From a virus: 64,000 bases of DNA. Below are positions 1 through 64,000 of this stretch, in pieces; position 1 is the stretch's first letter, and every line of letters starts with the position of its first letter. A program made the position numbers and the translations under genes. The notes under the pieces are model-generated. The model worked only from the letters and a program-made list of their open reading frames with translations, was not told the origin of the DNA and searched no databases. The stretch spans positions 5,560-69,559 of IMG/VR virus record IMGVR_UViG_3300009545_000004; one strand, written 5' to 3'.

Positions 1-1446
1 CACGTGAACAACGTGGTCGGCAACCTGACGATGGCGCACTTCGCGGGCGTGTCCTACCACCGCGGCGACAAGTACCTCGGCGCGCTGAAGGACTTCGTGA
101 TGAAGGGGCCCGGCCTGCAGGAGGCGCGCGACGCGGGCCTCTTCGTCGGGACGCACAGCGACGCCGAGCTGGTGCGGGAGCTGCCCAAGGAGCTGCGCGC
201 GCTCGTGGCGCAGCAGCGCGGCGTGCTCAAGATCGGCGCCGACCTGGCATTCAACATCGCGACGCTCGGCCTCAAGCGCCCGCTGACCGCGCTCTACGGC
301 GCCGAGGACACCTTCTTCAAGTACATGCTCTACAAGGACGCCCGTGGTCGCGGCATGGCACCGGGCGATGCGGTCAACCACGCCGAGCGCTACATCTTCA
401 CCTACGACGACTTGCCGAGCGGCGCGCGCGCGGTCAGCAACACCTTCGTGCCGTTCTTCTCGTGGACGTACAAGGCGGTGCCCGCGCTGCTGCACACCGC
501 GCTCGCGCACCCGGCGCGCTTTGCCGGGCCGATCGCCGTGACCTGGCTGGCCAACGCCATCGGCTACGCGCTGGCGGCCGGCGGCGACGACGACGACTGG
601 TACGAGAAGCTGAAGAAGGCCATCAGCGACCCGGCCTATCGCGCCAAGATGCAGGCGCTGCATGACCAGGAACAGAAGGGCCTGCCGCCCTGGATGCGCC
701 ACAAGTCGGCGCTGTTCGAGACGTATGCGAACGGCATCCCGAAGGCCGCGACGCCGACGACGAGCCTGTTCGATCGCGACAGCGTGATCCGCCTGGGCAA
801 GGACAGCGTGACGCACTTCCCTATGTTCATCGACGTGGGCCGGATGATCCCGGGCGGCGACCTGTTCGACGTGGCGCCGCACGCCGGGGGCATCTCCTTC
901 CCGGCGCCGATCACGCCGAGCAATCCGCTCTTCACGATCGGCTCGGGCATGTTCGGCAACAAGGACTTGTGGACCGGCAAGCCCATCGTGGACGCCAACG
1001 ACACCGGCTGGGAGAAGACCGAGAAGTACGCCGACTGGATCTGGCGCAACACGGCGCCGGCCATCGCGATCGGCGGCCGGCACTGGCAGACCGCGATGAA
1101 CGCGGCGGCGCATGCAGCCGGCGGCACGGCCAACTGGATGCCGACCTTCATGTCCGACAAGTACACCGGTATCCAGAAGAGCGGCCTGCCCGCGCAGCCG
1201 AGCCTCGCCGCTGCCAACATCATGGGCATCAAGATCAACCCGCAGGACTTGCAGCGCTCCGAGCAGATCGACCAGGCCATGAAGCAGAAGGCGATCCGCG
1301 ACATCCTGGCGGAGATGCGCGCGCTCAAGCGCCAGGAGAGCATCGGCGCCGTGCGGCCGGCCGAGGTGCAGCGCGAGATGGTGAAGGCGCGCGAGAAGAT
1401 CCAGAACGTGCAACGGGGGCTGACGGTCAGCGGCGACGAGCGCTGA
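1..1446 (+). CDS. C-terminal part of giant internal virion (polyvalent/DarB-like) protein, 5'-truncated by the window
   Basis: Frame is open from base 1. FVPFFSW...P motif and helical C-terminus resemble LPD38-like ends of large polyvalent proteins. Directly precedes the lysis genes, and the giant ORF at 56933 runs off the other end. Confidence 0.6.
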   Translation, partial: HVNNVVGNLTMAHFAGVSYHRGDKYLGALKDFVMKGPGLQEARDAGLFVGTHSDAELVRELPKELRALVAQQRGVLKIGADLAFNIATLGLKRPLTALYGAEDTFFKYMLYKDARGRGMAPGDAVNHAERYIFTYDDLPSGARAVSNTFVPFFSWTYKAVPALLHTALAHPARFAGPIAVTWLANAIGYALAAGGDDDDWYEKLKKAISDPAYRAKMQALHDQEQKGLPPWMRHKSALFETYANGIPKAATPTTSLFDRDSVIRLGKDSVTHFPMFIDVGRMIPGGDLFDVAPHAGGISFPAPITPSNPLFTIGSGMFGNKDLWTGKPIVDANDTGWEKTEKYADWIWRNTAPAIAIGGRHWQTAMNAAAHAAGGTANWMPTFMSDKYTGIQKSGLPAQPSLAAANIMGIKINPQDLQRSEQIDQAMKQKAIRDILAEMRALKRQESIGAVRPAEVQREMVKAREKIQNVQRGLTVSGDER

Positions 1447-1492
1447 TTCCACAGGCGGGCGCAACAGGCGCGCACCATGACAAGCTGGCCGC

Positions 1493-1918
1493 ATGGATCA
1501 CGATTGGCTCACCACCCTCGCCGGGTGGGCCGTTGCTACCCTGGGGATTGGGGGTGCAGGCCTCGCGGTGCGCAGCCGCATGAGCCGCGACAGCACCCAG
1601 CGCAGGAAGGATCGCGTCGAGTCTGAATTCGTCGGCCTCCTGCTCAAGGAACGCGACGGTGCGCGCGAGGAAGCGCGCCTGGCTCGCGAAGAGCGCCAGC
1701 GCGAACTGGATCGCCTGAAGGACGAGCGCAAGCGGGACGCCGAGCTGGTGGCCCGGCTGCGCGCAGACAACGCCCACCAGGAAGCCGAAATCCAGCGGCT
1801 CATCCGCGAGATGGACTCTTTCCGCCGCCGCGTCGCGCGCATGTTCCCCGAGACGCGCGAGTTCGTTCAAACCAACGTCGCCGACCTCTCCCCCCCTGAA
1901 ACGAAAGGCAAGCCATGA
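1493..1918 (+). CDS. Lysis-cassette membrane protein (N-terminal TM + coiled coil)
   Basis: Hydrophobic WLTTLAGWAVATLGIGGAGLAV followed by a charged coiled coil; first gene of the lysis cluster. Confidence 0.55.
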   Translation: MDHDWLTTLAGWAVATLGIGGAGLAVRSRMSRDSTQRRKDRVESEFVGLLLKERDGAREEARLAREERQRELDRLKDERKRDAELVARLRADNAHQEAEIQRLIREMDSFRRRVARMFPETREFVQTNVADLSPPETKGKP

Positions 1919-2166
1919 CCGAGTCCACGCTCCTCGTGCCGCCTCCGAAGAAGACCTGGGGCGAGAACCTCTCGGCGATGTGGCACCACGTCAGCACCTA
2001 CGTCGCGCTCGGCTACACCACCGCCACGGGCGTCTGGCTGAGCCTCGATCCCGCGACGCAGGCCGCCGCCATCGCTGTCGTGCCAGGCTTGAAGTGGATC
2101 GCGCCAGTGACGGCCGCCGTCGCCTTCATCGCGGCCAAGGGCCTGCCGCAGAAGCCGCGGGAGTAG
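1915..2166 (+). CDS. Putative holin
   Basis: 83 aa, two hydrophobic segments, basic C-terminus, directly upstream of the endolysin. Confidence 0.6.
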   Translation: MTESTLLVPPPKKTWGENLSAMWHHVSTYVALGYTTATGVWLSLDPATQAAAIAVVPGLKWIAPVTAAVAFIAAKGLPQKPRE

Positions 2167-2169
2167 GGC

Positions 2170-2742
2170 GTGGTGACGGTCGTCCAGCTCGTCGCGATCA
2201 TGGGCTGCAGGCCCGAGCGCGCCGTGCTATTCGTGGACGCGATCAACGTCACGTTTGCCGAGTTCGACATCCTCTCGGTGCCGCGCATGTCGGCCTGGTG
2301 CGGCCAGGTCGGCACCGAAAGCGGCGGCCTGACGTACACCCGGGAAATCTGGGGGCCGACCTCGTGGCAGAAGGCCTACGAACCGCCGAGCGCGAAGGCG
2401 ACCGAGCTGGGCAACACGCGGCCCGGCGACGGCCTGCGCTACCGCGGCCACGGCCTGATCCAGACGACGGGCCGCTACAACCACGCGCGAGCCCGCGACG
2501 GCCTGCGCAAGCACTTCCCCGATGCGCCCGACTTCGAGCTGTCGCCCGAGCTGCTGGAGCTGCCGCGCTGGGCCGCGGCGAGCGCTGGCCTCTACTGGGC
2601 GGACAAGGGATTGAACGCGCTCGCGGACCAGGACACGATCGAGAGCTTCACGGCGCTCACCCGGCGCGTCAACCGGGCGATGCTGAAGCTCGACGAGCGC
2701 ATCGCCTACTGGAAGAAGGGCAAGCAGGTTTTCTCAAGCTGA
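2170..2742 (+). CDS. Endolysin, glycoside hydrolase family 19
   Basis: GQVGTESGGLTYTRE and GDGLRYRGHGLIQTTGRYN motifs typical of GH19 phage lysins. Confidence 0.9.
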   Translation: MVTVVQLVAIMGCRPERAVLFVDAINVTFAEFDILSVPRMSAWCGQVGTESGGLTYTREIWGPTSWQKAYEPPSAKATELGNTRPGDGLRYRGHGLIQTTGRYNHARARDGLRKHFPDAPDFELSPELLELPRWAAASAGLYWADKGLNALADQDTIESFTALTRRVNRAMLKLDERIAYWKKGKQVFSS

Positions 2743-3349
2743 TGCCCACCAAGTTCACGATCACCAACTACGGCCTCGCGGCAAGGAGCTGCTGGTGGTC
2801 CTGGTGGATGCGCGTTCGCGCCCACGCCTGAACGCCATCGTGCGGCGCGAAATCGTCGGTGCTCGGTGCCGAGCAGGTGATGATCATCCGGCCGCTGAGA
2901 GGGGATGCGCCTCCCGGAGATCAGCTCTCGGCAGACGAACTGCTGGCGGCGTCCGAAGTCGTTGGCCGTGGTCCTGGTGATCCACCCTTTGACGACGCTA
3001 CGGGGGTCCGACCTGGCTTCGATCAACCCATCGGCCAAGTTGCTGTAGCCGCGCACGGTGTTGGCGGCCGAGTCGATGATTTCGGCCTTGAGGGGGTACT
3101 CGCCGTGATGCACAAGTCCGGGTCTGACGCCACCACGTACTTGCGGCAGACGCTCGGCCGGGCTCGTAGATGGCACCGGTATTGTCGCCATCCTGCAGGC
3201 GGAGAGCCGAAACAGGCGCCAGCAGCGCGATCCAAGCCTGAAGAGCTCCCTGTGGAAAGCTCCGTCCGTTCGCCTTGGCCCGTCGTGATTAGGCGGTATC
3301 CTTCCGGAACTATGACATTGCACGTCATCTACCGCGAGAATCTAAGCGT

Positions 3350-4447
3350 ATGAAGATTATTTCTATATTTAACAATAAGGGTGGCGTTGGGAAGACGACG
3401 CTCACGTTTCATCTTGCTCATGCTTTGGCTGAGCTGGGACATCGCACCCTGATTGTTGACATGGATCCGCAATGCAACGTGACAATTCTGGGGTTGGACG
3501 AGGCCACGTTGGATGAAGTGTGGAAGGCCGAGGAGAGTTATATAGATGATTATGTTGCAGCCAAGGCTGGTTCGACAGGCACTGAGTTTGAAGAACTGAT
3601 AACGTCGCCGCGGTCTGTGCATTTTCTACTGAAGCCAACGGAGGATGGTGCCTCCGATTTGGACCGACTACCCCCTCCTTTCGAAATAACGAAAAATCTA
3701 CATTTGATTCCCGGTCGACTTACGATGCATTTATACGAGGATGCTATTGCCCGTCGATGGAGTGATGTATATCAAGGCGATCCCCTTGCGGTTCGCACCT
3801 TGACAAAACCGAGGGATCTTGCGCTCAGGTATTCTAAGCTCTACAACTATGATTTTGTAATCTTAGACACTTCGCCTAGTTTGGGCACTCTCAACCGAGT
3901 AGTTATATCAACTGCCGACGGGATCGTCGTGCCCTGCATGCCGGATATGTTTTCACTTTACGGGATTAAAAATATTGGAAACGCGCTGGGGACTTGGAAA
4001 AAGCAGTTTGAAACGATTTATCATTTGCTTTCCGACGAAAAACGCAGGCTTTTCCCCGACAATTTTGTGAAACTGCTGGGGTTCACAATCTACAACGCAA
4101 AAAAGTACACGGGGGGGCGGCCGTGGGATTTGGCGACTGCGCACTATAACTACGCTCGAAGGATTCCCGCGCAAATTGAAGCTTACGTGCCGCCGGATCT
4201 GTTGAGCTATTTGCCCAAAGCAACATGGAGTGAGCCTATCGGGGAGACATCAATTATGCATACTCACAACACGCTCCCTACGATGGCGCAAAAGTATCAT
4301 GTGCCCATGTGGAAGGTGCCTTCGCAATCTTTGCGGTCCGAAGATCAAAATACTATTGCTGGCAATCGCTCCGTTTACGAAGAAACGCGATCAAAGTACG
4401 CCGAGTTTGCCGAAGATTTTTTGCGTCGTGTAGCGAAGCTTGATTGA
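3350..4447 (+). CDS. ParA/MinD-family ATPase (low-GC cargo)
   Basis: Deviant Walker A NNKGGVGKTT, VDMDPQCN, ILDTSPSLG; visibly more AT-rich than flanks. Confidence 0.9.
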   Translation: MKIISIFNNKGGVGKTTLTFHLAHALAELGHRTLIVDMDPQCNVTILGLDEATLDEVWKAEESYIDDYVAAKAGSTGTEFEELITSPRSVHFLLKPTEDGASDLDRLPPPFEITKNLHLIPGRLTMHLYEDAIARRWSDVYQGDPLAVRTLTKPRDLALRYSKLYNYDFVILDTSPSLGTLNRVVISTADGIVVPCMPDMFSLYGIKNIGNALGTWKKQFETIYHLLSDEKRRLFPDNFVKLLGFTIYNAKKYTGGRPWDLATAHYNYARRIPAQIEAYVPPDLLSYLPKATWSEPIGETSIMHTHNTLPTMAQKYHVPMWKVPSQSLRSEDQNTIAGNRSVYEETRSKYAEFAEDFLRRVAKLD

Positions 4448-4456
4448 GGAAGCTCC

Positions 4457-5404
4457 ATGCAAGACCCGGTATTTACACAAAATGCGCTTCGAGCATTCGA
4501 CGACTTGCAGCATGAGCTAGCAATCTTCATGGATAGCGTGGCCACATGGTTTCAAACGAATCCGCGGTTGTCACGGGGTTCATTACCGATTGTCCATTCT
4601 GTCAAAAAACGAATGAAGGACAGGGAGCATCTTCGAGAAAAAATAGAGAGAAAGTCTTCGCCAAATCGAATAATCAATGAGAGGTCTCTGTCAAATGAGG
4701 TGACAGACCTTACCGGAGTCCGAGTGCTGCATATTCACCAAGATCAAATGAGTCAGATTCACGCAGAGATTATGAATAAGGTGAATGTAAAAAACGACTG
4801 GCACCTCCATGAACAGCCTCGTGCATACACTTGGGATCAAGAATCTAGCGAATTTTTTCGCACGCTGGATTTGGACGTGGCTCTTAAACCTAGTTCATAT
4901 ACAAGTGTTCACTATGTGGTACGTCCCAAGCCTGATTCGAATATCTGCTGCGAAATTCAGGTAAGAACTTTGTTTGAGGAAGTCTGGGGCGAGGTGGATC
5001 ACGTCCTGAATTATCCCCAAGAAACATTGATTGTCGCGTGCCGGGAGCAACTGCGCGTCTTGGCAAAAGTTGTAGGCGCTGGCACGCGGCTGGTGGATTC
5101 GATATTCCGCAGCATCCCTCCTGCACAGGTAGCCGTGAATCCCGAAGTTCCAGCCGTAGACGCGGGAAGACCAGCTGAGCCGACAGGGGAGTCGGGTGCT
5201 TCCGTTGAAGTGCCCGCAGCGCCTGTTCAAGTGATCCTTCCCACCGTCCATGACCCGGCAGGAGCGGTCGCGGCACGGCCTGCTGAGCTGGAAATGGAGA
5301 AGCCTGACACCGACAAAGTACATGCAACGCCCGGAGCGACACCTCCGGCGGGCGCCGGGCATGTTGTCGACCAGGTCGACGCGGACGTTTCACGCAATGT
5401 CTAA
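4457..5404 (+). CDS. RelA/SpoT-domain small alarmone synthetase-like nucleotidyltransferase with Pro/Ala-rich tail
   Basis: SVKKRMKD..LREKIERK, TDLTGVRVL, YTSVHYVV, EIQVRTLFEEVWGEVDH; RBS GAGGA; 9 bp after parA. Confidence 0.88.
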   Translation: MQDPVFTQNALRAFDDLQHELAIFMDSVATWFQTNPRLSRGSLPIVHSVKKRMKDREHLREKIERKSSPNRIINERSLSNEVTDLTGVRVLHIHQDQMSQIHAEIMNKVNVKNDWHLHEQPRAYTWDQESSEFFRTLDLDVALKPSSYTSVHYVVRPKPDSNICCEIQVRTLFEEVWGEVDHVLNYPQETLIVACREQLRVLAKVVGAGTRLVDSIFRSIPPAQVAVNPEVPAVDAGRPAEPTGESGASVEVPAAPVQVILPTVHDPAGAVAARPAELEMEKPDTDKVHATPGATPPAGAGHVVDQVDADVSRNV

Positions 5405-5440
5405 CTGCTCAGGGGTTCGCCAAATTCAGCGGATAAGACA
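5399..5440 (-). other. Integron recombination-site-like sequence (attI-like, core GTTAGAC)
   Basis: GTCTAAC overlaps the synthetase stop codon; minus strand reads GTCTTATCCG...CAGTTAGAC. Confidence 0.4.
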
Positions 5441-5612
5441 CGACAACGCGGCGTTGCTGCGCGAGCTCGATAGGGTCTTCACATCGGCTTACGCCGTCCG
5501 TCCGCTGGGTAGCGAGAGCAGCCCCCGGACAGCTTGATCGACCGTCCGTTCCCGGCCGGGTGCGTGAATTCGGAGACCAACGCCGACTGACGCCCCCACC
5601 ACAAGCTTCCCG

Positions 5613-6089
5613 TCAGGCCTTGCGGGGGTATGGCTCCCACACCACGATGCCACGGGCGCGCGCATTCCGAACCATGTTCGCAGTGCCGGTGCCGCCGGCA
5701 AACGCAATGCAGACGTGCGCTCCGGCTTCGGCCATTTGCTTGTTCCGCATCGGCCCTGCAGCCTTGCCCCACATCTCCCAGGAAGCCGGATGCAGCTCCG
5801 GCTGGATGCCGTTTTCGCGAGCCCACTCGTCGGCCCAGCGGTCTGCGCCGGCCAGGTTGTGAGTCTTGGGGTCCATGCACGCCCCGTGCACCAGCAGCGT
5901 GATCGGGCGCTTGGCATGCGCTTTGTCGAGGGCGGCGAAGACGCGAGCGCGATCCTGATAGTCGCGGCCACCGCAGCAGATCACCACGAAGCCGGTCGCA
6001 AGGCGTTGGGCTCGCTGCTCGGCTGCGGAGGGCAGCAGTGGCGCGATCCGATCGGGCGGAACGTATGTTCGTTGTTGAGGGTTGCCCAT
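5613..6089 (-). CDS. DUF2493 / YspA-like SLOG family protein
   Basis: VICCGGRDY, LVHGA...GADRWADEWA, GKAAGPMRNKQM, IAFAGGTGTANMV. Confidence 0.88.
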   Translation of the reverse strand: MGNPQQRTYVPPDRIAPLLPSAAEQRAQRLATGFVVICCGGRDYQDRARVFAALDKAHAKRPITLLVHGACMDPKTHNLAGADRWADEWARENGIQPELHPASWEMWGKAAGPMRNKQMAEAGAHVCIAFAGGTGTANMVRNARARGIVVWEPYPRKA

Positions 6090-6109
6090 GCTCGCTCGTT
6101 CTCGTTCGG

Positions 6110-6286
6110 GGCTCAAAACAGCTCCTGGCTGTCGGGAGGCTCCTTGACAACACGCGGCCCCCTTGCGAGGGGAGCGGGCCGACCGTATCACGAGCGTACC
6201 GGTGTGGGCTGACCACGCCTTTGGGGGCTGCTTGAGACTGGGAAGCTGACGCTCACCAACGAGCATTGAACTCGCAGTTTTGACCC
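6110..6286. repeat. Element A, copy 1: ~175-nt non-coding multi-hairpin element upstream of the SLOG gene
   Basis: Near-identical to 8216-8384; several inverted repeats. Confidence 0.9.
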
Positions 6287-6327
6287 GTCACGGACTTTCG
6301 CATAAGCGTCATTTCCGCAAGGCTGTC

Positions 6328-6455
6328 GCTCAGCATTCGAGCGACGCCGTCTACGAGGGCTGACGCTCTGGCCGAGCGAAGCACGATAGACCGGAGGTGC
6401 CCAGTGACCAAGCATGGAGGCCATCGCGGGTCGGTGTTTGAGCGATGGACTAGAC
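6328..6455 (-). other. Degenerate integron attC-like site downstream of the HEPN gene
   Basis: Starts 1 nt after the stop with GTCTAGT (~RYYYAAC), then CCATCGCTCAAACACCGACCCGC..., ends GCTCGAATGCTGAGC (~GCTCGAAC-GTTRRRY); 128 nt. Confidence 0.55.
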
Positions 6456-6456
6456 A

Positions 6457-7848
6457 TTACCGCGCCTTGGCCTCCAGCAGAAGTTGTTCTACTAACTGGT
6501 TGCGGTCAAGTGACCAATCCAGCTTAGCAAGTCTGCCTTGCCACCAAGTTATCACTCCGATGAGGCAGAATAGCGTCCTGTCCGCTTCGTGCGAACCCAG
6601 AGGAATTCGGCTGTTGTGAGATGCTGCATTCCTCCATTTGAGTAATTCATTGAGTCTGTCAGCAACGTTCGCTGGAAATACTGACTTGCGGGATATTGGT
6701 TTCGTCGCCTCATCGATTCTCCTTGAATAGTACTGCCGATCATCGAGCAGCAAAGCGAGCAAGTCTCGTAGGATGGGCTTCAAGGCGTCGGATTCGACAG
6801 CGCTTTCCAGAGCCTTAATTTGATCGTAAACATGATCGGGGGACTTCTGCGTAGGCTTTGGCTGCGACAGGAGTTCTTCGACTCTCTTGTGCAAGCGCTC
6901 AACCGTCTGCCCAAGCGTTAAGCCGCCGGGTAGGGGCTCACGAAGCAAAGTTGTATAGATGCGCTGAAGATAATCTTCGGCAATGAGGCCAAGGGAACTT
7001 ATGCAATGCTGGAAGTCGTCCTCCACGTAGTATGCGAGCGCTTGCTCAAAGACCCTGGAGATCTGCCCATCTTGGACAACCTGGGTTAGTACACTAGAGA
7101 CGAACGGAAAGTACGGCCTAAACAAGTCCTCATCCGGGGCGAAAACGCGACGAAGGGTTGAGTCTGCGACCACACCGAGCCCCAAGTAGAAGTCACTCAA
7201 TGCAACGAGTTCATCGCGTCGCATTGCAACAAGGTGAAGAGTACCCGAGGAGCGAGGGCCCTCAAGCATTGTTACGAGTCCCGTCTTGATCTGATGCGGC
7301 TTTGAGGCGGAGAAGCCAGATAAGTATCCGTCGAAATAGATTCTCTCGGTGAAGACCTTCCAGGCTTCTGGAAACTTGTCAGGGATCTGAGCAAGATCCA
7401 GTTTTCCCATCCACGCATCGTGCTCCGCATACTTTGCTACGGTTCCCTCGGAGCGCCTTGCCACAGCACGGAAGAGTGCGTTAATCGAACTTAATCGATT
7501 CGAAATTTGAAGCAACTCGGCTCGTTTCTCCTCGGACATCCTCCTTGCCGTTGTCAGAGGAGAGAAGTTGGGCGTATCGGTTTCATTTTCAATTTCGGAG
7601 AGCGTGCTCAGCGTTCCAATTAGGTACTTGGCGAACGGAGAGCTTGGGTTCCAAGTTGCTCGAAACTCCCAGAAACCTTTCTCGTATGGCTCCAACAGGT
7701 ATTCAACAATAGGGATCGTGAGCGACTTGGGCAGCGGCGCGCGCGTCGTCCTACGAGGCGTGGCAGATCCAGATTCGCGTTCCGCTTGGGTCTCGACGGT
7801 GCGAATGAGGCGAGCGAGCCTTAGATCATTTAGCAAAGTGTCTCCCAC
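6457..7848 (-). CDS. Cargo protein with C-terminal HEPN-like domain
   Basis: C-terminal WRNAASH (Rx4H) and LIAEDYLQ..TLGQ helix pattern; lower GC. Confidence 0.6.
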   Translation of the reverse strand: MGDTLLNDLRLARLIRTVETQAERESGSATPRRTTRAPLPKSLTIPIVEYLLEPYEKGFWEFRATWNPSSPFAKYLIGTLSTLSEIENETDTPNFSPLTTARRMSEEKRAELLQISNRLSSINALFRAVARRSEGTVAKYAEHDAWMGKLDLAQIPDKFPEAWKVFTERIYFDGYLSGFSASKPHQIKTGLVTMLEGPRSSGTLHLVAMRRDELVALSDFYLGLGVVADSTLRRVFAPDEDLFRPYFPFVSSVLTQVVQDGQISRVFEQALAYYVEDDFQHCISSLGLIAEDYLQRIYTTLLREPLPGGLTLGQTVERLHKRVEELLSQPKPTQKSPDHVYDQIKALESAVESDALKPILRDLLALLLDDRQYYSRRIDEATKPISRKSVFPANVADRLNELLKWRNAASHNSRIPLGSHEADRTLFCLIGVITWWQGRLAKLDWSLDRNQLVEQLLLEAKAR

Positions 7849-8134
7849 GAGATCGAAAATCCGGCTGGCGAGTTCGCCCCAGCCGACAGTCAGAGCGGAA
7901 AGTCGTTAACGCCCGGCTGGCACATCGTCCTTTCCGCGCTCGACGCCAAAGAAGGTGAGCATGCCGTCCGTCCCAGTGACGGGGCGGTAGTTTGAGCATA
8001 TTCGGAGATTATGTCCTGTACTGTCGAACGTCATTTCGGCTGTCCGAAGGCATGCGCCCGTTGAAGCGCGCCCTTCATCTGCGCCGATTGGTACATCATG
8101 CCCTCGGGGGTCTTCACTTCCTGCCCCCCAACGT

Positions 8135-8218
8135 TCAGGCCTTGCTGGGGTATGGCTCCCACACGACGATACCTAGGGTGCGCGCATTGCGAACCATGTT
8201 CGCGGTGCCTGTACCGGC
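8135..8218 (-). pseudogene. 3'-end remnant of a second SLOG (DUF2493) gene
   Basis: Matches 5613-5698 (GTGTANMVRNARTLGIVVWEPYPSKA*); the rest is deleted, so it joins element A copy 2 directly. Confidence 0.9.
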
Positions 8219-8384
8219 TTAAAGCAGCTCCTGGCTGTCGTGAGGCTCCTTGATAACAAGCGGCCCCCTTGCGAGGGGAGCGGGCTGACCGTATCACGAG
8301 CATACCGGTGTGGGCTGACCGCACCTTGGGGCTGCTTGAGACTGGGAAGCTGACGTCCAACTACGAGCATCGCAGTTTCGACCC
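8216..8384. repeat. Element A, copy 2
   Basis: Near-identical to 6110-6286. Confidence 0.9.
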
Positions 8385-8489
8385 AATGCAGCCGCTTGCT
8401 TGTCGGCAAAGCCGACACTCTGCTGCGCCTGTTGTTGAACCCGTTCGGCTATGGGAATGACTTCGCGCCTGGAAGGCCGTGCTTGAACA

Positions 8490-10232
8490 TCAAAATGAAA
8501 AGCTGACTCTCGTCAAGTGTTCATGCAATGCGTCGAACCTTGGAGCCTTCGACAATGCAGCCATTACGCAAGGCTCGCACTGCAATCCCTTAGCGCCGTA
8601 GTCGGCGTGCCATTCACGAAGGATCGCTTCCAGCAAGGTGCCGTCGAACGCGACGCGAGCCGGCGGCGCCCAGAACCTTCCCTGATCACCTGCGACGCGC
8701 TCGGCGTAGCCGAGTGCCAATGCGAGCTCCAGGCGCGCAAACGCCGCATCGAAGGCCTCGGAGTCTCGTAGCTCACGCTTGGCCAGCGGGCGCAGCACAT
8801 CGGCCATCAGCTCGGAACCAGGCAGTCGCTTGTCCTTGTATGCGGGTAGCAGCTTGAAGCGGTCCGCGCCGCCGTCTCTTATGAGAGCTATGACGTTCAG
8901 GCGGTCGCCCAATGCGAAGCTACCTTCGCCCTTGTCATCGATGTCGATCACCTTGCCGGCAAGTAGCCCAATTAGTTGGGGACGCCGACCAATCACGGCG
9001 CCGAGACCAAACGCGTACAAGACTTGCGATGCGGGGAAAGCCCGCAGGTCGACAAGGGGTGTCGGCCCGCTGGCGTTTCGCCGCCGTCGAGCAAGCGCAA
9101 TGACAATGTCAACCCACTGCTGCGTCTGCTGCTCGTTGCACCATAGGCCAGCGGTGTAGGCCAGCGGCAAGAAAGAATCGAGGGCAGCTTGGTACTGCAT
9201 CACGTGGTCCGCAAACGCCTGCGGCGACCATTCACCGATTACGAACTGCGGTTGATCGAGGCGCTCAAGCACGCGGCAGAACTCCGCATTGACAAGGTCC
9301 TGCAGTCGGATCTGGTGGCGTGGCTCGGGCAGGTAATCCTTCATCATCGCCACTGCGATGTCTGCCGACAGAGGGTGTGGCTGCCGCAGCGCTTCAATGG
9401 CTTGCACTCGCTGCGCGAGCACATCGAAGAAGCCGTCCGCGCCGTCGATCGGCACGATACGCGCAAGGCGACGCTCGATCAGCGCCTTTGCTGCCGCACC
9501 CGGCTCGCCGCGTGCGGCCCAGATCATCGGGTAGCGCCTTGATGGCGCACGGTCGATCGCCGCTTTGAGCGCGATGTCCCACTCGCCGGACCAGCCGCAG
9601 ACGATCAAGCCGAACTCATCCAGCACCCGGTCGAGTAGCGCGTCGAGCGCCGGCTCGTAAGCCGACAACTCACCCGTAGTGTTGCGGATGCGCGTATCGA
9701 GGTAGTCGCCGTGCAGTTTGACAATCACCGGACCGGCATGTATCAACGGCACGGCGCCGGTCACATGGTCGGCCGAACTGATGACGGTCGCCTTGATGCC
9801 GAGGTCCGCAAGTGCCTGCTCGAGCAACTGGTCGAAGTTGGTTGTCAGCACCACGCGCACGTAGCCTTTGGCCATCAGGCTTGCAATGGCGCGGTGTGCG
9901 GAGGTAGGCAACTTCTCGCCGCGCGCTCTCTCGCCGTCCGAGGGCTCTATGTAGGGGCGGATCACCTGCTGGCGCAGCGCTGGCGTCGTCGCAAGCCTAT
10001 CGAGCAGCTCCGAGTAGTCCGGCGTCTTGCCGAACGTTGCCGAGTACCAGCCCGCCGGATCTGCGCCTGCGTCCTCATCTTTGAGCACCGCCATCTGGCG
10101 CACCAGATCGAGCGTGATGTCCCAACCTGTGGGGATCTTGGCCGCCCGCGACACGCCCGAGCCGAGCAGTAATGCGAACACTCCTTTGGCCGCCTGTACT
10201 TCGAAGGCTACGGCGCTAACTGGATCAAGCAC
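8490..10232 (-). CDS. SIR2-like (SIR2_2) NADase-domain protein, putative defence
   Basis: LLLGSGVSRAAKIPTGW, LTTNFDQLLE, VKLHGDY, GLIVCGWSGEWD; GTG start with AGGAG RBS. Confidence 0.88.
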   Translation of the reverse strand: MLDPVSAVAFEVQAAKGVFALLLGSGVSRAAKIPTGWDITLDLVRQMAVLKDEDAGADPAGWYSATFGKTPDYSELLDRLATTPALRQQVIRPYIEPSDGERARGEKLPTSAHRAIASLMAKGYVRVVLTTNFDQLLEQALADLGIKATVISSADHVTGAVPLIHAGPVIVKLHGDYLDTRIRNTTGELSAYEPALDALLDRVLDEFGLIVCGWSGEWDIALKAAIDRAPSRRYPMIWAARGEPGAAAKALIERRLARIVPIDGADGFFDVLAQRVQAIEALRQPHPLSADIAVAMMKDYLPEPRHQIRLQDLVNAEFCRVLERLDQPQFVIGEWSPQAFADHVMQYQAALDSFLPLAYTAGLWCNEQQTQQWVDIVIALARRRRNASGPTPLVDLRAFPASQVLYAFGLGAVIGRRPQLIGLLAGKVIDIDDKGEGSFALGDRLNVIALIRDGGADRFKLLPAYKDKRLPGSELMADVLRPLAKRELRDSEAFDAAFARLELALALGYAERVAGDQGRFWAPPARVAFDGTLLEAILREWHADYGAKGLQCEPCVMAALSKAPRFDALHEHLTRVSFSF

Positions 10233-10536
10233 TGTTCTCTCCTGATGAGCTTGTCTGATAAGAAATTGGCGCACCATGCGAGCGAGACGGCCGATTCGTC
10301 TGTTGCGCGGAGCAGAACGATTGTCGCGGTAGGCCGATGGCGGCCGGCGGCTGGCGAGTTCGCGCCAGAAGAACCACCCGTGCATGTCGGTTTCGGCGGG
10401 CCTCACTCACCAGCCGCCGCAACCGCAGCCGCACCTCGGGGTTCTCCGCGTGCAGCTCATCGTCGAGCTTCTGCTCCAGCTCGTCCGCGAATGTGACGAG
10501 ATGGGCGAAGGCGTAATCGAAGCTGCCGCCGCTCAT
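10225..10536 (-). CDS. Phage hypothetical (MSGGSFDY... type), 3' end probably disrupted
   Basis: Overlaps upstream stop; C-terminus loses protein-like character near the cargo junction. Confidence 0.5.
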   Translation of the reverse strand: MSGGSFDYAFAHLVTFADELEQKLDDELHAENPEVRLRLRRLVSEARRNRHARVVLLARTRQPPAAIGLPRQSFCSAQQTNRPSRSHGAPISYQTSSSGENSA

Positions 10537-10901
10537 GGGCTGGCCTCGCGCACCGGCTGGTGCGAGAGCAGGTACAGCAGGTTCGCGGTCAGGAAGACGG
10601 CGTAAGGGATCAGGATCCGGCCGAACGGGCCGAACTGTTCAGGCTTCACCGTCCCCATGACGACAACCCCAAAGCCGCCCAGCAGGAGCAGCAAGTTGAG
10701 CCCCGCGGCAACCGCCCATAGCCAGGCTGGTCGGCGCCCGAAGACGTAGACGGCGACGGCGAGGAACGGGAGCGTCGCGCTGAGCAGAAAGCCCAGGCCG
10801 GGGGCCACGCCGACTCGAAATGGCGCCGAGGAGGCGAGGGCGCCGTAGACCGTCTGCAGGATGTTGCCGACGCCGAAGAGGATCGACCACAGGAGCTTCA
10901 T
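10533..10901 (-). CDS. Multi-TM membrane protein
   Basis: Four hydrophobic segments from MKLLWSILFG; coupled start/stop. Confidence 0.65.
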   Translation of the reverse strand: MKLLWSILFGVGNILQTVYGALASSAPFRVGVAPGLGFLLSATLPFLAVAVYVFGRRPAWLWAVAAGLNLLLLLGGFGVVVMGTVKPEQFGPFGRILIPYAVFLTANLLYLLSHQPVREASP

Positions 10902-11119
10902 AGCACCAGCCCCGGCGGGTAGTCCGATACAGCCAGGCTCGGCGGCTCGTGCTCCTGCAGCTCGCGCTCGAACTCCGTGGTATCGAGCGACTTGTGCACC
11001 GCGGCCCGGGTAATGAAGCAGTGCACCGCGATACCGCTCTCGGTGTGCCCCTCCCATATTCGCGCCGGCACGCCGTCGATTTCGACGAATTTGGTGGTAC
11101 TGGTCAGCGTGAGTTTCAT
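10898..11119 (-). CDS. Phage hypothetical protein
   Basis: MKLTLTSTT...VPARIWEGHT; coupled in operon. Confidence 0.7.
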   Translation of the reverse strand: MKLTLTSTTKFVEIDGVPARIWEGHTESGIAVHCFITRAAVHKSLDTTEFERELQEHEPPSLAVSDYPPGLVL

Positions 11120-11376
11120 CAATGCGCCGCAGGCACGACCACCGCCTCGATCGACACCTTGGTATCCGGGCCGATACTGGGCGCCAGGTAATCCACGATG
11201 TCGCGCTCGGTTTTGCCCCAGCAGATCATTACCTCGCCCAAGCCCGGAGGGCCGCCCATGTCTTCGAGTTTCACGATGATGGGTTTGTTGGAGCGCAGCC
11301 GGAGGATATTTTCGTCAGAGAGCCCGAGCACATAGACCGGGGTATCTCCATTCGTGGTCGCGCGAGCCTTGATCAT
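11119..11376 (-). CDS. Phage hypothetical protein
   Basis: Coupled ORF, LGLSDENILRL motif. Confidence 0.65.
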   Translation of the reverse strand: MIKARATTNGDTPVYVLGLSDENILRLRSNKPIIVKLEDMGGPPGLGEVMICWGKTERDIVDYLAPSIGPDTKVSIEAVVVPAAH

Positions 11377-11597
11377 TTTGGTTCCCTTTCAGGCGAGGGT
11401 AGGTTGCGGAGTTGCCTGGCGGTATCTTCGAGATGGGCGGCGAGTTTGGCCTGGTCGATCGGAGCGACGGACTGCACCGAGAATCCGTCACCGCTGCTGC
11501 CACCGACGACGATCAGCAACACCAGGCTCGCCTCGGTGATCTCGCGGGCAATGCTGCACGCCCCATCGTATTTGCCGGGGCCGTGTGCAGCGGTCAT
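11373..11597 (-). CDS. Phage hypothetical protein
   Basis: GPGKYD...GDGFSVQ; coupled ORF. Confidence 0.6.
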   Translation of the reverse strand: MTAAHGPGKYDGACSIAREITEASLVLLIVVGGSSGDGFSVQSVAPIDQAKLAAHLEDTARQLRNLPSPEREPK

Positions 11598-11859
11598 GAG
11601 TCGGCTTTCGTGGTGTCGATGAAGAGGGCGCCGCGCGTCGTGGATTGCCAGGCCGTGGCCAATGGCCCTCGCCGACGGGCCGGCAATTTCTATTCGGTAG
11701 CGGCCCGCAGCGCTGCCAGGATGGCCTTGCGCGGCCAGTCTGCGCCGATCGCGAAGGCCCAACTTGACGGAAGGTGTGCACGCGATCCGGCGCGCTGTCG
11801 GACAGCATGGCGACCGCAGTTTCGTGGTCGACTAGCTCGCGCTTGTCGGGGACGCTCAT
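11594..11859 (-). pseudogene. Frameshifted phage hypothetical gene
   Basis: Protein-like segments VHTFRQVG / FAIGADWPRKAILAAL / IEIAGPSARAIGHGLAIHD / ALFIDTT lie in different frames. Confidence 0.55.
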
Positions 11860-12050
11860 GTGTGTTCGGCGGCCGGCCTGAGGACTTCAGACAAGCCGTC
11901 GCGCACCAGCTTCAGGATGTAGGGTTTGAATGTGCCGTCGAGTAGCTCGGAGCGCAGGCGGGTCTTCGTTTCCGGGACGCGCAGCGCACCGGCTACGAGG
12001 CCGATCGCGAGCATCAAGTTCGAGTAGGACTCGTCGGACGGGGTAGGCAT
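11856..12050 (-). CDS. Phage hypothetical, first gene of leftward mini-operon
   Basis: GGAG RBS; upstream TAGACT-16-CATAAT promoter-like sequence. Confidence 0.6.
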   Translation of the reverse strand: MPTPSDESYSNLMLAIGLVAGALRVPETKTRLRSELLDGTFKPYILKLVRDGLSEVLRPAAEHT

Positions 12051-12434
12051 TTGAGACTCCCTTGGCGTGTTGATGGGCGGCCATTATGCAGAGAAAACCG
12101 CTCCAGTCTAGAAGAGCCGAGGATAGGGTCTTTTGGCCCAACCCACGGGCTGTTTCAGCTCTATTCACGAGGGGATTTTTCACGTGAACCGCGGTGGTAC
12201 ACATCGTCGTGCGGCGGATCCGCGCCTACCTCGCGTCCGCCACCTCGACGGATAGATGACCCTTGTGTCGTACAGCTCGCCGGCCAACGTCGGCGATCAG
12301 CCCAGGCCGGTGGCAACGATGGAGCAGGTGCGGTCGGCTGCTCCGCTATCGCCAAGGGACAGCGCGAAGCATTGCTCGGAAGGTGCGAAAAAGTGGTTGG
12401 AGGCTAAGCTGTTGATTTGGAAAGGGAAGGTCGA

Positions 12435-12479
12435 ATTGCAAATCCGTCTAGTCCGGTTCGACTCCGGATCGCGCCTCCA
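12435..12479 (+). mobile_element. attP: attP core = 3' half of tRNA-Cys(GCA)
   Basis: ATTGCAAATCCGTCTAGTCCGGTTCGACTCCGGATCGCGCCTCCA: anticodon loop, T-arm, acceptor and CCA, no 5' half; upstream of int. Confidence 0.92.
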
Positions 12480-12508
12480 GAAAAAACCAATAGGAATCAA
12501 TGACTTAG

Positions 12509-12539
12509 AAGCCTCGGCAGCCCCGAGGCTTTTTCTTTT
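12509..12539 (+). terminator. Intrinsic terminator replacing the tRNA terminator after integration
   Basis: AAGCCTCGG-cagcc-CCGAGGCTT followed by T-run. Confidence 0.8.
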
Positions 12540-12675
12540 CCAACCACTTTGAACTGCTCGCGTAGCCCTAGAGGGGGTTGGCCCGAGTGGTTGAACCACT
12601 TCGGTCGCGGACCGTTTGGGCGTCCAGTCGTGTTTAGAATCGCTAGCGAATTCACAAGCGACGACTGGAGCAGCA

Positions 12676-13911
12676 ATGGCATCGATCCGCCGGACACCGA
12701 CAGGCAAGTGGGAAGTGAAGTTCACGAAGCAGGCCCTGTTTCCCAAGCCCATCTATTTCACGTTCGACGACGAAGAGACGGCCCGCAAGTACGGAGCTGA
12801 AGGCGACGCTCTACTCGCCAAGGACATCATCCCCACAGGCTGGGTAGCTGCTCCACTCGACACCAAAACGAAGCACGACACATTGGGGCCGATCATTCGG
12901 GCCTGGCTCAACAGTGGCCACGCCTCGGTATCGGATGACGAGGTGCTGAATCTCGTCTTCAGCGAGAAGGGTGTCACGCCGATGCGCGACATGAATTACA
13001 AGTGGTGCGAGGCTTGGGTGCGCGAAATGAAGGTCGACAAGAACCTGGCGCCGAGCACCATCCGCAAGCGCGTGGGTGCCGTCAGCCGCGCCTTCGGCTA
13101 CTGGGCCCGATCGTTCGAAGAAGTGGAGCCACCGGTGAACTGCTTGGCCCTGCTGCCTCGCGGCTACTCGACGTACACGAAGAAGGACATCGAGCTGGCC
13201 GAGGCCAACGGCAAGAAGGCCAGGCTCGACGAGGTGCGCGAGCGCCGCCTCAACGAAGGCGAGGAAGAGCGCATTCTGGAGACCCTCAACGGCGTCAAGC
13301 GGGCCGATCGCGAGCGCCCCTTCATCGACCCGTCCGACAAGTCGATGCTGAACCTCTACCTCATGATCGTGAACACCGGCGCGCGTCTCATCGAGGCCTA
13401 TACGTTGACCCGCGGGCAGATTGATCTTGCGCAGAGATTCATCCGCATCAAAACCTCGAAGCTGAAGCCAGGCAAACCTCAAGAATGGCGTCACGTGCCC
13501 ATTCGGGCCGAGTTATATGACCCGCTGGTGGCCTGGCTGGAGGCGAGAAATCTGAGCGACGAGAAGTCGATGGCGAAGGCCCTCGTCTTCCCATTTTGGG
13601 ACGGACATCCCGATGATTTGACGCCGGCCGGGAAACGCCTCTCGCAGCGTTTTCGGAAGGCATTCGACTACTCGAACATGCCCGACTTCACTGAGCACGA
13701 CTTGCGCCATGAGGCAACGTGCAGGTGGTTTCAGATGCGATTCGAAGACGGGAGCTGGGTATACCGCGGCGAGGAAATCAACAAGCTGATGGGCTGGAAA
13801 CCGAACTCGACGATGGCGCAGCGCTATGCGTCATTCCAAGCTGAAGAACTCGCGGCGCGGCTGTGGAAGGGTGTTCCCGCCGGCAACCTCAAGCTCGTGC
13901 CAAAGGGCTAG
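12676..13911 (+). CDS. int: Tyrosine integrase
   Basis: NTGAR, HDLRH, LMGW, QRY catalytic motifs; adjacent to attP. Confidence 0.95.
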   Translation: MASIRRTPTGKWEVKFTKQALFPKPIYFTFDDEETARKYGAEGDALLAKDIIPTGWVAAPLDTKTKHDTLGPIIRAWLNSGHASVSDDEVLNLVFSEKGVTPMRDMNYKWCEAWVREMKVDKNLAPSTIRKRVGAVSRAFGYWARSFEEVEPPVNCLALLPRGYSTYTKKDIELAEANGKKARLDEVRERRLNEGEEERILETLNGVKRADRERPFIDPSDKSMLNLYLMIVNTGARLIEAYTLTRGQIDLAQRFIRIKTSKLKPGKPQEWRHVPIRAELYDPLVAWLEARNLSDEKSMAKALVFPFWDGHPDDLTPAGKRLSQRFRKAFDYSNMPDFTEHDLRHEATCRWFQMRFEDGSWVYRGEEINKLMGWKPNSTMAQRYASFQAEELAARLWKGVPAGNLKLVPKG

Positions 13912-14210
13912 ACGATTTGCGGCAGGGGCGGCGGAATCCGTCGCCGGCCGCGCCGCGGTATCTGCGTCGTTTCCTTGAGGGCGCTGCCAGGCAGCGGCGG
14001 CGCCGTGGTAGTCGGCTTCGCCTCGGTCTGCTTCAGCGCCAGGTGGTGCAGGACTTCGAGCACAGCAGTGCGTGGATAAACCCAGGAGCGGCCGAGCTTC
14101 ACGCCGGGTAGCTTGCCGCATCGGGTGTGCTCTTCCACGGCCTGCGGCTCGCAGTGCAGCAGGGCCGCCATGTCTTCAACCGTGAGAATGTCGTCGGTCG
14201 TCATCGTCAC
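13908..14210 (-). CDS. xis: Excisionase (HTH_17-like)
   Basis: ILTVEDMAALL...GKLPGVKLGRSWVY; convergent with int. Confidence 0.8.
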   Translation of the reverse strand: MTMTTDDILTVEDMAALLHCEPQAVEEHTRCGKLPGVKLGRSWVYPRTAVLEVLHHLALKQTEAKPTTTAPPLPGSALKETTQIPRRGRRRIPPPLPQIV

Positions 14211-14257
14211 TCTCCAGGGAGGTGCGAAGGCAGCATGAGCACTTCAAAAAGGGTTTG

Positions 14258-14968
14258 TCAGGCCTCGACGGCGGCCGGTGGTGCATCGGGCCAGGGTTGT
14301 GCGTCCAGCAGCGCCTTGGAGACGGCGCGCAGCCTTTCCAGCTCGCGCATCGCCGCGTCGCCGCCTTCCTCGCGATCCTGCTGCTCGGCCCGCTCGATCA
14401 GCAGGTGCACGCCGCTGGCGATCGACTCGTCGACTTCGGCGCGCGTCGCCTGCCGGCCCTCGGCGTACCACTCGATCGACTCGGGCGGGCCGAATCGGAA
14501 CAGGATGCCGTCGTTGCCCGGGGCACCGCCGCGTCCGGTGCGATAGGCCTTGTAGGTCTTGGTCGTCCACACCGCGATGCAGCCGGGATTGCGCAGGATC
14601 GGCAGGCCCGCTTGCTCGACGTGCGGCTCTTTCACCTCGCGGCGCTTGGCGTGCGGGCGGGTAATGAAGGGGCAGGCCGTGCAAGCGTAGCGGGCGCATT
14701 CGAGGTGCGACGGCGGCTCGGCAATGCTGCCGGTGATCGAGCACATCGGGCCGATCACGAATGACTTGTAGCGGCCGAGGGGGCCGCCGCACTGCCAGCA
14801 CAAGCCCTGGTTCACGGCCAGCGGCAGCTTGCGCGAGTCCATCACGCGGTGATCGGGCTTGCCGTTGATCCACTGCACGAACCACGGCACGGGAAACCCG
14901 CGGTCGTCGATCGGGACGCCGGCCATCTTGGGCGGCAACGGGGGCAGTCCTGCTTTCAGTTCGGCCAT
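14258..14968 (-). CDS. Cys/His-rich phage protein
   Basis: GFPVPWF, CWQCG, EPPSHLEC, CPF motifs. Confidence 0.7.
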   Translation of the reverse strand: MAELKAGLPPLPPKMAGVPIDDRGFPVPWFVQWINGKPDHRVMDSRKLPLAVNQGLCWQCGGPLGRYKSFVIGPMCSITGSIAEPPSHLECARYACTACPFITRPHAKRREVKEPHVEQAGLPILRNPGCIAVWTTKTYKAYRTGRGGAPGNDGILFRFGPPESIEWYAEGRQATRAEVDESIASGVHLLIERAEQQDREEGGDAAMRELERLRAVSKALLDAQPWPDAPPAAVEA

Positions 14969-15192
14969 GCTCTGCCTCCATCGGCGATCGCCTTGCGGCC
15001 CTTCTCCGTGATCTGGCCCTGGTCGTCGATCAGCCCCTTGCGCTGCAACACCTCTATGGTCGACCGCCGGTTGCCGTGGTTGAACATCCCTTCGATGCCC
15101 GTCATCAAGTCTTGCCCCGCCAGTGCCAGCCTGAGCACCTTGTTCTGCGGGGGAGTCAGCAACGGCGCCACTCTCTCCTTCAAGTTGTTCAT
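14956..15192 (-). CDS. Small winged-helix-like hypothetical
   Basis: LTPPQ...LQRKGLI...ITEKG pattern; GGAG RBS. Confidence 0.6.
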   Translation of the reverse strand: MNNLKERVAPLLTPPQNKVLRLALAGQDLMTGIEGMFNHGNRRSTIEVLQRKGLIDDQGQITEKGRKAIADGGRAWPN

Positions 15193-15310
15193 AAAAATGC
15201 TCCAGTCAGTTCACAGAGCGTGGAGCGTAACCTGCTCTACGCGCGTGCTTCATGAGGGACACGGCAATCTCCATTGCCACGTCGGGTGGGAGGAGTAGGA
15301 ACTCTCGCGT

Positions 15311-15553
15311 TCACCACTTCATCCTTTTCACTTCGTCGGCGAGAAACTCGCGCCACGCCGCCTTGACAGCCGGCGGCACGATGTATTCGTCGGGGAGGCC
15401 TGGGCGCCGATGCACCTCGATCAGGCCACGGTCGATCAGCGGCCTGACGGTCTTCGGGAGCGGCGGCAGACGGGTGTGACCGGCTTCCGTCCAGCCGCCC
15501 CCAGCCAGCAGCGCACGCTGCTCGCCGGCCAGGTTGTCGAAGTCGTAGACCAC
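15311..15553 (-). CDS. Phage hypothetical protein
   Basis: ORF in leftward operon. Confidence 0.5.
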   Translation of the reverse strand: MVYDFDNLAGEQRALLAGGGWTEAGHTRLPPLPKTVRPLIDRGLIEVHRRPGLPDEYIVPPAVKAAWREFLADEVKRMKW

Positions 15554-15557
15554 AGCC

Positions 15558-15827
15558 TCATCCGCTGCTTCCGCGCTGCGCCAGCAGGCCGATCGCGTGC
15601 TCGACTTCGGCCTTTGCCTCGCCGTCGAGCAGGGTTTCGAGGTACTGGATCGTGGCCCACTTGCCGTTCAGAAAATCAATGGAGCTGTCGGGCACATGCC
15701 GCAGGCACCGGACGAACCAGGCCAGGCGGTCGCCCTCGATCCAGGCAGTCAGCGGGAACCAGCCGAAGCGGTCGCAGAGGTCCGCAAGAGCGCGGAACGA
15801 GTGCATGTCGCCAATGTGGATGCTCAT
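15558..15827 (-). CDS. Phage hypothetical protein
   Basis: GAGGAG RBS before MSIHIGD. Confidence 0.55.
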   Translation of the reverse strand: MSIHIGDMHSFRALADLCDRFGWFPLTAWIEGDRLAWFVRCLRHVPDSSIDFLNGKWATIQYLETLLDGEAKAEVEHAIGLLAQRGSSG

Positions 15828-15958
15828 GGCGGCTCCTCGGAAGTGTGGGCGCCGACGATCGCCAGGGATGTCATAGAGCAGCAACGCCGGCACGTTGACC
15901 GTGAACTAGCGCGCTGCGCCGAGCCACAGCGTCGTCAGCTCTCGCTCGGTCAGTTCCA

Positions 15959-16348
15959 TCACGCAGCCTCCTTCTCGCAGACGGCCACGACGGCCTGGCA
16001 CTGCGCCACCGTGAACCTGCCGATGTGGCAGTCCTTCACCTCGATGCCGAGCATGCCGGCGAGCCAGGCATAGGCGGGTTTGCGCGCCATCTTGCCGCCC
16101 TGCCACATCGGATCGAAAGCCCTGTGCGCAGCGTTCTTCGCCTTGCGCAGCTCCAGGTTGGCGAGGCGGCCGAGCGGCGTCGTGCCGTCGCCGGCCTTGT
16201 GGCACCCCACGTAGGCCTCGCAGGGCACGCAGCGCCAGAAGCGCAGGTGCGCCAAGTCGTTGCGGTGCGGGTAGATCGTGGCGCCCGTCACCAGCTCGGC
16301 TGGCTTCTGGCAGTAGTCGCAGTCGACGCTCTTGAGGCTCTTTTTCAT
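15959..16348 (-). CDS. DUF3268-like zinc-finger protein
   Basis: CDYC...CVPCEAYVGCH...PLGRLA...HRAFDPMW...CHIGRF. Confidence 0.85.
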   Translation of the reverse strand: MKKSLKSVDCDYCQKPAELVTGATIYPHRNDLAHLRFWRCVPCEAYVGCHKAGDGTTPLGRLANLELRKAKNAAHRAFDPMWQGGKMARKPAYAWLAGMLGIEVKDCHIGRFTVAQCQAVVAVCEKEAA

Positions 16349-16701
16349 AGGAGGCTTTCGTTGTCGGGTGTGGCGAAGTCGTCATCGGGGACGATCACCA
16401 CGTCGCCGCGGATCGGGTGCACGACTCCGGGGATGCAGTTCGCGTGATAGAGCTTCGTCGCCTCGGGATTGATCGGCAGATCCTTGTAGCCGCCGAGGTC
16501 GTCGACCAGCATCACGTGCAGCGGTTCACCCCAATGGCGCAGGCGCACCATGTCGAGCGAATCGGCGACGATCAGCCGGCGGATCACGTCCATCGGCGTC
16601 GCGCGCTGCAGCTCCTTCTCGGAGCCATCGGTGCGGATGAGCTTGCGCACGAGGCGCGCGCCGGGCGGCGGGGTCTGCGGGGGGAGGGTGTGCAGCGTCA
16701 C
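16345..16701 (-). CDS. DUF3846-like phage protein
   Basis: [16 protein letters not shown]...IRGDVVIV. Confidence 0.6.
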
Positions 16702-17120
16702 AGCTCGCTCCCTTCGCCATCCGCTTCCCTCACCTCGATCGGCGCGGCCACAGCTCCGGGGGGCGGGATCAACCAGAAGGCCAGGTGGCCCAGCCTCTGC
16801 GCCATCTCGCCGAAGGCCTCGGCGCTCACTTCGCCCTGTTCGCCGGCCAGCGCGATGCGCTGGATGTCGGCCAGCTCGGCGAGCAGCGCGGTGCGGCCGG
16901 CGCCGAGGTCCGCCGCGGCGCGCTGGCTGACGTTCAACAGGCTGCGAAGGTCGGCGACGGCGCACTCGTAGTGTCCGCGTCCCCAACTCCAGCAGCCGGG
17001 GCCGTGCGTGCCGATGCGGCCGTCACGGTCTTCCTGCCACTTCAGCGCGTCGCGCAGGCGCTCGTTCTCGACGCCCATGGCGAGCAGCTCCGTGTGCTCG
17101 GCCTCGGTGATCATCTTCAT
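16698..17120 (-). CDS. Phage hypothetical protein
   Basis: [15 protein letters not shown] motif; AGGAGG RBS. Confidence 0.65.
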
Positions 17121-17123
17121 GGC

Positions 17124-17384
17124 TTACCTCCTGGGGCGCTGTTGCGCGAGGCGGCGGATGACATGGAATTCGATCAGCCTCGCAAAGCCGTGCGGCTTGC
17201 CGTTGCCCGAGCGGGCATAGCAAGAATCGATGTCGGCTTCGGACAGCATGAGCGGCGGGATCGGGCCGCGCTGCAGCGCGATCCCGCCGAGGTTGATGGG
17301 GTCGCCGGCCCGTACGTTGAGCAGGCAGGCAAGCTCATCGTAGGTCGCTGGAGTCACCTCCAGGACCAACGGTTGGCGGTCCAT
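17124..17384 (-). CDS. Phage hypothetical protein
   Basis: Fits operon spacing. Confidence 0.5.
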   Translation of the reverse strand: MDRQPLVLEVTPATYDELACLLNVRAGDPINLGGIALQRGPIPPLMLSEADIDSCYARSGNGKPHGFARLIEFHVIRRLAQQRPRR

Positions 17385-17386
17385 GA

Positions 17387-17926
17387 TCAGCCCCCGCGAT
17401 GATTGGGGGCAGAGTTCTCGTCGGGCGATAGCCCGTTGTCGGGATCATCGTCGTCGCCTGGATCCGCCTCGGCGATTTTGGTGATCCTTGGGTTGTTTAC
17501 CGGCGGCATCGGCACACCCTTGGCCTCAAGGTAAGCGACGGCTTCACCTTGGAGAAAGCGGTTGAGTGCGTCGAGCGCCTGCTGCATGGTTGGCACCGTG
17601 TTTTGATGCTCTGCCCGGCGTCCAAGGGCGGCCATAAGCGCCCCGTCGATGCCGCCATGCTGCTTCGCTGAGAAGCTGGTCTTCTTTGTCGTTCTGCCGT
17701 CTTGGTAGCCCACGACGACTCGATAGTGCCACTTCAGCGGATCACGATCTGACTCGATCCGCTGAAACCGAATACCGGGGATGCCGCTGGTGTTGTGCAC
17801 CAGCAGCACGCGGTTGTTCTTTCCAGGTGCTGACAACTGTTCCTCTCGCTCTTCTGTCAGTTGCAGTAGCGGCCCCGAGGCCGCGCCTTGTTCTTGTCCC
17901 ACCGGGGCAGCGAAGGCCTGGCTCAC
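17387..17926 (-). CDS. AP2-like DNA-binding protein
   Basis: NTSGIPGI...KKTSFSAKQHGG..AL..A...R pattern. Confidence 0.6.
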   Translation of the reverse strand: MSQAFAAPVGQEQGAASGPLLQLTEEREEQLSAPGKNNRVLLVHNTSGIPGIRFQRIESDRDPLKWHYRVVVGYQDGRTTKKTSFSAKQHGGIDGALMAALGRRAEHQNTVPTMQQALDALNRFLQGEAVAYLEAKGVPMPPVNNPRITKIAEADPGDDDDPDNGLSPDENSAPNHRGG

Positions 17927-18228
17927 GCTGCTTCCACCTCCTTTCCTGGCTTGTCTGTTCGTCGATAGGCGAAATGCGGCTTGATGGTGCGAAGAATGAA
18001 ACTGCCCTTGGACTTCGCGACGTTGAGTTCCTTGAACGTGGCGGGCGGCACGCCGAGGTAGAAATAGGTGTACTGCTCGTGGCTGCTGGCGAACTCCACA
18101 GCCAGCACGCTGTTCGCCTCGTCGTAGCCGTAGCCATGGAGCTGGCTGGAATCGGGCGTCAAACTGAGGGCGATAAGCGGCGCCTTCCTGAGAAATTCGG
18201 TCCTTTGCTCCTTAGATTGTGTCGTCAT
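17923..18228 (-). CDS. KTSC-domain protein
   Basis: SSQLHGYGYD...LAVEF...YFYLGVP...SKGSF. Confidence 0.85.
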   Translation of the reverse strand: MTTQSKEQRTEFLRKAPLIALSLTPDSSQLHGYGYDEANSVLAVEFASSHEQYTYFYLGVPPATFKELNVAKSKGSFILRTIKPHFAYRRTDKPGKEVEAA

Positions 18229-18303
18229 TTTCGGTCCTTCAAGTTAAGAGAATAGGAGGAGTTTTGTGTCACACAAAGAGTCTTTTGTTGTCTTTAGCTC
18301 TCC

Positions 18304-18561
18304 TCAAGGTTTGTCGGCGGCGGCGGACACCTGGTAGGGCATCCAGCCGCATTCGCCGGGCTCAGCCTGGCGGTCCTGCGCCAGCGTGATCTCTTGTTTC
18401 GGTGGCTGGGGCCAGCCCAGCTCATCGGTTACGCTCACGGTGATGCAGTCGTCGCCGTATACGTGGGCAATACCGGCGTCCCAGGGCTGGTCGTGGGCGA
18501 AGGACTTCTCAGAGCTGAGTGGCCAGTACCAGACGCGCCGGCCTACGGTGGGTTTGATCAT
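18304..18561 (-). CDS. Phage hypothetical protein
   Basis: MIKPTVGRRVWYWP...WMPYQ. Confidence 0.7.
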   Translation of the reverse strand: MIKPTVGRRVWYWPLSSEKSFAHDQPWDAGIAHVYGDDCITVSVTDELGWPQPPKQEITLAQDRQAEPGECGWMPYQVSAAADKP

Positions 18562-19319
18562 GTTGGTGCTCCAGTGGAGTGACGCACCTCAGGGGGAGCG
18601 TCAGAGCCTTTTCCGCCCTTGGACTTCTTCATGGCCGAGGACATGCGCGACTTCAGCGTGTGCACCTTGGCCTTCTTGGGTTCGGGCGGCGGGTCGGCCG
18701 GGGCTTCGCCGTGCTGGCCCGCGAAGATGTCGCCGGCATCCGGGCCGGGGCCGGCTTCGGACTTCGCCTTGGCGATGGCTGTGGCGGCTTCCTGCTCCAT
18801 CTGACGGAGCTGTTCGGCGGTCGGCGGGATGAGCTTGCCCTTGATGGTGTGGCGCACCAGCGTGCCGAGCACGCCGAGCGTGTGCTCATCGACGCCCGAG
18901 GCATGGATGCGATAGCGCAGCTCGATGGTGCCGCCCGGGACCAGCTTGACGATCTTGAACTCGTCGAGCTTGCACTCGATCAGGTGGATGTTCGAGTCGC
19001 CGCCGATGCCGTAGTCCACCTCCAGGCGATAGCCCTGGTACTCGGTCTTCAGCACGATCGGCACGCCGATGTCGGACTCGCGCACCTCGGTCATGTCGGT
19101 GACCGGCGCCACGCCGTCGAGTTCGGGGTGCACGTCGGGATGGCCCGAGCGCTTGAACAGCAGGCCCTTCAACGCGGGGTTGATCAGCATCAGCAGCTCG
19201 TTCGAGCAGTCCTGGCTGACATGGACCGTGCAGGCCGGCACGAGGTCTTTGCCGTGCGATTCCGAGCGCGGCTGGAACTGCCGCACGAGTAGGTCGTGGA
19301 ACGTGGTGAGGGCGAACAT
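18558..19319 (-). CDS. Phage hypothetical protein
   Basis: 253-aa ORF with phage codon usage, coupled to next gene. Confidence 0.7.
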   Translation of the reverse strand: MFALTTFHDLLVRQFQPRSESHGKDLVPACTVHVSQDCSNELLMLINPALKGLLFKRSGHPDVHPELDGVAPVTDMTEVRESDIGVPIVLKTEYQGYRLEVDYGIGGDSNIHLIECKLDEFKIVKLVPGGTIELRYRIHASGVDEHTLGVLGTLVRHTIKGKLIPPTAEQLRQMEQEAATAIAKAKSEAGPGPDAGDIFAGQHGEAPADPPPEPKKAKVHTLKSRMSSAMKKSKGGKGSDAPPEVRHSTGAPT

Positions 19320-19346
19320 TGAGAGCCTTCCAAGGGGATGCGCGGC

Positions 19347-19793
19347 CTAGAGGTCGCGCGGGTTGACGGGGAGCATGACCCCTTGCTCAGACGCCGCGTA
19401 GGCGGCGGCCTGATTCAGATACAGCGTCATTTCTTCGACGCTCAGGTCACTCGTCGACATCTCCAGCCGGCGCTCGCCGTTGGGCAGCATCAGCCACTTG
19501 TCGATGCCCTTGGCGCACGTCTCGGGCAGGAAGAGTTCCTTGAGCAACTCGTTCCAGACTTCCGCCTTGAAGCGCGTGCCGCCGACGCTTGCCTGCATCG
19601 CGAGCGGCTCCAGGATGCCCACCCACATGAAGGCGTTCTGTTCGGCGCTGCGCGTGGCCTTATAGTGACTGACGACGGCCTGCAGCGGGCGCTCGTGCTC
19701 GGCCGCGTCCTTCATGTTTGTGCGCATGAACTCGACGAAGCGCACCCAGTCGGAGTGCTCCCGGAATATCCACTTGCGCACCGACTGGCTCAT
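19347..19793 (-). CDS. ninB: NinB/Orf recombination protein
   Basis: RSAEQNAFMW...STSDLSVEEMTLYL..A...GV. Confidence 0.85.
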   Translation of the reverse strand: MSQSVRKWIFREHSDWVRFVEFMRTNMKDAAEHERPLQAVVSHYKATRSAEQNAFMWVGILEPLAMQASVGGTRFKAEVWNELLKELFLPETCAKGIDKWLMLPNGERRLEMSTSDLSVEEMTLYLNQAAAYAASEQGVMLPVNPRDL

Positions 19794-20152
19794 GAGATGA
19801 GCCCCAGTGAGCGTAAGAGCGCGGCCAGTTCGCGATCGAACTGCGCCAGGTCGATCAGGCGTTGGCGCGTCTCACGGCCGGCCTGCTGTTCGAGCGCGCG
19901 GCGCTCGTCGCGCGTGAAGACGCCACCGGCGCCCACGCGGTCGTGGCAACCAGCCACGCCGGGCTGCGTAGCGCAAAGGGGAAAGCACGTCGTGTCATCC
20001 GACTTGATGCCTTCTCCCTTGCCCTCGTCAGCGTGGGCCGCCTGGGAGCGACCCACGGCGCTGCAGAGCCAGCACGGTAGCAGCGCCACATAGCGGCGGT
20101 ACTCCGGACTGCGCACGGCCTGCGCCTTCAAGAAAGTGCGATGCTCGGCCAT
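19790..20152 (-). CDS. DUF968/YbcO-like zinc-binding HNH-like protein
   Basis: VALLPCWLC...QAAH...GKG.GIKSDD..FPLC...CH. Confidence 0.7.
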   Translation of the reverse strand: MAEHRTFLKAQAVRSPEYRRYVALLPCWLCSAVGRSQAAHADEGKGEGIKSDDTTCFPLCATQPGVAGCHDRVGAGGVFTRDERRALEQQAGRETRQRLIDLAQFDRELAALLRSLGLIS

Positions 20153-20162
20153 CGCTCAACCT

Positions 20163-20915
20163 TCAGCGGATCGTCAGGCCGGTCTTCGGGAAGACCTTGA
20201 TGCCGGGCAGCTTGGTGAGCAGGCCCATCATCTTGATGAAACCCTTCATCGGCTTGTCGTCGATCGCGACCAGTACCACCAAGTCGGGGCGCTCGTTGAC
20301 GATGAACTTCAGCAGCGCGAGCTTGTCTTCGACTTCGTAGTCGAGGGTCTTGGGCGTGCTGACGCCCTTGCCGCGGGAGGGCGCCGTGAAAGCCGGCTGC
20401 GCGATGACGACCGCCGCGGTTTGCTCGAGCGCCGATGCTTGCTCTTCGACGCGCGCTGCAGACTCGGGGTCCATCGCGGCGGCTTGCTCGCGCAGCTTCA
20501 TGGCCTCGGCCTGGGCGCGCTCGCGCTCGGCGGCGGCGGCCTTCTCAGCCAGCGCCACGGCCTCGGCCTGGAGCGCGGCCTGCCGATCCAGGAAGCCGGT
20601 CATCTTGGCCTTGATGATCGTCTCGGCGGCCTTGAGCGTCTTCAGGTGCGGCTGGAAGCGCCCGTTGATCTTGTCGAGAATCAGGTTCAACGGCACGGTG
20701 AACGAGGTGCGGTCATCCTCCATCGCCTGCCAGGCGGCCTTGAGGTCCTTCACCTCGTCGAGGGCCATGTCGTAATCCATCTGCGACTCGACGACCATCG
20801 ACTCGACGAGCGTCAGGCAGGCATTGGCCTTGCGCGCGTTGGCCGCGTCCGTGGGCAGCGGCTTCCCGAGGGCCGTGCCGATGTCGGCACTGACCAGTTC
20901 AACTACGGCGTTCAT
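20163..20915 (-). CDS. Coiled-coil protein in recombination cluster
   Basis: Ala/Glu-rich helix, C-terminal LPGIKVF. Confidence 0.7.
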   Translation of the reverse strand: MNAVVELVSADIGTALGKPLPTDAANARKANACLTLVESMVVESQMDYDMALDEVKDLKAAWQAMEDDRTSFTVPLNLILDKINGRFQPHLKTLKAAETIIKAKMTGFLDRQAALQAEAVALAEKAAAAERERAQAEAMKLREQAAAMDPESAARVEEQASALEQTAAVVIAQPAFTAPSRGKGVSTPKTLDYEVEDKLALLKFIVNERPDLVVLVAIDDKPMKGFIKMMGLLTKLPGIKVFPKTGLTIR

Positions 20916-21541
20916 AGAGCGTTTCTTTCTTTCCAGGTACGGAGGGTGAGCAGGGACATGAAGACGGGCCAGTCTTGCGGGCTGGCCCATTCGAGGAGGC
21001 GATAGGTGCCGTCGGCGCGAAGCTGGCAGGTGAAGCGGCGGCGGCCTTCCTTGCCGGCGGCCTTGTCGTAGGCGATCGTCTGCACGCCCCACACGGGATG
21101 CGAGTCGACGGCCGTCTTGATGTCGACCTGGCAGTCCGCCACGCGCTCGCCTCTGAGCGTGATGTCGCCCCGGCGATCAGGCGTGCCGGCGTACAGCAGC
21201 ACCGGGTGGGCGATCGGTACCTCGATGGCCGTCCACTCGGGATCGGTGTCGAGCGTGAAGCGCGACCACGCCTTGAGGTAGCCGCGCGTCTGCTCGTCGA
21301 GCGAGCTGATGTCGAGGTCGCCCTCGTCGAAGTAGTGCGTCGCCGAGTGCACATGGGTGCCGCGCTCGCGCGCCGCTTCAAGCACCTCGTGCGAGACGCC
21401 CGCGAAGCTGTGCAGGCCGCTCAGCAGTTGCGTGACGCTCGGCAGCACCTTGCCGCGATAGACGTACTTGTGCGCCTCTTCGTCGAAGGTCAGTTCGGCG
21501 GGATCGAAGACCGCGGGAACGGCCCGCAGTACCGCGCTCAT
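20912..21541 (-). CDS. PD-(D/E)xK exonuclease
   Basis: PSVTQLL, RGTHVH, YAGTPDR, DIKT, QTIAY. Confidence 0.8.
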   Translation of the reverse strand: MSAVLRAVPAVFDPAELTFDEEAHKYVYRGKVLPSVTQLLSGLHSFAGVSHEVLEAARERGTHVHSATHYFDEGDLDISSLDEQTRGYLKAWSRFTLDTDPEWTAIEVPIAHPVLLYAGTPDRRGDITLRGERVADCQVDIKTAVDSHPVWGVQTIAYDKAAGKEGRRRFTCQLRADGTYRLLEWASPQDWPVFMSLLTLRTWKERNAL

Positions 21542-22365
21542 GTCATCGCCTTTGTTGCGCGATCCAGCTCAGCCTTGACGGCCTTCCACTCGTCGAGCGA
21601 CATGCTGGCGTCGAAGCGCTCGATGCCGAGGCGCGCCAGCATCGCGTCAACCGCGCTCTCGGGCATTTCGAGGGCGGTGATCTTGGCGCGCAGATTGTTG
21701 AACTGGCCGGCGCTGATGCCCACGGCGGCCGGGCCTGCGGCGGGTGCGGGCGTTGCCGCTGGTGCGGGAGCTGCAGCGGGAGCCGGCGCGGCGCTGCGGC
21801 GCACAGGCGCCTTCTTTGCCGCCGGGTAGTCGCGGCGATCGTCGGTGTCGCCATACCCGGGCTTGTTCGGGTCGTCGTTCAGGTCGTCATCGGAGGCGAG
21901 CGACAGCATCGCGTTGACCATGTAGCGGCGCACGAAGGTCAGCGAGCCGCCGAACTCCTTCAGCTCGTCAGTCGGGTTTGGCGCCTTCAGGGTCGACAGC
22001 AGCACGCCGCCATCCTTGTGCAGCAGCGCGGTCACGAGCCAGGCCTGGCCGAGGCCATCGGTGATGACCGGCTGCACGAGCCCGAGGCCCTGGGCGCGCA
22101 GCACGGGCTTCACCTTGTCGAGGATTTGCTCCAGCTCGGCGTATTGAAAACTGTAGGCGGACTTCGAGGTGTCGCGCGGCCGGATCGTGGCCGTCTTGTC
22201 CTTCACGATCTTGGGGAAGTCGCACATCGATACCGCGACGTAGAGCGCCGGCATCGAGGTCGGCGTGGTGCACATCAAGCCGTGCAGCGCAAGCGCGTCG
22301 TACATCGCCTTGGAGCCGCGGTCGGTCGCCGTGTCGAGGGCTTGCTGGGTGAGGCCGTCAGTCAT
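21538..22365 (-). CDS. erf: ERF-family ssDNA-annealing protein
   Basis: YSFQYAELEQI..VKPVL..GL...GGSLTFVRRY...DDD. Confidence 0.88.
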   Translation of the reverse strand: MTDGLTQQALDTATDRGSKAMYDALALHGLMCTTPTSMPALYVAVSMCDFPKIVKDKTATIRPRDTSKSAYSFQYAELEQILDKVKPVLRAQGLGLVQPVITDGLGQAWLVTALLHKDGGVLLSTLKAPNPTDELKEFGGSLTFVRRYMVNAMLSLASDDDLNDDPNKPGYGDTDDRRDYPAAKKAPVRRSAAPAPAAAPAPAATPAPAAGPAAVGISAGQFNNLRAKITALEMPESAVDAMLARLGIERFDASMSLDEWKAVKAELDRATKAMT

Positions 22366-22519
22366 TGCAGTCTTTCGGTGCGGCGGTGCTGGCGCCGGAT
22401 TTCTGGATTTCGTCGCTGGTATCGAGGTCAGTCTGACTCTCCTGTGACTCCCGGGGACTACCTTGCGGCAGACCGAGGGACTGCAGGATTTCCGTGAACA
22501 GAGGGTGTAGGGTTGGCAT
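22358..22519 (-). CDS. Small first gene of leftward early operon
   Basis: AGGAG RBS before MPTLHPLF. Confidence 0.55.
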   Translation of the reverse strand: MPTLHPLFTEILQSLGLPQGSPRESQESQTDLDTSDEIQKSGASTAAPKDCND

Positions 22520-22534
22520 AACGCTCCTGGTTGA

Positions 22535-22793
22535 GAGTGGAGTAGTTATGGTGGCGTCTATGCTGCTGCACCGCAATGGAAAAGGCAAGGGCCCACCCAA
22601 TTGAAGGGGTATTTGGTCACGCTTCGCCCAATTAGTGGAGTCGGAAATGGTCCACTGTTCGCACCTACTCCACTCGAAGATCAGCATTAACACCCACTTG
22701 AATCGCCAGCGTCCCTCGTCTAAGGAGTAGGTGCTTGACGAAGCGTGAACCCCGGCGCGGTTCGCGCGACCCGTTTCCGAAAGAGTGGAGTAG
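22535..22793. promoter_or_regulatory. Divergent early control region with AGTGGAGTAG/CTACTCCACT motif copies
   Basis: Copies at 22535-45, 22634-43 (variant), 22665-75 (inverted), 22724-30 (partial), 22783-93. Confidence 0.7.
22617..22748. ncRNA. Putative three-stem structured RNA in the immunity region
   Basis: Closing stem TCACGCTTCG/CGAAGCGTGA; inner stems AGTGGA/TCCACT and GCACCTACTCC/GGAGTAGGTGC. Confidence 0.45.
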
Positions 22794-22803
22794 AGAAATC
22801 TTC

Positions 22804-22832
22804 TTGATAGGGTTTTTTGCGCTCGGCACACT
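22804..22832 (+). promoter_or_regulatory. Sigma70-like rightward promoter for cro
   Basis: TTGATA-17-CACACT, 7 nt before the cro ATG (possibly leaderless mRNA). Confidence 0.55.
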
Positions 22833-22839
22833 GCCGCGC

Positions 22840-23094
22840 ATGGACACCAAAACCGCTATTGCAAAAGCTGGCGGTCGTGAGCGCTTAGCTCTTCTGCTCG
22901 AAGTCTCGGCAGTCACGACATATGCCTGGAAAGTCGAGTTGCCACGCAAGCACGAGCGCTTCCTGCGATTGAAACGCCCGGACTGGTTTCAGGGTGAGCC
23001 GCCGTTGCGGCCCGCCCCCAAGACGCTCTCGCCGCAGCAGCGACAGCGCCTCAAGCAAGGCCTCGGCCTGATGCAGCCCGCCGGGGTGGCGTGA
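22840..23094 (+). CDS. cro: Cro-like HTH protein
   Basis: AIAKAGGRERLALLLEVSAVTTYAW...RPDWF. Confidence 0.75.
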   Translation: MDTKTAIAKAGGRERLALLLEVSAVTTYAWKVELPRKHERFLRLKRPDWFQGEPPLRPAPKTLSPQQRQRLKQGLGLMQPAGVA

Positions 23095-23200
23095 TGCCCC
23101 CCGGGGAGCTGGCCGAGCGCCCCACGGCGCGGGTCTACGACATGCGGGTCTTCGCCGACCGCCTGGACTACGGGCGCGCCGACGAGGTGATCGTGCGGCG

Positions 23201-24328
23201 ATGGCTGAACCGCAAGGGGCATTGGGTGACAGCATGAAGGCCGACACTGAGCCGCCCAGCAAGGGCAAGGCCCCGAGCCGCTATCGCAAGGTGGAGGTGC
23301 GCACCTGGGGTGACGAGAAATTCCGCAGGCTCTCCGCGCTGCCGCCGTCCGGGAAAGGCTTGTGGCTGTACCTGATCACCGGCCCGCACACCGGCCCGAT
23401 ACCCGGGCTCTTTCGGGCCAGCCGCGCCGCGATGGCCGAAGAGCTGGGATGGACGACGGAACAGTTCGGGGAACGGTTTGCGGAACTGTTTCGAGAGGGT
23501 ATGGCAACGGCCGATTTCGAGGCCCGCGTGATGTGGATTCCGCAGGCCATCAAGCACAACCGGCCGGACAACCCGAACGTCGTCAAGAGCTGGGCCGCGG
23601 AGTTCGACTTGATCCCCGAGAGCGCCCTCAAGGTGGAAGCCTGGAATGCCCTGAGAGCCAGTGTTTACGCGCTTGGTGAGCAATTCGGCAAGGCGTTCGA
23701 CGACAGTTTGCCGAACCCTTCGTTCAACGGTTCGACGAACGGTTCGGCAAACGGTTTCGGCAACGGTAGGCCAAACCAGGAACAGCAACAGCAACAGCAA
23801 CCCAAAGAACAGGCGCCGTTGGCGCCCGTATCGTCCGCTGACGCGGACTCGTCATCGGCTACGCCGACGACCGATCCGCCGACCGAAGACTTGGAAAGCG
23901 GACAGCCTCAACTCCCGTCGATACCTCCATCGCAGAGGGTCAAAGCCAAGAAGCCGCGCGCGACGCCAACCATCCCGTGTCCCTACGCCGCGATCTACGG
24001 TGCGTATCACGAGCTGCTGCCCGATCTGCCGCGCGTGCGCCTCATGGACAACGACCGGCGCCACGCGGCGATGCGCAAGGTGTGGGGCTGGGTGCTGTCG
24101 AGCAAGAAGACTGACGGCACGCCCCGCGCGAGCAACGCCGACGAGGGCATCCAGTGGTTCCGTGAGTTCTTCGAGCGCGCCTCGCACAACGATTTCCTGA
24201 TGGGCCGCACCAAGCGACCCGAGTCGCACGCCAACTGGTTCTGCGACTTCGATTTCCTGCTGACCGATCGCGGCATCAAGCACGTGATCGAGCGCACCGA
24301 CCCCCACCCGAGAGGACACGCAGCATGA
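23201..24328 (+). CDS. Phage replication initiator
   Basis: N-terminal WGDEKFRRLS..LWLYL..GLF, internal iterons, C-terminal DFDFLL; precedes DnaB. Confidence 0.8.
   Translation: MAEPQGALGDSMKADTEPPSKGKAPSRYRKVEVRTWGDEKFRRLSALPPSGKGLWLYLITGPHTGPIPGLFRASRAAMAEELGWTTEQFGERFAELFREGMATADFEARVMWIPQAIKHNRPDNPNVVKSWAAEFDLIPESALKVEAWNALRASVYALGEQFGKAFDDSLPNPSFNGSTNGSANGFGNGRPNQEQQQQQQPKEQAPLAPVSSADADSSSATPTTDPPTEDLESGQPQLPSIPPSQRVKAKKPRATPTIPCPYAAIYGAYHELLPDLPRVRLMDNDRRHAAMRKVWGWVLSSKKTDGTPRASNADEGIQWFREFFERASHNDFLMGRTKRPESHANWFCDFDFLLTDRGIKHVIERTDPHPRGHAA
23702..23767 (+). repeat. Iteron-like AACGGTT(C)G repeats, putative origin
   Basis: 12-bp periodic repeats; related copies at ~23459-23493. Confidence 0.6.
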
Positions 24329-24531
24329 TGAGTTTCACGCCCGACATCGGCACAACGAAGGCGGCACAGGAGTTGCCGAGCCTGGCCTGGCTCGACGACG
24401 CCGCGGCGCCGCTCGACATCGCGCCGCCGCCCTCGGCCCTGCGCGAGTGCGCCGCATCGGCCGCGCTCGCCGTCGCGATCTTTGCGACCTGGACGCTGTG
24501 CATGTGGATCACGTCGGGAGCGCAGCCATGA
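24325..24531 (+). CDS. Small membrane protein
   Basis: C-terminal TM; ATGA overlaps on both sides. Confidence 0.55.
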   Translation: MMSFTPDIGTTKAAQELPSLAWLDDAAAPLDIAPPPSALRECAASAALAVAIFATWTLCMWITSGAQP

Positions 24532-25898
24532 TTGACCCCGAGCTGCTGCCCTGGAGCGAATCGGCCGAGCAGTCCGTGCTCGGCGCGCTGCTGCTCGACA
24601 ACGAGGCCTGGGATCGGGTGGCCGACATCCTCGAAGTGCGCAGCTTCTTCGCGCACAAGCACGGCGCGATCTACGCGGCGATCGGCATGCTGGTCAACGC
24701 CTGCAAGGTCGCCGACGTGATCACGGTCTTCGAGCGCCTGCGCGACGCCGGCAAGGACGAGGACGTGGGCGGCCTGAAGTACCTCAACCAGCTCGCGCAG
24801 AGCGTGCCGAGTGCGGCCAATGCGCGGCGTCACGCCGAAATCATCGCCGAGCGCTACACCGACCGCGCGTTGCGGCAGACGGCCGACGAAGCGCTGGCGA
24901 TAGCCCTCGGCAAGGGCGAGGCGCAGCAGCGCCTCTCGGCCATCATCGCGAGCTTCGACAAGCTGGAGCGCCGCGCCGTGCGCTCGATGCCGATCGGCCT
25001 AGAGACGGTGATGGTGCGCCGGCTCGACGCGCTGACCGACATGGCGACGCGCGGCGATGAGCCGCAGTGCTGGTCGACTGGCTTCGAGGAACTCGACACG
25101 GTGCTGCTCGGCGGTTTGTACCCGGGGCGGGTCTACCTGGTCGCAGGCCGGCCCTCGGTCGGCAAGAGCGCCTGGGCGCACTGGGTGGCGCTCAATGCGG
25201 CGATCGAGCAAGGCGCCGTGTGCGAGTACCTGTCGCAGGAGATGCCGGCCGACGAACTCGGCGATCGTTCGCTCGCGATGGTCGGCAGGATCGAGTACGA
25301 GCGCATCCAGCTCGGCCGGCTCGACAACGACGACTGGCGCGACCTTTCGAACGCGTTCGACACGTGCTCGAAGGCACCCTTCATGGTCGACGATCAGCCG
25401 GCCCTGCGCAGTAACGACATCCGCGTCAAGGCGCGGTTCGTGAAGGGGCTGAACATCCTGGTCATCGACTATGTGCAGCTCTGCCAGGGCGCCGAGGAAG
25501 GCGAGCCGAATCGCAATGCCGAGCTGGAGGTCATCAGCCGGGCGATCAAGACGCTCGCGAAGACCATGAACGTCGCGGTGCTGGTGCTGTCGCAGCTCGC
25601 GCGCCGCGTCGAGGAGCGCGCCAACAAGCGCGCCATCCCGAGCGATCTGAAGGACTGCGGCGGCCTGGAGCAGGACGCCGACGTGATCCTGTCGCTGTTC
25701 CCGATCCAGCTCAATCGCGGGGACGGCTATAGCCTGATCGGCTGCGACGTGCTGAAGAACCGCCAGGGCAGGAAAGGGCAGTCCATCGCGCTGGAGTTCC
25801 ACGAGCACCGCCTCGGCTGGAAGCAGAGCCAGTACAAGGTCGCCGAACTGCTCAAGCCGACCGCGACCGAGCGGCGCGGCTCAGCCAAAGAGCTGTGA
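24528..25898 (+). CDS. dnaB: DnaB-like replicative helicase
   Basis: AEQSVLGALL, AGRPSVGKS, VIDYVQL, LSQLAR, LEQDAD, KNRQG. Confidence 0.95.
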   Translation: MIDPELLPWSESAEQSVLGALLLDNEAWDRVADILEVRSFFAHKHGAIYAAIGMLVNACKVADVITVFERLRDAGKDEDVGGLKYLNQLAQSVPSAANARRHAEIIAERYTDRALRQTADEALAIALGKGEAQQRLSAIIASFDKLERRAVRSMPIGLETVMVRRLDALTDMATRGDEPQCWSTGFEELDTVLLGGLYPGRVYLVAGRPSVGKSAWAHWVALNAAIEQGAVCEYLSQEMPADELGDRSLAMVGRIEYERIQLGRLDNDDWRDLSNAFDTCSKAPFMVDDQPALRSNDIRVKARFVKGLNILVIDYVQLCQGAEEGEPNRNAELEVISRAIKTLAKTMNVAVLVLSQLARRVEERANKRAIPSDLKDCGGLEQDADVILSLFPIQLNRGDGYSLIGCDVLKNRQGRKGQSIALEFHEHRLGWKQSQYKVAELLKPTATERRGSAKEL

Positions 25899-26596
25899 TG
25901 GCGATGACAGCCGAAGCCTTCCGGCGCATGCAGCTCGCGGCGAAGGAGTTGCTTCGGCTGCAGGCGCGCGGGCACGATGTGGACCCGCTGAGCTGCGAGT
26001 GGGCGCGCTCGATCAGCAAGCAGGTGTGGAACGCGCCGCCGCCACAGAAGGCCTACCGCCAGGATCGCATCTACGAGGCGATGCAGGCGCATGGCTCGAT
26101 GGGCATGCTGGCCTCGGAGATTGCCGAGCGCTCGGGCCTGACGCCACGCATGTGCGCGCAAGCGCTCTGTTATATGGTGCAGCACGAGCAGCTCTACATG
26201 GTGAAGGTGCAGAGCCGCTCGCGCTACTTCCTGACGGCCGCGCTGATGGTGGCCGGCCGCGCGCTCATCGAGGCCGAGGAGGAGGCCAGAAAGGCGGCGA
26301 AGAAGGTGCGCCGCCGCCGCCGGCTGCCCGCCGAGCCCAAGTCCGTGAAGGCCAAGCCAGTGAAGCACGCGCGCCCGAAGGTCGCCGCGCCGCGCCGCGC
26401 CGCGCGCAAGGCTGCGATGCTGATCAACCCGCGCGATCAGGGTGTGCTGACGGCTGACATGCTGCCGGCGAACGTGCGCATCGAGGTGTTGCCGGGCCCG
26501 AGGGATCGCTTCGAGGTGGTGCCGCCGGTGCGCGGCATCGGCGCCATGGCCGACTGGAAGAAGCGGCTGCGCGCCCGCGTGAAGGCCAAGGGATGA
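25895..26596 (+). CDS. Basic HTH-containing hypothetical
   Basis: LASEIAERSGL wHTH-like segment; coupled ORF. Confidence 0.55.
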   Translation: MMAMTAEAFRRMQLAAKELLRLQARGHDVDPLSCEWARSISKQVWNAPPPQKAYRQDRIYEAMQAHGSMGMLASEIAERSGLTPRMCAQALCYMVQHEQLYMVKVQSRSRYFLTAALMVAGRALIEAEEEARKAAKKVRRRRRLPAEPKSVKAKPVKHARPKVAAPRRAARKAAMLINPRDQGVLTADMLPANVRIEVLPGPRDRFEVVPPVRGIGAMADWKKRLRARVKAKG

Positions 26597-27069
26597 ACAT
26601 CTCGGGGCTGGTGCTGCCGTATCCGGTTTCGGCGAATCGCTACTGGGCCACGCGCTGCTACCGCGTCAAGGGCACACGCAACACGTGGCGGTCGATGACC
26701 TACGTCACCAAGGAGGCCGAGGCCTATCGCGAGCAGGTGAAGGCGATCGTGCGCGCCTACGGCGTGACGACTCCGATCGAGGGCCGCGTCACGGTCGGCA
26801 TCCGCCTCTACCCGCATCGACCGCTCGACTGGAAGCTGCGCATGCGCAAGTACGGCGACTGCTGGGACGACACGGTGCAGTGCATCGACGCCGGCAACTG
26901 CGAGAAGGTCATGAGCGACGCGCTGCAGGGCGTGGCGATCAGCAACGACGCGCTGTTCCGCAAGCTCGTCATCGAGCGCATGGAGCCCGATGGCGGTGGC
27001 AAGCGCCTCGTGCTGTGGGTGGAGGCGATTGCGCCTCGGGTCTACCAACAAGAACTGCTGGAGGCGTGA
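26593..27069 (+). CDS. rusA: RusA Holliday junction resolvase
   Basis: LPYPVSANRYW, IDAGNCEKVMSDALQG..ND. Confidence 0.88.
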   Translation: MNISGLVLPYPVSANRYWATRCYRVKGTRNTWRSMTYVTKEAEAYREQVKAIVRAYGVTTPIEGRVTVGIRLYPHRPLDWKLRMRKYGDCWDDTVQCIDAGNCEKVMSDALQGVAISNDALFRKLVIERMEPDGGGKRLVLWVEAIAPRVYQQELLEA

Positions 27070-27278
27070 TGCAGACGGGCCAGATGGTGAAGCTGTGCGA
27101 CGGCCGCGAGGTGCCGAGCAGTTCGCCGGAATTTGCGATGGAGTGCCTCGCCCGCTGGGTGATGCGCATGGAGCCCGCCAAGCGCAAGGCCTGGATGGCC
27201 GGCTGTAGCGAACAGATGCAGAGCCGAGTGAGCACCGAAATCACGCGCATCAAGCAGAGTCACCCCGCGAATGAGTGA
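27069..27278 (+). CDS. Small phage hypothetical
   Basis: DGREVPSSSPE..ECLAR; TGATG overlap. Confidence 0.6.
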   Translation: MQTGQMVKLCDGREVPSSSPEFAMECLARWVMRMEPAKRKAWMAGCSEQMQSRVSTEITRIKQSHPANE

Positions 27279-27349
27279 AAAAAGTACTCCATACGGTGCA
27301 TTGTGTAAGAACACAATAACTACTCCACTAACTAGGAGCTTCAAAGCCC

Positions 27350-28593
27350 ATGAAACGTACCCTCGCAACCATCATCGTCATGCTCGTCGCGGTGTCGGCC
27401 CAGGCCGGCGACCTGGAGGCCGTCAAGGCCGCGAACGCGCAGATTGCCGCCGCGAAGGCGGCCAAGAAAGAAGCGCTCAAGGGGCTGACGAGGCTCCAGC
27501 GCGCCGAACTTCGTGTCGCCGAAGCCAACGCTGCCTTGCTCAAGGCGCGCGAAGCCGAGGCCAAGAAGGAGGAGTGACATGCACACGCTCAAGCTGATCG
27601 CATCGAAGAGCTTCACCAGCATGCTCTACGAGCAAGGTTCCTGGGGCGCGCGCCGGCTGGGCATGACGGAAAGCTCGATGGATCTGTTCCAGGTCGACGG
27701 CGACGACACCCGATTGGAAATCGAGTGGGACATCCCCGCGGCGATGGACTGCGAGCACATCGGGCTGACCGTCGAAACGCACGAAGGCCGGCGCACCCTG
27801 GTCGACTTCGACGGCGTGATGGACCTGCCCGCGCAGGCAGTCGACATGCTCGAAGCCCAGGGCATCGTCGTCGACGACGAGTTCAAGGAGTAAGCCATGC
27901 TTGACGACGAAGAGCTGGCCTGGCTCGCCTTCGCTCGCGATCGGCGCGACGCGGGCGACCCGGAGCCGATCCCACGGCCCGAGGTGTTCGAGCTGCGCAT
28001 GTGCCCCGAGTGCAACGGCACCGGCGTCGAAGTCTTCAGCCTCGAAGAACGCTGCGAGCGTTGCCAGGGCCGAGGCGAAGCATGACGGACGCCGAACACC
28101 TCATCGCGTGTGTGCAGCAGGCCAAGGACTCCGGGCTCGCCTGGTGCCCGGTCTTCATCGACGTGCGCGACGCCGAGGGCAACAAGCACGGGCACCTCGC
28201 CTCGGACGGCTACACGCACAGCGTGTGGCGCTTCTATCCGGCGTGGCCGGGCCGCCGCGTGCTGATGACCGACGTGCGCCTCTTCGGCCGAGCCGAAATC
28301 AGCCCGGCCGAACTGCTGCCCAAGTGGGCGCTGCCCGCGACCTTCGACAACTGGCGCGTCGGCCTCCCGGAAGGCGGCGCGCCCTGAGCCTCCGGTTCAA
28401 CCCATCCCCGTTCCCATCCCCATTACCTCACCGTCGAACCATGAAGACCATCATCACCATCGCCGCGCTCTCCTTCGCCTTCGCCTTCGCGTCGCTCGCT
28501 CAGGCCAAAGGCCACGCCAAGGGCGGCTTGCAAGGCACCACGCACACCGGCCACGCCTTCCCGAGCAAGGGACCGAAGGCGGGCGGCAAGTAG
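27350..28593 (+). other. Operon of five small ORFs (27350-27577, 27579-27893, 27897-28085 zinc-finger, 28082-28387, 28441-28593)
   Basis: RBSs and coupling; first and last have signal-peptide-like N-termini; AT-rich promoter with CTACTCCACT at 27320. Confidence 0.65.
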
Positions 28594-28619
28594 ACCCGCG
28601 GCTAGCCGGCCGCCCCGAC

Positions 28620-28648
28620 AAAAAAAGGCCCCCCTCGCGGGGCCTTTT
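28620..28648. terminator. Bidirectional terminator
   Basis: A-run, GGCCCC/GGGGCC stem, T-run, between convergent operons. Confidence 0.8.
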
Positions 28649-28830
28649 CACTTTCGGTGAGCGGCGTGCCAATCGCGCGCTGCTTTGGCGGGGTCCTTGT
28701 CTTGGTCCACGAGCCATTGCTTCGCAGCGACGAGCCGAGCGAATTTGATGGGGTACGCCGGCTTGATGTGCAGCACCAGCTCGTTCACGAATCTCACGAG
28801 CCAGTCTTCCTTCGGTATCGGTGGCGGCAT
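28648..28830 (-). CDS. 60-aa hypothetical between two similar terminators
   Basis: Clean ORF ending at the terminator. Confidence 0.55.
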   Translation of the reverse strand: MPPPIPKEDWLVRFVNELVLHIKPAYPIKFARLVAAKQWLVDQDKDPAKAARDWHAAHRK

Positions 28831-28884
28831 GGTGCGTCGGTCGATGAAGAGGTGCCGGGTGTCGTCCCTGATTGTCCTACCGTG

Positions 28885-28909
28885 AAAAAAGGCCCCGCGA
28901 GGGGCCTTT
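28885..28909 (-). terminator. Intrinsic terminator
   Basis: AAAAAAGGCCCC-gcga-GGGGCCTTT. Confidence 0.75.
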
Positions 28910-28926
28910 GTCGTTCCTGGGCCTGG

Positions 28927-29361
28927 CTATTCCCAGTTGGCCCGGCAACAGGCGATGGCCGGATCGTCGGGGGGCACGCCATTCGCGACCGCCATGGCGC
29001 GATAGCTCTCGTGCAGCTCGTGGCCGCCGTCGCTCACCTCGTTGAGATTGATGTCGCCCGCGCTTTGGCGGATGCGAACCGCGAGGTTGTGCGCCGAGTT
29101 GCGCAGCAGGAACCCGGCGCACGTGGCCGGTGTTTTCTGGCCCGACTCATGGCAGGCGAAGCTGTGCATGGATGCATCGAAGGCGGTGCCGGCCGAGTGC
29201 CTGAAGGCCTCGGCCGGGAAGTCGCCGGTGTTCGCGACGATCCACGGGCATCCGTCGCAGGGCGTGCGCCGGTAGAGCGACAGGCCGCCGCGCAGCTCGA
29301 TGACCGCGTGATCGGGGCCCGCCATGCGCCGATTGTGTTGGGTGACGGGTCGGCGCGGCAT
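28927..29361 (-). CDS. DUF6283-like Cys-rich protein
   Basis: PCDGCPW...FACHES...CAGFLL...HNLAVR. Confidence 0.7.
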   Translation of the reverse strand: MPRRPVTQHNRRMAGPDHAVIELRGGLSLYRRTPCDGCPWIVANTGDFPAEAFRHSAGTAFDASMHSFACHESGQKTPATCAGFLLRNSAHNLAVRIRQSAGDINLNEVSDGGHELHESYRAMAVANGVPPDDPAIACCRANWE

Positions 29362-29687
29362 CAGTGCTTTCTCCCCGGGCAAAGGGCGGACGCGAGGTCA
29401 TCGAAGTTCATGTGCACGATGGTGTCGCTGCCGTTTATGGCCGTGTCGCTGCCGTTCATGGCCATGAGCATCACCTTGCCGGCGACGTTCGCGAGGATCT
29501 TGCGCGCCGCCGAGTGCCGCTGATGATTGCGGCTCAGCGAATGCAGCGTGACCGCTGCGCGCTTGGCGTTGGCGTTGGGTAGCTCCCTGATGAGTACGAT
29601 CGCGAGCGCGTTGGCCGTCTCTTGCATCACGCGCGCTGACTCTTCGAGTACCTCACGGCGCATTTTGCGAAGCTGTTTCCTTTTCAT
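29361..29687 (-). CDS. Hypothetical protein
   Basis: GAGGA RBS, coupled. Confidence 0.55.
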   Translation of the reverse strand: MKRKQLRKMRREVLEESARVMQETANALAIVLIRELPNANAKRAAVTLHSLSRNHQRHSAARKILANVAGKVMLMAMNGSDTAINGSDTIVHMNFDDLASALCPGRKH

Positions 29688-29946
29688 TTCCTCTTCTCCT
29701 GGTGGTTGGTGCCGTCCCGGGGCGGCAGTTGGTGGTGGTCGACGGAGTGATACCAGCCGTCAGGGATGCAGCGCGCACGGCTTTGGCGAGCCAGTCGCTG
29801 TCGAGGCGTTCGAGGGCTTCGAACGCGCGCAGGTCGGCCGGGATAAGGCCGATCGACTTGCGAACACGCCGCTCGTGGGCCGGCTTCGTGGGCCGGCCCC
29901 GGGGGCGCTTGGTCGTGGGGTTGGATGTGGCGGCGATGGTGGACAT
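29653..29946 (-). CDS. Small DNA-binding protein (RGRP + RHH-like)
   Basis: KRPRGRP...VRKSIGL...WLAKAV. Confidence 0.55.
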   Translation of the reverse strand: MSTIAATSNPTTKRPRGRPTKPAHERRVRKSIGLIPADLRAFEALERLDSDWLAKAVRAASLTAGITPSTTTNCRPGTAPTTRRRGNEKETASQNAP

Positions 29947-29963
29947 GGGACTCTCCGGTTGGA

Positions 29964-30935
29964 TCAGTGGGGCCGAGGCAGCAGCCCCGACAAGGTTTCC
30001 CGCAACTGGTTGACGCCGCCCGCCTGATGGATCAGGTTCACGGCGCGGTGCTTGGTCGACTCGTAGATCGAGTGGCTGATGTGGTCGGTCATCGCGATGA
30101 CGGTTTCGGCGGCCGAGACTCGGGTGCGCAAGGCGTCCTTGCTCTCGTCCGTCGAATAGAACCGCAAGTCGAATTGGTTGCGGAATTGCTCCTCGATCAG
30201 AGTGCGCCAGTTCGTCTTCAGCCCGACGACCAGCAGTGAAGGCTTACGCGCCGGGCTTGGCGCGCGTTGAAAAACAATGCGCTTGTCTCCCTGTTCATCG
30301 GCGACCGCGATTTGCTGCGGCTGCAGCAGGGTCGACCCGATGGCCTTGAGACCGGCTTCGACGAGGATCGAGGCCAGCTCATCGACCAGCAGGCCGCGCA
30401 GGTTGTGCCACGCCAGCGCGATGCCAGCGGGAACGGGCGGGATCGCCGCCGTGGGCGCGTCGACGGACAAGGCGGCGGGGGTAGGCGCGGTAACGGACTC
30501 CGGGGCCTCCTGGGCCGCTTTGGCGGCTTCGAGTCTCGCGAGCCCTTCCCGGACACTCTGTGCCGCTTCGACCTCCTTGCGCTCGGCTGCGGCCTTGCGC
30601 TCGGCGATGGCCGCAGCGCGCCGCTGCCGCGCCGCATCGAGCGCCGCAGGTATCCAAACCTCCATCGGCGTCGAGTAGACCGAGCGACGCCGCTCGGCGG
30701 GGAGCGCGTCCTGGGCCTGCTTCAGCGCCTTCGGCAGCGACATGGGTGGGTCGCCGTCAAGCAGCGGGAGCATCGTGTCCGCCAAGAGCGCGTGCTCTTC
30801 CGGTCGCCAATACACTTTCGGCAGACCGTCCTTGCGCGCCGAGCCGGCGCCGATGAGTTGCAGTGGCTGCTTCGGGATAGGCTGCGGCTCCGCAACGGCC
30901 GCCAGCTTGGGTGGGACTTTCTTCATCGTGGGCAT
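29964..30935 (-). CDS. Protein with C-terminal DUF2325-like domain
   Basis: LLVVGL...VIAMTDHISHS...GGVNQL. Confidence 0.65.
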   Translation of the reverse strand: MPTMKKVPPKLAAVAEPQPIPKQPLQLIGAGSARKDGLPKVYWRPEEHALLADTMLPLLDGDPPMSLPKALKQAQDALPAERRRSVYSTPMEVWIPAALDAARQRRAAAIAERKAAAERKEVEAAQSVREGLARLEAAKAAQEAPESVTAPTPAALSVDAPTAAIPPVPAGIALAWHNLRGLLVDELASILVEAGLKAIGSTLLQPQQIAVADEQGDKRIVFQRAPSPARKPSLLVVGLKTNWRTLIEEQFRNQFDLRFYSTDESKDALRTRVSAAETVIAMTDHISHSIYESTKHRAVNLIHQAGGVNQLRETLSGLLPRPH

Positions 30936-31043
30936 GTGTCGTCCTGTGGGGTGGTGGAAACGGGTCGATATCGCTGATTCGCTCGAGCATGCGCACCCAG
31001 GGATGCGCATGGGCTGGCGTCATCGGGTCGGCGTGCTGGCGCT

Positions 31044-33455
31044 TCAGGCCTTTGAGTTGATGGGGCTGCGCGGATCGCCAGCAGGCACGTGCCAGCCGAA
31101 CATCGAGCCGTTCAACATGGCCGAGGCCTGCGCGGGCGTGACGCCTGCGGCCTCGTTCAGCTCGCGTGCCGAGAGGTTGGTGACGACGGGGTGGTAGCCG
31201 AGCACGCCACGCTTGATGGCGACGACCTTCGCCTCCGGCGTGAGCGCGTGGTCGACGTAGGCGATCGGGGGCAGACCCATCGCCTCGAGCATGGCGTCGC
31301 TCATGACGCTGTCGACGGCCTGGATCGTGTCCGGGTGCTGGTAGGTGCCCGAGGGGTACACGCGGTACGGCCAGGGCGACTTGTGGCCGGCGTTGAAGCC
31401 TTGCGCTGCGCTGAGTGCGCCGGCATGGCTGGTGCCGCGGATGGTGATGTGCCCGGTGGGCGTGTAGACGACATCGAAGGTGGTGTTCATGATCAGAATC
31501 TCGGGGTGGAGCCGGGTTCACGCCTTGAGAAGGTGGAAGCCGATACCCGGGCCGGTGTTGAGGCCGTGGCAGGTGGTGATGCGGCCGTCGTCGAACTCGA
31601 TGACCGCGTGCGCGCCCCAGCGGTCGACCACGTGCGCGGTGCACGCGCCCGGGTTGTCGCTGGGGAACACGCCCGGGCCGTCGACGCTGCCCACGCGCGC
31701 GCCCAGGGGCGGCAGCACGCGGCGCGCGACGGGAAGGGGATTGCGCTTGCCCATCAGCCGGCCATCCATTCTTCGGCGATGGCGCACGCCACGGCGCGCG
31801 CTTCGGTCATCGTGTCCGCATGGCCGAGGCATTTGATGCCGAGCGCGCTATCGAACAGCTCGTACACCTCGGCGGACGGGTCCCACTTGATCCAGACTTC
31901 GCGGCCCATGTCCGGGAAGCGCAGCAGGAGGGTGATGTCGCCTCGGTGCTTGGCGGTCTTCGTCATGTGTGTTGCCATGGTCACCAGTCTCCAAAGGTGC
32001 AGATGGGCATGCAGCGCGTGGCCTTGCAGTCGTGCGCGCGGATGTCCGCGAGTCGTTGGGCGGCAGCGCTGACGCGCTGGTTGCGCCACTGGCGCGCGGG
32101 CATGCCGAAGGCCAGCTCGATGCAGCGCGGGCAGCCGTCGACCTTGCGGCCGAAGACCACGGCGTGCGTGTGCTTGGTGGCCGCGTGCATCAGTTGCCCC
32201 CTTCTACGTCGCGAGCGTGGTACGGGCACGGCTCGTTGTGGTCGTCGTCGCCCTCGATGCAGTCCCAGCCCTTCGGCGCGGGCTGCGATGCGAGCACGGT
32301 GTCGAAGTCGAAGGGCGAGCCGTCAGGCAGTTCGATCGAGGCGCAGCTCGGGAAGTGGGCGTTGCACTCGCGTTCGTCGTAGAGAGCCATCGCGAGGCGC
32401 TTGCGCAGCTTCTCCAGGCTCGCGACCGGGGAGGCCATGGGCCAAGGGCAGGTGTCGCCGTCGCCAGCGTCGTAGCGGCGGATCAGGAGGCTCGGCTCGG
32501 CTTTGTCGCCGTAGCTTCCCCCGTGGGGGAAGAACAGCATGCCCTCGTCGGCGATCAGCCGGATGGTGATGGGGCTCATCGCTTCAGGCCTTTCGAGTTC
32601 GCGAGGTGGATCGCGTTGCGGATGGACGAGGCATCGAGGTGGGCGCCGTGCGTGACGCGGATGACGCCGTGCACCGCATCGAGCTTCGCGACCTTGAGTC
32701 TCAGATACAGCGCGGTGACTTGAACTGCCTCGGCCTCGGTGCAGCGGGAGAACTGCTGGACGATCGCCGCGAACGACGTGTAGGCTCGCTCGATGCGCTC
32801 GGCAATCTGCTGGGTGTGCTTGGCGGTGCTGGCCCAGTCGCTGTCGCGGCGGATGGGCATCGTGGTGGTGTTCATGTTCACAGGGCGATGAGCGAGAAGG
32901 CGCGCGCGGCACAGCGGGCGTGGATGGTGGCGACAAGCATCAGGTTCTGCACGGCGTCGAGCCCTTCGGGTGTGTCGACGGGGATGCGGTGCGTCCGCGC
33001 GGTGTGCCAAGCCCACGAGCGCGCGTGCTGTTGCGCCTCGCCCTTGTCGGCGGTGTGGTAGTCCGCATCAGCCTGCAGAGTGCCGCAGATGTAGTGGCGC
33101 ACGCGCCATTCCTGCCACTCCGCGTCGCGATAGACCTTGGCAACTCGGCCGGTCGATTTCGACTCGACGGTTTCCAGTCTGCGCAATGTCATGGTCATTG
33201 CCCCTTGCGCGCGTTGAAAGCGTCGATCGTCGCGGCATTGATCGCGTCCATCCGGGCCGCAATCATGGCCATGTCGAACACGCTGTGAGCGAGGTTGGCA
33301 TGGGTGCCTTCGAGGCCGTGCGCCATGCACAGGACGCCCTTCAGCATCATGAACTCGTCACGGTTGACGGCGAAGCTGCAGAGTAGGGCAGTCGTGCGAC
33401 GTTGTGCGGCGGTCTGTTGAGATGATTGAAGGCCCGGAGTGGTGTCGGTTTGCAT
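31044..33455 (-). other. Leftward operon of ~8 small coupled hypothetical ORFs
   Basis: Chained start/stop overlaps from 33455 to 31044; AT-rich promoter at ~33485-33540. Confidence 0.65.
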
Positions 33456-33774
33456 GAAATCCGCTCGTGGTTGGTGGAGCCTTTATTGTGCAACCTTAAT
33501 TCTCTTCTACTCCACTCTAGTGACGTAAAAAAGACCAATTTGTGAGCGCATGTTGCGCTCTGCAGATGGATCGGCCAAAGGGTGTAGGCTGTCTATGCCA
33601 AAGGGGTCGTTGTTGGGACTCTGAGGCAGTTGTCGTCATTGCCGCTGGTCGCTCAATCCCCCACTCAGCCACCAGTCTTCCAGCGGGTCGGCAGTCGTCC
33701 GCCGCTGGTTCTTACGGCACTCGTGTCGCACTGGCGTGCGCAACAGGCAGTGCCGCGCATAGGCTGCTGTGTCC

Positions 33775-34563
33775 ATGGCAGCGACGAATCGAAGACAGGT
33801 AGGCCGACCACGGCTGGAGCCGATTACAGCCCCAGGCAACGCCGATCGCATGGCATCCATAGAGCGCGACGTGCGTGCTGGCGTCCTCACGACTCGTGAG
33901 ATCGCGAGGCGCTACGGGTGCTCGCACACGTCGGTGATGAACTGGAAGGCCAAGTACGGATGGCACCAGGATCTGAATGCGCGGATCCGAGAGAGGGCGG
34001 ACCGAATCGTCGCGAGGGCCGCGCTTTTTTCGCCCCACGAGGGATTGCGTGATTCGGACGACTTGGCAATGGTGCTTGCGAACGGCTCGATGCTGGCGAG
34101 CGTGCGCTTGGAGCACCACAAGGCGATTGCGAAGCTGCGGCGCATGGCGGTGTCGCTGATGCACGAGCTGGACGCCACGCAGGAGCATCCCGAGGCGGTG
34201 GCGATGGTGTACGACGCCTTGAGCCTGCGCGATGGCAGGACCGAGGAGGCGCTGCTCGAAGCTGCCAAGCTGGTAGCCAGCATCCCGCAGCGCTCGCTCG
34301 TGCTGAAGACTCTGAGCGAGACGATGCGCAACATCGTGGGCATGGAGCGCGAGGCCTTCGGGCTCGACACCAGCAACGGCACAGACGGTCGACCGACCGT
34401 GATCATCCGGGACTTCACCGGCCGAGGCGATCCCGACTCGCCACGCGCCAGGGAGCAACGACCCGAGCCCGACGTGCCCGTAGCACAAGAGGTGAGCGCC
34501 GCCGAGCCCGAACCCGAGGCGAGCGTCGACCCCGAGGTACAAGAGTCGAGTGTCGAACCATGA
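33775..34563 (+). CDS. terS: Terminase small subunit (putative)
   Basis: HTH REIARRYGCSHTSV..W..KYGW; first late gene. Confidence 0.7.
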   Translation: MAATNRRQVGRPRLEPITAPGNADRMASIERDVRAGVLTTREIARRYGCSHTSVMNWKAKYGWHQDLNARIRERADRIVARAALFSPHEGLRDSDDLAMVLANGSMLASVRLEHHKAIAKLRRMAVSLMHELDATQEHPEAVAMVYDALSLRDGRTEEALLEAAKLVASIPQRSLVLKTLSETMRNIVGMEREAFGLDTSNGTDGRPTVIIRDFTGRGDPDSPRAREQRPEPDVPVAQEVSAAEPEPEASVDPEVQESSVEP

Positions 34564-34813
34564 CAGTGCCGCAGTGGATCAAGAACAGGCTCGCCTCGGC
34601 ACAGCCCACGCAGCCGCCACGTTCACACGCACGCCAAGGGGGTAGCCAGGGCCAAGTCATGAGCCCGATCGCCAAAAGCCGACCCCCCACCCCCCACCCC
34701 CGGGCCCTCAAAGCGCCCCCCGGGGCCCCCAGGCAAAAGACAGATGACCCCAGCGAAAAAAGTAGCCTCTCTCGCCAAAAAAAAATTGGCACGCCCGGAG
34801 AGTCTCTGGAAAT

Positions 34814-34976
34814 CTCTCGCACAGCCTCTCGCACGCGCGCGGCAGCACCCTCCGAATCTCTCGCACCGGCCCCTGCACCTCTCGCACAGCCGGCGAAAAC
34901 TCTCGCACAGCCACCTAAACCTCTCGCACAGGCTCTCGCACAGGTCGGCGAATCTCTCGCACAGAACCTCTCGCAC
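34814..34976 (+). repeat. Nine CTCTCGCAC direct repeats, candidate packaging site
   Basis: Starts at 34814, 34826, 34858, 34879, 34900, 34921, 34933, 34954, 34968. Confidence 0.85.
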
Positions 34977-35097
34977 GCGCAGCACTGCAAGACGTGGCGC
35001 GAGAAGCACGGTGTTGCAGCCCGAGCGGCCAACCGCGAGCGCATGAAGAAGAAGCGCGCCGCCGCGCGCCAGAAGGCCGCCGCGGAGGCGCACTGAC

Positions 35098-36588
35098 ATG
35101 CTCACCGAAGGCCAGCGCGTCGAGTACAGCTACAAGCCGCAGGGGCCGGTGCTCGCGAAGTACCTCGCGAACCGCGATCAGCGGGCCTTCATCTGCGGCC
35201 CGCTCGGCTCTTCGAAGACCAACGCCTCGTGCTGGAAGGCGTTTCGCGTCATGTGCGACCAAAAGCCCGATCGCGAGGGCATTCGGCGCACGCGCCTGGT
35301 CGCGATCCGCAACACCTACGGCGACTTGCTCTCGACGACGGCGAAGGACTGGCTGGAGATGTTCGAGCCGCTCGGCCGCTGGGTCGCGGGAGGCCGCGAG
35401 CCGCCGCAGCACACGCTCGACTTCTTCCTGCCACCCGAGAAGCCCGGCGACAAGCCGACGCGCGTGCTGTCCGAGCTGATCTTCCTTGCGCTCGATCGCG
35501 AAGAGCATGTGCGCAAGCTCCGCGGCATGCAGCTCACCGCGGCGATGCTGTCCGAGGCCAAGGAGCTGCCGTTCGCGGTGCTGCAGATGGTCGACTTGCG
35601 CATCGGCCGCTACCCGCAGGGCGAAATCGAGCCGACCTGGTACGGCATCTTCGGCGACACGAACGCGCCCGACACCGATCACTGGTACTACCGGCTCGCC
35701 GAAGAGCGCCGGCCCGAGGGGTGGACCTTCTTCAAGCAGCCCGGCGGCCTGATCCGCGAGTCGCGCGAGGCGCCGTGGCGCGAGAACCCGGACGCCGAGA
35801 ACCTGCGCAACCTGCCGCCCGGCTACTACGTCAAGGGCGCGCAGGGCAAGGACGAGGACTGGATTCTCGTCAATCTCGCCAACGAGTACGGCTTCGTCGC
35901 GGACGGCAAACCGGTCTATCCGGACTATCGCGACTCGGTGATGTGCAAGCCCTTCGAGCTGGTGAAGGAGGTGGGCATCTACGTCGGACTCGACTTCGGA
36001 CTGACGCCCGCGGCGCTCATCGGACAGCAGGGATTCACCGGCCAATGGCGCTTCCGCCACGAGCTGGTGACCGAGAGCACTGGCATCCTGCGCTTCGCCG
36101 ACGAGCTGAACCTCTTCATGGCGCGCCACTACCAGGGCTGGCCGATCCTCGGCATCTTCGGCGACCCGGCCGGCGGCCAGCGCCAGGCCGGCGACGTGGA
36201 CGAGCGCACGACGTTCCAGCTCCTCGGCCACAAGGGCATCTACGCGACTCCGGCGCCCGGGAACAACGACTTCGTGCTGCGCGCCGAGGCCTTCAGCGCG
36301 CCGATGAAGCGGTTCATCGACGGCGAGCCCGGCATGCTGATCCATCCGGACTGCCGCGTGACCCGCAAGGGCCTGCAGGGCGGCTACGCCTACAAGCGCA
36401 TCAAGGTCGCCAACTCCGATAGGTGGCGCGATCTGCCCGACAAGAACCAGTATTCGCACCCCTGCGAAGCCGGCCAGTACCTGGTGCTCGGCGCCGGCGA
36501 GGGGGTGACGGTGCTGACCAGCACGACAAACACGCGCGACCGGGACATCGACGGCTTTCGCCGCCGCATGGGTTACGCGACTCACTGA
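35098..36588 (+). CDS. terL: Terminase large subunit
   Basis: ICGPLGSSKT, LSEAKE, GDTNAP, GLDFGLTP, GDPAG, SHPCEAGQY. Confidence 0.92.
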   Translation: MLTEGQRVEYSYKPQGPVLAKYLANRDQRAFICGPLGSSKTNASCWKAFRVMCDQKPDREGIRRTRLVAIRNTYGDLLSTTAKDWLEMFEPLGRWVAGGREPPQHTLDFFLPPEKPGDKPTRVLSELIFLALDREEHVRKLRGMQLTAAMLSEAKELPFAVLQMVDLRIGRYPQGEIEPTWYGIFGDTNAPDTDHWYYRLAEERRPEGWTFFKQPGGLIRESREAPWRENPDAENLRNLPPGYYVKGAQGKDEDWILVNLANEYGFVADGKPVYPDYRDSVMCKPFELVKEVGIYVGLDFGLTPAALIGQQGFTGQWRFRHELVTESTGILRFADELNLFMARHYQGWPILGIFGDPAGGQRQAGDVDERTTFQLLGHKGIYATPAPGNNDFVLRAEAFSAPMKRFIDGEPGMLIHPDCRVTRKGLQGGYAYKRIKVANSDRWRDLPDKNQYSHPCEAGQYLVLGAGEGVTVLTSTTNTRDRDIDGFRRRMGYATH

Positions 36589-36596
36589 GGTCTGCC

Positions 36597-38843
36597 ATGG
36601 CCAAAATGCTTATTCCATCGAACGTGAGCACCATCACGCCGATCAAGGACGACACGCCCGCCTCGTCGCGCGGCATGGACGAGGCGGGCGCAGGCGCCTT
36701 CAACCTCACGCGGCTGATGGCCCTGGTGTCGGACTGCGAAGACCAGCCGAATTGGCGCGAGCGCGCCGACCTGGCCGCCGCCTATGTCGACGGCAAGCAG
36801 TTCACGCCCGAGCAGATGGACACCGCGCGCAAGGAAGGCCTCGGCGAGGTGCGGCCGACTAACCTGATCGGCCGTGTGATCCGCTCGGTGTGCGGCACCG
36901 AGGCGAAGACGCGCACCGACGTGAAGATCGAATCGGACGACGACGACATCGAGGACGTGTCCGACGTGCTCAACCTGCGCATGAAGGAGGCGCAGCGCGA
37001 GACGTATGCCGACATGGCGGTCTCGAACGCCTATTTCGGCCAGGCGACGACCGGCATCGGCTGGGTGGAGGTCGCGCGCAACGCCGATCCGCTCGACTAC
37101 CCGTACCGGGTGAAAGACATCCATCGCTCCGAGATGTGGTGGGACTGGAAAGACCCGGACTTGGTGCTGCGCGGCGCGCGCTGGGTCGCGCGCAAGCGCT
37201 GGGGCGATCTGGACGAACTCGAAGCCGCGATGCCGCGCTTCAAGGAGCTGTTTCGCATGATGGCCAACGGCTGGAGCGGCTTCATGTGGGACAACACCCT
37301 CGACGAGACGATGATCCAGCAGTACGACGCCGACCAGAGGTATCGCAACTACCGCGGCCGGGCCGAGTGGATCGACGGCGCGAGGAAGCGCGTCAAGCTC
37401 TACGAGATTTGGTACAAGATTCCGGCCGACGCGCTGGTCATCAGCTTCTCGCCGACGCGCCGCATGCTGCTCGATCAGCGCAACCCGGCGCACATGCTCG
37501 CTATCAGCCAGGGCCGCGCCATGGTGAGCCGCTCGATCACGCGCCAGGTGCGCATGGCGCTCTTCGCCGGGCCGCATCGGCTGGTCGACATTGGCACGAA
37601 GCGGCGCAATTTCCCCTACGTGCCGTTCTTCGCCTACCGCGACGACGCCGACCAGTCGCCCTATGGACTGGTGGAGGGCATGATCGGCCCGCAGGACGGC
37701 TACAACAAGCGCCGCCTGCGCATCGAGTGGATGCTGAAGGCACGCCAGATCCAGGTCGACAACGACGCGCTCGACACGAAGGCCAACTCCCTCGCCGAGA
37801 TTGCCGACGCGGTGATGCGGCCCGACTTGACGATCGTGCTCGACGCGAACCGAAAGAATCGCGACGGCATCAAGATCGGCGCCGACTTGCAGCTTCAGAA
37901 GGAGCAGATCGACGTGATGCAGGATGACAAGCAGCTCATCCAGGACGTGCCGGGCGTCTACGGCTCGCAGCTCGGCCAGGCCGCCTCGGGCGTCACCTCT
38001 GGTATCGCGAACTCGCTGCTGATCGAACAGGGCGCGGTCGCGATGGGCGACCTGAACGACAACTACCGGCACTCGCGCCGCATGGTGTTCGAGAACCTGC
38101 TCGACTTGATCGTCGAAGACTGGTCGATGCCGAACATGCAGGCCAAGATCGGCCGCGGCAGCTCGCGCCGCGTGGTGACGCTCAACACGATCGATCCGCA
38201 GACCGGCGACATGGTGAACAACGTGGCGGACGCGCCGATGCGCGTCGGCCTCGGCGACGTGCCGAACACGCCCAGCTACCGCATGCAGCAGCAGCAGAAC
38301 ATCGCGACCATCGTGCAGGCGCTCGCGCAGGCCTCGCCGCAGGCCGCCGCGGTGCTCGCGCCGAGCTTCATCGAGCAGACCGACTTGCCCGATCGCATGG
38401 AGCGCGCCGACGACGTGCGCCACGCCCTCGGCCTGCCGACTTCCGGCGACCGCGCGCAGCAGAAGCAGCAGCAGGCAGTCGCCGAGCAACAGGCGCAGGA
38501 AAAAGCCGCGATGGACAAGCAGGCCGCGATGCAGCAGCTCGAAGCGCAGGCTGCGAACATCGAGAAGACGCGCAGCGACACCGAGCTGAACAAGGCCAAG
38601 GTGATCCAGCTCGGCCACGGCATGGCGACCGACTCGATCGCGACCGCCGACAGCGGGTTGCAGGGCCACGCGCAGACTGCCGTCGCGGCGCAGCAGGCTA
38701 ACGCGCTGGCGGCGCAGCAGGCCGCCGACGAGGCCGATCGCTCGATCATCGATGCGCAGAACAAGATGATCGCGGACGCCTTGAACGAGGCCAAGGCGCG
38801 CGGCGTGGCACCCGCCCCCGCGCCTGTTTTCGCTCAGGCGTGA
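36597..38843 (+). CDS. Portal protein (podovirus type)
   Basis: YVDGKQF, PTNLIGRVI, FPYVPF, PYGLV..MIGPQDGYNKR; follows terL. Confidence 0.9.
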   Translation: MAKMLIPSNVSTITPIKDDTPASSRGMDEAGAGAFNLTRLMALVSDCEDQPNWRERADLAAAYVDGKQFTPEQMDTARKEGLGEVRPTNLIGRVIRSVCGTEAKTRTDVKIESDDDDIEDVSDVLNLRMKEAQRETYADMAVSNAYFGQATTGIGWVEVARNADPLDYPYRVKDIHRSEMWWDWKDPDLVLRGARWVARKRWGDLDELEAAMPRFKELFRMMANGWSGFMWDNTLDETMIQQYDADQRYRNYRGRAEWIDGARKRVKLYEIWYKIPADALVISFSPTRRMLLDQRNPAHMLAISQGRAMVSRSITRQVRMALFAGPHRLVDIGTKRRNFPYVPFFAYRDDADQSPYGLVEGMIGPQDGYNKRRLRIEWMLKARQIQVDNDALDTKANSLAEIADAVMRPDLTIVLDANRKNRDGIKIGADLQLQKEQIDVMQDDKQLIQDVPGVYGSQLGQAASGVTSGIANSLLIEQGAVAMGDLNDNYRHSRRMVFENLLDLIVEDWSMPNMQAKIGRGSSRRVVTLNTIDPQTGDMVNNVADAPMRVGLGDVPNTPSYRMQQQQNIATIVQALAQASPQAAAVLAPSFIEQTDLPDRMERADDVRHALGLPTSGDRAQQKQQQAVAEQQAQEKAAMDKQAAMQQLEAQAANIEKTRSDTELNKAKVIQLGHGMATDSIATADSGLQGHAQTAVAAQQANALAAQQAADEADRSIIDAQNKMIADALNEAKARGVAPAPAPVFAQA

Positions 38844-38905
38844 GCAAGCAGGCATGAACGCGCCGCCGGACACGTCTTCGCTGCCGTTCCGCTTTTTGCG
38901 GCGCC

Positions 38906-39134
38906 GAAAAGACACGAGCCCCGCACAGAGGAGGGTGTGCGGGGCTCGGCTCCCATGCGTTTGGCCGCGATTCATCGGCCTTCGTGCCCCTTCGGCGGTC
39001 CCCCTACGCTGGGTGAAGGGCAAGTACACCGTCAAGCACGACGGCGGGCACGCGGACACCCGCATTGTGCCTCGGCGGCGGGGGCGTAATCTCCTACGCG
39101 GGCCTTCATCGACGCGCAGAACCGGATGATCGCC
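38906..39134 (-). ncRNA. Element B, copy 1: putative sRNA with anti-SD-loop terminator, plus portal 3'-end copy
   Basis: Diverged repeat of 39715-39948 with covarying hairpin. Confidence 0.5.
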
Positions 39135-39289
39135 AAGTCGTTTGGCAGGTCCCTTCGCAAGGCGACATCGCCAGCCGCATACTTTCAGGCGACCGACGGC
39201 GACCGTAGTGCGGGCTGACTCATCGGCAGGGCGACTTCAGGCGGTTCAGCTCTGGGCCGTGAGCGAGAAACCCGAAGTCTGCCCCAGCC

Positions 39290-39526
39290 GGTCTGGGGCT
39301 GCCGTGCGACCTCGAGATCGGGCGGCAGTCGATCTTCATGGTCAACGGGTTCGCGGGGCAGCTCCTGAAGCTCGACCAGAACGGCAAGGTGATTGCGGTG
39401 CTCGGCAAGCCCGGGGCTGCGCTCGGCGAGTTCGGCGAAGCGCACATGGTGGCCGTGAGTCCGAAGGGCGACGTCTACGTGGCCGACACCGTGAACGCAA
39501 CGCTGACGAAGTTCGTCGCGAAATAG
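39290..39526 (+). pseudogene. 3' fragment of a bacterial NHL-repeat beta-propeller gene
   Basis: GKPG...GEFGEAHMVAVSPKGDVYVADTVN. Confidence 0.7.
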
Positions 39527-39584
39527 CGAGAGCGTTAGACGACGAACCGGCGCGCGAGCTTCGACGCGGTGGTGCTGGACACGA

Positions 39585-39690
39585 CTTGGCTCAGGGGCGA
39601 ACTCCGCGACGCGATGCACGCCATCCTGCGCGGCGGCGCCGGGCACAACCTGCTGATCCGAGCGCACCTGAGGGTGCATCTGTTGGTCCT
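39585..39690 (+). pseudogene. C-terminal fragment of an IS5-family transposase
   Basis: WLRGELRDAMHAIL..GAGHNL.IRAHLRV resembles the IS5 Tnp C-terminus. Confidence 0.55.
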
Positions 39691-39714
39691 TTTCGGTAGG
39701 CCATTGCTGTGCCT

Positions 39715-39948
39715 GAAAGGCACGGGCCCCAGCACGGAGGAGGTTCGTGCGGGGCCCGGCCCCGTCGTGCGGCCTGCCGCTACGAGTCAGCAGACCTTCG
39801 TGCTCCTTCGGCGGTCCCCTTACGACGGGAGAGGGGCAAGTGCACCGTGGTGATCCAACCCCGGCGAGCACGCAGACAGCATCCATTGTGCGTTGGCGGG
39901 GATGCAATTCTGCTACTCGGGCCGTCATCGCGCCAGAACCTGGTGATC
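39715..39948 (-). ncRNA. Element B, copy 2
   Basis: Diverged repeat of 38906-39134. Confidence 0.5.
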
Positions 39949-40149
39949 CTCCGGCGTAGGTGGGCATCCGCGTGGCGATGTCGCTGATTCCGCCCTTGGC
40001 AGATGGCAGAGTGAAGAAGATGGCAAGCGCCGTCTCGCAAGCTACATACAGCCTGTATACAGCCTGTATAAAACTCTGCCTGTACGGTTCTCCATCACAG
40101 AGTCAAATCGTGTAGAATTGCGCCATGATCACAGTCAGGAGCGACTTCC

Positions 40150-40626
40150 ATGAGCACAAGAATTACCGTTGGCGGAGTCGTGATAGAGCTGGACTCCGTG
40201 GCATATCTTGGCGAGGCGATGAAGCAACTTGCTCCATACTTGTCGTTGCCAACTGTGGCCCGCGCGACAGAGGCTGCACCGGCACCGGCACCAGCACCAG
40301 CACCAGCACCTGCACCTGCACCCGCTGAGTCGACCAGGCAGAGCGCACTGAAACTCTTGCGCCTTCTGCGAGATTACCGCGCATCCGGCGGCGCACGGTC
40401 CGAAGAAGTAATGAAAGTCCTTGGCGCAGCGCACGCTAAGGGCATCGGCTCAAAAATGACACCGGTTAACGCCTACCTCCAGCTTCTGGATTTTGAAGTG
40501 GCAGAGGTCTACAAGAACGACAGGGATGCCACTGGAAACAGGATGTGGATCCCGGGCGAGAGGTTTGACGAAGCGCTACAAAAGATCTCCGATTCGAGAG
40601 CCGAAGACATTGGCGATCTTCTTTGA
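40150..40626 (+). CDS. Moron gene, hypothetical with (PA)n linker
   Basis: Own -10 TAGAAT and AGGAG RBS; lower GC. Confidence 0.7.
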   Translation: MSTRITVGGVVIELDSVAYLGEAMKQLAPYLSLPTVARATEAAPAPAPAPAPAPAPAPAESTRQSALKLLRLLRDYRASGGARSEEVMKVLGAAHAKGIGSKMTPVNAYLQLLDFEVAEVYKNDRDATGNRMWIPGERFDEALQKISDSRAEDIGDLL

Positions 40627-40660
40627 AAGGAGGGAGCGCCACTACGTGGGCGCAATAAAC

Positions 40661-40697
40661 GACAAAGGCCGCCGGTTATGAGCCAGCGGCCTTGGTC
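40661..40697 (-). ncRNA. Hairpin with tRNA(CAU)-type anticodon loop CUCAUAA; terminator of a possible antisense sRNA
   Basis: Minus strand AAGGCCGCTGG-CTCATAA-CCGGCGGCCTT then U-rich tail. Confidence 0.5.
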
Positions 40698-40807
40698 TGG
40701 TTCTGAGGCTGAGCCACCATCACCATGTCTTGGTCGACTTGGGCAGTGTACACCTGCATGATGGGCAGCCCCGCCTCAGTGTTCTCCTAGCACTTCGAGG
40801 GCTTGAT

Positions 40808-40933
40808 ATGCACTTCTGCGCATATCCCAGGAGCGTTCACGTTCGCGACTACGTTCGATTCCGGTACGGCCGGCTTGAGCACGTTTGCGAGCATTGCCGG
40901 TCGCTTCCCGGCCAACTGACCTTGTTCGGTTGA
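40808..40933 (+). CDS. 41-aa basic small protein
   Basis: GAGGG RBS; VHVRDYVRFRYGRLEHVCEHCRSLP; own terminator. Confidence 0.6.
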   Translation: MHFCAYPRSVHVRDYVRFRYGRLEHVCEHCRSLPGQLTLFG

Positions 40934-40948
40934 TCATTCCATGACCGC

Positions 40949-40984
40949 GGCCCCGGGCGTCAGATGCCGGGGCCTTTTCTTCTT
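40949..40984 (+). terminator. Intrinsic terminator
   Basis: GGCCCCGG...CCGGGGCC-TTTTCTTCTT. Confidence 0.8.
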
Positions 40985-41295
40985 GCCGCCACGCCCGATC
41001 GAAAGTGCCATTGCTCGTCGGCATTCATGCCACGATGTGCTCGACTCCGCCCTTCAGGCCGGCGTACTGGCTTGCGGCTTGAGCGGGTTACGGTCTTGTC
41101 CGCCGTCGACTCGTAAGCGACGGTATGGGTTTCGCGAACTGATTGAGATGCCGTTTCTTTGTCGAGCCATCCCCGGTCGACGTTGAGAAGGGCGTAGCCG
41201 CGCATGCACCTCTGGCGCCAGCATGCCGACCAAGGGACACAGGCATGCGACCTCTCGCGCCGGCCGCGACTCCTGCATATCCTTTCTGCAATAGC

Positions 41296-41439
41296 CCAGT
41301 GCAATTTGGTCGCTCTATTGCACTGGCGAGTGAGAGAGCGACAGCCAGTTGCGAGGACTCGTCCCACTCGCGACTGCGGATGCGGGGGACGGTGGGCCGC
41401 AGGGCCCTCGGGACGCCACCCGTATGAATGGCCGAGGGC
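41296..41439 (+). promoter_or_regulatory. Structured leader of scaffold gene (tandem hairpins / possible pseudoknots)
   Basis: Two 10-bp stems with 11-nt loops complementary to downstream sequence; third stem abuts the RBS. Confidence 0.55.
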
Positions 41440-41450
41440 AAGGATCAGCG

Positions 41451-42377
41451 ATGGAAGACTCACGAGCCGAGTTCAACAAGGACGACATGGAGCTGCTGGC
41501 CCAGGCGCAACGGGAAACCGATGCGCAAGAGGCGGCGGCTGCTGCGGCGGCCCAACAAGCCGAAGGGACCGATCCGCCAGCGCCTGCGCCGGCACCGACC
41601 CCTGCTGAAGCACCCGCTGCCCCGGCGCCAGCCCCGGCACCTGCTGATGCACCTGCAGCCCCTGCAGCACCGGCCCCGGCACCCGCCGAGGCGAAGGATG
41701 GTGGCTCGCCCAAGGCTGCGCTTCGCGCTGGCCGGCAAGCCGAACGCCGTCTGCGTCAGGAGAACGAGGCTTTGCGCCGGCAACTGGAAGCGAGCAGCGC
41801 GGCTGCGACCGACCAGACGCCCAAGGAGCCCGACGAAACCCAGCTCAACGACGTTCGAGAGTACGCGCCAGAAGTCGGAGCGCACATCGAGCGGCAGAAA
41901 GCCGAGATTGAACGACTCCGCGCACTCGTGCCGCCCGCGCCACCGCCAGCCAAGGCCTACGTGCCTGACGTGCTGGACGATACGGTGCAGGAAGCTGTGG
42001 ACGAGAACGAAACGCTGTCCGACTGGCATACGTTGGCTGAACACCGCGACAAGTGGGAACAAGCCGTCGCGTTCGACACCGCACTTCGGCAAAAACCGGA
42101 GTGGAAGGATCGACCGCTGAAGGATCGTCTCGCTGCAGTCGTCGCGCTTGTGCAGACACCGCTTGCAGACCCCTCGAAGGCACCGGCTCCGGCCCCTGCC
42201 CTCGATGCGGCCCAACGGGCCATCGCCGCCGCCGCTGCTTCCCCTGCAGCGCCGGTGACGCTCGGGGACTTGAGGGGCGGGGCCACACCCGCATCCGTCT
42301 CTCCCATGGACCCCTACCAGATGGTGAAGGCAGGCAAAACCGACGAGGAGATCATGGCCTCGCTGCCCCAGCTCTGA
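41451..42377 (+). CDS. Scaffolding protein
   Basis: Pro/Ala-rich, coiled coil, immediately upstream of capsid gene. Confidence 0.75.
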   Translation: MEDSRAEFNKDDMELLAQAQRETDAQEAAAAAAAQQAEGTDPPAPAPAPTPAEAPAAPAPAPAPADAPAAPAAPAPAPAEAKDGGSPKAALRAGRQAERRLRQENEALRRQLEASSAAATDQTPKEPDETQLNDVREYAPEVGAHIERQKAEIERLRALVPPAPPPAKAYVPDVLDDTVQEAVDENETLSDWHTLAEHRDKWEQAVAFDTALRQKPEWKDRPLKDRLAAVVALVQTPLADPSKAPAPAPALDAAQRAIAAAAASPAAPVTLGDLRGGATPASVSPMDPYQMVKAGKTDEEIMASLPQL

Positions 42378-42412
42378 AGTAGCCATGGGGGAGTCCCTTC
42401 GAGGACTTCACC

Positions 42413-43711
42413 ATGTCAGTGACCACCGTTGCAAGCGGCGCAGGAATCGCCGTCAAGCAGTACAGCAAGGCCCTGTCGGCAATGGCCGTGCGCCAGCCGA
42501 CCCCGCTCAAGTCCCTCATGGGCCCGATGCCCAGCGAGGACGCCGCGCTGCGCAAGCTGCGGCAGCAGAGCACCATCGAAATGCCCGTCGTGCGTGTCGA
42601 CGAGCTGTCGAAAGGCCCGGGTGACACCGTGCAAGTCGACTGCGCACACGTGGTGAAGCTGCGCCCGATCATGGGCGACCAGAACGCCGAAGGCAAAGGC
42701 GCTGCGCTGAAGTACAGCTCGCAGGACATCAAGATCGACATGGCGACGCTCCCGGTGTCGGCTGGCGGCAAGATGACTCAGCAGCGAACGAGCCACTCGA
42801 TGCGCCAGAACGCCCTGATGCAGCTCAAGGGCGGCATGCCGCGCTTTCGGTGGCAGCGGGCGCTCGCGATGTTGGCGGGCGCCCGCGGCGTGCAGGACGG
42901 CACCGACTGGATCCTTCCGCTCGCGACCGACCCCGAGTTCGCCGAGATGATGATCAACAGCGTCAAGGCACCCACCTACAACCGCCACTGGGTGGTGTCG
43001 GGCGCGAGCCTGGTGCAGGGCGGCCAGCAGCTCGGCGCGATCGTCTCGACGGACACGATGAAGCTCGGCGTGATCGACGAGTTCGCGGCCATCTGGGCCG
43101 AGATGAGCACGCGCATGGCGCCCGTCTCGATCCCGGGCGACCCGGCGGCCGGCGATGACCCGATCAAGGGCATCCTGTTCGTCGACGAACTGGTGTGGAA
43201 CGACCTGGTGACCGACACCAGTGCCACCAACCTGCGCACGTTCGAGACGAACGCGATGAAGCGGGCCAACTACGGCGACCTGAAGAGCCATCCGCTCTTC
43301 TCGGGCGAGCCGATCATGTGGCGCAACATCCTGGTCCGCAAGATGAGCACCGCCGTGCGCTTCAACGCGAGCGACAGCGTGAACATCGTGACCGCGGCCA
43401 ACCGGCTGACGGGCACCGAGAGCGCGCAAGTGGTCAACGCGGCCATCACCGCGAACTACCAGGTGTCGCGCATGCTGTTCCTGGGCGCCCAGGCGCTCGC
43501 CTCGGCGTCGGGCGCGAACCAGACGAGCGAAGAGACGTACTCGCTGCTGGAGCACCGCACGAACTTCGACCGCAACCTGGAGTTCGCGGGCGAAATCATC
43601 GGCTCGGAGCAAAAGCTGCGGTGGTCGCTGCCGAACTTCAACGGCGACCTGGAGCCCACCGACTTCGGCGTGGCCGTGATCGACACCGTGGTGCGCAAAC
43701 GCATCGTCTGA
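42413..43711 (+). CDS. Major capsid protein, N4-gp56/DUF4043 type
   Basis: ELSKGPGDTV, PIMGD..AEGKG, GGKMTQQRT, HPLFSGE..MWRNILVRK. Confidence 0.9.
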   Translation: MSVTTVASGAGIAVKQYSKALSAMAVRQPTPLKSLMGPMPSEDAALRKLRQQSTIEMPVVRVDELSKGPGDTVQVDCAHVVKLRPIMGDQNAEGKGAALKYSSQDIKIDMATLPVSAGGKMTQQRTSHSMRQNALMQLKGGMPRFRWQRALAMLAGARGVQDGTDWILPLATDPEFAEMMINSVKAPTYNRHWVVSGASLVQGGQQLGAIVSTDTMKLGVIDEFAAIWAEMSTRMAPVSIPGDPAAGDDPIKGILFVDELVWNDLVTDTSATNLRTFETNAMKRANYGDLKSHPLFSGEPIMWRNILVRKMSTAVRFNASDSVNIVTAANRLTGTESAQVVNAAITANYQVSRMLFLGAQALASASGANQTSEETYSLLEHRTNFDRNLEFAGEIIGSEQKLRWSLPNFNGDLEPTDFGVAVIDTVVRKRIV

Positions 43712-43776
43712 TGCCCTGAGCGGGCCGCGCTGCCCGCTCGTGCACCTCCCCACAAGCCAACCGAGGACATCTCACC

Positions 43777-44217
43777 ATGGCATCAGTCAAAGCTCTCAAG
43801 GCCCTCGCACCGCAGATCATGCGGGTCGACGGCACCGCGGCCTTCGTCACCGACAAGATCGTGCTCGCCGCAGCCCCCGCGGCGGCCGACACGCTGGACT
43901 TCCTCCTGCCTGCCGGCTCGCAGCTCTGCCAACTGGAGTTCTTCCTGGACGACAGCGACACCGGCGCGGCCTTCGTCTTCAGCGTCGGCTATCGGCCCGT
44001 CAACGCGGCCAGCTCGCTCGCAGCGGCGCCGGCCTACTTCGCGGCGGCTGGTCAAACCACCGGCCAGGCCGGCGGCCGCCTCGAATGCGCCTTCAAGCCG
44101 ATCAGGTTCGAGGAAGACGTTTACATCATGTTGACGGTCGGCGTCGCGCCGGCCGGGATCGCGGGCAACCCCGAGATTCACATGATCGCGGGCATCAACC
44201 AGGTCGGTCCGAAGTAA
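43777..44217 (+). CDS. Capsid decoration/cement-like protein
   Basis: Follows MCP; Ala-rich beta character; UUCG hairpin downstream. Confidence 0.6.
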   Translation: MASVKALKALAPQIMRVDGTAAFVTDKIVLAAAPAAADTLDFLLPAGSQLCQLEFFLDDSDTGAAFVFSVGYRPVNAASSLAAAPAYFAAAGQTTGQAGGRLECAFKPIRFEEDVYIMLTVGVAPAGIAGNPEIHMIAGINQVGPK

Positions 44218-44260
44218 GCACCGGCGGGCCTTCGGGCCCGCCCTTCAAGGAGCCGCACAC

Positions 44261-44710
44261 ATGAGCGAGCAAACCGTCCGCGTCGAGCTGGTTTGGCCCG
44301 AAGAACGCGGCGCGAAGGACGATTGCCGCGCCGGCACCGGCGTCGTCTGGAGCGGCAAGGGCGACATCCAGGACTATCCGGCGGCGCTGTGGCCGAGGCT
44401 CGCGCCGCACCCGGACGTGTGGCGCCTGGTCGATACCCCGAAAGAGCCCCCGAGCGCTGACGAAGAGGCGCGCATCGACGCTGAGCGTGCGCGCAGCGCA
44501 GGCGCGGAAATCGGCGCCGACACGGTGCTCGTGGGGCTGGCCGGCCCCGGCTCGACGCCGCCCCGGATGCTGAGCGTCGATGAACTCGCCGACATGAGCG
44601 ACGAGGCCGTCTACAGCGAGGGCGCGGCACGCCGCTACCGGCTGCATCCGCGTCTGAACCCGGTGAACCTGCGCGCCAAGTTCCTGGAACAGCAAGGCGG
44701 CGTCGAATGA
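44261..44710 (+). CDS. Virion-cluster hypothetical
   Basis: AGGAG RBS; GTGVVW...HPDVW. Confidence 0.65.
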   Translation: MSEQTVRVELVWPEERGAKDDCRAGTGVVWSGKGDIQDYPAALWPRLAPHPDVWRLVDTPKEPPSADEEARIDAERARSAGAEIGADTVLVGLAGPGSTPPRMLSVDELADMSDEAVYSEGAARRYRLHPRLNPVNLRAKFLEQQGGVE

Positions 44711-45351
44711 CCATCCTCGTCAGCGACGTGATGAGCGCGGTGCGCAAGCAGCTCCGCGACCCGCTGCCCGGCATCGTCTGGTCGGATGCCGACTTGCTGA
44801 ACTTCGCCAACGAGGCGCAGCGCACGTGCTGCGGGCTGCGGCAGGACTTGTTCACGAAGCGCGGCCCGATCCCGCTGGTCGCCGGGGTGCTGCAGTCGAT
44901 TCCGGCCAATGGCACAGTCTTCATGCGCCTGGACGGCAATGTCGGTGGCCCGCGCGTGCGCCTGGTCGACTCCGCGGTGCTCGATTCGGCGCTGCTGGCC
45001 TGGCCGAGCGTGACGCCCACGGTGATGGTGAGCGAGTATTGCGCCGACGCGAAGGACCGCAAGCACTTCAGCGTCTATCCGCCGAACAACGGCACCGGCT
45101 CGGTCGTCGGGCTCTACGGCATCAGCCCGGTGGTGCTCGCCGCGCCCGCCGACGCGCTGACGATCGATGACGACTTCGAGACCGCCATCAAGGAGCTGAT
45201 GCTCGCGCAGTGCTTCGGCTTCGTCACGCCCAAGCAGGACTTGCAGCGCGCGGCGATGCACCGCAAGAACGCCGAGACGACGCTCGGCGTGAACAAGCAG
45301 AGCGAGGCCGAGAGCAAACCCAAGTACGGCGCGACGCCGGGAGGTGCATGA
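44707..45351 (+). CDS. Head-tail adaptor (DUF6682-like), paralog 1
   Basis: QLRD..VWSDADLLNFANEAQ...LVAGVLQSIP...FSVYPP. Confidence 0.7.
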   Translation: MTILVSDVMSAVRKQLRDPLPGIVWSDADLLNFANEAQRTCCGLRQDLFTKRGPIPLVAGVLQSIPANGTVFMRLDGNVGGPRVRLVDSAVLDSALLAWPSVTPTVMVSEYCADAKDRKHFSVYPPNNGTGSVVGLYGISPVVLAAPADALTIDDDFETAIKELMLAQCFGFVTPKQDLQRAAMHRKNAETTLGVNKQSEAESKPKYGATPGGA

Positions 45352-45352
45352 C

Positions 45353-46030
45353 ATGGCCCAGGTGCCGATTGCCGAGCTGCTCACCGACATCACGCTGCTC
45401 TGTCGCGAAGCCCCCGGCATCGTGCTCCAGGGCGCCTACCTGCGCGCCGCACGCATGTTCTGCGGCAAGACGCGCTGGCTGCAAAAGCCGTCCGCCTTCA
45501 CCACCGAGGCCGACAAGGTGGTCTACACCATCCCGCCGCCCGACGAATTCACCGACGTGATCGGCATCCATGCGGCCTCGCTGACCGAAGACGGCCGCAA
45601 GGTCGACGTGCTGACCGAAGGCTACTCCGGCGAGTGGGACCCGAACCAGGTCACCGACACGCCGCGCGTCCCCGACAGCTACCAGTACGTCCCCGAGGGG
45701 CAGATGGCGCTCTATCGCACGCCGAATCAGGCCTGGCAGGTGAATCTGACGGCAGTCGTGCAGCCCAAGCGCGACGCCCCGAGCATCGACGCGACGCTGG
45801 TGATCGCCTGGGACTATGCGCTGCAGGCCGGCGCGCTGATGTACCTGCTGAACCTGGCGCGCACGCCCTGGACCGACAAGGTGGAGGCCCGCGCGCAGGA
45901 AGCGAAGTTCGTCGGCCTGTGCAACCAGGCGCACATGAGCATGCAGCGCGGCTTCAACGCGGGCGCGCAGACCACCGACCGCGCGGGCAGCTCCTCCGGG
46001 GCGATCCGCACCCGCATCCTTCCCATCTGA
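45353..46030 (+). CDS. Adaptor/tail tubular-like virion protein
   Basis: LRAARMFC..TRW...GALMYL...PWTD. Confidence 0.65.
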   Translation: MAQVPIAELLTDITLLCREAPGIVLQGAYLRAARMFCGKTRWLQKPSAFTTEADKVVYTIPPPDEFTDVIGIHAASLTEDGRKVDVLTEGYSGEWDPNQVTDTPRVPDSYQYVPEGQMALYRTPNQAWQVNLTAVVQPKRDAPSIDATLVIAWDYALQAGALMYLLNLARTPWTDKVEARAQEAKFVGLCNQAHMSMQRGFNAGAQTTDRAGSSSGAIRTRILPI

Positions 46031-46037
46031 GGCGCCC

Positions 46038-46478
46038 ATGTCGCACCGAGCCTGGCCCCTGGTCGCCCCACCGCCGCCTCTCGGCCCGCCGATCGGATGG
46101 GCTCAGCCGGGCAACAACCCGGCCGGCACGATCGCCCAAAGTAATGCCGGGAGCGTCGACCCCTACGGCCAGGCGCTCGGGCAGTTCCTCTATGCCGGCG
46201 TCGTCGGCTACAGCGAGGGTGACCTGGCCTGGTCGGCCGCCTGGTCGCCGCTGTTCGATCCGCAGGATGTTGCCCAGCCGGTGCTCACGCCGATGGCCGG
46301 CGGCCGGGTATCCGTCACGCTCGGCCAGCCGCTCGCCGAAGGCAGCTCGATCTTCAAGTACTGGCAGGGCCTGGTGACGATTTCAGCCACGGTCGATGGC
46401 GCCGTGTGCTCGAACTCCATCGAGTACACCTGCGGCGACGCCTTCTACGGCCCGATCGCCTGGGACACCGCGTCATGA
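46038..46478 (+). CDS. Virion-cluster hypothetical
   Basis: Coupled ORF. Confidence 0.55.
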   Translation: MSHRAWPLVAPPPPLGPPIGWAQPGNNPAGTIAQSNAGSVDPYGQALGQFLYAGVVGYSEGDLAWSAAWSPLFDPQDVAQPVLTPMAGGRVSVTLGQPLAEGSSIFKYWQGLVTISATVDGAVCSNSIEYTCGDAFYGPIAWDTAS

Positions 46479-47038
46479 GCATCACCGCCATCGTCCTGTC
46501 GGCGCAGCCGTACACGCCGACTTTCGTGGGCATCGAGGTGCTCACGCACCGCTCGATCATCCGCAACGCCGCCGAGCTGCAGGCCGCGCGCTACGCCGCT
46601 GTCGCGCGAGTGCGGACCTCGCATTTCTTCTTCCTCGACGATGACGACGAGTTGCTCGCCGATCACGTCGCGACGCTGGATCAGTGCGTGGCCGCCGATC
46701 AGGCGCTCGCCTACACCGACGAGCTGATCCGGTATGTCGACGGCACCGAGAAGACGACGGCGCGCCAGGCCTACAGCCAGGCCGCGCATCGCGCCGATCC
46801 GATGCTGGTGCATCACCTCGCGCTGTGCCGCACCGCCGAGGCGCTGGACGCGATCAAGCGCGTGCCGCGGGGCCACTTCTGTCCCGAGCTGCTGCTGTAC
46901 TGGGAGCTGGCGAAGGCCGGCGCCGCCTACGTGCCCGCGGTCGGCTACGTGTGGAACAAGGGCCACGGCATGCACACCTGGCCGCTGACGGCCATCAGCC
47001 AGGTGCGCTCGGCGCTCTGGTGCAAGGAGCACCCATGA
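46475..47038 (+). CDS. GT-A (family 2-like) glycosyltransferase-like protein
   Basis: AAR..AVARVRTSHFFFLDDDDELL..LAYTDE; DxD motif. Confidence 0.65.
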   Translation: MSITAIVLSAQPYTPTFVGIEVLTHRSIIRNAAELQAARYAAVARVRTSHFFFLDDDDELLADHVATLDQCVAADQALAYTDELIRYVDGTEKTTARQAYSQAAHRADPMLVHHLALCRTAEALDAIKRVPRGHFCPELLLYWELAKAGAAYVPAVGYVWNKGHGMHTWPLTAISQVRSALWCKEHP

Positions 47039-47667
47039 CACTCGCGCAAGTGCTGGTCGATCGTTCGCGCCTCACGCTGATCGACGCGGCAAAGGTGACC
47101 TGGGCCGATGACGAGCTGCTGGGCTACCTCAACGCGGGCATCGCGCAGGCCTGCGGCACGCTGCTCGACATCTACGTCAAGGCGCAGATGACCAACCTCG
47201 TCGCCGGGGTGCGTCAGACACTGCCGGCCGGTGGCCTGGTGCTGATCGACATCCCGCGCAACGGGGCCGGTGGCGCGGTGCAGCAAGCGCAGAGCAGCGA
47301 GTTCGGCCGCACCACGGAGAACTGGGCCGCTGCCGCCGCCAGCGCGAACGTCGGCTACTACTTCTTCGATCCGCGCAACCCGGCGAGCTTCCTGGTGTCG
47401 CCGCCCGCGACGGCGGGAGCGTCCGTCGAGCTGGTCTTCGGCGCGGTGCCTGATCCGATCGCCCTCGGCGCCCAGGTGCCCATCTCGCCGGCCTTCGACA
47501 CCGCGCTGTGGGCCTACACGAACGCGCTGGCCTACGCGAAGAGCACCAAGCGCCAGGACTTGACGAAGACGAACGCCTTCCTCGGGCTCTACAACGGCGT
47601 GCTCGACACCTGGAAGAAGGGCCGGGCGACGACGGTGAAGCCGCCCGACGCCAAGGGGGTCTTCTGA
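47035..47667 (+). CDS. Head-tail adaptor (DUF6682-like), paralog 2
   Basis: TWADDELLGYLNAG...LVAGVRQTLP...FLVSPP; similar to 44707. Confidence 0.7.
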   Translation: MTLAQVLVDRSRLTLIDAAKVTWADDELLGYLNAGIAQACGTLLDIYVKAQMTNLVAGVRQTLPAGGLVLIDIPRNGAGGAVQQAQSSEFGRTTENWAAAAASANVGYYFFDPRNPASFLVSPPATAGASVELVFGAVPDPIALGAQVPISPAFDTALWAYTNALAYAKSTKRQDLTKTNAFLGLYNGVLDTWKKGRATTVKPPDAKGVF

Positions 47668-50024
47668 TGCGGATCGCCGCAGAGACATTCCGCGGAGAGT
47701 CTCCGAAGACTTCCCCGAGACTGCTGCCCGACAACGCCGCGCAACTCGCGATCAACTGCCGGCTGCAGACCGGCGACCTGGAGAGCTGGCGCCAGTTCCT
47801 GCTGGCCAAGACGCTCGCCAACGCCGGCACCGTGCAGACGATCTACCTGCTCAACGGCGCCTGGTTGAGCTGGAACGCCCAGGTCGACGTGGCGCGCGGC
47901 GTGATACCCGGCGACGACACCTTTCGGACCTACCTCACGAGCCCGGGCTTCTATGCGACTCCCCGGTTTACGAACTACGCGATGGCGACGACTGGGGTGG
48001 AACCTTTTCCGGTGGCGACACGCCCGCTCGGTGTTCCACCCCCCGATACCGCACCCACGCTCACCGTGGGCACCGACCCGAATCCGCTGACCTTTTCGGT
48101 CGACGTGACGGACGCAGGCGACGGGCTCGGCCAGAACTGGATCGTCTCGTCCGGACAGGAGAACAGCAGCGACCACACGCGCCTGGTGTTCCAGGACGCC
48201 GGCCAGGGGAACCCGGCGCCGAGCTACACCCTGCAGTGCGAGAACAACGAAGGCAACGCCGTCTACTTCTATCGGGACTTCGGCATCGCGAACACCATGG
48301 TGGCGACCATCTCGGTCGACGTGATGGTGCAGGACTCGGGCGGCAACGATCGCTCGGACATCGCGATCGTCTTCGGCGCCGACGCCGGTGGCTCGGGGTG
48401 CAGGATCGGCATCACCGGCCAGACGGGCACGAACCTGGGCCTCTACATCAACACCGGCTCCGAATGGGCGCAAGGGCAGGGCAGCAGCGTCGCGCAGGCG
48501 GTGTGCTCCGGCACGATCCAGCACGGCTTCTGGTACACGATCAAGGCGACGAAGACAGCCAAGTCCGATGGCACCTCGACGGTGGCCGCCGAGCTGTACT
48601 ACGGTGCCACGCTGCTCGGCACCTGCACCGCGACGAACAACTTCGACAACGGGGGCTACTGCGGGGCGGCGTACACGCGCAGCGATGACCGCTTCAACCT
48701 GTTCTTCGACAACTTCCACATCAAGGGCAGCGGCAGCACCAACTACGTCGCGCAGAACGTCGCGACGAGCTACGTCTACACCTTCGTGAACGACCTGGCC
48801 GAAGAGTCCCCGCCGTCCCCGGCGAGCGCGACGGTGCTGCGCCCGGACGGCATCGCGGTCAACGTCACCACGCCAACCACGACGCCCGCGGGCACCGATG
48901 CGGCCTACGGCATCGCCACCAAGCGCATCTATCGGGCGGTCACCGGTGCGACGGGCACGATCTACGTGCTGGTCGACGAGATTGCGCTCTCGCTGGCTGT
49001 CTACGTCGACACGAAGGACGACTCGGACATCGCCAGTTCGGACCCGCTGGCGTCCGACGACTGGGATCTTCCGCCGCCCGACTTGCAAGGCATCATCGCG
49101 CTGCCCAACGCGGTGATGGCGGGCTTTCGGCGCAACCAGCTCTGCCTGTCGGCCGCCGGCCGACCGCACGCCTGGCCGGTGGCCTACCGGCTCAACGTCG
49201 ACACCGACATCGTGGCGATCGCCAACATCGACAACACGATTGTCATCGGCACGAAGAGCTTCCTCTACACCGCCACCGGCAACGCGCCCGAGAGCTACTC
49301 GATGAGCAAGCCAGGCGACCCACAGGCCTGCGTCTCCAAGCGCTCGATGACCTTCATGCCCGACGTGGGCGTGGTCTACGCGAGCCCGGACGGCCTGATG
49401 GTCTGCGGTGGCTCGGCCGGCCAGGTCACCAACGTGACGGCGGGCATCTTCACGAAGCGGCAGTGGCAGGCGCTGCAGCCCTCGTCGCTGATCAGCGCGG
49501 TGCACGACGGCGTGCTGTTCTTCTTCGTCGCCGGCCCGACGCCCGACGCCGGCTATGCGCTCGACACGAAGCAGGGCGGCTTCGGCCTGATCCGGCTCTC
49601 CTGGCACGCCAACGCCGTGCACGTCGACCCGCTGACCGATGCCCTCTATGCGCTGCTCGACGTGAACAGCGAGCCGACCGACAGCAACCTGCCGCTGGCG
49701 AGCACCGCGGTCGCCCCGAGCAGCGTGCGCGTGTACCAGTTCGACGCCGGCGCGAGCGACATGGTGTTCCTGTGGCGCGGCAAGCTCAACCTGATGGCGA
49801 TCCCGACAGCGATGCAGGTGATGCAGGTGCGCGCCGCCGGCTTCGAGAACGTCCTGGTGCGCCTCTATGGCGACGGCTTGATGCTGCACGAGCAGGTGCT
49901 CAGCGACATGCGCGAGTTCACGATCCCGACGCTCGATGCACATGACGACTTCGAGCTGGAGCTGATGGGCACGTCGACCGTGCGCGGCGCGCAGGCCGCC
50001 GAGGAAGTCGAGGAGCTGCGCTGA
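47667..50024 (+). CDS. Tail nozzle/stabilisation protein with inserted beta-sandwich domain
   Basis: FRGESP..PRLLP, YVYTFV, LPPPDLQG, PHAWP, VYASPDGL. Confidence 0.7.
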   Translation: MRIAAETFRGESPKTSPRLLPDNAAQLAINCRLQTGDLESWRQFLLAKTLANAGTVQTIYLLNGAWLSWNAQVDVARGVIPGDDTFRTYLTSPGFYATPRFTNYAMATTGVEPFPVATRPLGVPPPDTAPTLTVGTDPNPLTFSVDVTDAGDGLGQNWIVSSGQENSSDHTRLVFQDAGQGNPAPSYTLQCENNEGNAVYFYRDFGIANTMVATISVDVMVQDSGGNDRSDIAIVFGADAGGSGCRIGITGQTGTNLGLYINTGSEWAQGQGSSVAQAVCSGTIQHGFWYTIKATKTAKSDGTSTVAAELYYGATLLGTCTATNNFDNGGYCGAAYTRSDDRFNLFFDNFHIKGSGSTNYVAQNVATSYVYTFVNDLAEESPPSPASATVLRPDGIAVNVTTPTTTPAGTDAAYGIATKRIYRAVTGATGTIYVLVDEIALSLAVYVDTKDDSDIASSDPLASDDWDLPPPDLQGIIALPNAVMAGFRRNQLCLSAAGRPHAWPVAYRLNVDTDIVAIANIDNTIVIGTKSFLYTATGNAPESYSMSKPGDPQACVSKRSMTFMPDVGVVYASPDGLMVCGGSAGQVTNVTAGIFTKRQWQALQPSSLISAVHDGVLFFFVAGPTPDAGYALDTKQGGFGLIRLSWHANAVHVDPLTDALYALLDVNSEPTDSNLPLASTAVAPSSVRVYQFDAGASDMVFLWRGKLNLMAIPTAMQVMQVRAAGFENVLVRLYGDGLMLHEQVLSDMREFTIPTLDAHDDFELELMGTSTVRGAQAAEEVEELR

Positions 50025-52327
50025 TGGCGACGACCGGCGGCCGGATCGTTCCGTACCAGACGCCGAACAAGCTGGAGCTGCGGGCGCTGCAAAATGCGCT
50101 CGACAACATCCGCGAAAGTCTCGGGCGCATCGACAGCCAGGTCACCGGCACCAGCAAGCTCGCCGGCCAGACGGCGCTCACGAGCGGCCAGGGCGCGGCG
50201 AAGACGGCGGCGCTGCAGCAACAGGTGTTCAACCTGCAGGCCGACCTCGATGCGCTCGCGAAGCTCGTCGCCGACGAGGCCGCCGTGCCGACGCCCGAGC
50301 ACCTGGTGGTGCTCTTCGGCGACGACGTGGAGGACGGCGAAGACGGCCCGCCTGGCCTGCGGGGCCGCGACGGCACCATGGGCATCAATGGCCGGCCGGG
50401 CATCTCGCTGTTCATCGATGGCGAAGACGGTGACGACAGCTTCCCGATTCCCGGGCGCGCTGGCGCCGCTGGCACGAACGGCATCGATGGCGCCGCAGGC
50501 CGACCCGGCATGTCTATTTTTCTGGATCCGGAAGAGGCCGAAGACGGCTTTCCGCTTCCTGGACGGCCCGGCACAAACGGAACAAACGGCACGAACGGCA
50601 TTGACGGCGCGCGCGGCCCGATAGGCATCTCGTTCGGTGTCGACGGCGACGACGGCGAGGACGGCCAGTTCGTCGGCTTCGGCCGCACGCTCGGCTCGAT
50701 GGCCTTTCTGAGCGACACGCTCTTCGTGCGCAAGGCCGGCGACACGATGACCGGGCCACTGCTGAACACACAGAACGAGGCGTTGCGCATCGTCGCCAAC
50801 AGCGCCTTTGTCAGCGGCTACGAGTCGACCAACACCACGCGCACCGGCTACCTGCAGTTCGCCGCCGGATCGCAGGCGTTGCTGCGCGCCGAGGGCGGCA
50901 CGAACCTCACGCTGCAGACCGACAACGGCTCGTTCTCGATCCTCGGCAGCACCGGCATTGCGGCCGTCTCGACGCGCCTGGGCATCGGCAAGACGGCCGG
51001 CGCGGTGACCGATGTGCTCGATGTCGTCAGCACCGGCCGGGCCTACCTGGTGCTCACCGCCGGTGGCGCCTCCACCACCGCGGGCATCAGCCTGTCGGCC
51101 ACCGCGGGCCCCTCGGCCTGGACAATCGACGCCGGCATCGGCTCGGCGCACAGCCTGCGCATCTACGACGCCACCAACGCCGCGGAACGCCTGCGCATCG
51201 ACAGCGCCGGCCAGCTCGGCATCGGCGCCAGCCCCACCGCCACGTCGGGCAGGCTGCAGGTGATCGGCGTCGGATCGCCCGATTCGAGCGTGCGCATCAG
51301 CAACACGACCTACGGCGTGAACCTGCGGCTCGCCGCGAGCACCGGCGTGACGGACTCGGCGGTGATCTACACCGAGGGCGCGCACGCGCTGCGCTTCGGC
51401 ACGAACAACACCGAAAACGTGCGCATCGACAGTGCGGGCAACGTCGGCATCAACTCGACGGCGCCGCAGAACTACGGCGTCAACTACGCCACGCTCGAAG
51501 TCAAAGGTGGCACGACATCCACGGGCGGCGTCATTCAGAGCGTCAGCTCGGACTCCAGCGTCAAGCTCAGACTGTTCGTCGACTCCGGACTGGGCATCGT
51601 GGGCACCAGCTCAGCCAGTGCCCTTCTCTTTCAGACCAACGGGGTTGAGCGTGCGCGTTTCGACACCAGCGGCCAGTTCGGCATCGGCACGAACTTGCCG
51701 GGATTCACGCTCGACGTGCAGGCCGCCGCCGCGAAGATCGTCGCGAAGTCCACGACCGGCACCAACGTCGCCTACCTGCGCGCCGACAACACCGGGGGCA
51801 GCTTCTATCTCGGCCAGGACAGCTCGGTCGGCAGCATCACCGGGACGGCCTACGCGACGATGGTGTGGGGCATCAGTACGACGGGGCCGATGCTCTTCGG
51901 CACCGGCAGCACCGAGCGCATGCGCATCGACACGAGCGGCAATGTCGGGATCGGCATGACGCCGAGCGGCAAATTCGACGTGAGCGGCGTGGTTCGCGCG
52001 ATGGGCGCCAGCACGGCGACCACGGGCTCAGGCGTCGAGCTGGAGCTGACGGGGGGAATCGGCTACGTGACGGCCTACAACCGCACCGGCGCGGCCTTCC
52101 TGCCGCTGATCGTGCGCGGCTCGACGCTCACTTTCAACATTGGAGCCACCGCACGCATCGCGGTCGCCGCCGCCGGCACCGTGACGCTGAGCGCCGGCCT
52201 GGGCATCAACGGCAAGGCGGCCGTCGCCAACGTCGCCGCGCCGCCCGCCGCGACGGTCCTGGCCGACACGATCACCCTGGTCAACGACATCCGCACTCGC
52301 CTCATCAACTTCGGCATCTACACCTGA
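50024..52327 (+). CDS. Tail fibre with collagen-like segments and ERxRIDxxGxxGIG repeats
   Basis: G-X-Y runs; KAGDTMTG; four RID/RFD..G.(V/L/F)GI repeats. Confidence 0.8.
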   Translation: MATTGGRIVPYQTPNKLELRALQNALDNIRESLGRIDSQVTGTSKLAGQTALTSGQGAAKTAALQQQVFNLQADLDALAKLVADEAAVPTPEHLVVLFGDDVEDGEDGPPGLRGRDGTMGINGRPGISLFIDGEDGDDSFPIPGRAGAAGTNGIDGAAGRPGMSIFLDPEEAEDGFPLPGRPGTNGTNGTNGIDGARGPIGISFGVDGDDGEDGQFVGFGRTLGSMAFLSDTLFVRKAGDTMTGPLLNTQNEALRIVANSAFVSGYESTNTTRTGYLQFAAGSQALLRAEGGTNLTLQTDNGSFSILGSTGIAAVSTRLGIGKTAGAVTDVLDVVSTGRAYLVLTAGGASTTAGISLSATAGPSAWTIDAGIGSAHSLRIYDATNAAERLRIDSAGQLGIGASPTATSGRLQVIGVGSPDSSVRISNTTYGVNLRLAASTGVTDSAVIYTEGAHALRFGTNNTENVRIDSAGNVGINSTAPQNYGVNYATLEVKGGTTSTGGVIQSVSSDSSVKLRLFVDSGLGIVGTSSASALLFQTNGVERARFDTSGQFGIGTNLPGFTLDVQAAAAKIVAKSTTGTNVAYLRADNTGGSFYLGQDSSVGSITGTAYATMVWGISTTGPMLFGTGSTERMRIDTSGNVGIGMTPSGKFDVSGVVRAMGASTATTGSGVELELTGGIGYVTAYNRTGAAFLPLIVRGSTLTFNIGATARIAVAAAGTVTLSAGLGINGKAAVANVAAPPAATVLADTITLVNDIRTRLINFGIYT

Positions 52328-52337
52328 AGGAGCAGAC

Positions 52338-53705
52338 ATGCCCGACTACCGATCCAGCACCGAGGAGGCCACGACGCATCGCAGGGCCTTCGCCGTGCAC
52401 TTGCAGAACCCCTATGGCGACCCGGCAGGCAGCGGCATCCTGTTCGAGGAAGAGGACGTGATGGTGATCGGGGACCGCACCATCAAGATCACCACCGGCA
52501 ACGTTGGCTCGGGCTTCATGCCAGGCGAGACCTTTGCGCTGCTCGATCCCACCACCGGCGCGCCCACGGGGGCGACGGCTTCGCACCTCGATATCTACGT
52601 GCTGCTCAACAGCCTCTACATCGACCTTGCGCTCAAGCGCGACGCGGCCGAAGCCGCGACGGCCGCACCCCCACCTGCACCCTGAAAGGACGCATGCAAT
52701 GGACGACAAACTGGCCCAGGCCACCCTCAACGCGCTCGCCCGCCAGCGCGAGGCCGCCCTCAACGGCTGCGCCCAGCTCGAAGCGCAGCTCGAACTCGTC
52801 AACGCCGAGAACAGGGCGCTGAAAGACCAGCTCGCGAAGCTGCAGCCGCTCGATGTCGACCCGGAACACCTCAAGGCCGACGGCCAGGCGCTCAGCAACG
52901 GCCAAGCCCCGGCCCTCAACTGATCCCAGGAGCCTCTCATGGCAACGAACAAGCAATTCCGCTTCGGCCCCGTCCTGCTCACCAACGTGTTGACGACGAA
53001 CCTGCTGAATCCGCCGACTGCGGCCGGTGGCGTGAATGCCGGTGCATCGCCGAACTTCATCACGCTCAAGCACCTGCGCGTCACGAACAAGACGGGTGCG
53101 GTCGCCACCGTCTCGCTGTGGGTCGGTGCCACGGGCGCCAACGCGGCGGGCACCGAGTTCGTGTGGCAGAGCGCGAACGTGCCGGCGAACGACTCGATCG
53201 ACTGGTACAGCAGCGGCGCGCGACTCGCGTCGACCGACTTCCTGGTCGGCGGCTCGAACACCGCGAACGCACTGACGATCAGCGGCGAGGGCGAAATCGG
53301 CGTGGCGTGATGATCGCCGGAACGGACTTCGTGTTCGCCGACCTCGACGAATGTCTGCCGCTCGTGCTCAAGCGCTGGGGCCGCACGCGCTCGGTGAGGG
53401 CCGTGATGGACGAGTTCGTGACGCGCTGCCGCGCCGAGGGGGCGACCTTCATGCGCTGCCCGGACGGCGTGGTGCTGATCACCGCGATCGGACTCGAAGG
53501 CGGCGGCTTCGAGATGCGCGTCCTGCTCGCCGTGTCGACCTGTCCGTCAGGTGCATTCAATAAGCGAGAGAGTGACATGCTCACTATCGCGAAAGAACTC
53601 GGCGCGAGTCGCATGAGCTTTCAGACGGACAGGCCCGGCTGGAGCAAGTTGCTCGGTCCCGAGTGGAGCTGGAGCAGGGGGGTTTTCAACAGGAGCGTTC
53701 CATGA
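52338..53705 (+). other. Four small tail-associated ORFs (52338-52685, 52699-52923, 52939-53310, 53310-53705)
   Basis: RBSs (AGGAG) and coupling. Confidence 0.65.
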
Positions 53706-55184
53706 GCAAGGGTGGCGGCCAGGTGCAAGAGACATCGAAGGAGCGCGCGCTGGCCGAAGTCGGCGTGCAGCAGATGCAGGACTTCAAGGCGCGATGGCTC
53801 CCGGTGCAACAGCGCTTCGCCAAGAGCGTGACCGAGGCCGGTGCCCCGGACTCCTTCCAGCGGCGCCAGGCCGTCTCCAAGGCCGCGATCGACACGACGG
53901 CCCGCTTCGGCCAGGCCGCCGACAGGCTCGACGCCACGGCCGCCACTTCCGGCCAGCTCGGCAGCAGCAAGCAGAAGCTCGGCCTCACCGGACTGCAGAG
54001 CGACCGCGCGACTTCGATGGGACTCGCCGAGACTGCGGCCAATTCCGCGGTCGACGATGCGTATGTCTCGGGACTCAATGCCGTCACGGCACTCGGTCGC
54101 GGCGAGAAGTCGACGGCCATCGGCGGACTGCAGACATCCGCAGCGCTCAGTGGGCGCCAGGCCGCCGCTGATGCTGACCAGGCGCTGGCCGATCGGGCCG
54201 GCCAGTACCAGCTCGCCGGCACGCTCGCGGGCGCGGCCGGCTACGGCTACGCGAGCAGCTTGAGGCCTGCCCAACCAGGCCTCTCCGGCACGCTGCCGAG
54301 CGGCGGCTCCTCCGTGGTGCTCGGTGCGCAGGACGACGAATTCGTCACCAATCCACAAGCGGGGTATTGATCATGAGCGGATTCTTTGGCGGCAGCGCCG
54401 AGTACCTGTGGAACCCTGATGCGGCGGGGCGGCAATTTCTTCAGCCCAAGCTGAAGGGCCTCTTCGGCGGCGACGACGCAAGCACCTCCAACACCGCCAA
54501 CGATATGTTCGCGCAGCTCACGCGCGACCAGTGGCAGAGCTACGTGACGAACTACGTGCCCTACGAGAACGACCTCATCAAGTACGCGATGAGCACGACA
54601 GCGGTCGACGATGCGATGAAGAGCGCGAGCGCCGACGTGAACAGCGCGTTCGACAACAGCACAGCGGCGACGCAGCGCCGCCTCGCCGGCCTCGGCCTCA
54701 CGCTCAGCCCGGACGAGCAGGCGGCATCGACCCGCTCGACAGGCCTGGCCCGAAGCCTCGCCGACGTGAACGCGCAGAACACCGCGCGCGATGCCACGGT
54801 GGCGCGCCAGCAGTCGATCCTCGGCAACCCCACGCCACGCATCGGCGGCCTCTCGGGAGTCTCGTGATGATGGACAGCGGCACCTACGGACTCGGCACCA
54901 GCATCCGCGGCCCGGCAGCGGCAGGCCCGGGGCTCGCCTCGCTCGGCCAGCAGCAGGAGGGCCTCGCCACCAAGTTGCTCGGCCAGGCCGCCGACGAAGA
55001 GCAGCGGCGCAACCTGGAGAACCAGCAGCGCGCGCAGCAGGAGAAGCAGGCCAAGACGCAGCTCGGCACGACGGTCGGCGCGGTCGGCGGTGCGGCGCTC
55101 GGCGCCCAGTACGGCTCGGTCGGCGGCCCGTGGGGCATGGCGATCGGCGCGCTCGTCGGAGCCCTCGGCTCGCAACTCTTCTAG
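53702..55184 (+). other. Three small internal virion/ejection proteins (53702-54370, 54373-54867, 54867-55184)
   Basis: Gly/Ala/Gln-rich, Gly-zipper C-termini; position before large ejection proteins. Confidence 0.65.
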
Positions 55185-55193
55185 GAGGCGGAC

Positions 55194-56930
55194 ATGCCTT
55201 CAGCATGGCAAGGAGCAGCGCAAGGCCTCGAATCCGGCTTCCGGATGGCGATGCAGCTCGATCAGCAGCAGCGCTCGAACCGGCGCCAGGACGCCGCCGA
55301 CGCGCGCCAGGCCGGGCTCGATGCGCAGGCGCAGGAAGACCGCCAGCGCACCTTCGAGCGCCAGCAACTCTCCGACACGGCCGGTGCGGTGCAAGCGCAG
55401 GGGGCCGACCTGGTGTCGAGCCTGCAAGCGCGCATCAACCGCGGCGAGACGCTGACGAAGGCTGAGCAAGCCGACTGGGCGGCAAGCTACAAGGCCAACC
55501 AGGAAGCCCGGCAGCAGGTGCTGACGCAGCGCGGCGCGCCCGACTTGGACGCGATCAAGGCCGCACGCGCCGAACGCGCGCAGAAGGTTGCCGCGGGCAC
55601 CGCAACGCCCGACGAGCTGGCGACCTACCTCAAGGAGGGCACCGGCATCAACGCGGCCGACTGGGTGCGGCCCGCGCCGGATCAGCCGTCGCCCATCGAG
55701 GCCAACGGCGGCCGGATGATCCAGGCCTTCGACAAGGGCGACCAGGCCGGCATCATCAAGGGCCTCAACTACGCGCTGGCGCCACAGATCAACCAGGGCG
55801 TGGGCGAGCAGACCGGGCGCGGCAAGGTGCTGAAGAAGGAAATCGACAGCGTGGTCCCGGTGCCCACGGTCGGCCCCGATGGTCAGCCGACGCCCCCCGG
55901 CCAGGACGCCGGCCCGCCGACGCACGGCATCGTCAACCTCAAGGTGTGGGTGAACAACGGCAAGGCCGGCCCGACGCTGCCGCCCGAGTCCGGCGCGCCG
56001 CCCGGCGTCACCGGCTACTACATCGCGCCGCTCACCGAAGGGCGCGGCAGCGGCCCGGACGCCAGGCCGCTGCCGGTGTCGTTCGACAAGGTGAAGGACT
56101 ACATCTCCAACCAGATGCAGCTCGCGCAGCACCTCAACGAGAGCCCGGACGCACAGGCCAAGCTGCAGGAGTACGTTGACACACACGGTGACGATGAGAA
56201 CTTCTCGAAGCTGGCCGCGAGCGCCGGCATCACGCCGCGCAAGAAGCAGTTCGAGGACGTGACGATCAAGGCAGGCGAGAAGCGCCTGCGCTACCAGGTC
56301 GAAGCGGACGGCAACCGCATCGGCGAGCCGCAGGTGCTCGACAACCCGAAGGAGTTCCGCGACCCGCTGGATGCCGCCCGGCAGATCATGGAAGACAACC
56401 CCGGCATGTCGCTGGTGGACGCTGCCGCGCTGGCGCAGCGCGTCGGCCTCGCGCGCCAGCCGACGAAGTACAGCGGCGGCGGCCTCGCGGGCCCGGGTGG
56501 TGGCGGTGGCGCCGGCGGTGGTGGTGCCGGCAGCGGCAGCGTCGGGCTCGACAGCTTCACGCCCGGCCAGCGCCGCTACTACCAGACGACCAAGGAGCTG
56601 ATCGACAAGAAGGAAGAGCAGATCGCCAAGCGCGAGGCCGAAGCCGATCAGAACTACCGGGCCGAGCTGACGACCCTCAAGGACGATCCGCTCACCTCCA
56701 CCGACGAGTCGCGCGCTCAGAACAAGGCCGATCGCGCGGCGCTGAAGAAGGAGTACGAGGCACGTCGGGCGAAGTTCGATCAGGACCGCGAAGGCATCGC
56801 GCAGAACCGTGCCGACCTGGAGCGCCGCACCGGCCTGAAGGGCACCGACGACGTGAAGGCCAGCAAGCCCCAGCAGCCGGGCAAGGGCAAGCTCACCGCT
56901 GACGCGGCGGCCACGAAGTTCGGCTTCTAG
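55194..56930 (+). CDS. Internal virion (ejection) protein
   Basis: 578 aa, AGGAGG RBS, Gln/Ala-rich N-terminus. Confidence 0.7.
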   Translation: MPSAWQGAAQGLESGFRMAMQLDQQQRSNRRQDAADARQAGLDAQAQEDRQRTFERQQLSDTAGAVQAQGADLVSSLQARINRGETLTKAEQADWAASYKANQEARQQVLTQRGAPDLDAIKAARAERAQKVAAGTATPDELATYLKEGTGINAADWVRPAPDQPSPIEANGGRMIQAFDKGDQAGIIKGLNYALAPQINQGVGEQTGRGKVLKKEIDSVVPVPTVGPDGQPTPPGQDAGPPTHGIVNLKVWVNNGKAGPTLPPESGAPPGVTGYYIAPLTEGRGSGPDARPLPVSFDKVKDYISNQMQLAQHLNESPDAQAKLQEYVDTHGDDENFSKLAASAGITPRKKQFEDVTIKAGEKRLRYQVEADGNRIGEPQVLDNPKEFRDPLDAARQIMEDNPGMSLVDAAALAQRVGLARQPTKYSGGGLAGPGGGGGAGGGGAGSGSVGLDSFTPGQRRYYQTTKELIDKKEEQIAKREAEADQNYRAELTTLKDDPLTSTDESRAQNKADRAALKKEYEARRAKFDQDREGIAQNRADLERRTGLKGTDDVKASKPQQPGKGKLTADAAATKFGF

Positions 56931-56932
56931 CC

Positions 56933-59900
56933 ATGGCAAAACAATGGGCCGACATCGCGAAGTCCCCCGACTTCGCGAGCCTTGCCGACGACGACAAGGA
57001 CACCGTTCGCCAGGCGTTCTTCGATAAGGTCGTCGCGCCCGAGCTGGCGCCCGATCAGATCGACACGACGCGCTCGCGCTTCTATGGCGCCTCGGGCTAC
57101 GGCAAGCACGCGCTGCCGGCCGACATGAAGCCGTCCGACGCCGGCCCGGGTCGCGGCAGCGGCGACGCGCGCTACCAGCCGCCGCTGGCCGACACCACGG
57201 CACCCGCTCCGGCGGCGCCCGCAGCACCCGCCTCGGTCGGCCTGGCCGGCCCGCGTGGCCGCTTCGGCGGCACCTGGAGCGGCGTCGACGCGACCCCCGA
57301 CAGCGGCTCGGTGCTCGATCGCGTGACGCAGCAGCCGACACGCAACCCGGCCGGCGACGGCGCGCTCTCTGACGACTTCATCGCGGCCTTCCGCTCGAAG
57401 CTCGCCGAGGCGCCGCCCGAAAAGCGCCTGGCCGCGCTGCAGGCCTACGCCGCGAGCCCCGGCATCTACGGCCGCGCCGCCCAGTCGATCCTGGCCGACG
57501 TGAACCGCCAGAACGCCACCCCGATCAACCCGGACGACGAGGCGCTGGCCGGCAAGCTGATCAACGCGCCGCACGTGGTGCCCGCGCCGCAGCCGCAGCC
57601 GCTGGCTCCCGCGCAGTCCGTGCTGGCACGCGACACGGCGCGCTTCCCCGACATCACGCCGACCTATGGCGACGTGATGGACCGCACCACGCCCGAGGAC
57701 ATCGCCAAGCGCCGCGACCTGGCCGCCGGCCTCGGCGACGAGCGCGCCAAGCAGGCGCTCGAAGACCCGCAGAAGGGCCTCGACGACATCGAGAGCGCCC
57801 GCCGCCAGCGCTGGGCCGAGGCGCACCCGATCGCCAGTGCGTTCGGCTCGGGCGGCGCGCAGGCCATGAGTCTGCTGAACGCGCCGGCTGCGGCCTCGGA
57901 ATGGCTCAACACGATTGCCGTCAACCCGGTGCTGACGAACCTCGGCTTCAAGGCGCTCGCGCGTACCGCCAACGTGCCCGGCACCGAGTACTTCGCCCGC
58001 GCCGCAGCCGACTACATGCCAGCGGCGGCCGGCGGTGGCGGCGACAAGGGCATGAAGGAGGCCTGGGACAACGACAAGTTCATCCCGTGGCTGACCATCA
58101 ACATGGCCGCGCAGGCGCCGCAGATGGGCCAGCAGTTGCTCGCGGCGATGGCACCCGAGCTGCGTGCGGTGATGCTGCCCGCGATGGGCGCGCAGCAGGC
58201 CGGCAGCAGCTACCAGCAGGGCGACAGCGGCACGGCCGCAGTGACGAAGGGCGGCATCGAGTGGGCCACCGAGCACCTGCCGTTGCACGTCTTCGACAAG
58301 CTGAAGGACGCGCTCAAGGCGCTTCCCGAACCGCTGCGCGGCGCGGCCATCACCGAGACGTTCAAACGCCTGATCGCTGGCGGCGGCGCGATCACGGCGT
58401 CGGCGCTGGCCGAGGGCGGCGAGGAAGTGGCCTCGCAGTTCGGCCAGAACATCGTCGACAAGTACGTGCAGAAGCAGGACACGCCGCTGACGAAAGACCT
58501 GGCGTCGTCCGGTTTGCTCGGCGCGGCGATGGGTGTCAGCATGTCCGGGCCGCACCTGGTGCACATCGCCAAGGGCCACGAGACGGCCGGCCCGGCGCGC
58601 GAAATCGCCGCCGCGATCGACGCCGCGAACCTGCGCAACCCGACGCCCTGGCAAGTGGCCGACATCGCAGGGTTTCACGTGGAGCCGGTGCTGGCCGACG
58701 AGCCGCCCGACATGCAGCGCAAGCAGCGCGACAAGGTGTTCGAAGGCCTCGCCTCGCAGTACGGCGTCAATCCCAACGCGGTGAAGGAGGCCAAGAAAAC
58801 GGCCGCCGGCATGCCGCTCTACGACGTGGGCCCGTTCTACAAGCGCTTCATCGGCGCGCTCGATGCGCGCGGCGGCGTGGCCGGCCATGTCGACCCGCAC
58901 GCACTCAACACGCTCGACGCCGCACCGGCCGTTGCACCCCCGCCGGTCGACCCGGCCACCGCGCCGCTGTCGGCCAAGGAGCTGAACCGCATCGAGGTGC
59001 TCGGCCGCAAGGCCCGCGGGGCGCCCGCCACCACGATCAAGGACTTGGACGGCAACACCATCCAGGTCGCCGCGCAGGAACCCCAGCCGCTGACGCACGA
59101 CGAGGCGCGCGAGTTCCTCGGCCTGATGGAGCGCATGCGTGGTGCCGAATCTGGCACCGAAGTGACGACAGGGGCCCCAAAAGAGACGACAGGGGCCCAG
59201 GAAGAGACGAAACCCCCGGAATCCGAGACGAATCAGGCCGCGGAAGTGACGACGCCGGCTCCCGCGCCCGCCACCCCGCAGGACGCCGCGGTTGACCGCA
59301 TCGCCGAGCTGTTCGGCAAGAAGCCCGCGGAAGTCACACCGAGCGACATCGCCGCGCACGACTCGGCCACCTCTCCGACCAACGATCGCCCCGAGCCGAC
59401 CGACGCGCAGAAGGACGCCGGCAACTACAAGATGGGGCACCTGAAGCTCGGCGTGCTGAACCAGTCCGTCGAGAACGCGCAGGGCAGCGAGCGCAAGTCG
59501 AAGACCGACGCGCCGGAGCAGTGGACATCGGAGATGGTGGGCGGCCACTACGGCTACCTGGTGGGCATCAAGGGCCGCGACGGCCAGCCCCTGAAGGGCA
59601 TGGACAAGGAGCGCATGGACGTGCTGTCCAAGCCCGACACGCCCGAGAACTACGACGGCGTGGCCTTCGTCGTCGACCAGGTGAAGGAGGACGGCACGCC
59701 CGACGAGCACAAGGTGCTGGTGGGCTACGACAACGAGGCCGAGGCGAAGGCCGCGTACCTCTCGAACTACCCGAAGGGCTGGAAGGGCCTCGGCCACATC
59801 AGCACGACGACGATGGACGGCCTGCACACCTGGCTGACCACCGGCGACACCTCGAAGCCGTTCTACCAGCCCGCTGCCGCGCCGGCCGAGGCACCCGCGG

Positions 59901-62900
59901 CCCGCGTCATGGGCTACGCCGGCCCCACGCCGAAGAGCAAGAGCGCCATCGAGCTGCGACCGAACGAGGACGGCACGCTGACCCCCTGGCATGAGGGCCA
60001 CGAGCTGCTCGACTTCGACTCGGGCGATCCGGTGCGCGTGCCCGCCGCCGCGACGAATGCGCAGGCCGCCGACGCGATCCGCGCGGCCGGCTCCTTCGGC
60101 AAGTCGATGAAGCTCTACGGCGTCGAGGAGGACGCGCCGGCCGCGAATGCAAGCAGTCCCCAGGGCGTGACGTCGCCCATGTCGGCGCCCCCAGGGAAAT
60201 CATCCGCTGCGACGCCAGCCTCCACCGAGGAGGAGCGGACGAAAGTGCCTGCGCCGGCTCCCGCGTCGTCCACTGCGCCGAGCGTGGCCGACATCCACGC
60301 GATGGCGGACCAGAAGGGCATCAAGTGGAGCCGCGACCGGAAGTTCATGGCGCTGAGCAAGCTGATCACCGGCAAGCCGCACCTGGACGATCTGAACGCG
60401 GCGGAGCGGCATGCGGTGTTCGAGCGCCTGAGCCGCGAGCCCGACAAGGCGCCCGAGCCAGCGCCGATCAACGGCGAGAAGGCGACCCGCGACGAAGTGG
60501 TGGCGCAGCTCGAAGCCGGCGGCAAGGTGATGCGCTTCGGCGAGGTGACGTGGATCGAATACAGCGACGCACGCGACACGTGGGTCGTCAAGAAGCAGTC
60601 GGATGGTGCGACCACGACGGTCGGCCCGGCCGGTGGGCGTCCGGGCCAGGAAAAGCAGGCCGCCATCGAGCGCGCGATCGTCTCGTGGGATTTCGGGGCA
60701 GGCGAACCCGCCATCGCCGACGTAGCCAAGCGCACGGGCGTCCCGCTCGACTGGCTCGAAACCCGCAAGCACGCGCTGACCGAGGGCTGGAGCGACGCGA
60801 AGATTCGAGCGCAACACGCCTGGGAGCTTGCCGATCGCAACGTCAAGGCGGCCTACAAGTACAAGCCGACCGGCTACGACAAGCAGGAGGAAATCAAGTC
60901 TCAGCTCGTTACCGAGTTCGGCGGCGAGGCCGCCGTGGCGAAGCGGCCGACTGCGTTCGCGATGGAGCTGGCGAAGCGCTTCAACGCCGAGGCCGATCGC
61001 GTCAACGCAGCCGCCGAGACGCCGGGCACGCTGGAAAACGCGCGGGCCGAACGCGATGACGCGAAGAAGGCGGACGAGCGCATGGGCCACATGCACAAGG
61101 CCAATCTGGAAGAAATCAGCCTGGCCGCCGAAGAGCTGAAGCGAATGGAGCGGCAGGGCCGGCTCACCGACGAGGACCAGCAGGCCATCCTCGACATCGA
61201 GCGCACCTCGAAGGACTCATACGAGACGGCCTGGCGCCTGCACAAGCTGCTGCAATCGAAGAAGGCCGCCGGCAACGACACGCTGCCGGTCGGCAACCGG
61301 GGCGAGGCCGCCAACGAGGCGGCACCTGCCGCGCAGAAGCCGGCCGACGACGACCTGGGCGCGATGTTCGACGAGCTGCTGGCCGAAGAGACAGCCGCCG
61401 CCGCGCCACCGGCACCCGCGCCGGCGCCGCGCAAGCCCGCGACGCCGCAGGTGCCCAACGAGCCGGGCACGAAGTACGTGCTGCCGAGCTTCGTCACCCA
61501 GCAGCAGCGCAAGAAGAGCCAGCCAGGCGAGCGCACCGCGACGCAGGCCGCCGCGAGCGCCGCGCTCAACAGCGCCAAGGCCCTCGGCAACGCGATCGAC
61601 GGCCTCGGCGAGCTGTTCGGCGGCCCTGGCAAGCTGGGATCTGGCCCGGCCTTCGACGAGAAGACCTACGCCAAGGCCAAGCCGTATTTCCAGGCGGCCA
61701 TCGCCAACCTGCAGGACGCCGGCAGCGACATCCGCGAGGCGATGCGCGCCGTCATCAAGCTGGTTCTCGACAAGTTCGGCGCGGACACGGCCGCCCGGAT
61801 GCGGCCCTACGTGATCCGTTTCGTGGAAGAGATGCGCAACAATGCGCAGCAGCAGCAGCAGGAGCAGCAGCAGCAGGAGCCGACGAATGAACCAGGCCGA
61901 CGCGACCCTCGCGCAGTGGACAATGGCCAAGAGCCGGGAAATCAGCCAGGAGTGGCCGATGGGGGGCATGGCGGAGCAGGATCTGATCGACACCTGGCGC
62001 CGACGCCGGCCGAAGATGGTCGCGCGCCTGGAGCGGCTGAAGATCCTTCAGGAAATGGCCCACGTCCTGTGGAACCTGAAGGCGGACGCGGCGCACGCCT
62101 ACCGGAAGGCGGGGATGGGGCCAACGGACGCCCGGGAGCAGGCGGAACGGGAGTGGCTGCTGAACGAGCCGGAGACCGAGGACTCGCCCGAAGTGGACCC
62201 GCTCGATCAAATTACCACGTTGCCGACCCCGAGCAACTGATCGGCGGCACGCCGAAGGTTCGTTTCGCCCGCAACCGGGCCGCCATCGAGGCGCTGAACG
62301 CGCTGCAGGCCGAGGGCCGCGCGCCCACGCCGACCGAACTCGACGCGATGGCCAGCTACATCGGCTGGGGCTCGTTCGGCCAGGAACTCTTCAACGGGAG
62401 CTGGGACCGCCCGGCGCCCAAAGCCGCGTGGGAGAAGGAAGACGCCTGGCTGCGCGAGCACCTCGGCAAGGAAGCCTGGCAGGCGGCGCAGAACTCCATC
62501 ATCAATGCCCACTACACCGACCCGATCACGGTCGGCACGATGTGGGACATGGTGCGCGCGCTCGGCTTCACCGGCGGCCGGGTGCTGGAGCCGAGCCTCG
62601 GCATCGGCAACTTCTACGGGATGATGCCGCGCGACCTGATGGCGCAGAGCCAGCTCACCGGCATCGAACTCGATCCCACCACGGGCGCGATGGCGCAGTA
62701 CCTCTACCCCGAGGCGAACATCCAGATCAAGGGCTACCAGGACAGCAAGACGGCGGACGGCTTCTATGACCTGGTGATCGGCAACTGGCCGTTCGCGAAG
62801 GACGGGCCGCCCGGGGATCGGCGCTACGCCAAGCTCAACCCGTCGCTGCACGACTACTTTTTCCTGAAGGCGCTCGATCAGACGCGGCCGGGCGGCATCG

Positions 62901-64000
62901 TCATCGGTGTCACCAGCGCCGGCACGATGGACAAGAAGGGCCGCGCGACGCGCATGGAGCTGGCGAAGAAGGGCGAGCTGCTGGGCGCCTTCCGCCTGCC
63001 CTCCGGGGCCTTCGAGAAGTACGCCGGCACGTCCGTCGTGACCGACATCCTGGTGTTTCGCAAGCGCGAGGCGCCGCTGGCCGATGTCACGAAGGAGCCC
63101 TTCATCAACCTCGGCGAGCACATGACGCCGGCCGGCTCGACGATCCACGTCAACGAGTACCTGCTGGCGCACCCCGAGAACGTGCTCGGCACGCTCAACT
63201 TCGGCAGCGGGTCGACCTACGGGCGCCCTTCGATGATCGTGGACCGCCCGGCCAACCTGCAGGAGCGCATGGGCGAGCTGGCTGCGCGCATGCCGAGCGA
63301 CGGCTACCAGCAGCGCGAGAACAGCGTCGACACGCAGCACTTCATCACGAACAACACCAGCGACCGCCAGGGTGCGATCACGCTGGACGACAAGGGCGGC
63401 CTCTTCGTCGTCAACGGCGAGCACCTGATCCCGCTCGAACAGGCCGTCAAGTACAAGCTGAAGGACGCCGCGAAGACCAAGGCGCGCGAGCAGCAGCTCA
63501 AGGAACTCGTCGGCATCCGCCGCGCCTATGGCGCGCTGATCGATGCCGAGCGCGCCGCCGCCGACAACGTGGAGACGCTGCGCACCGCGCTGCGCGAGAA
63601 GTACCAGGCCTTCGTCGCCGCGCACGGCCCCATTGCCGACTCGCAGGGCCTCGCGATCCTGGATCGCGCCAAGGACCCATTCCACTCGACGCTCGACGCG
63701 CTGGAGCACAACGGCAAGCCGGCGCGTGTCTTCACCGAGTCGACGGTGCGCGGCAAGAAGCGCTCGGCCACGCCCAGCGTGCGCGAGGCCTTCGTCGCCG
63801 CGCGCAACGAAAGCCTGCAGATCGACCCCGAGAAGATCGCTGCCGCCGCCCGCAAGAGCGTGGCCGACACCGTGGCCGAACTCGAAAAGTCCGATGCGAT
63901 CTTCAAGACGCCGGTCGGCAACTACGAGGTCAGCGATGTCTACCTGTCGGGCAATGTGCGGCGCAAGCTGCGCGAGGTGCAGGACGCGCTCGCCGCGGGC
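56933..64000 (+). CDS. Giant DarB-like polyvalent virion protein (InPase + N6-adenine MTase), 3'-truncated by the window
   Basis: ATG at 56933 is in frame with InPase PTDAQKDAGNYKMGH..DEHKVLVGY (~59351-59863) and MTase NAHYT, VLEPSLGIGNF, GNWPF, LHDYFF (~62243-63070). Absent from the ORF track, consistent with no in-window stop. Confidence 0.88.
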   Translation, partial: MAKQWADIAKSPDFASLADDDKDTVRQAFFDKVVAPELAPDQIDTTRSRFYGASGYGKHALPADMKPSDAGPGRGSGDARYQPPLADTTAPAPAAPAAPASVGLAGPRGRFGGTWSGVDATPDSGSVLDRVTQQPTRNPAGDGALSDDFIAAFRSKLAEAPPEKRLAALQAYAASPGIYGRAAQSILADVNRQNATPINPDDEALAGKLINAPHVVPAPQPQPLAPAQSVLARDTARFPDITPTYGDVMDRTTPEDIAKRRDLAAGLGDERAKQALEDPQKGLDDIESARRQRWAEAHPIASAFGSGGAQAMSLLNAPAAASEWLNTIAVNPVLTNLGFKALARTANVPGTEYFARAAADYMPAAAGGGGDKGMKEAWDNDKFIPWLTINMAAQAPQMGQQLLAAMAPELRAVMLPAMGAQQAGSSYQQGDSGTAAVTKGGIEWATEHLPLHVFDKLKDALKALPEPLRGAAITETFKRLIAGGGAITASALAEGGEEVASQFGQNIVDKYVQKQDTPLTKDLASSGLLGAAMGVSMSGPHLVHIAKGHETAGPAREIAAAIDAANLRNPTPWQVADIAGFHVEPVLADEPPDMQRKQRDKVFEGLASQYGVNPNAVKEAKKTAAGMPLYDVGPFYKRFIGALDARGGVAGHVDPHALNTLDAAPAVAPPPVDPATAPLSAKELNRIEVLGRKARGAPATTIKDLDGNTIQVAAQEPQPLTHDEAREFLGLMERMRGAESGTEVTTGAPKETTGAQEETKPPESETNQAAEVTTPAPAPATPQDAAVDRIAELFGKKPAEVTPSDIAAHDSATSPTNDRPEPTDAQKDAGNYKMGHLKLGVLNQSVENAQGSERKSKTDAPEQWTSEMVGGHYGYLVGIKGRDGQPLKGMDKERMDVLSKPDTPENYDGVAFVVDQVKEDGTPDEHKVLVGYDNEAEAKAAYLSNYPKGWKGLGHISTTTMDGLHTWLTTGDTSKPFYQPAAAPAEAPAARVMGYAGPTPKSKSAIELRPNEDGTLTPWHEGHELLDFDSGDPVRVPAAATNAQAADAIRAAGSFGKSMKLYGVEEDAPAANASSPQGVTSPMSAPPGKSSAATPASTEEERTKVPAPAPASSTAPSVADIHAMADQKGIKWSRDRKFMALSKLITGKPHLDDLNAAERHAVFERLSREPDKAPEPAPINGEKATRDEVVAQLEAGGKVMRFGEVTWIEYSDARDTWVVKKQSDGATTTVGPAGGRPGQEKQAAIERAIVSWDFGAGEPAIADVAKRTGVPLDWLETRKHALTEGWSDAKIRAQHAWELADRNVKAAYKYKPTGYDKQEEIKSQLVTEFGGEAAVAKRPTAFAMELAKRFNAEADRVNAAAETPGTLENARAERDDAKKADERMGHMHKANLEEISLAAEELKRMERQGRLTDEDQQAILDIERTSKDSYETAWRLHKLLQSKKAAGNDTLPVGNRGEAANEAAPAAQKPADDDLGAMFDELLAEETAAAAPPAPAPAPRKPATPQVPNEPGTKYVLPSFVTQQQRKKSQPGERTATQAAASAALNSAKALGNAIDGLGELFGGPGKLGSGPAFDEKTYAKAKPYFQAAIANLQDAGSDIREAMRAVIKLVLDKFGADTAARMRPYVIRFVEEMRNNAQQQQQEQQQQEPTNEPGRRDPRAVDNGQEPGNQPGVADGGHGGAGSDRHLAPTPAEDGRAPGAAEDPSGNGPRPVEPEGGRGARLPEGGDGANGRPGAGGTGVAAERAGDRGLARSGPARSNYHVADPEQLIGGTPKVRFARNRAAIEALNALQAEGRAPTPTELDAMASYIGWGSFGQELFNGSWDRPAPKAAWEKEDAWLREHLGKEAWQAAQNSIINAHYTDPITVGTMWDMVRALGFTGGRVLEPSLGIGNFYGMMPRDLMAQSQLTGIELDPTTGAMAQYLYPEANIQIKGYQDSKTADGFYDLVIGNWPFAKDGPPGDRRYAKLNPSLHDYFFLKALDQTRPGGIVIGVTSAGTMDKKGRATRMELAKKGELLGAFRLPSGAFEKYAGTSVVTDILVFRKREAPLADVTKEPFINLGEHMTPAGSTIHVNEYLLAHPENVLGTLNFGSGSTYGRPSMIVDRPANLQERMGELAARMPSDGYQQRENSVDTQHFITNNTSDRQGAITLDDKGGLFVVNGEHLIPLEQAVKYKLKDAAKTKAREQQLKELVGIRRAYGALIDAERAAADNVETLRTALREKYQAFVAAHGPIADSQGLAILDRAKDPFHSTLDALEHNGKPARVFTESTVRGKKRSATPSVREAFVAARNESLQIDPEKIAAAARKSVADTVAELEKSDAIFKTPVGNYEVSDVYLSGNVRRKLREVQDALAAG
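61887..62240 (+). CDS. Nested +1-frame gene (117 aa) inside the giant ORF
   Basis: AGGAG 7 nt upstream; globular-looking helical sequence while the main frame is a low-complexity linker. Confidence 0.6.
   Translation: MNQADATLAQWTMAKSREISQEWPMGGMAEQDLIDTWRRRRPKMVARLERLKILQEMAHVLWNLKADAAHAYRKAGMGPTDAREQAEREWLLNEPETEDSPEVDPLDQITTLPTPSN

Follow-up and report, generated by a model that had tools for sequence, protein, structure and literature searches.

A conserved small gene hidden, in the +1 frame, within a giant DarB-like phage gene just upstream of the methylase module

Complete genes embedded within larger ones are a familiar feature of phages, examples being lambda Rz1, which is read in the +1 frame within Rz, and the overlapping genes of phiX174. 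Passages of one report (PMC9144972) describe Rz/Rz1 embedding in Bcep22-like phages, and identify gp69 of phage JC1, the giant protein of a relative, as a virion protein by mass spectrometry. As set out in the sections on Dar of a second report (PMC12810830), DarB of phage P1 is carried in the virion and protects the injected DNA from type I restriction, and in the Dar system DarB is joined by small proteins packaged along with it, Ulx among them. Moreover, a methylase-helicase dyad with an N-terminal LPD36 domain is described in part of the survey by Iyer et al. 2017 (PMC5512222) of polyvalent proteins from phages and conjugative elements.

Here we analysed a window of 64,000 nucleotides (the whole stretch of DNA under study, positions 5,560 to 69,559 of the IMG/VR virus record IMGVR_UViG_3300009545_000004); all positions below are those of the window. 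On the plus strand, a giant polyvalent DarB-like ORF occupies 56933..64000 and runs off the window, through a 123-bp terminal repeat. Closing the circular 69.6-kb phage record gives an ORF of 4,649 aa. Wholly within this ORF, on the same strand and shifted by +1, we read a second ORF, here called S (61887..62240, 117 aa), with its ATG at 61887-61889 and its TGA, included in these limits, at 62238-62240. A Shine-Dalgarno-like AGGAG (61875..61879, plus strand) precedes the start codon with a 7-nt spacer (61880-61886). Signal, spacer, start, stop, length and frame had all been given in the original prediction, made from the letters of the DNA, and a direct read returned every one of them.

S is like Rz1 and the phiX174 genes in that it is small, complete and equipped with a start of its own, lies inside a larger gene in another frame, and is easily missed by gene callers, both products being in apparent use. 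It differs from them in that the constraint, and probably the greater age, belong here to the frame of the small gene, the host ORF using the same DNA only as an unconstrained linker; moreover, the overlap unites two large multi-domain blocks into one polypeptide and S has free-standing relatives. With the P1 Dar system, as presented in the sections mentioned (PMC12810830), the locus has in common that small accessory proteins are encoded adjacent to a giant anti-restriction protein of methylase-helicase type; however, Ulx is there a separate gene downstream of darB, whereas S is nested and its role is a proposed one. S is not Ulx-like, since hhalign of the two gave a probability of 0.5% and an E of 0.13, and no S-like ORF was found around P1 darB (best E 0.64). 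Finally, the host ORF resembles the polyvalent proteins, in the parts of PMC5512222 considered, in its multi-module build, with an InPase domain (PF18823 in Pfam, aa 824-968 of the giant ORF), a DarB-type methylase and an SNF2-type helicase. The difference is that a gene hidden in the linker does not figure in the description given in those parts: their text has no 'overlapping', 'frameshift' or 'alternative frame', and uses 'embedded' and 'nested' only in other senses.

PHROGs, Pfam and motifs recognised by eye place an N6-adenine methylase module, then an SF2/SNF2 helicase, on one polypeptide in the giant ORF. The first 596 aa of the DarB-like methylase module (62210..63997, plus strand) matched phrog_10089, 'DarB-like antirestriction' (E 1.8e-181), and phrog_11801, 'DNA methyltransferase' (E 4.5e-75), and showed 33-53% identity over ~99% of the segment to giant proteins carrying the RefSeq name 'DarB-like antirestriction'. 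Pfam returned no match on this 596-aa segment, in which a motif I-like EPSLGIGNF and a motif IV-like NWPF were seen by eye. On the remainder of the giant ORF, Pfam found Helicase_C (E 4.5e-11) and ResIII (E 5.2e-05, 23.6 bits), and SNF2-rel at 18 bits, under its cut-off of 24.9 bits.

The conserved start of the methylase module is NYHVADPEQL at 62210, upstream of GGTPKVRF at 62243. S had been described as ending just before the methylase; its TGA at 62240 does precede GGTPKVRF, but the module itself begins earlier, and 31 nt (62210..62240, plus strand, main frame NYHVADPEQL) are shared by the 3' end of S and the module. The same +31 overlap occurs in loci L003, L004 and L006, and in the other motif-bearing loci S stops 5 to 113 nt upstream of the motif. 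Thus, in the 34 loci where the module-opening motif N[YF]H[IV]xD was found, the end of S falls anywhere from 113 nt ahead of it to 31 nt past it. The modules upstream of S vary between loci. The main frame reads the intervening DNA (61850..62209, plus strand) as a linker, formed by a (CAG)n-encoded Gln/Glu run and then by a Gly/Ala/Pro/Arg/Glu-rich stretch that results from reading S's DNA one base earlier. This low-complexity linker agrees with the Gly/Ala/Pro linker noted there before. In the phase of 56933 this linker is stop-free through S, and its main-frame sequences are unalike from locus to locus.

S is a real protein gene. In support of this, GC3 at ~61880-62240 is 0.90-0.93 in the S frame versus 0.38-0.43 in the main frame, whose GC3 is ~0.9 on both sides of S, and an equal phase switch was found in locus L002. 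A profile built from four S proteins retrieved 240 cluster representatives at E<=1e-3, 124 of them at E<=1e-10. The best 150 of the 240 matches were all small (54-275 aa), and none of these 150 was a giant protein with S as one of its in-frame domains. Frame-specific dN/dS, which had been suggested as a check, set the two frames apart: by Nei-Gojobori estimates, which carry bias where frames overlap, omega was below 0.7 in the S frame in 39 of 40 pairs among those listed, and at least 1.0 in the main frame, over the identical bases, likewise in 39 of 40. Selection is thus purifying in the nested frame, and the idea of a real, conserved +1-frame gene just upstream of the methylase module is borne out. 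AlphaFold2, run with 100 sequences, gave S a confident helical bundle (pLDDT 91.6, pTM 0.84), in line with the helical small protein anticipated from the sequence; the product is predicted to be a five-helix bundle with an acidic tail.

The translation start of S is its own. The start codon is an ATG at most 14 alignment columns from that of the window in 34 of 36 loci, and a GTG in the other two; note that the ATG of locus L043 was located by hand. A 4-5-nt core of AGGAGG is present at -18..-4 in 25 of the 34 non-duplicate loci, being absent at the chosen start in nine, and at 703 of 5,361 (13.1%) other ATG triplets of the giant ORFs (binomial p 1.4e-15 versus the S starts). The ribosome-binding site, whose conservation the original prediction had named as a check, is therefore found well beyond the window.

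Alternatively, S could lack initiation of its own: a programmed +1 ribosomal frameshift would append it to the C-terminus of the upstream part, in a product that shares its N-terminus with the full giant protein. One mRNA yields two products by frameshifting in dnaX and in the phage tail chaperones, and some S loci have a suggestive layout. The upstream ORF of PBC5 (orf33) shares the frame of S and terminates at S's stop, the locus being annotated as two genes; the database proteins P0041 and P0049 carry an upstream domain in frame with S, and the last ~100 of the 2,185 positions of phrog_938 match the PEp14-type S. A product in which the upstream domain is fused to S is possible in some phages. 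However, the PBC5 layout differs from that of its relative Atu_ph08 by one frame change ~40 nt upstream of the S ATG, which may be a sequencing error of the 2001 sequence. Against a frameshift also stand the conserved ATG with its Shine-Dalgarno core, the starts of their own that free-standing S genes have, and the closure of the S frame upstream by stops at variable distances (7 codons in locus L008). No conserved slippery motif was seen, and the region before the ATG is unconserved between loci. Since +1 frameshifting usually requires a stop or slow codon at the site, it counts further against this origin of S that neither was seen at 61815-61886. We regard it as improbable.

What S might do was approached through models and searches. 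A predicted complex of S with the 596-aa methylase segment (chain 1 of the model) reached ipSAE values of 0.67, 0.68 and 0.63 in three runs, versus 0.00 for the best of three controls; of solved complexes 58 in 80 score that high, and of mismatched pairs 2 in 110, a calibration that is roughly valid here, the alignments being different. The runs agreed in at least 97% of contacts, with a partner pLDDT of at least 84. The predicted contact patch for S on the module (63428..63700, plus strand) comprises segment residues 407, 411-417, 476, 482, 485-488, 492-493 and 496-497, and near it Y415, K418, S478, D489, P490 and L498 are invariant or nearly so in alignment A5. On the side of S, the predicted contacts involve residues 22-29 and 62-74. 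Binding of S to the methylase-helicase module is thus supported by the complex model, whose score expresses its own confidence, and it is at this level that the earlier suggestion of a partner of the methylase-helicase holds, that of an inhibitor being conjectural.

Pfam, NCBIfam, PHROGs and PADLOC returned nothing for the S of the window, and no PDB entry matched the S model in Foldseek at E<=0.001. In BFVD, the top row was Q8W6J4_2 (E 0.28, probability 0.99, TM 0.51, target length 1,093). Its length suggests that this target is the latter half of PBC5 orf33, in which case it would be a relative of S itself and offer no independent clue to the fold. The highest Z that VIA-align reached over 48,161 chains was 5.4 (2apl_A, rmsd 2.9, 61 aligned), and 2apl_A was rejected as a fold relative because this score is under what helical bundles reach by chance. 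Across Pfam, the PDB, BFVD, VIA-align, PHROGs and PADLOC, no fold or family match gave S a function. In the ESM Atlas every match to S scored below 0.9 and serves as a lead only, as does the cluster at rank 20 (score 0.81), which has PF14198 (TnpV) in 13% of its members.

That cluster is the one trace, a weak language-model lead, of the resemblance to small TnpV-like proteins that had been suggested. S could then be a TnpV-family DNA-transaction protein, an accessory of excision or transposition unrelated to the methylase-helicase, whose position is accidental. TnpV proteins are of comparable size, helical and found on mobile elements, and the L043 and PEp14-type S proteins share by eye the pattern 'W..(L)P....L...G.L' and 'EA.E......L.PE'. 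The Pfam model PF14198 (cut-off 27 bits), however, found nothing at E<=0.1 in the S of the window and matched none of 100 S-family members at E<=1, nor the S of L043; its six-frame search of the genome was empty at E<=0.01, as were those of 14 control genomes. Membership of the TnpV family is thus unsupported. Moreover, S stays directly before the methylase module although the upstream modules change, and the complex model puts it on that module. An accidental TnpV-like passenger is very improbable.

We next consider whether the giant frame is itself used across S. The first 37 loci (the window, a Burkholderiaceae MAG, 33 viral contigs, phage USP_25 and one further bacterial genome) all have S nested in the +1 frame of a giant ORF, and the giant frame is stop-free across S in all 37, at GC contents of 0.44-0.69. 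Synonymous resampling of S predicts 1.3-11.4 stops per locus, and 5-11 at GC 0.44-0.57, where the frame is still open. For 22 representatives less than 60% identical, the summed log10 P of the open frame is -49.9, the per-locus probabilities being incompletely independent since the loci share ancestry. Codons before a codon starting with AA, AG or GA never end in T (0 of 1,298), compared to 216 of 3,044 elsewhere, and free-standing S genes contain 3, 4 and 24 stops in the giant-equivalent frame (L053, L050 and L066, respectively). The host frame is thus under selection across the overlap. Because S is gene-like and stops are absent from the giant frame in 37 of 37 loci but present in the free-standing copies, both frames appear to be used. 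From these comparisons, the giant frame appears to be constrained only to stay stop-free, the amino-acid constraint sitting with S.

These data bear on a reading in which the giant ORF is illusory and the locus holds three genes, namely an upstream gene, S and a methylase-helicase gene, the main frame being open by chance in GC-rich DNA or through misassembly. The frame one base ahead of a high-GC3 gene is intrinsically stop-poor, and the window alone is unremarkable in this respect (P = 0.26 for an open main frame by synonymous resampling, with the ORF taken from the upstream ATG at 61842); PBC5 also has its two-gene annotation. Yet the open frame of all 37 loci, including those of lower GC, the summed probability and the stops gathered by free-standing S genes all contradict it, and in every nested locus the upstream part lacks a stop of its own. 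As to misassembly, three further DNA runs, from other studies, gave contigs that match 61684-62065, 62051-62381, 61889-62329 and 61939-62424 letter for letter and without indels, so the frame relations are not an assembly artefact. Three separate genes are hardly credible here. Finally, a chance +1 ORF without product, its conservation mirroring the main frame, would not be surprising where long spurious ORFs abound, as in high-GC genomes (there are 43 ORFs of at least 60 aa within 55000-64000), but it deserves practically no credence, being already contradicted by the omega values of the two frames, the GC3 that tracks S, the confident fold, the 240 clusters of small homologues and the intact S genes where the giant frame is broken or absent.

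The nested layout was found in 13 of 23 metagenome loci. In the remaining 10 the giant frame is not open, and these are free-standing or remnant copies of S; S is therefore independent of the giant ORF, and the nested layout is not universal. Two free-standing S genes adjoin hsdR and hsdM. Among 11 named phages examined, out of 91 phage records with DarB-like genes, eight have a significant nested S (USP_25, Mwe-JY07, PEp14, Itty13, POI1126, SopranoGao, VvAW1 and Atu_ph08), and BcepIL02 and 8P have a +1 ORF at the corresponding place whose similarity to S is not significant (E 0.048 and 0.3, respectively). tblastn of S, and of the distant S of L043, against plasmids gave no match. S is rare in the genomes searched, with a match at E<=1e-5 in 2 of 401 bacterial genomes of the order of G001, one of the two being G001 itself.

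Taken as a whole, the explanation that we consider quite probable is that S is a genuine nested gene, that both readings of its DNA are used, and that the linker is unconstrained in sequence. The phage would be temperate, and its giant ORF would encode a virion-type polyvalent DarB-like anti-restriction protein. Ribosomes on the giant ORF would read S's DNA as a Gly/Ala/Arg-rich linker leading from the upstream modules to the methylase-helicase, and other ribosomes would initiate at the Shine-Dalgarno site and ATG of S to make the small protein. According to the complex model, S would dock on a helical region behind the catalytic domain of the methylase. It may be a small subunit that travels with the module, as an assembly or packaging partner or as a regulator, which would make it comparable to the small co-packaged Dar components of P1 in role, not in ancestry.

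As to how the arrangement arose, most likely an upstream gene and a methylase-helicase gene became one ORF by out-of-frame readthrough of a pre-existing S. The linker frame looks derived because codon usage, purifying selection and free-standing relatives all go with S. S had been thought of as overprinted on the giant gene; on the same grounds the polarity is probably the opposite, with S older and the linker reading derived. More tentatively, and with considerable doubt, we suggest that in this large group of phages the genes of an upstream virion protein and of a methylase-helicase were fused over a working S, which came first and was kept as a co-packaged, docked gate or as a counter to type I enzymes. 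Docked S would then gate the methylase-helicase until injection, or would itself meet the type I restriction enzymes of the host. If true, genes would have been fused, and an essential subunit concealed, in a way for which no description was found in the literature searched.

DarB-like giants make up about a fifth of the genome in many cultured phages of Burkholderia, Ralstonia, Klebsiella, Erwinia, Pseudomonas, Vibrio, Agrobacterium and others, and their presumed task is to defeat host restriction; with S conserved inside them but absent from the annotations, the parts list of this system is incomplete. It also means that a knockout or truncation of the giant gene at the S region strikes a second gene too. 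Two long proteins joined via an out-of-frame intervening gene bear on how polyvalent proteins are built and on the origin of overlapping genes. No gene nested in a DarB-like gene is described in the literature searched, which lay mostly outside subscription journals and supplementary proteome tables such as that of JC1. The nested S can be tested in cultured carriers, e.g. PEp14, SopranoGao, VvAW1, Atu_ph08 and USP_25.

It had been supposed that gene callers would miss S. Indeed, none of the 10 whole-phage records of nested layout that were examined annotates S, and it exemplifies what the same-strand nesting rules of gene callers hide; on short metagenome fragments, however, S is called.

The region is also represented in other data. 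A contig from an RNA library is identical to 61889-62010, which indicates presence only. A contig form in X2 and X3 has 9 letters in place of 61765-61995; the records are only ~85% alike, and we take this form as a relative.

The original prediction placed a small gene inside the +1 frame of the giant protein, and its elements read from the sequence as described: on the plus strand, a Shine-Dalgarno-like AGGAG at 61875-61879 lies 7 bases before an ATG at 61887, and the frame ends with a TGA at 62238-62240. Translation in the +1 frame gives a 117-aa protein (MNQADATLAQW...TTLPTPSN), hereafter S. The main frame, belonging to the giant ORF that starts at 56933, is stop-free across S, where it reads a Gln/Glu run and then a Gly/Ala/Pro/Arg/Glu-rich stretch, in agreement with the Gly/Ala/Pro linker proposed there. 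The window covers positions 5560-69559 of a virus record that is 69,559 bp long and carries a 123-bp direct repeat at its ends, and once the circle is closed the giant ORF is 4,649 aa long. The sole Pfam match within its first 2,355 aa is an inorganic-pyrophosphatase-like InPase domain (PF18823; 59402-59836, aa 824-968 of the giant ORF; E 1.1e-32), while a segment of it matches phrog_10089 ('DarB-like antirestriction', E 1.8e-181) and Helicase_C, ResIII and SNF2-related matches lie farther along. S had been said to end just before the methylase; it does directly precede it, but the conserved module starts at NYHVADPEQLIGGTPKVRF (62210), 31 nt ahead of the S stop and therefore inside the last 31 nt of S. 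Directly 5' of S, a (CAG)5 GAG (CAG)4 GAG tract at 61850-61882, QQQQQEQQQQE in the main frame, includes the AGGAG; locus L002 has (AAC)n (NNNN) in its place. Reads flagged as cut at 61837-61888 in the read mapping were attributed to this repeat.

S behaves as a protein-coding gene. The genome has a GC content of 66%, and real genes there show GC3 near 0.9. The main frame shows this value as far as about 61850 and resumes it at about 62240; in the intervening stretch, GC3 is 0.90-0.93 in the +1 frame versus 0.38-0.43 in the main frame. A profile built from four S proteins and searched against 1.84 billion representatives matched 240 of them at E<=1e-3 and 124 at E<=1e-10, and the best 150 of the 240 matches are all small (54-275 aa). 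Common to the family are the motifs W..RP.M..L...G.L..LA.V and AGM.PTDAREQAE.EWLMLEPE, and AlphaFold2, given 100 family sequences, confidently predicts a five-helix bundle with a tail (pLDDT 91.6, pTM 0.84). Nei-Gojobori omega was then compared pairwise among 37 loci (157 pairs used, 40 printed). In the S frame, 39 of the 40 pairs printed gave a value below 0.7 (1.08 in the remaining one), and over the same bases main-frame omega was at least 1.0 in 39 of 40 (0.80 in the remaining one); such estimates are biased in overlapping frames, and the direction is plain nonetheless. It is the S frame whose amino acids matter. The GC3 switch, the family and the S-frame omega bear out the nested +1-frame gene that had been claimed, and we consider S, together with the dual use of its DNA, well supported and very probably real.

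A frame one base before a high-GC3 gene has few stops in any case, and for the window alone the probability of an open main frame was 0.26 by synonymous resampling. The comparison covered, with the window, 37 loci: a Burkholderiaceae MAG contig, 33 distinct viral contigs, Pseudomonas phage vB_PaeM_USP_25 and a distant bacterial-genome copy. In all 37, including loci with a GC of 0.44-0.57, a giant ORF runs across S without a stop and has S in its +1 frame. A giant-frame stop requires a T at position 3 of an S codon before a codon starting AA, AG or GA; T was present in 0 of 1,298 such contexts (36 loci), versus 216 T-ending codons among 3,044 S codons elsewhere. When synonymous codons were resampled from each locus's own usage, 1.3 to 11.4 stops were expected per locus, and the probability of an open frame ranged from 0.26 down to below 0.0002. 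With each locus floored at 2e-4, log10 P summed to -49.9 across 22 representatives that share less than 60% identity; common ancestry makes these values less independent, but synonymous sites have turned over many times at such divergence. As a natural control, the giant-equivalent frame holds 3, 4 and 24 stops in the free-standing S genes L053, L050 and L066, which are without a giant ORF. Judged from these sequences, the comparison of loci settles that the giant frame reads through S. Since contigs from three DNA runs of other studies are identical to the window across both junctions, the frames are no assembly error. In contigs only about 85% alike from runs X2 and X3, 9 different letters stand in place of 61765-61995, linking 61764 to 61996; a relative of this phage from the same habitats may be missing the sequence that surrounds the start of S.

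The methylase segment matches 91 phage records at E<=1e-20, of which 11 were examined for S. A significant nested S ORF was found in eight (USP_25, Mwe-JY07, PEp14, Itty13, POI1126, SopranoGao, VvAW1 and Atu_ph08; E 1e-40 to 7e-7, against small local databases), and in PBC5, also among the 11, S is in frame with orf33. BcepIL02 (L044, 2190-2510) and 8P (L076, 1100-1411) carry an ATG-initiated +1 ORF, some 105 aa long, that ends at the start of the methylase module; these ORFs gave no significant match to the S profile (E 0.048 and 0.3, respectively), and could be S genes that have diverged strongly or else an insert analogous to S. As foreseen, annotation misses the nested ORF, which is left unannotated in all 10 records with this layout: the giant CDS alone is annotated at S, with the CDSs of Itty13 on the opposite strand. 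Over the whole Itty13 stretch (L047, MW460249), the GenBank CDSs run opposite to the tblastn match and to a 2,271-aa open frame, which is probably a mis-annotation in GC-rich DNA. In PHROGs, PEp14-type S is present only as the last ~100 positions of phrog_938 ('endolysin', 2,185 positions), where positions 2084-2173 match it (E 1.8e-19). The length of phrog_938 is that of PBC5 orf33, and the S domain seems to have entered PHROGs only via the split PBC5-type annotation.

The start of S is conserved as well. Of 36 aligned loci, 34 have ATG as the homologous start codon and two have GTG. A 4-5-nt Shine-Dalgarno core is present at -18 to -4 in 25 of 34 non-duplicate loci, whereas the remaining ATG triplets within these ORFs have one in 13.1% of cases (p 1.4e-15), and in L043 the ATG is preceded by GGAGG. 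Upstream, stops close the S frame at varying distances, the nearest seven codons away. Independent initiation of S is likely. A minor alternative is that a frameshift produces a fusion of the upstream part and S, in line with the upstream part being in frame with S in PBC5 and in the database proteins P0041 and P0049. In PBC5 (L046, AF448724, 1403-1979), the upstream orf33 (2,185 aa) ends at the stop of S, so that annotation divides the giant gene into two; across S, the methylase frame nevertheless stays free of stops. In the close relative Atu_ph08 (L072, 536-931), S is nested in the usual way, and a single frame change, about 40 nt ahead of the S start codon, sets the two phages apart. The PBC5 layout is either genuine, with the gene truly split, or due to an error in the 2001 sequence.

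S occupies the space that separates the methylase module from the last domain upstream of it, ending from 113 nt before to 31 nt after the N[YF]H[IV]xD motif (34 loci with the motif found by pattern). Since at least two types of upstream domain occur among the loci, S goes with the methylase module. A metagenome scan gave 23 loci, 13 with an open giant frame and nested S and 10 with the frame closed. Among the latter, L050, L053 and L066 are free-standing S genes, L066 on a 348-kb contig with a GC of 0.42, L064 has a ferritin-like gene upstream of S, and L068 encodes a protein with two S-like domains. In L051, L052, L057, L062 and L054, S is intact and the giant frame breaks off within a few residues of where the methylase module starts; in the first four it ends right after 'DLHIDDPLAIV', which gives the impression that S was kept when the giant gene was lost. 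Thus, S can exist without the giant ORF, and this, together with the codon phase and omega, indicates that S is older and the linker derived.

Out-of-frame nested genes are classical in phages, as with Rz1 in Rz, stated for Bcep22-like phages in the text consulted of PMC9144972, where the giant protein of the relative JC1 is also given as a virion protein by mass spectrometry. Our search, mainly outside subscription journals and without supplementary data, found no description of a gene nested in DarB-like/polyvalent protein genes. What is new is that the out-of-frame reading of a conserved small gene is the linker fusing two large blocks of a virion anti-restriction protein.

Family-library and fold searches with S gave no function. 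The suggested resemblance to TnpV (PF14198) fails the Pfam test, and membership is rejected on the test available; the single trace of TnpV was a rank-20 ESM Atlas cluster with 13% TnpV members (score 0.81). The proposed partnership with the methylase fared better. S was modelled together with the N-terminal 596 aa of that module (62210-63997), with alignments supplied for both, and the interface score ipSAE was 0.67, 0.68 and 0.63 in three runs, versus 0.00 for the best of three controls. Of 80 solved complexes, 58 attain this ipSAE mark, as do 2 of 110 mismatched pairs; these counts are only rough here as our own alignments were used. Contact agreement between runs was at least 97%, and partner pLDDT at least 84. 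The predicted contacts join S residues 22-29, 62-74 and 79-83 with module residues 407, 411-417 and 476-497, which sit behind the catalytic domain, among well-conserved positions. On this model, binding of S to the methylase-helicase module is plausible, the balance leaning slightly in its favor. In the P1 Dar system, according to the portion consulted of PMC12810830, DarB works against EcoB and EcoK together with small proteins packaged alongside it, Ulx among them. Since Ulx is unrelated to S, and P1 is without S, the likeness is an analogy of role only. Finally, two free-standing S-family genes, two cases only, adjoin type I restriction-modification genes: that of L050 (2-3294) lies directly after a type I restriction R subunit, and that of L068 (157-4353), whose 443-aa product bears S-like domains at its two ends, immediately follows a gene for an HsdM methylase (Pfam). 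This is no more than a hint that S deals with type I-like methylase or helicase enzymes.
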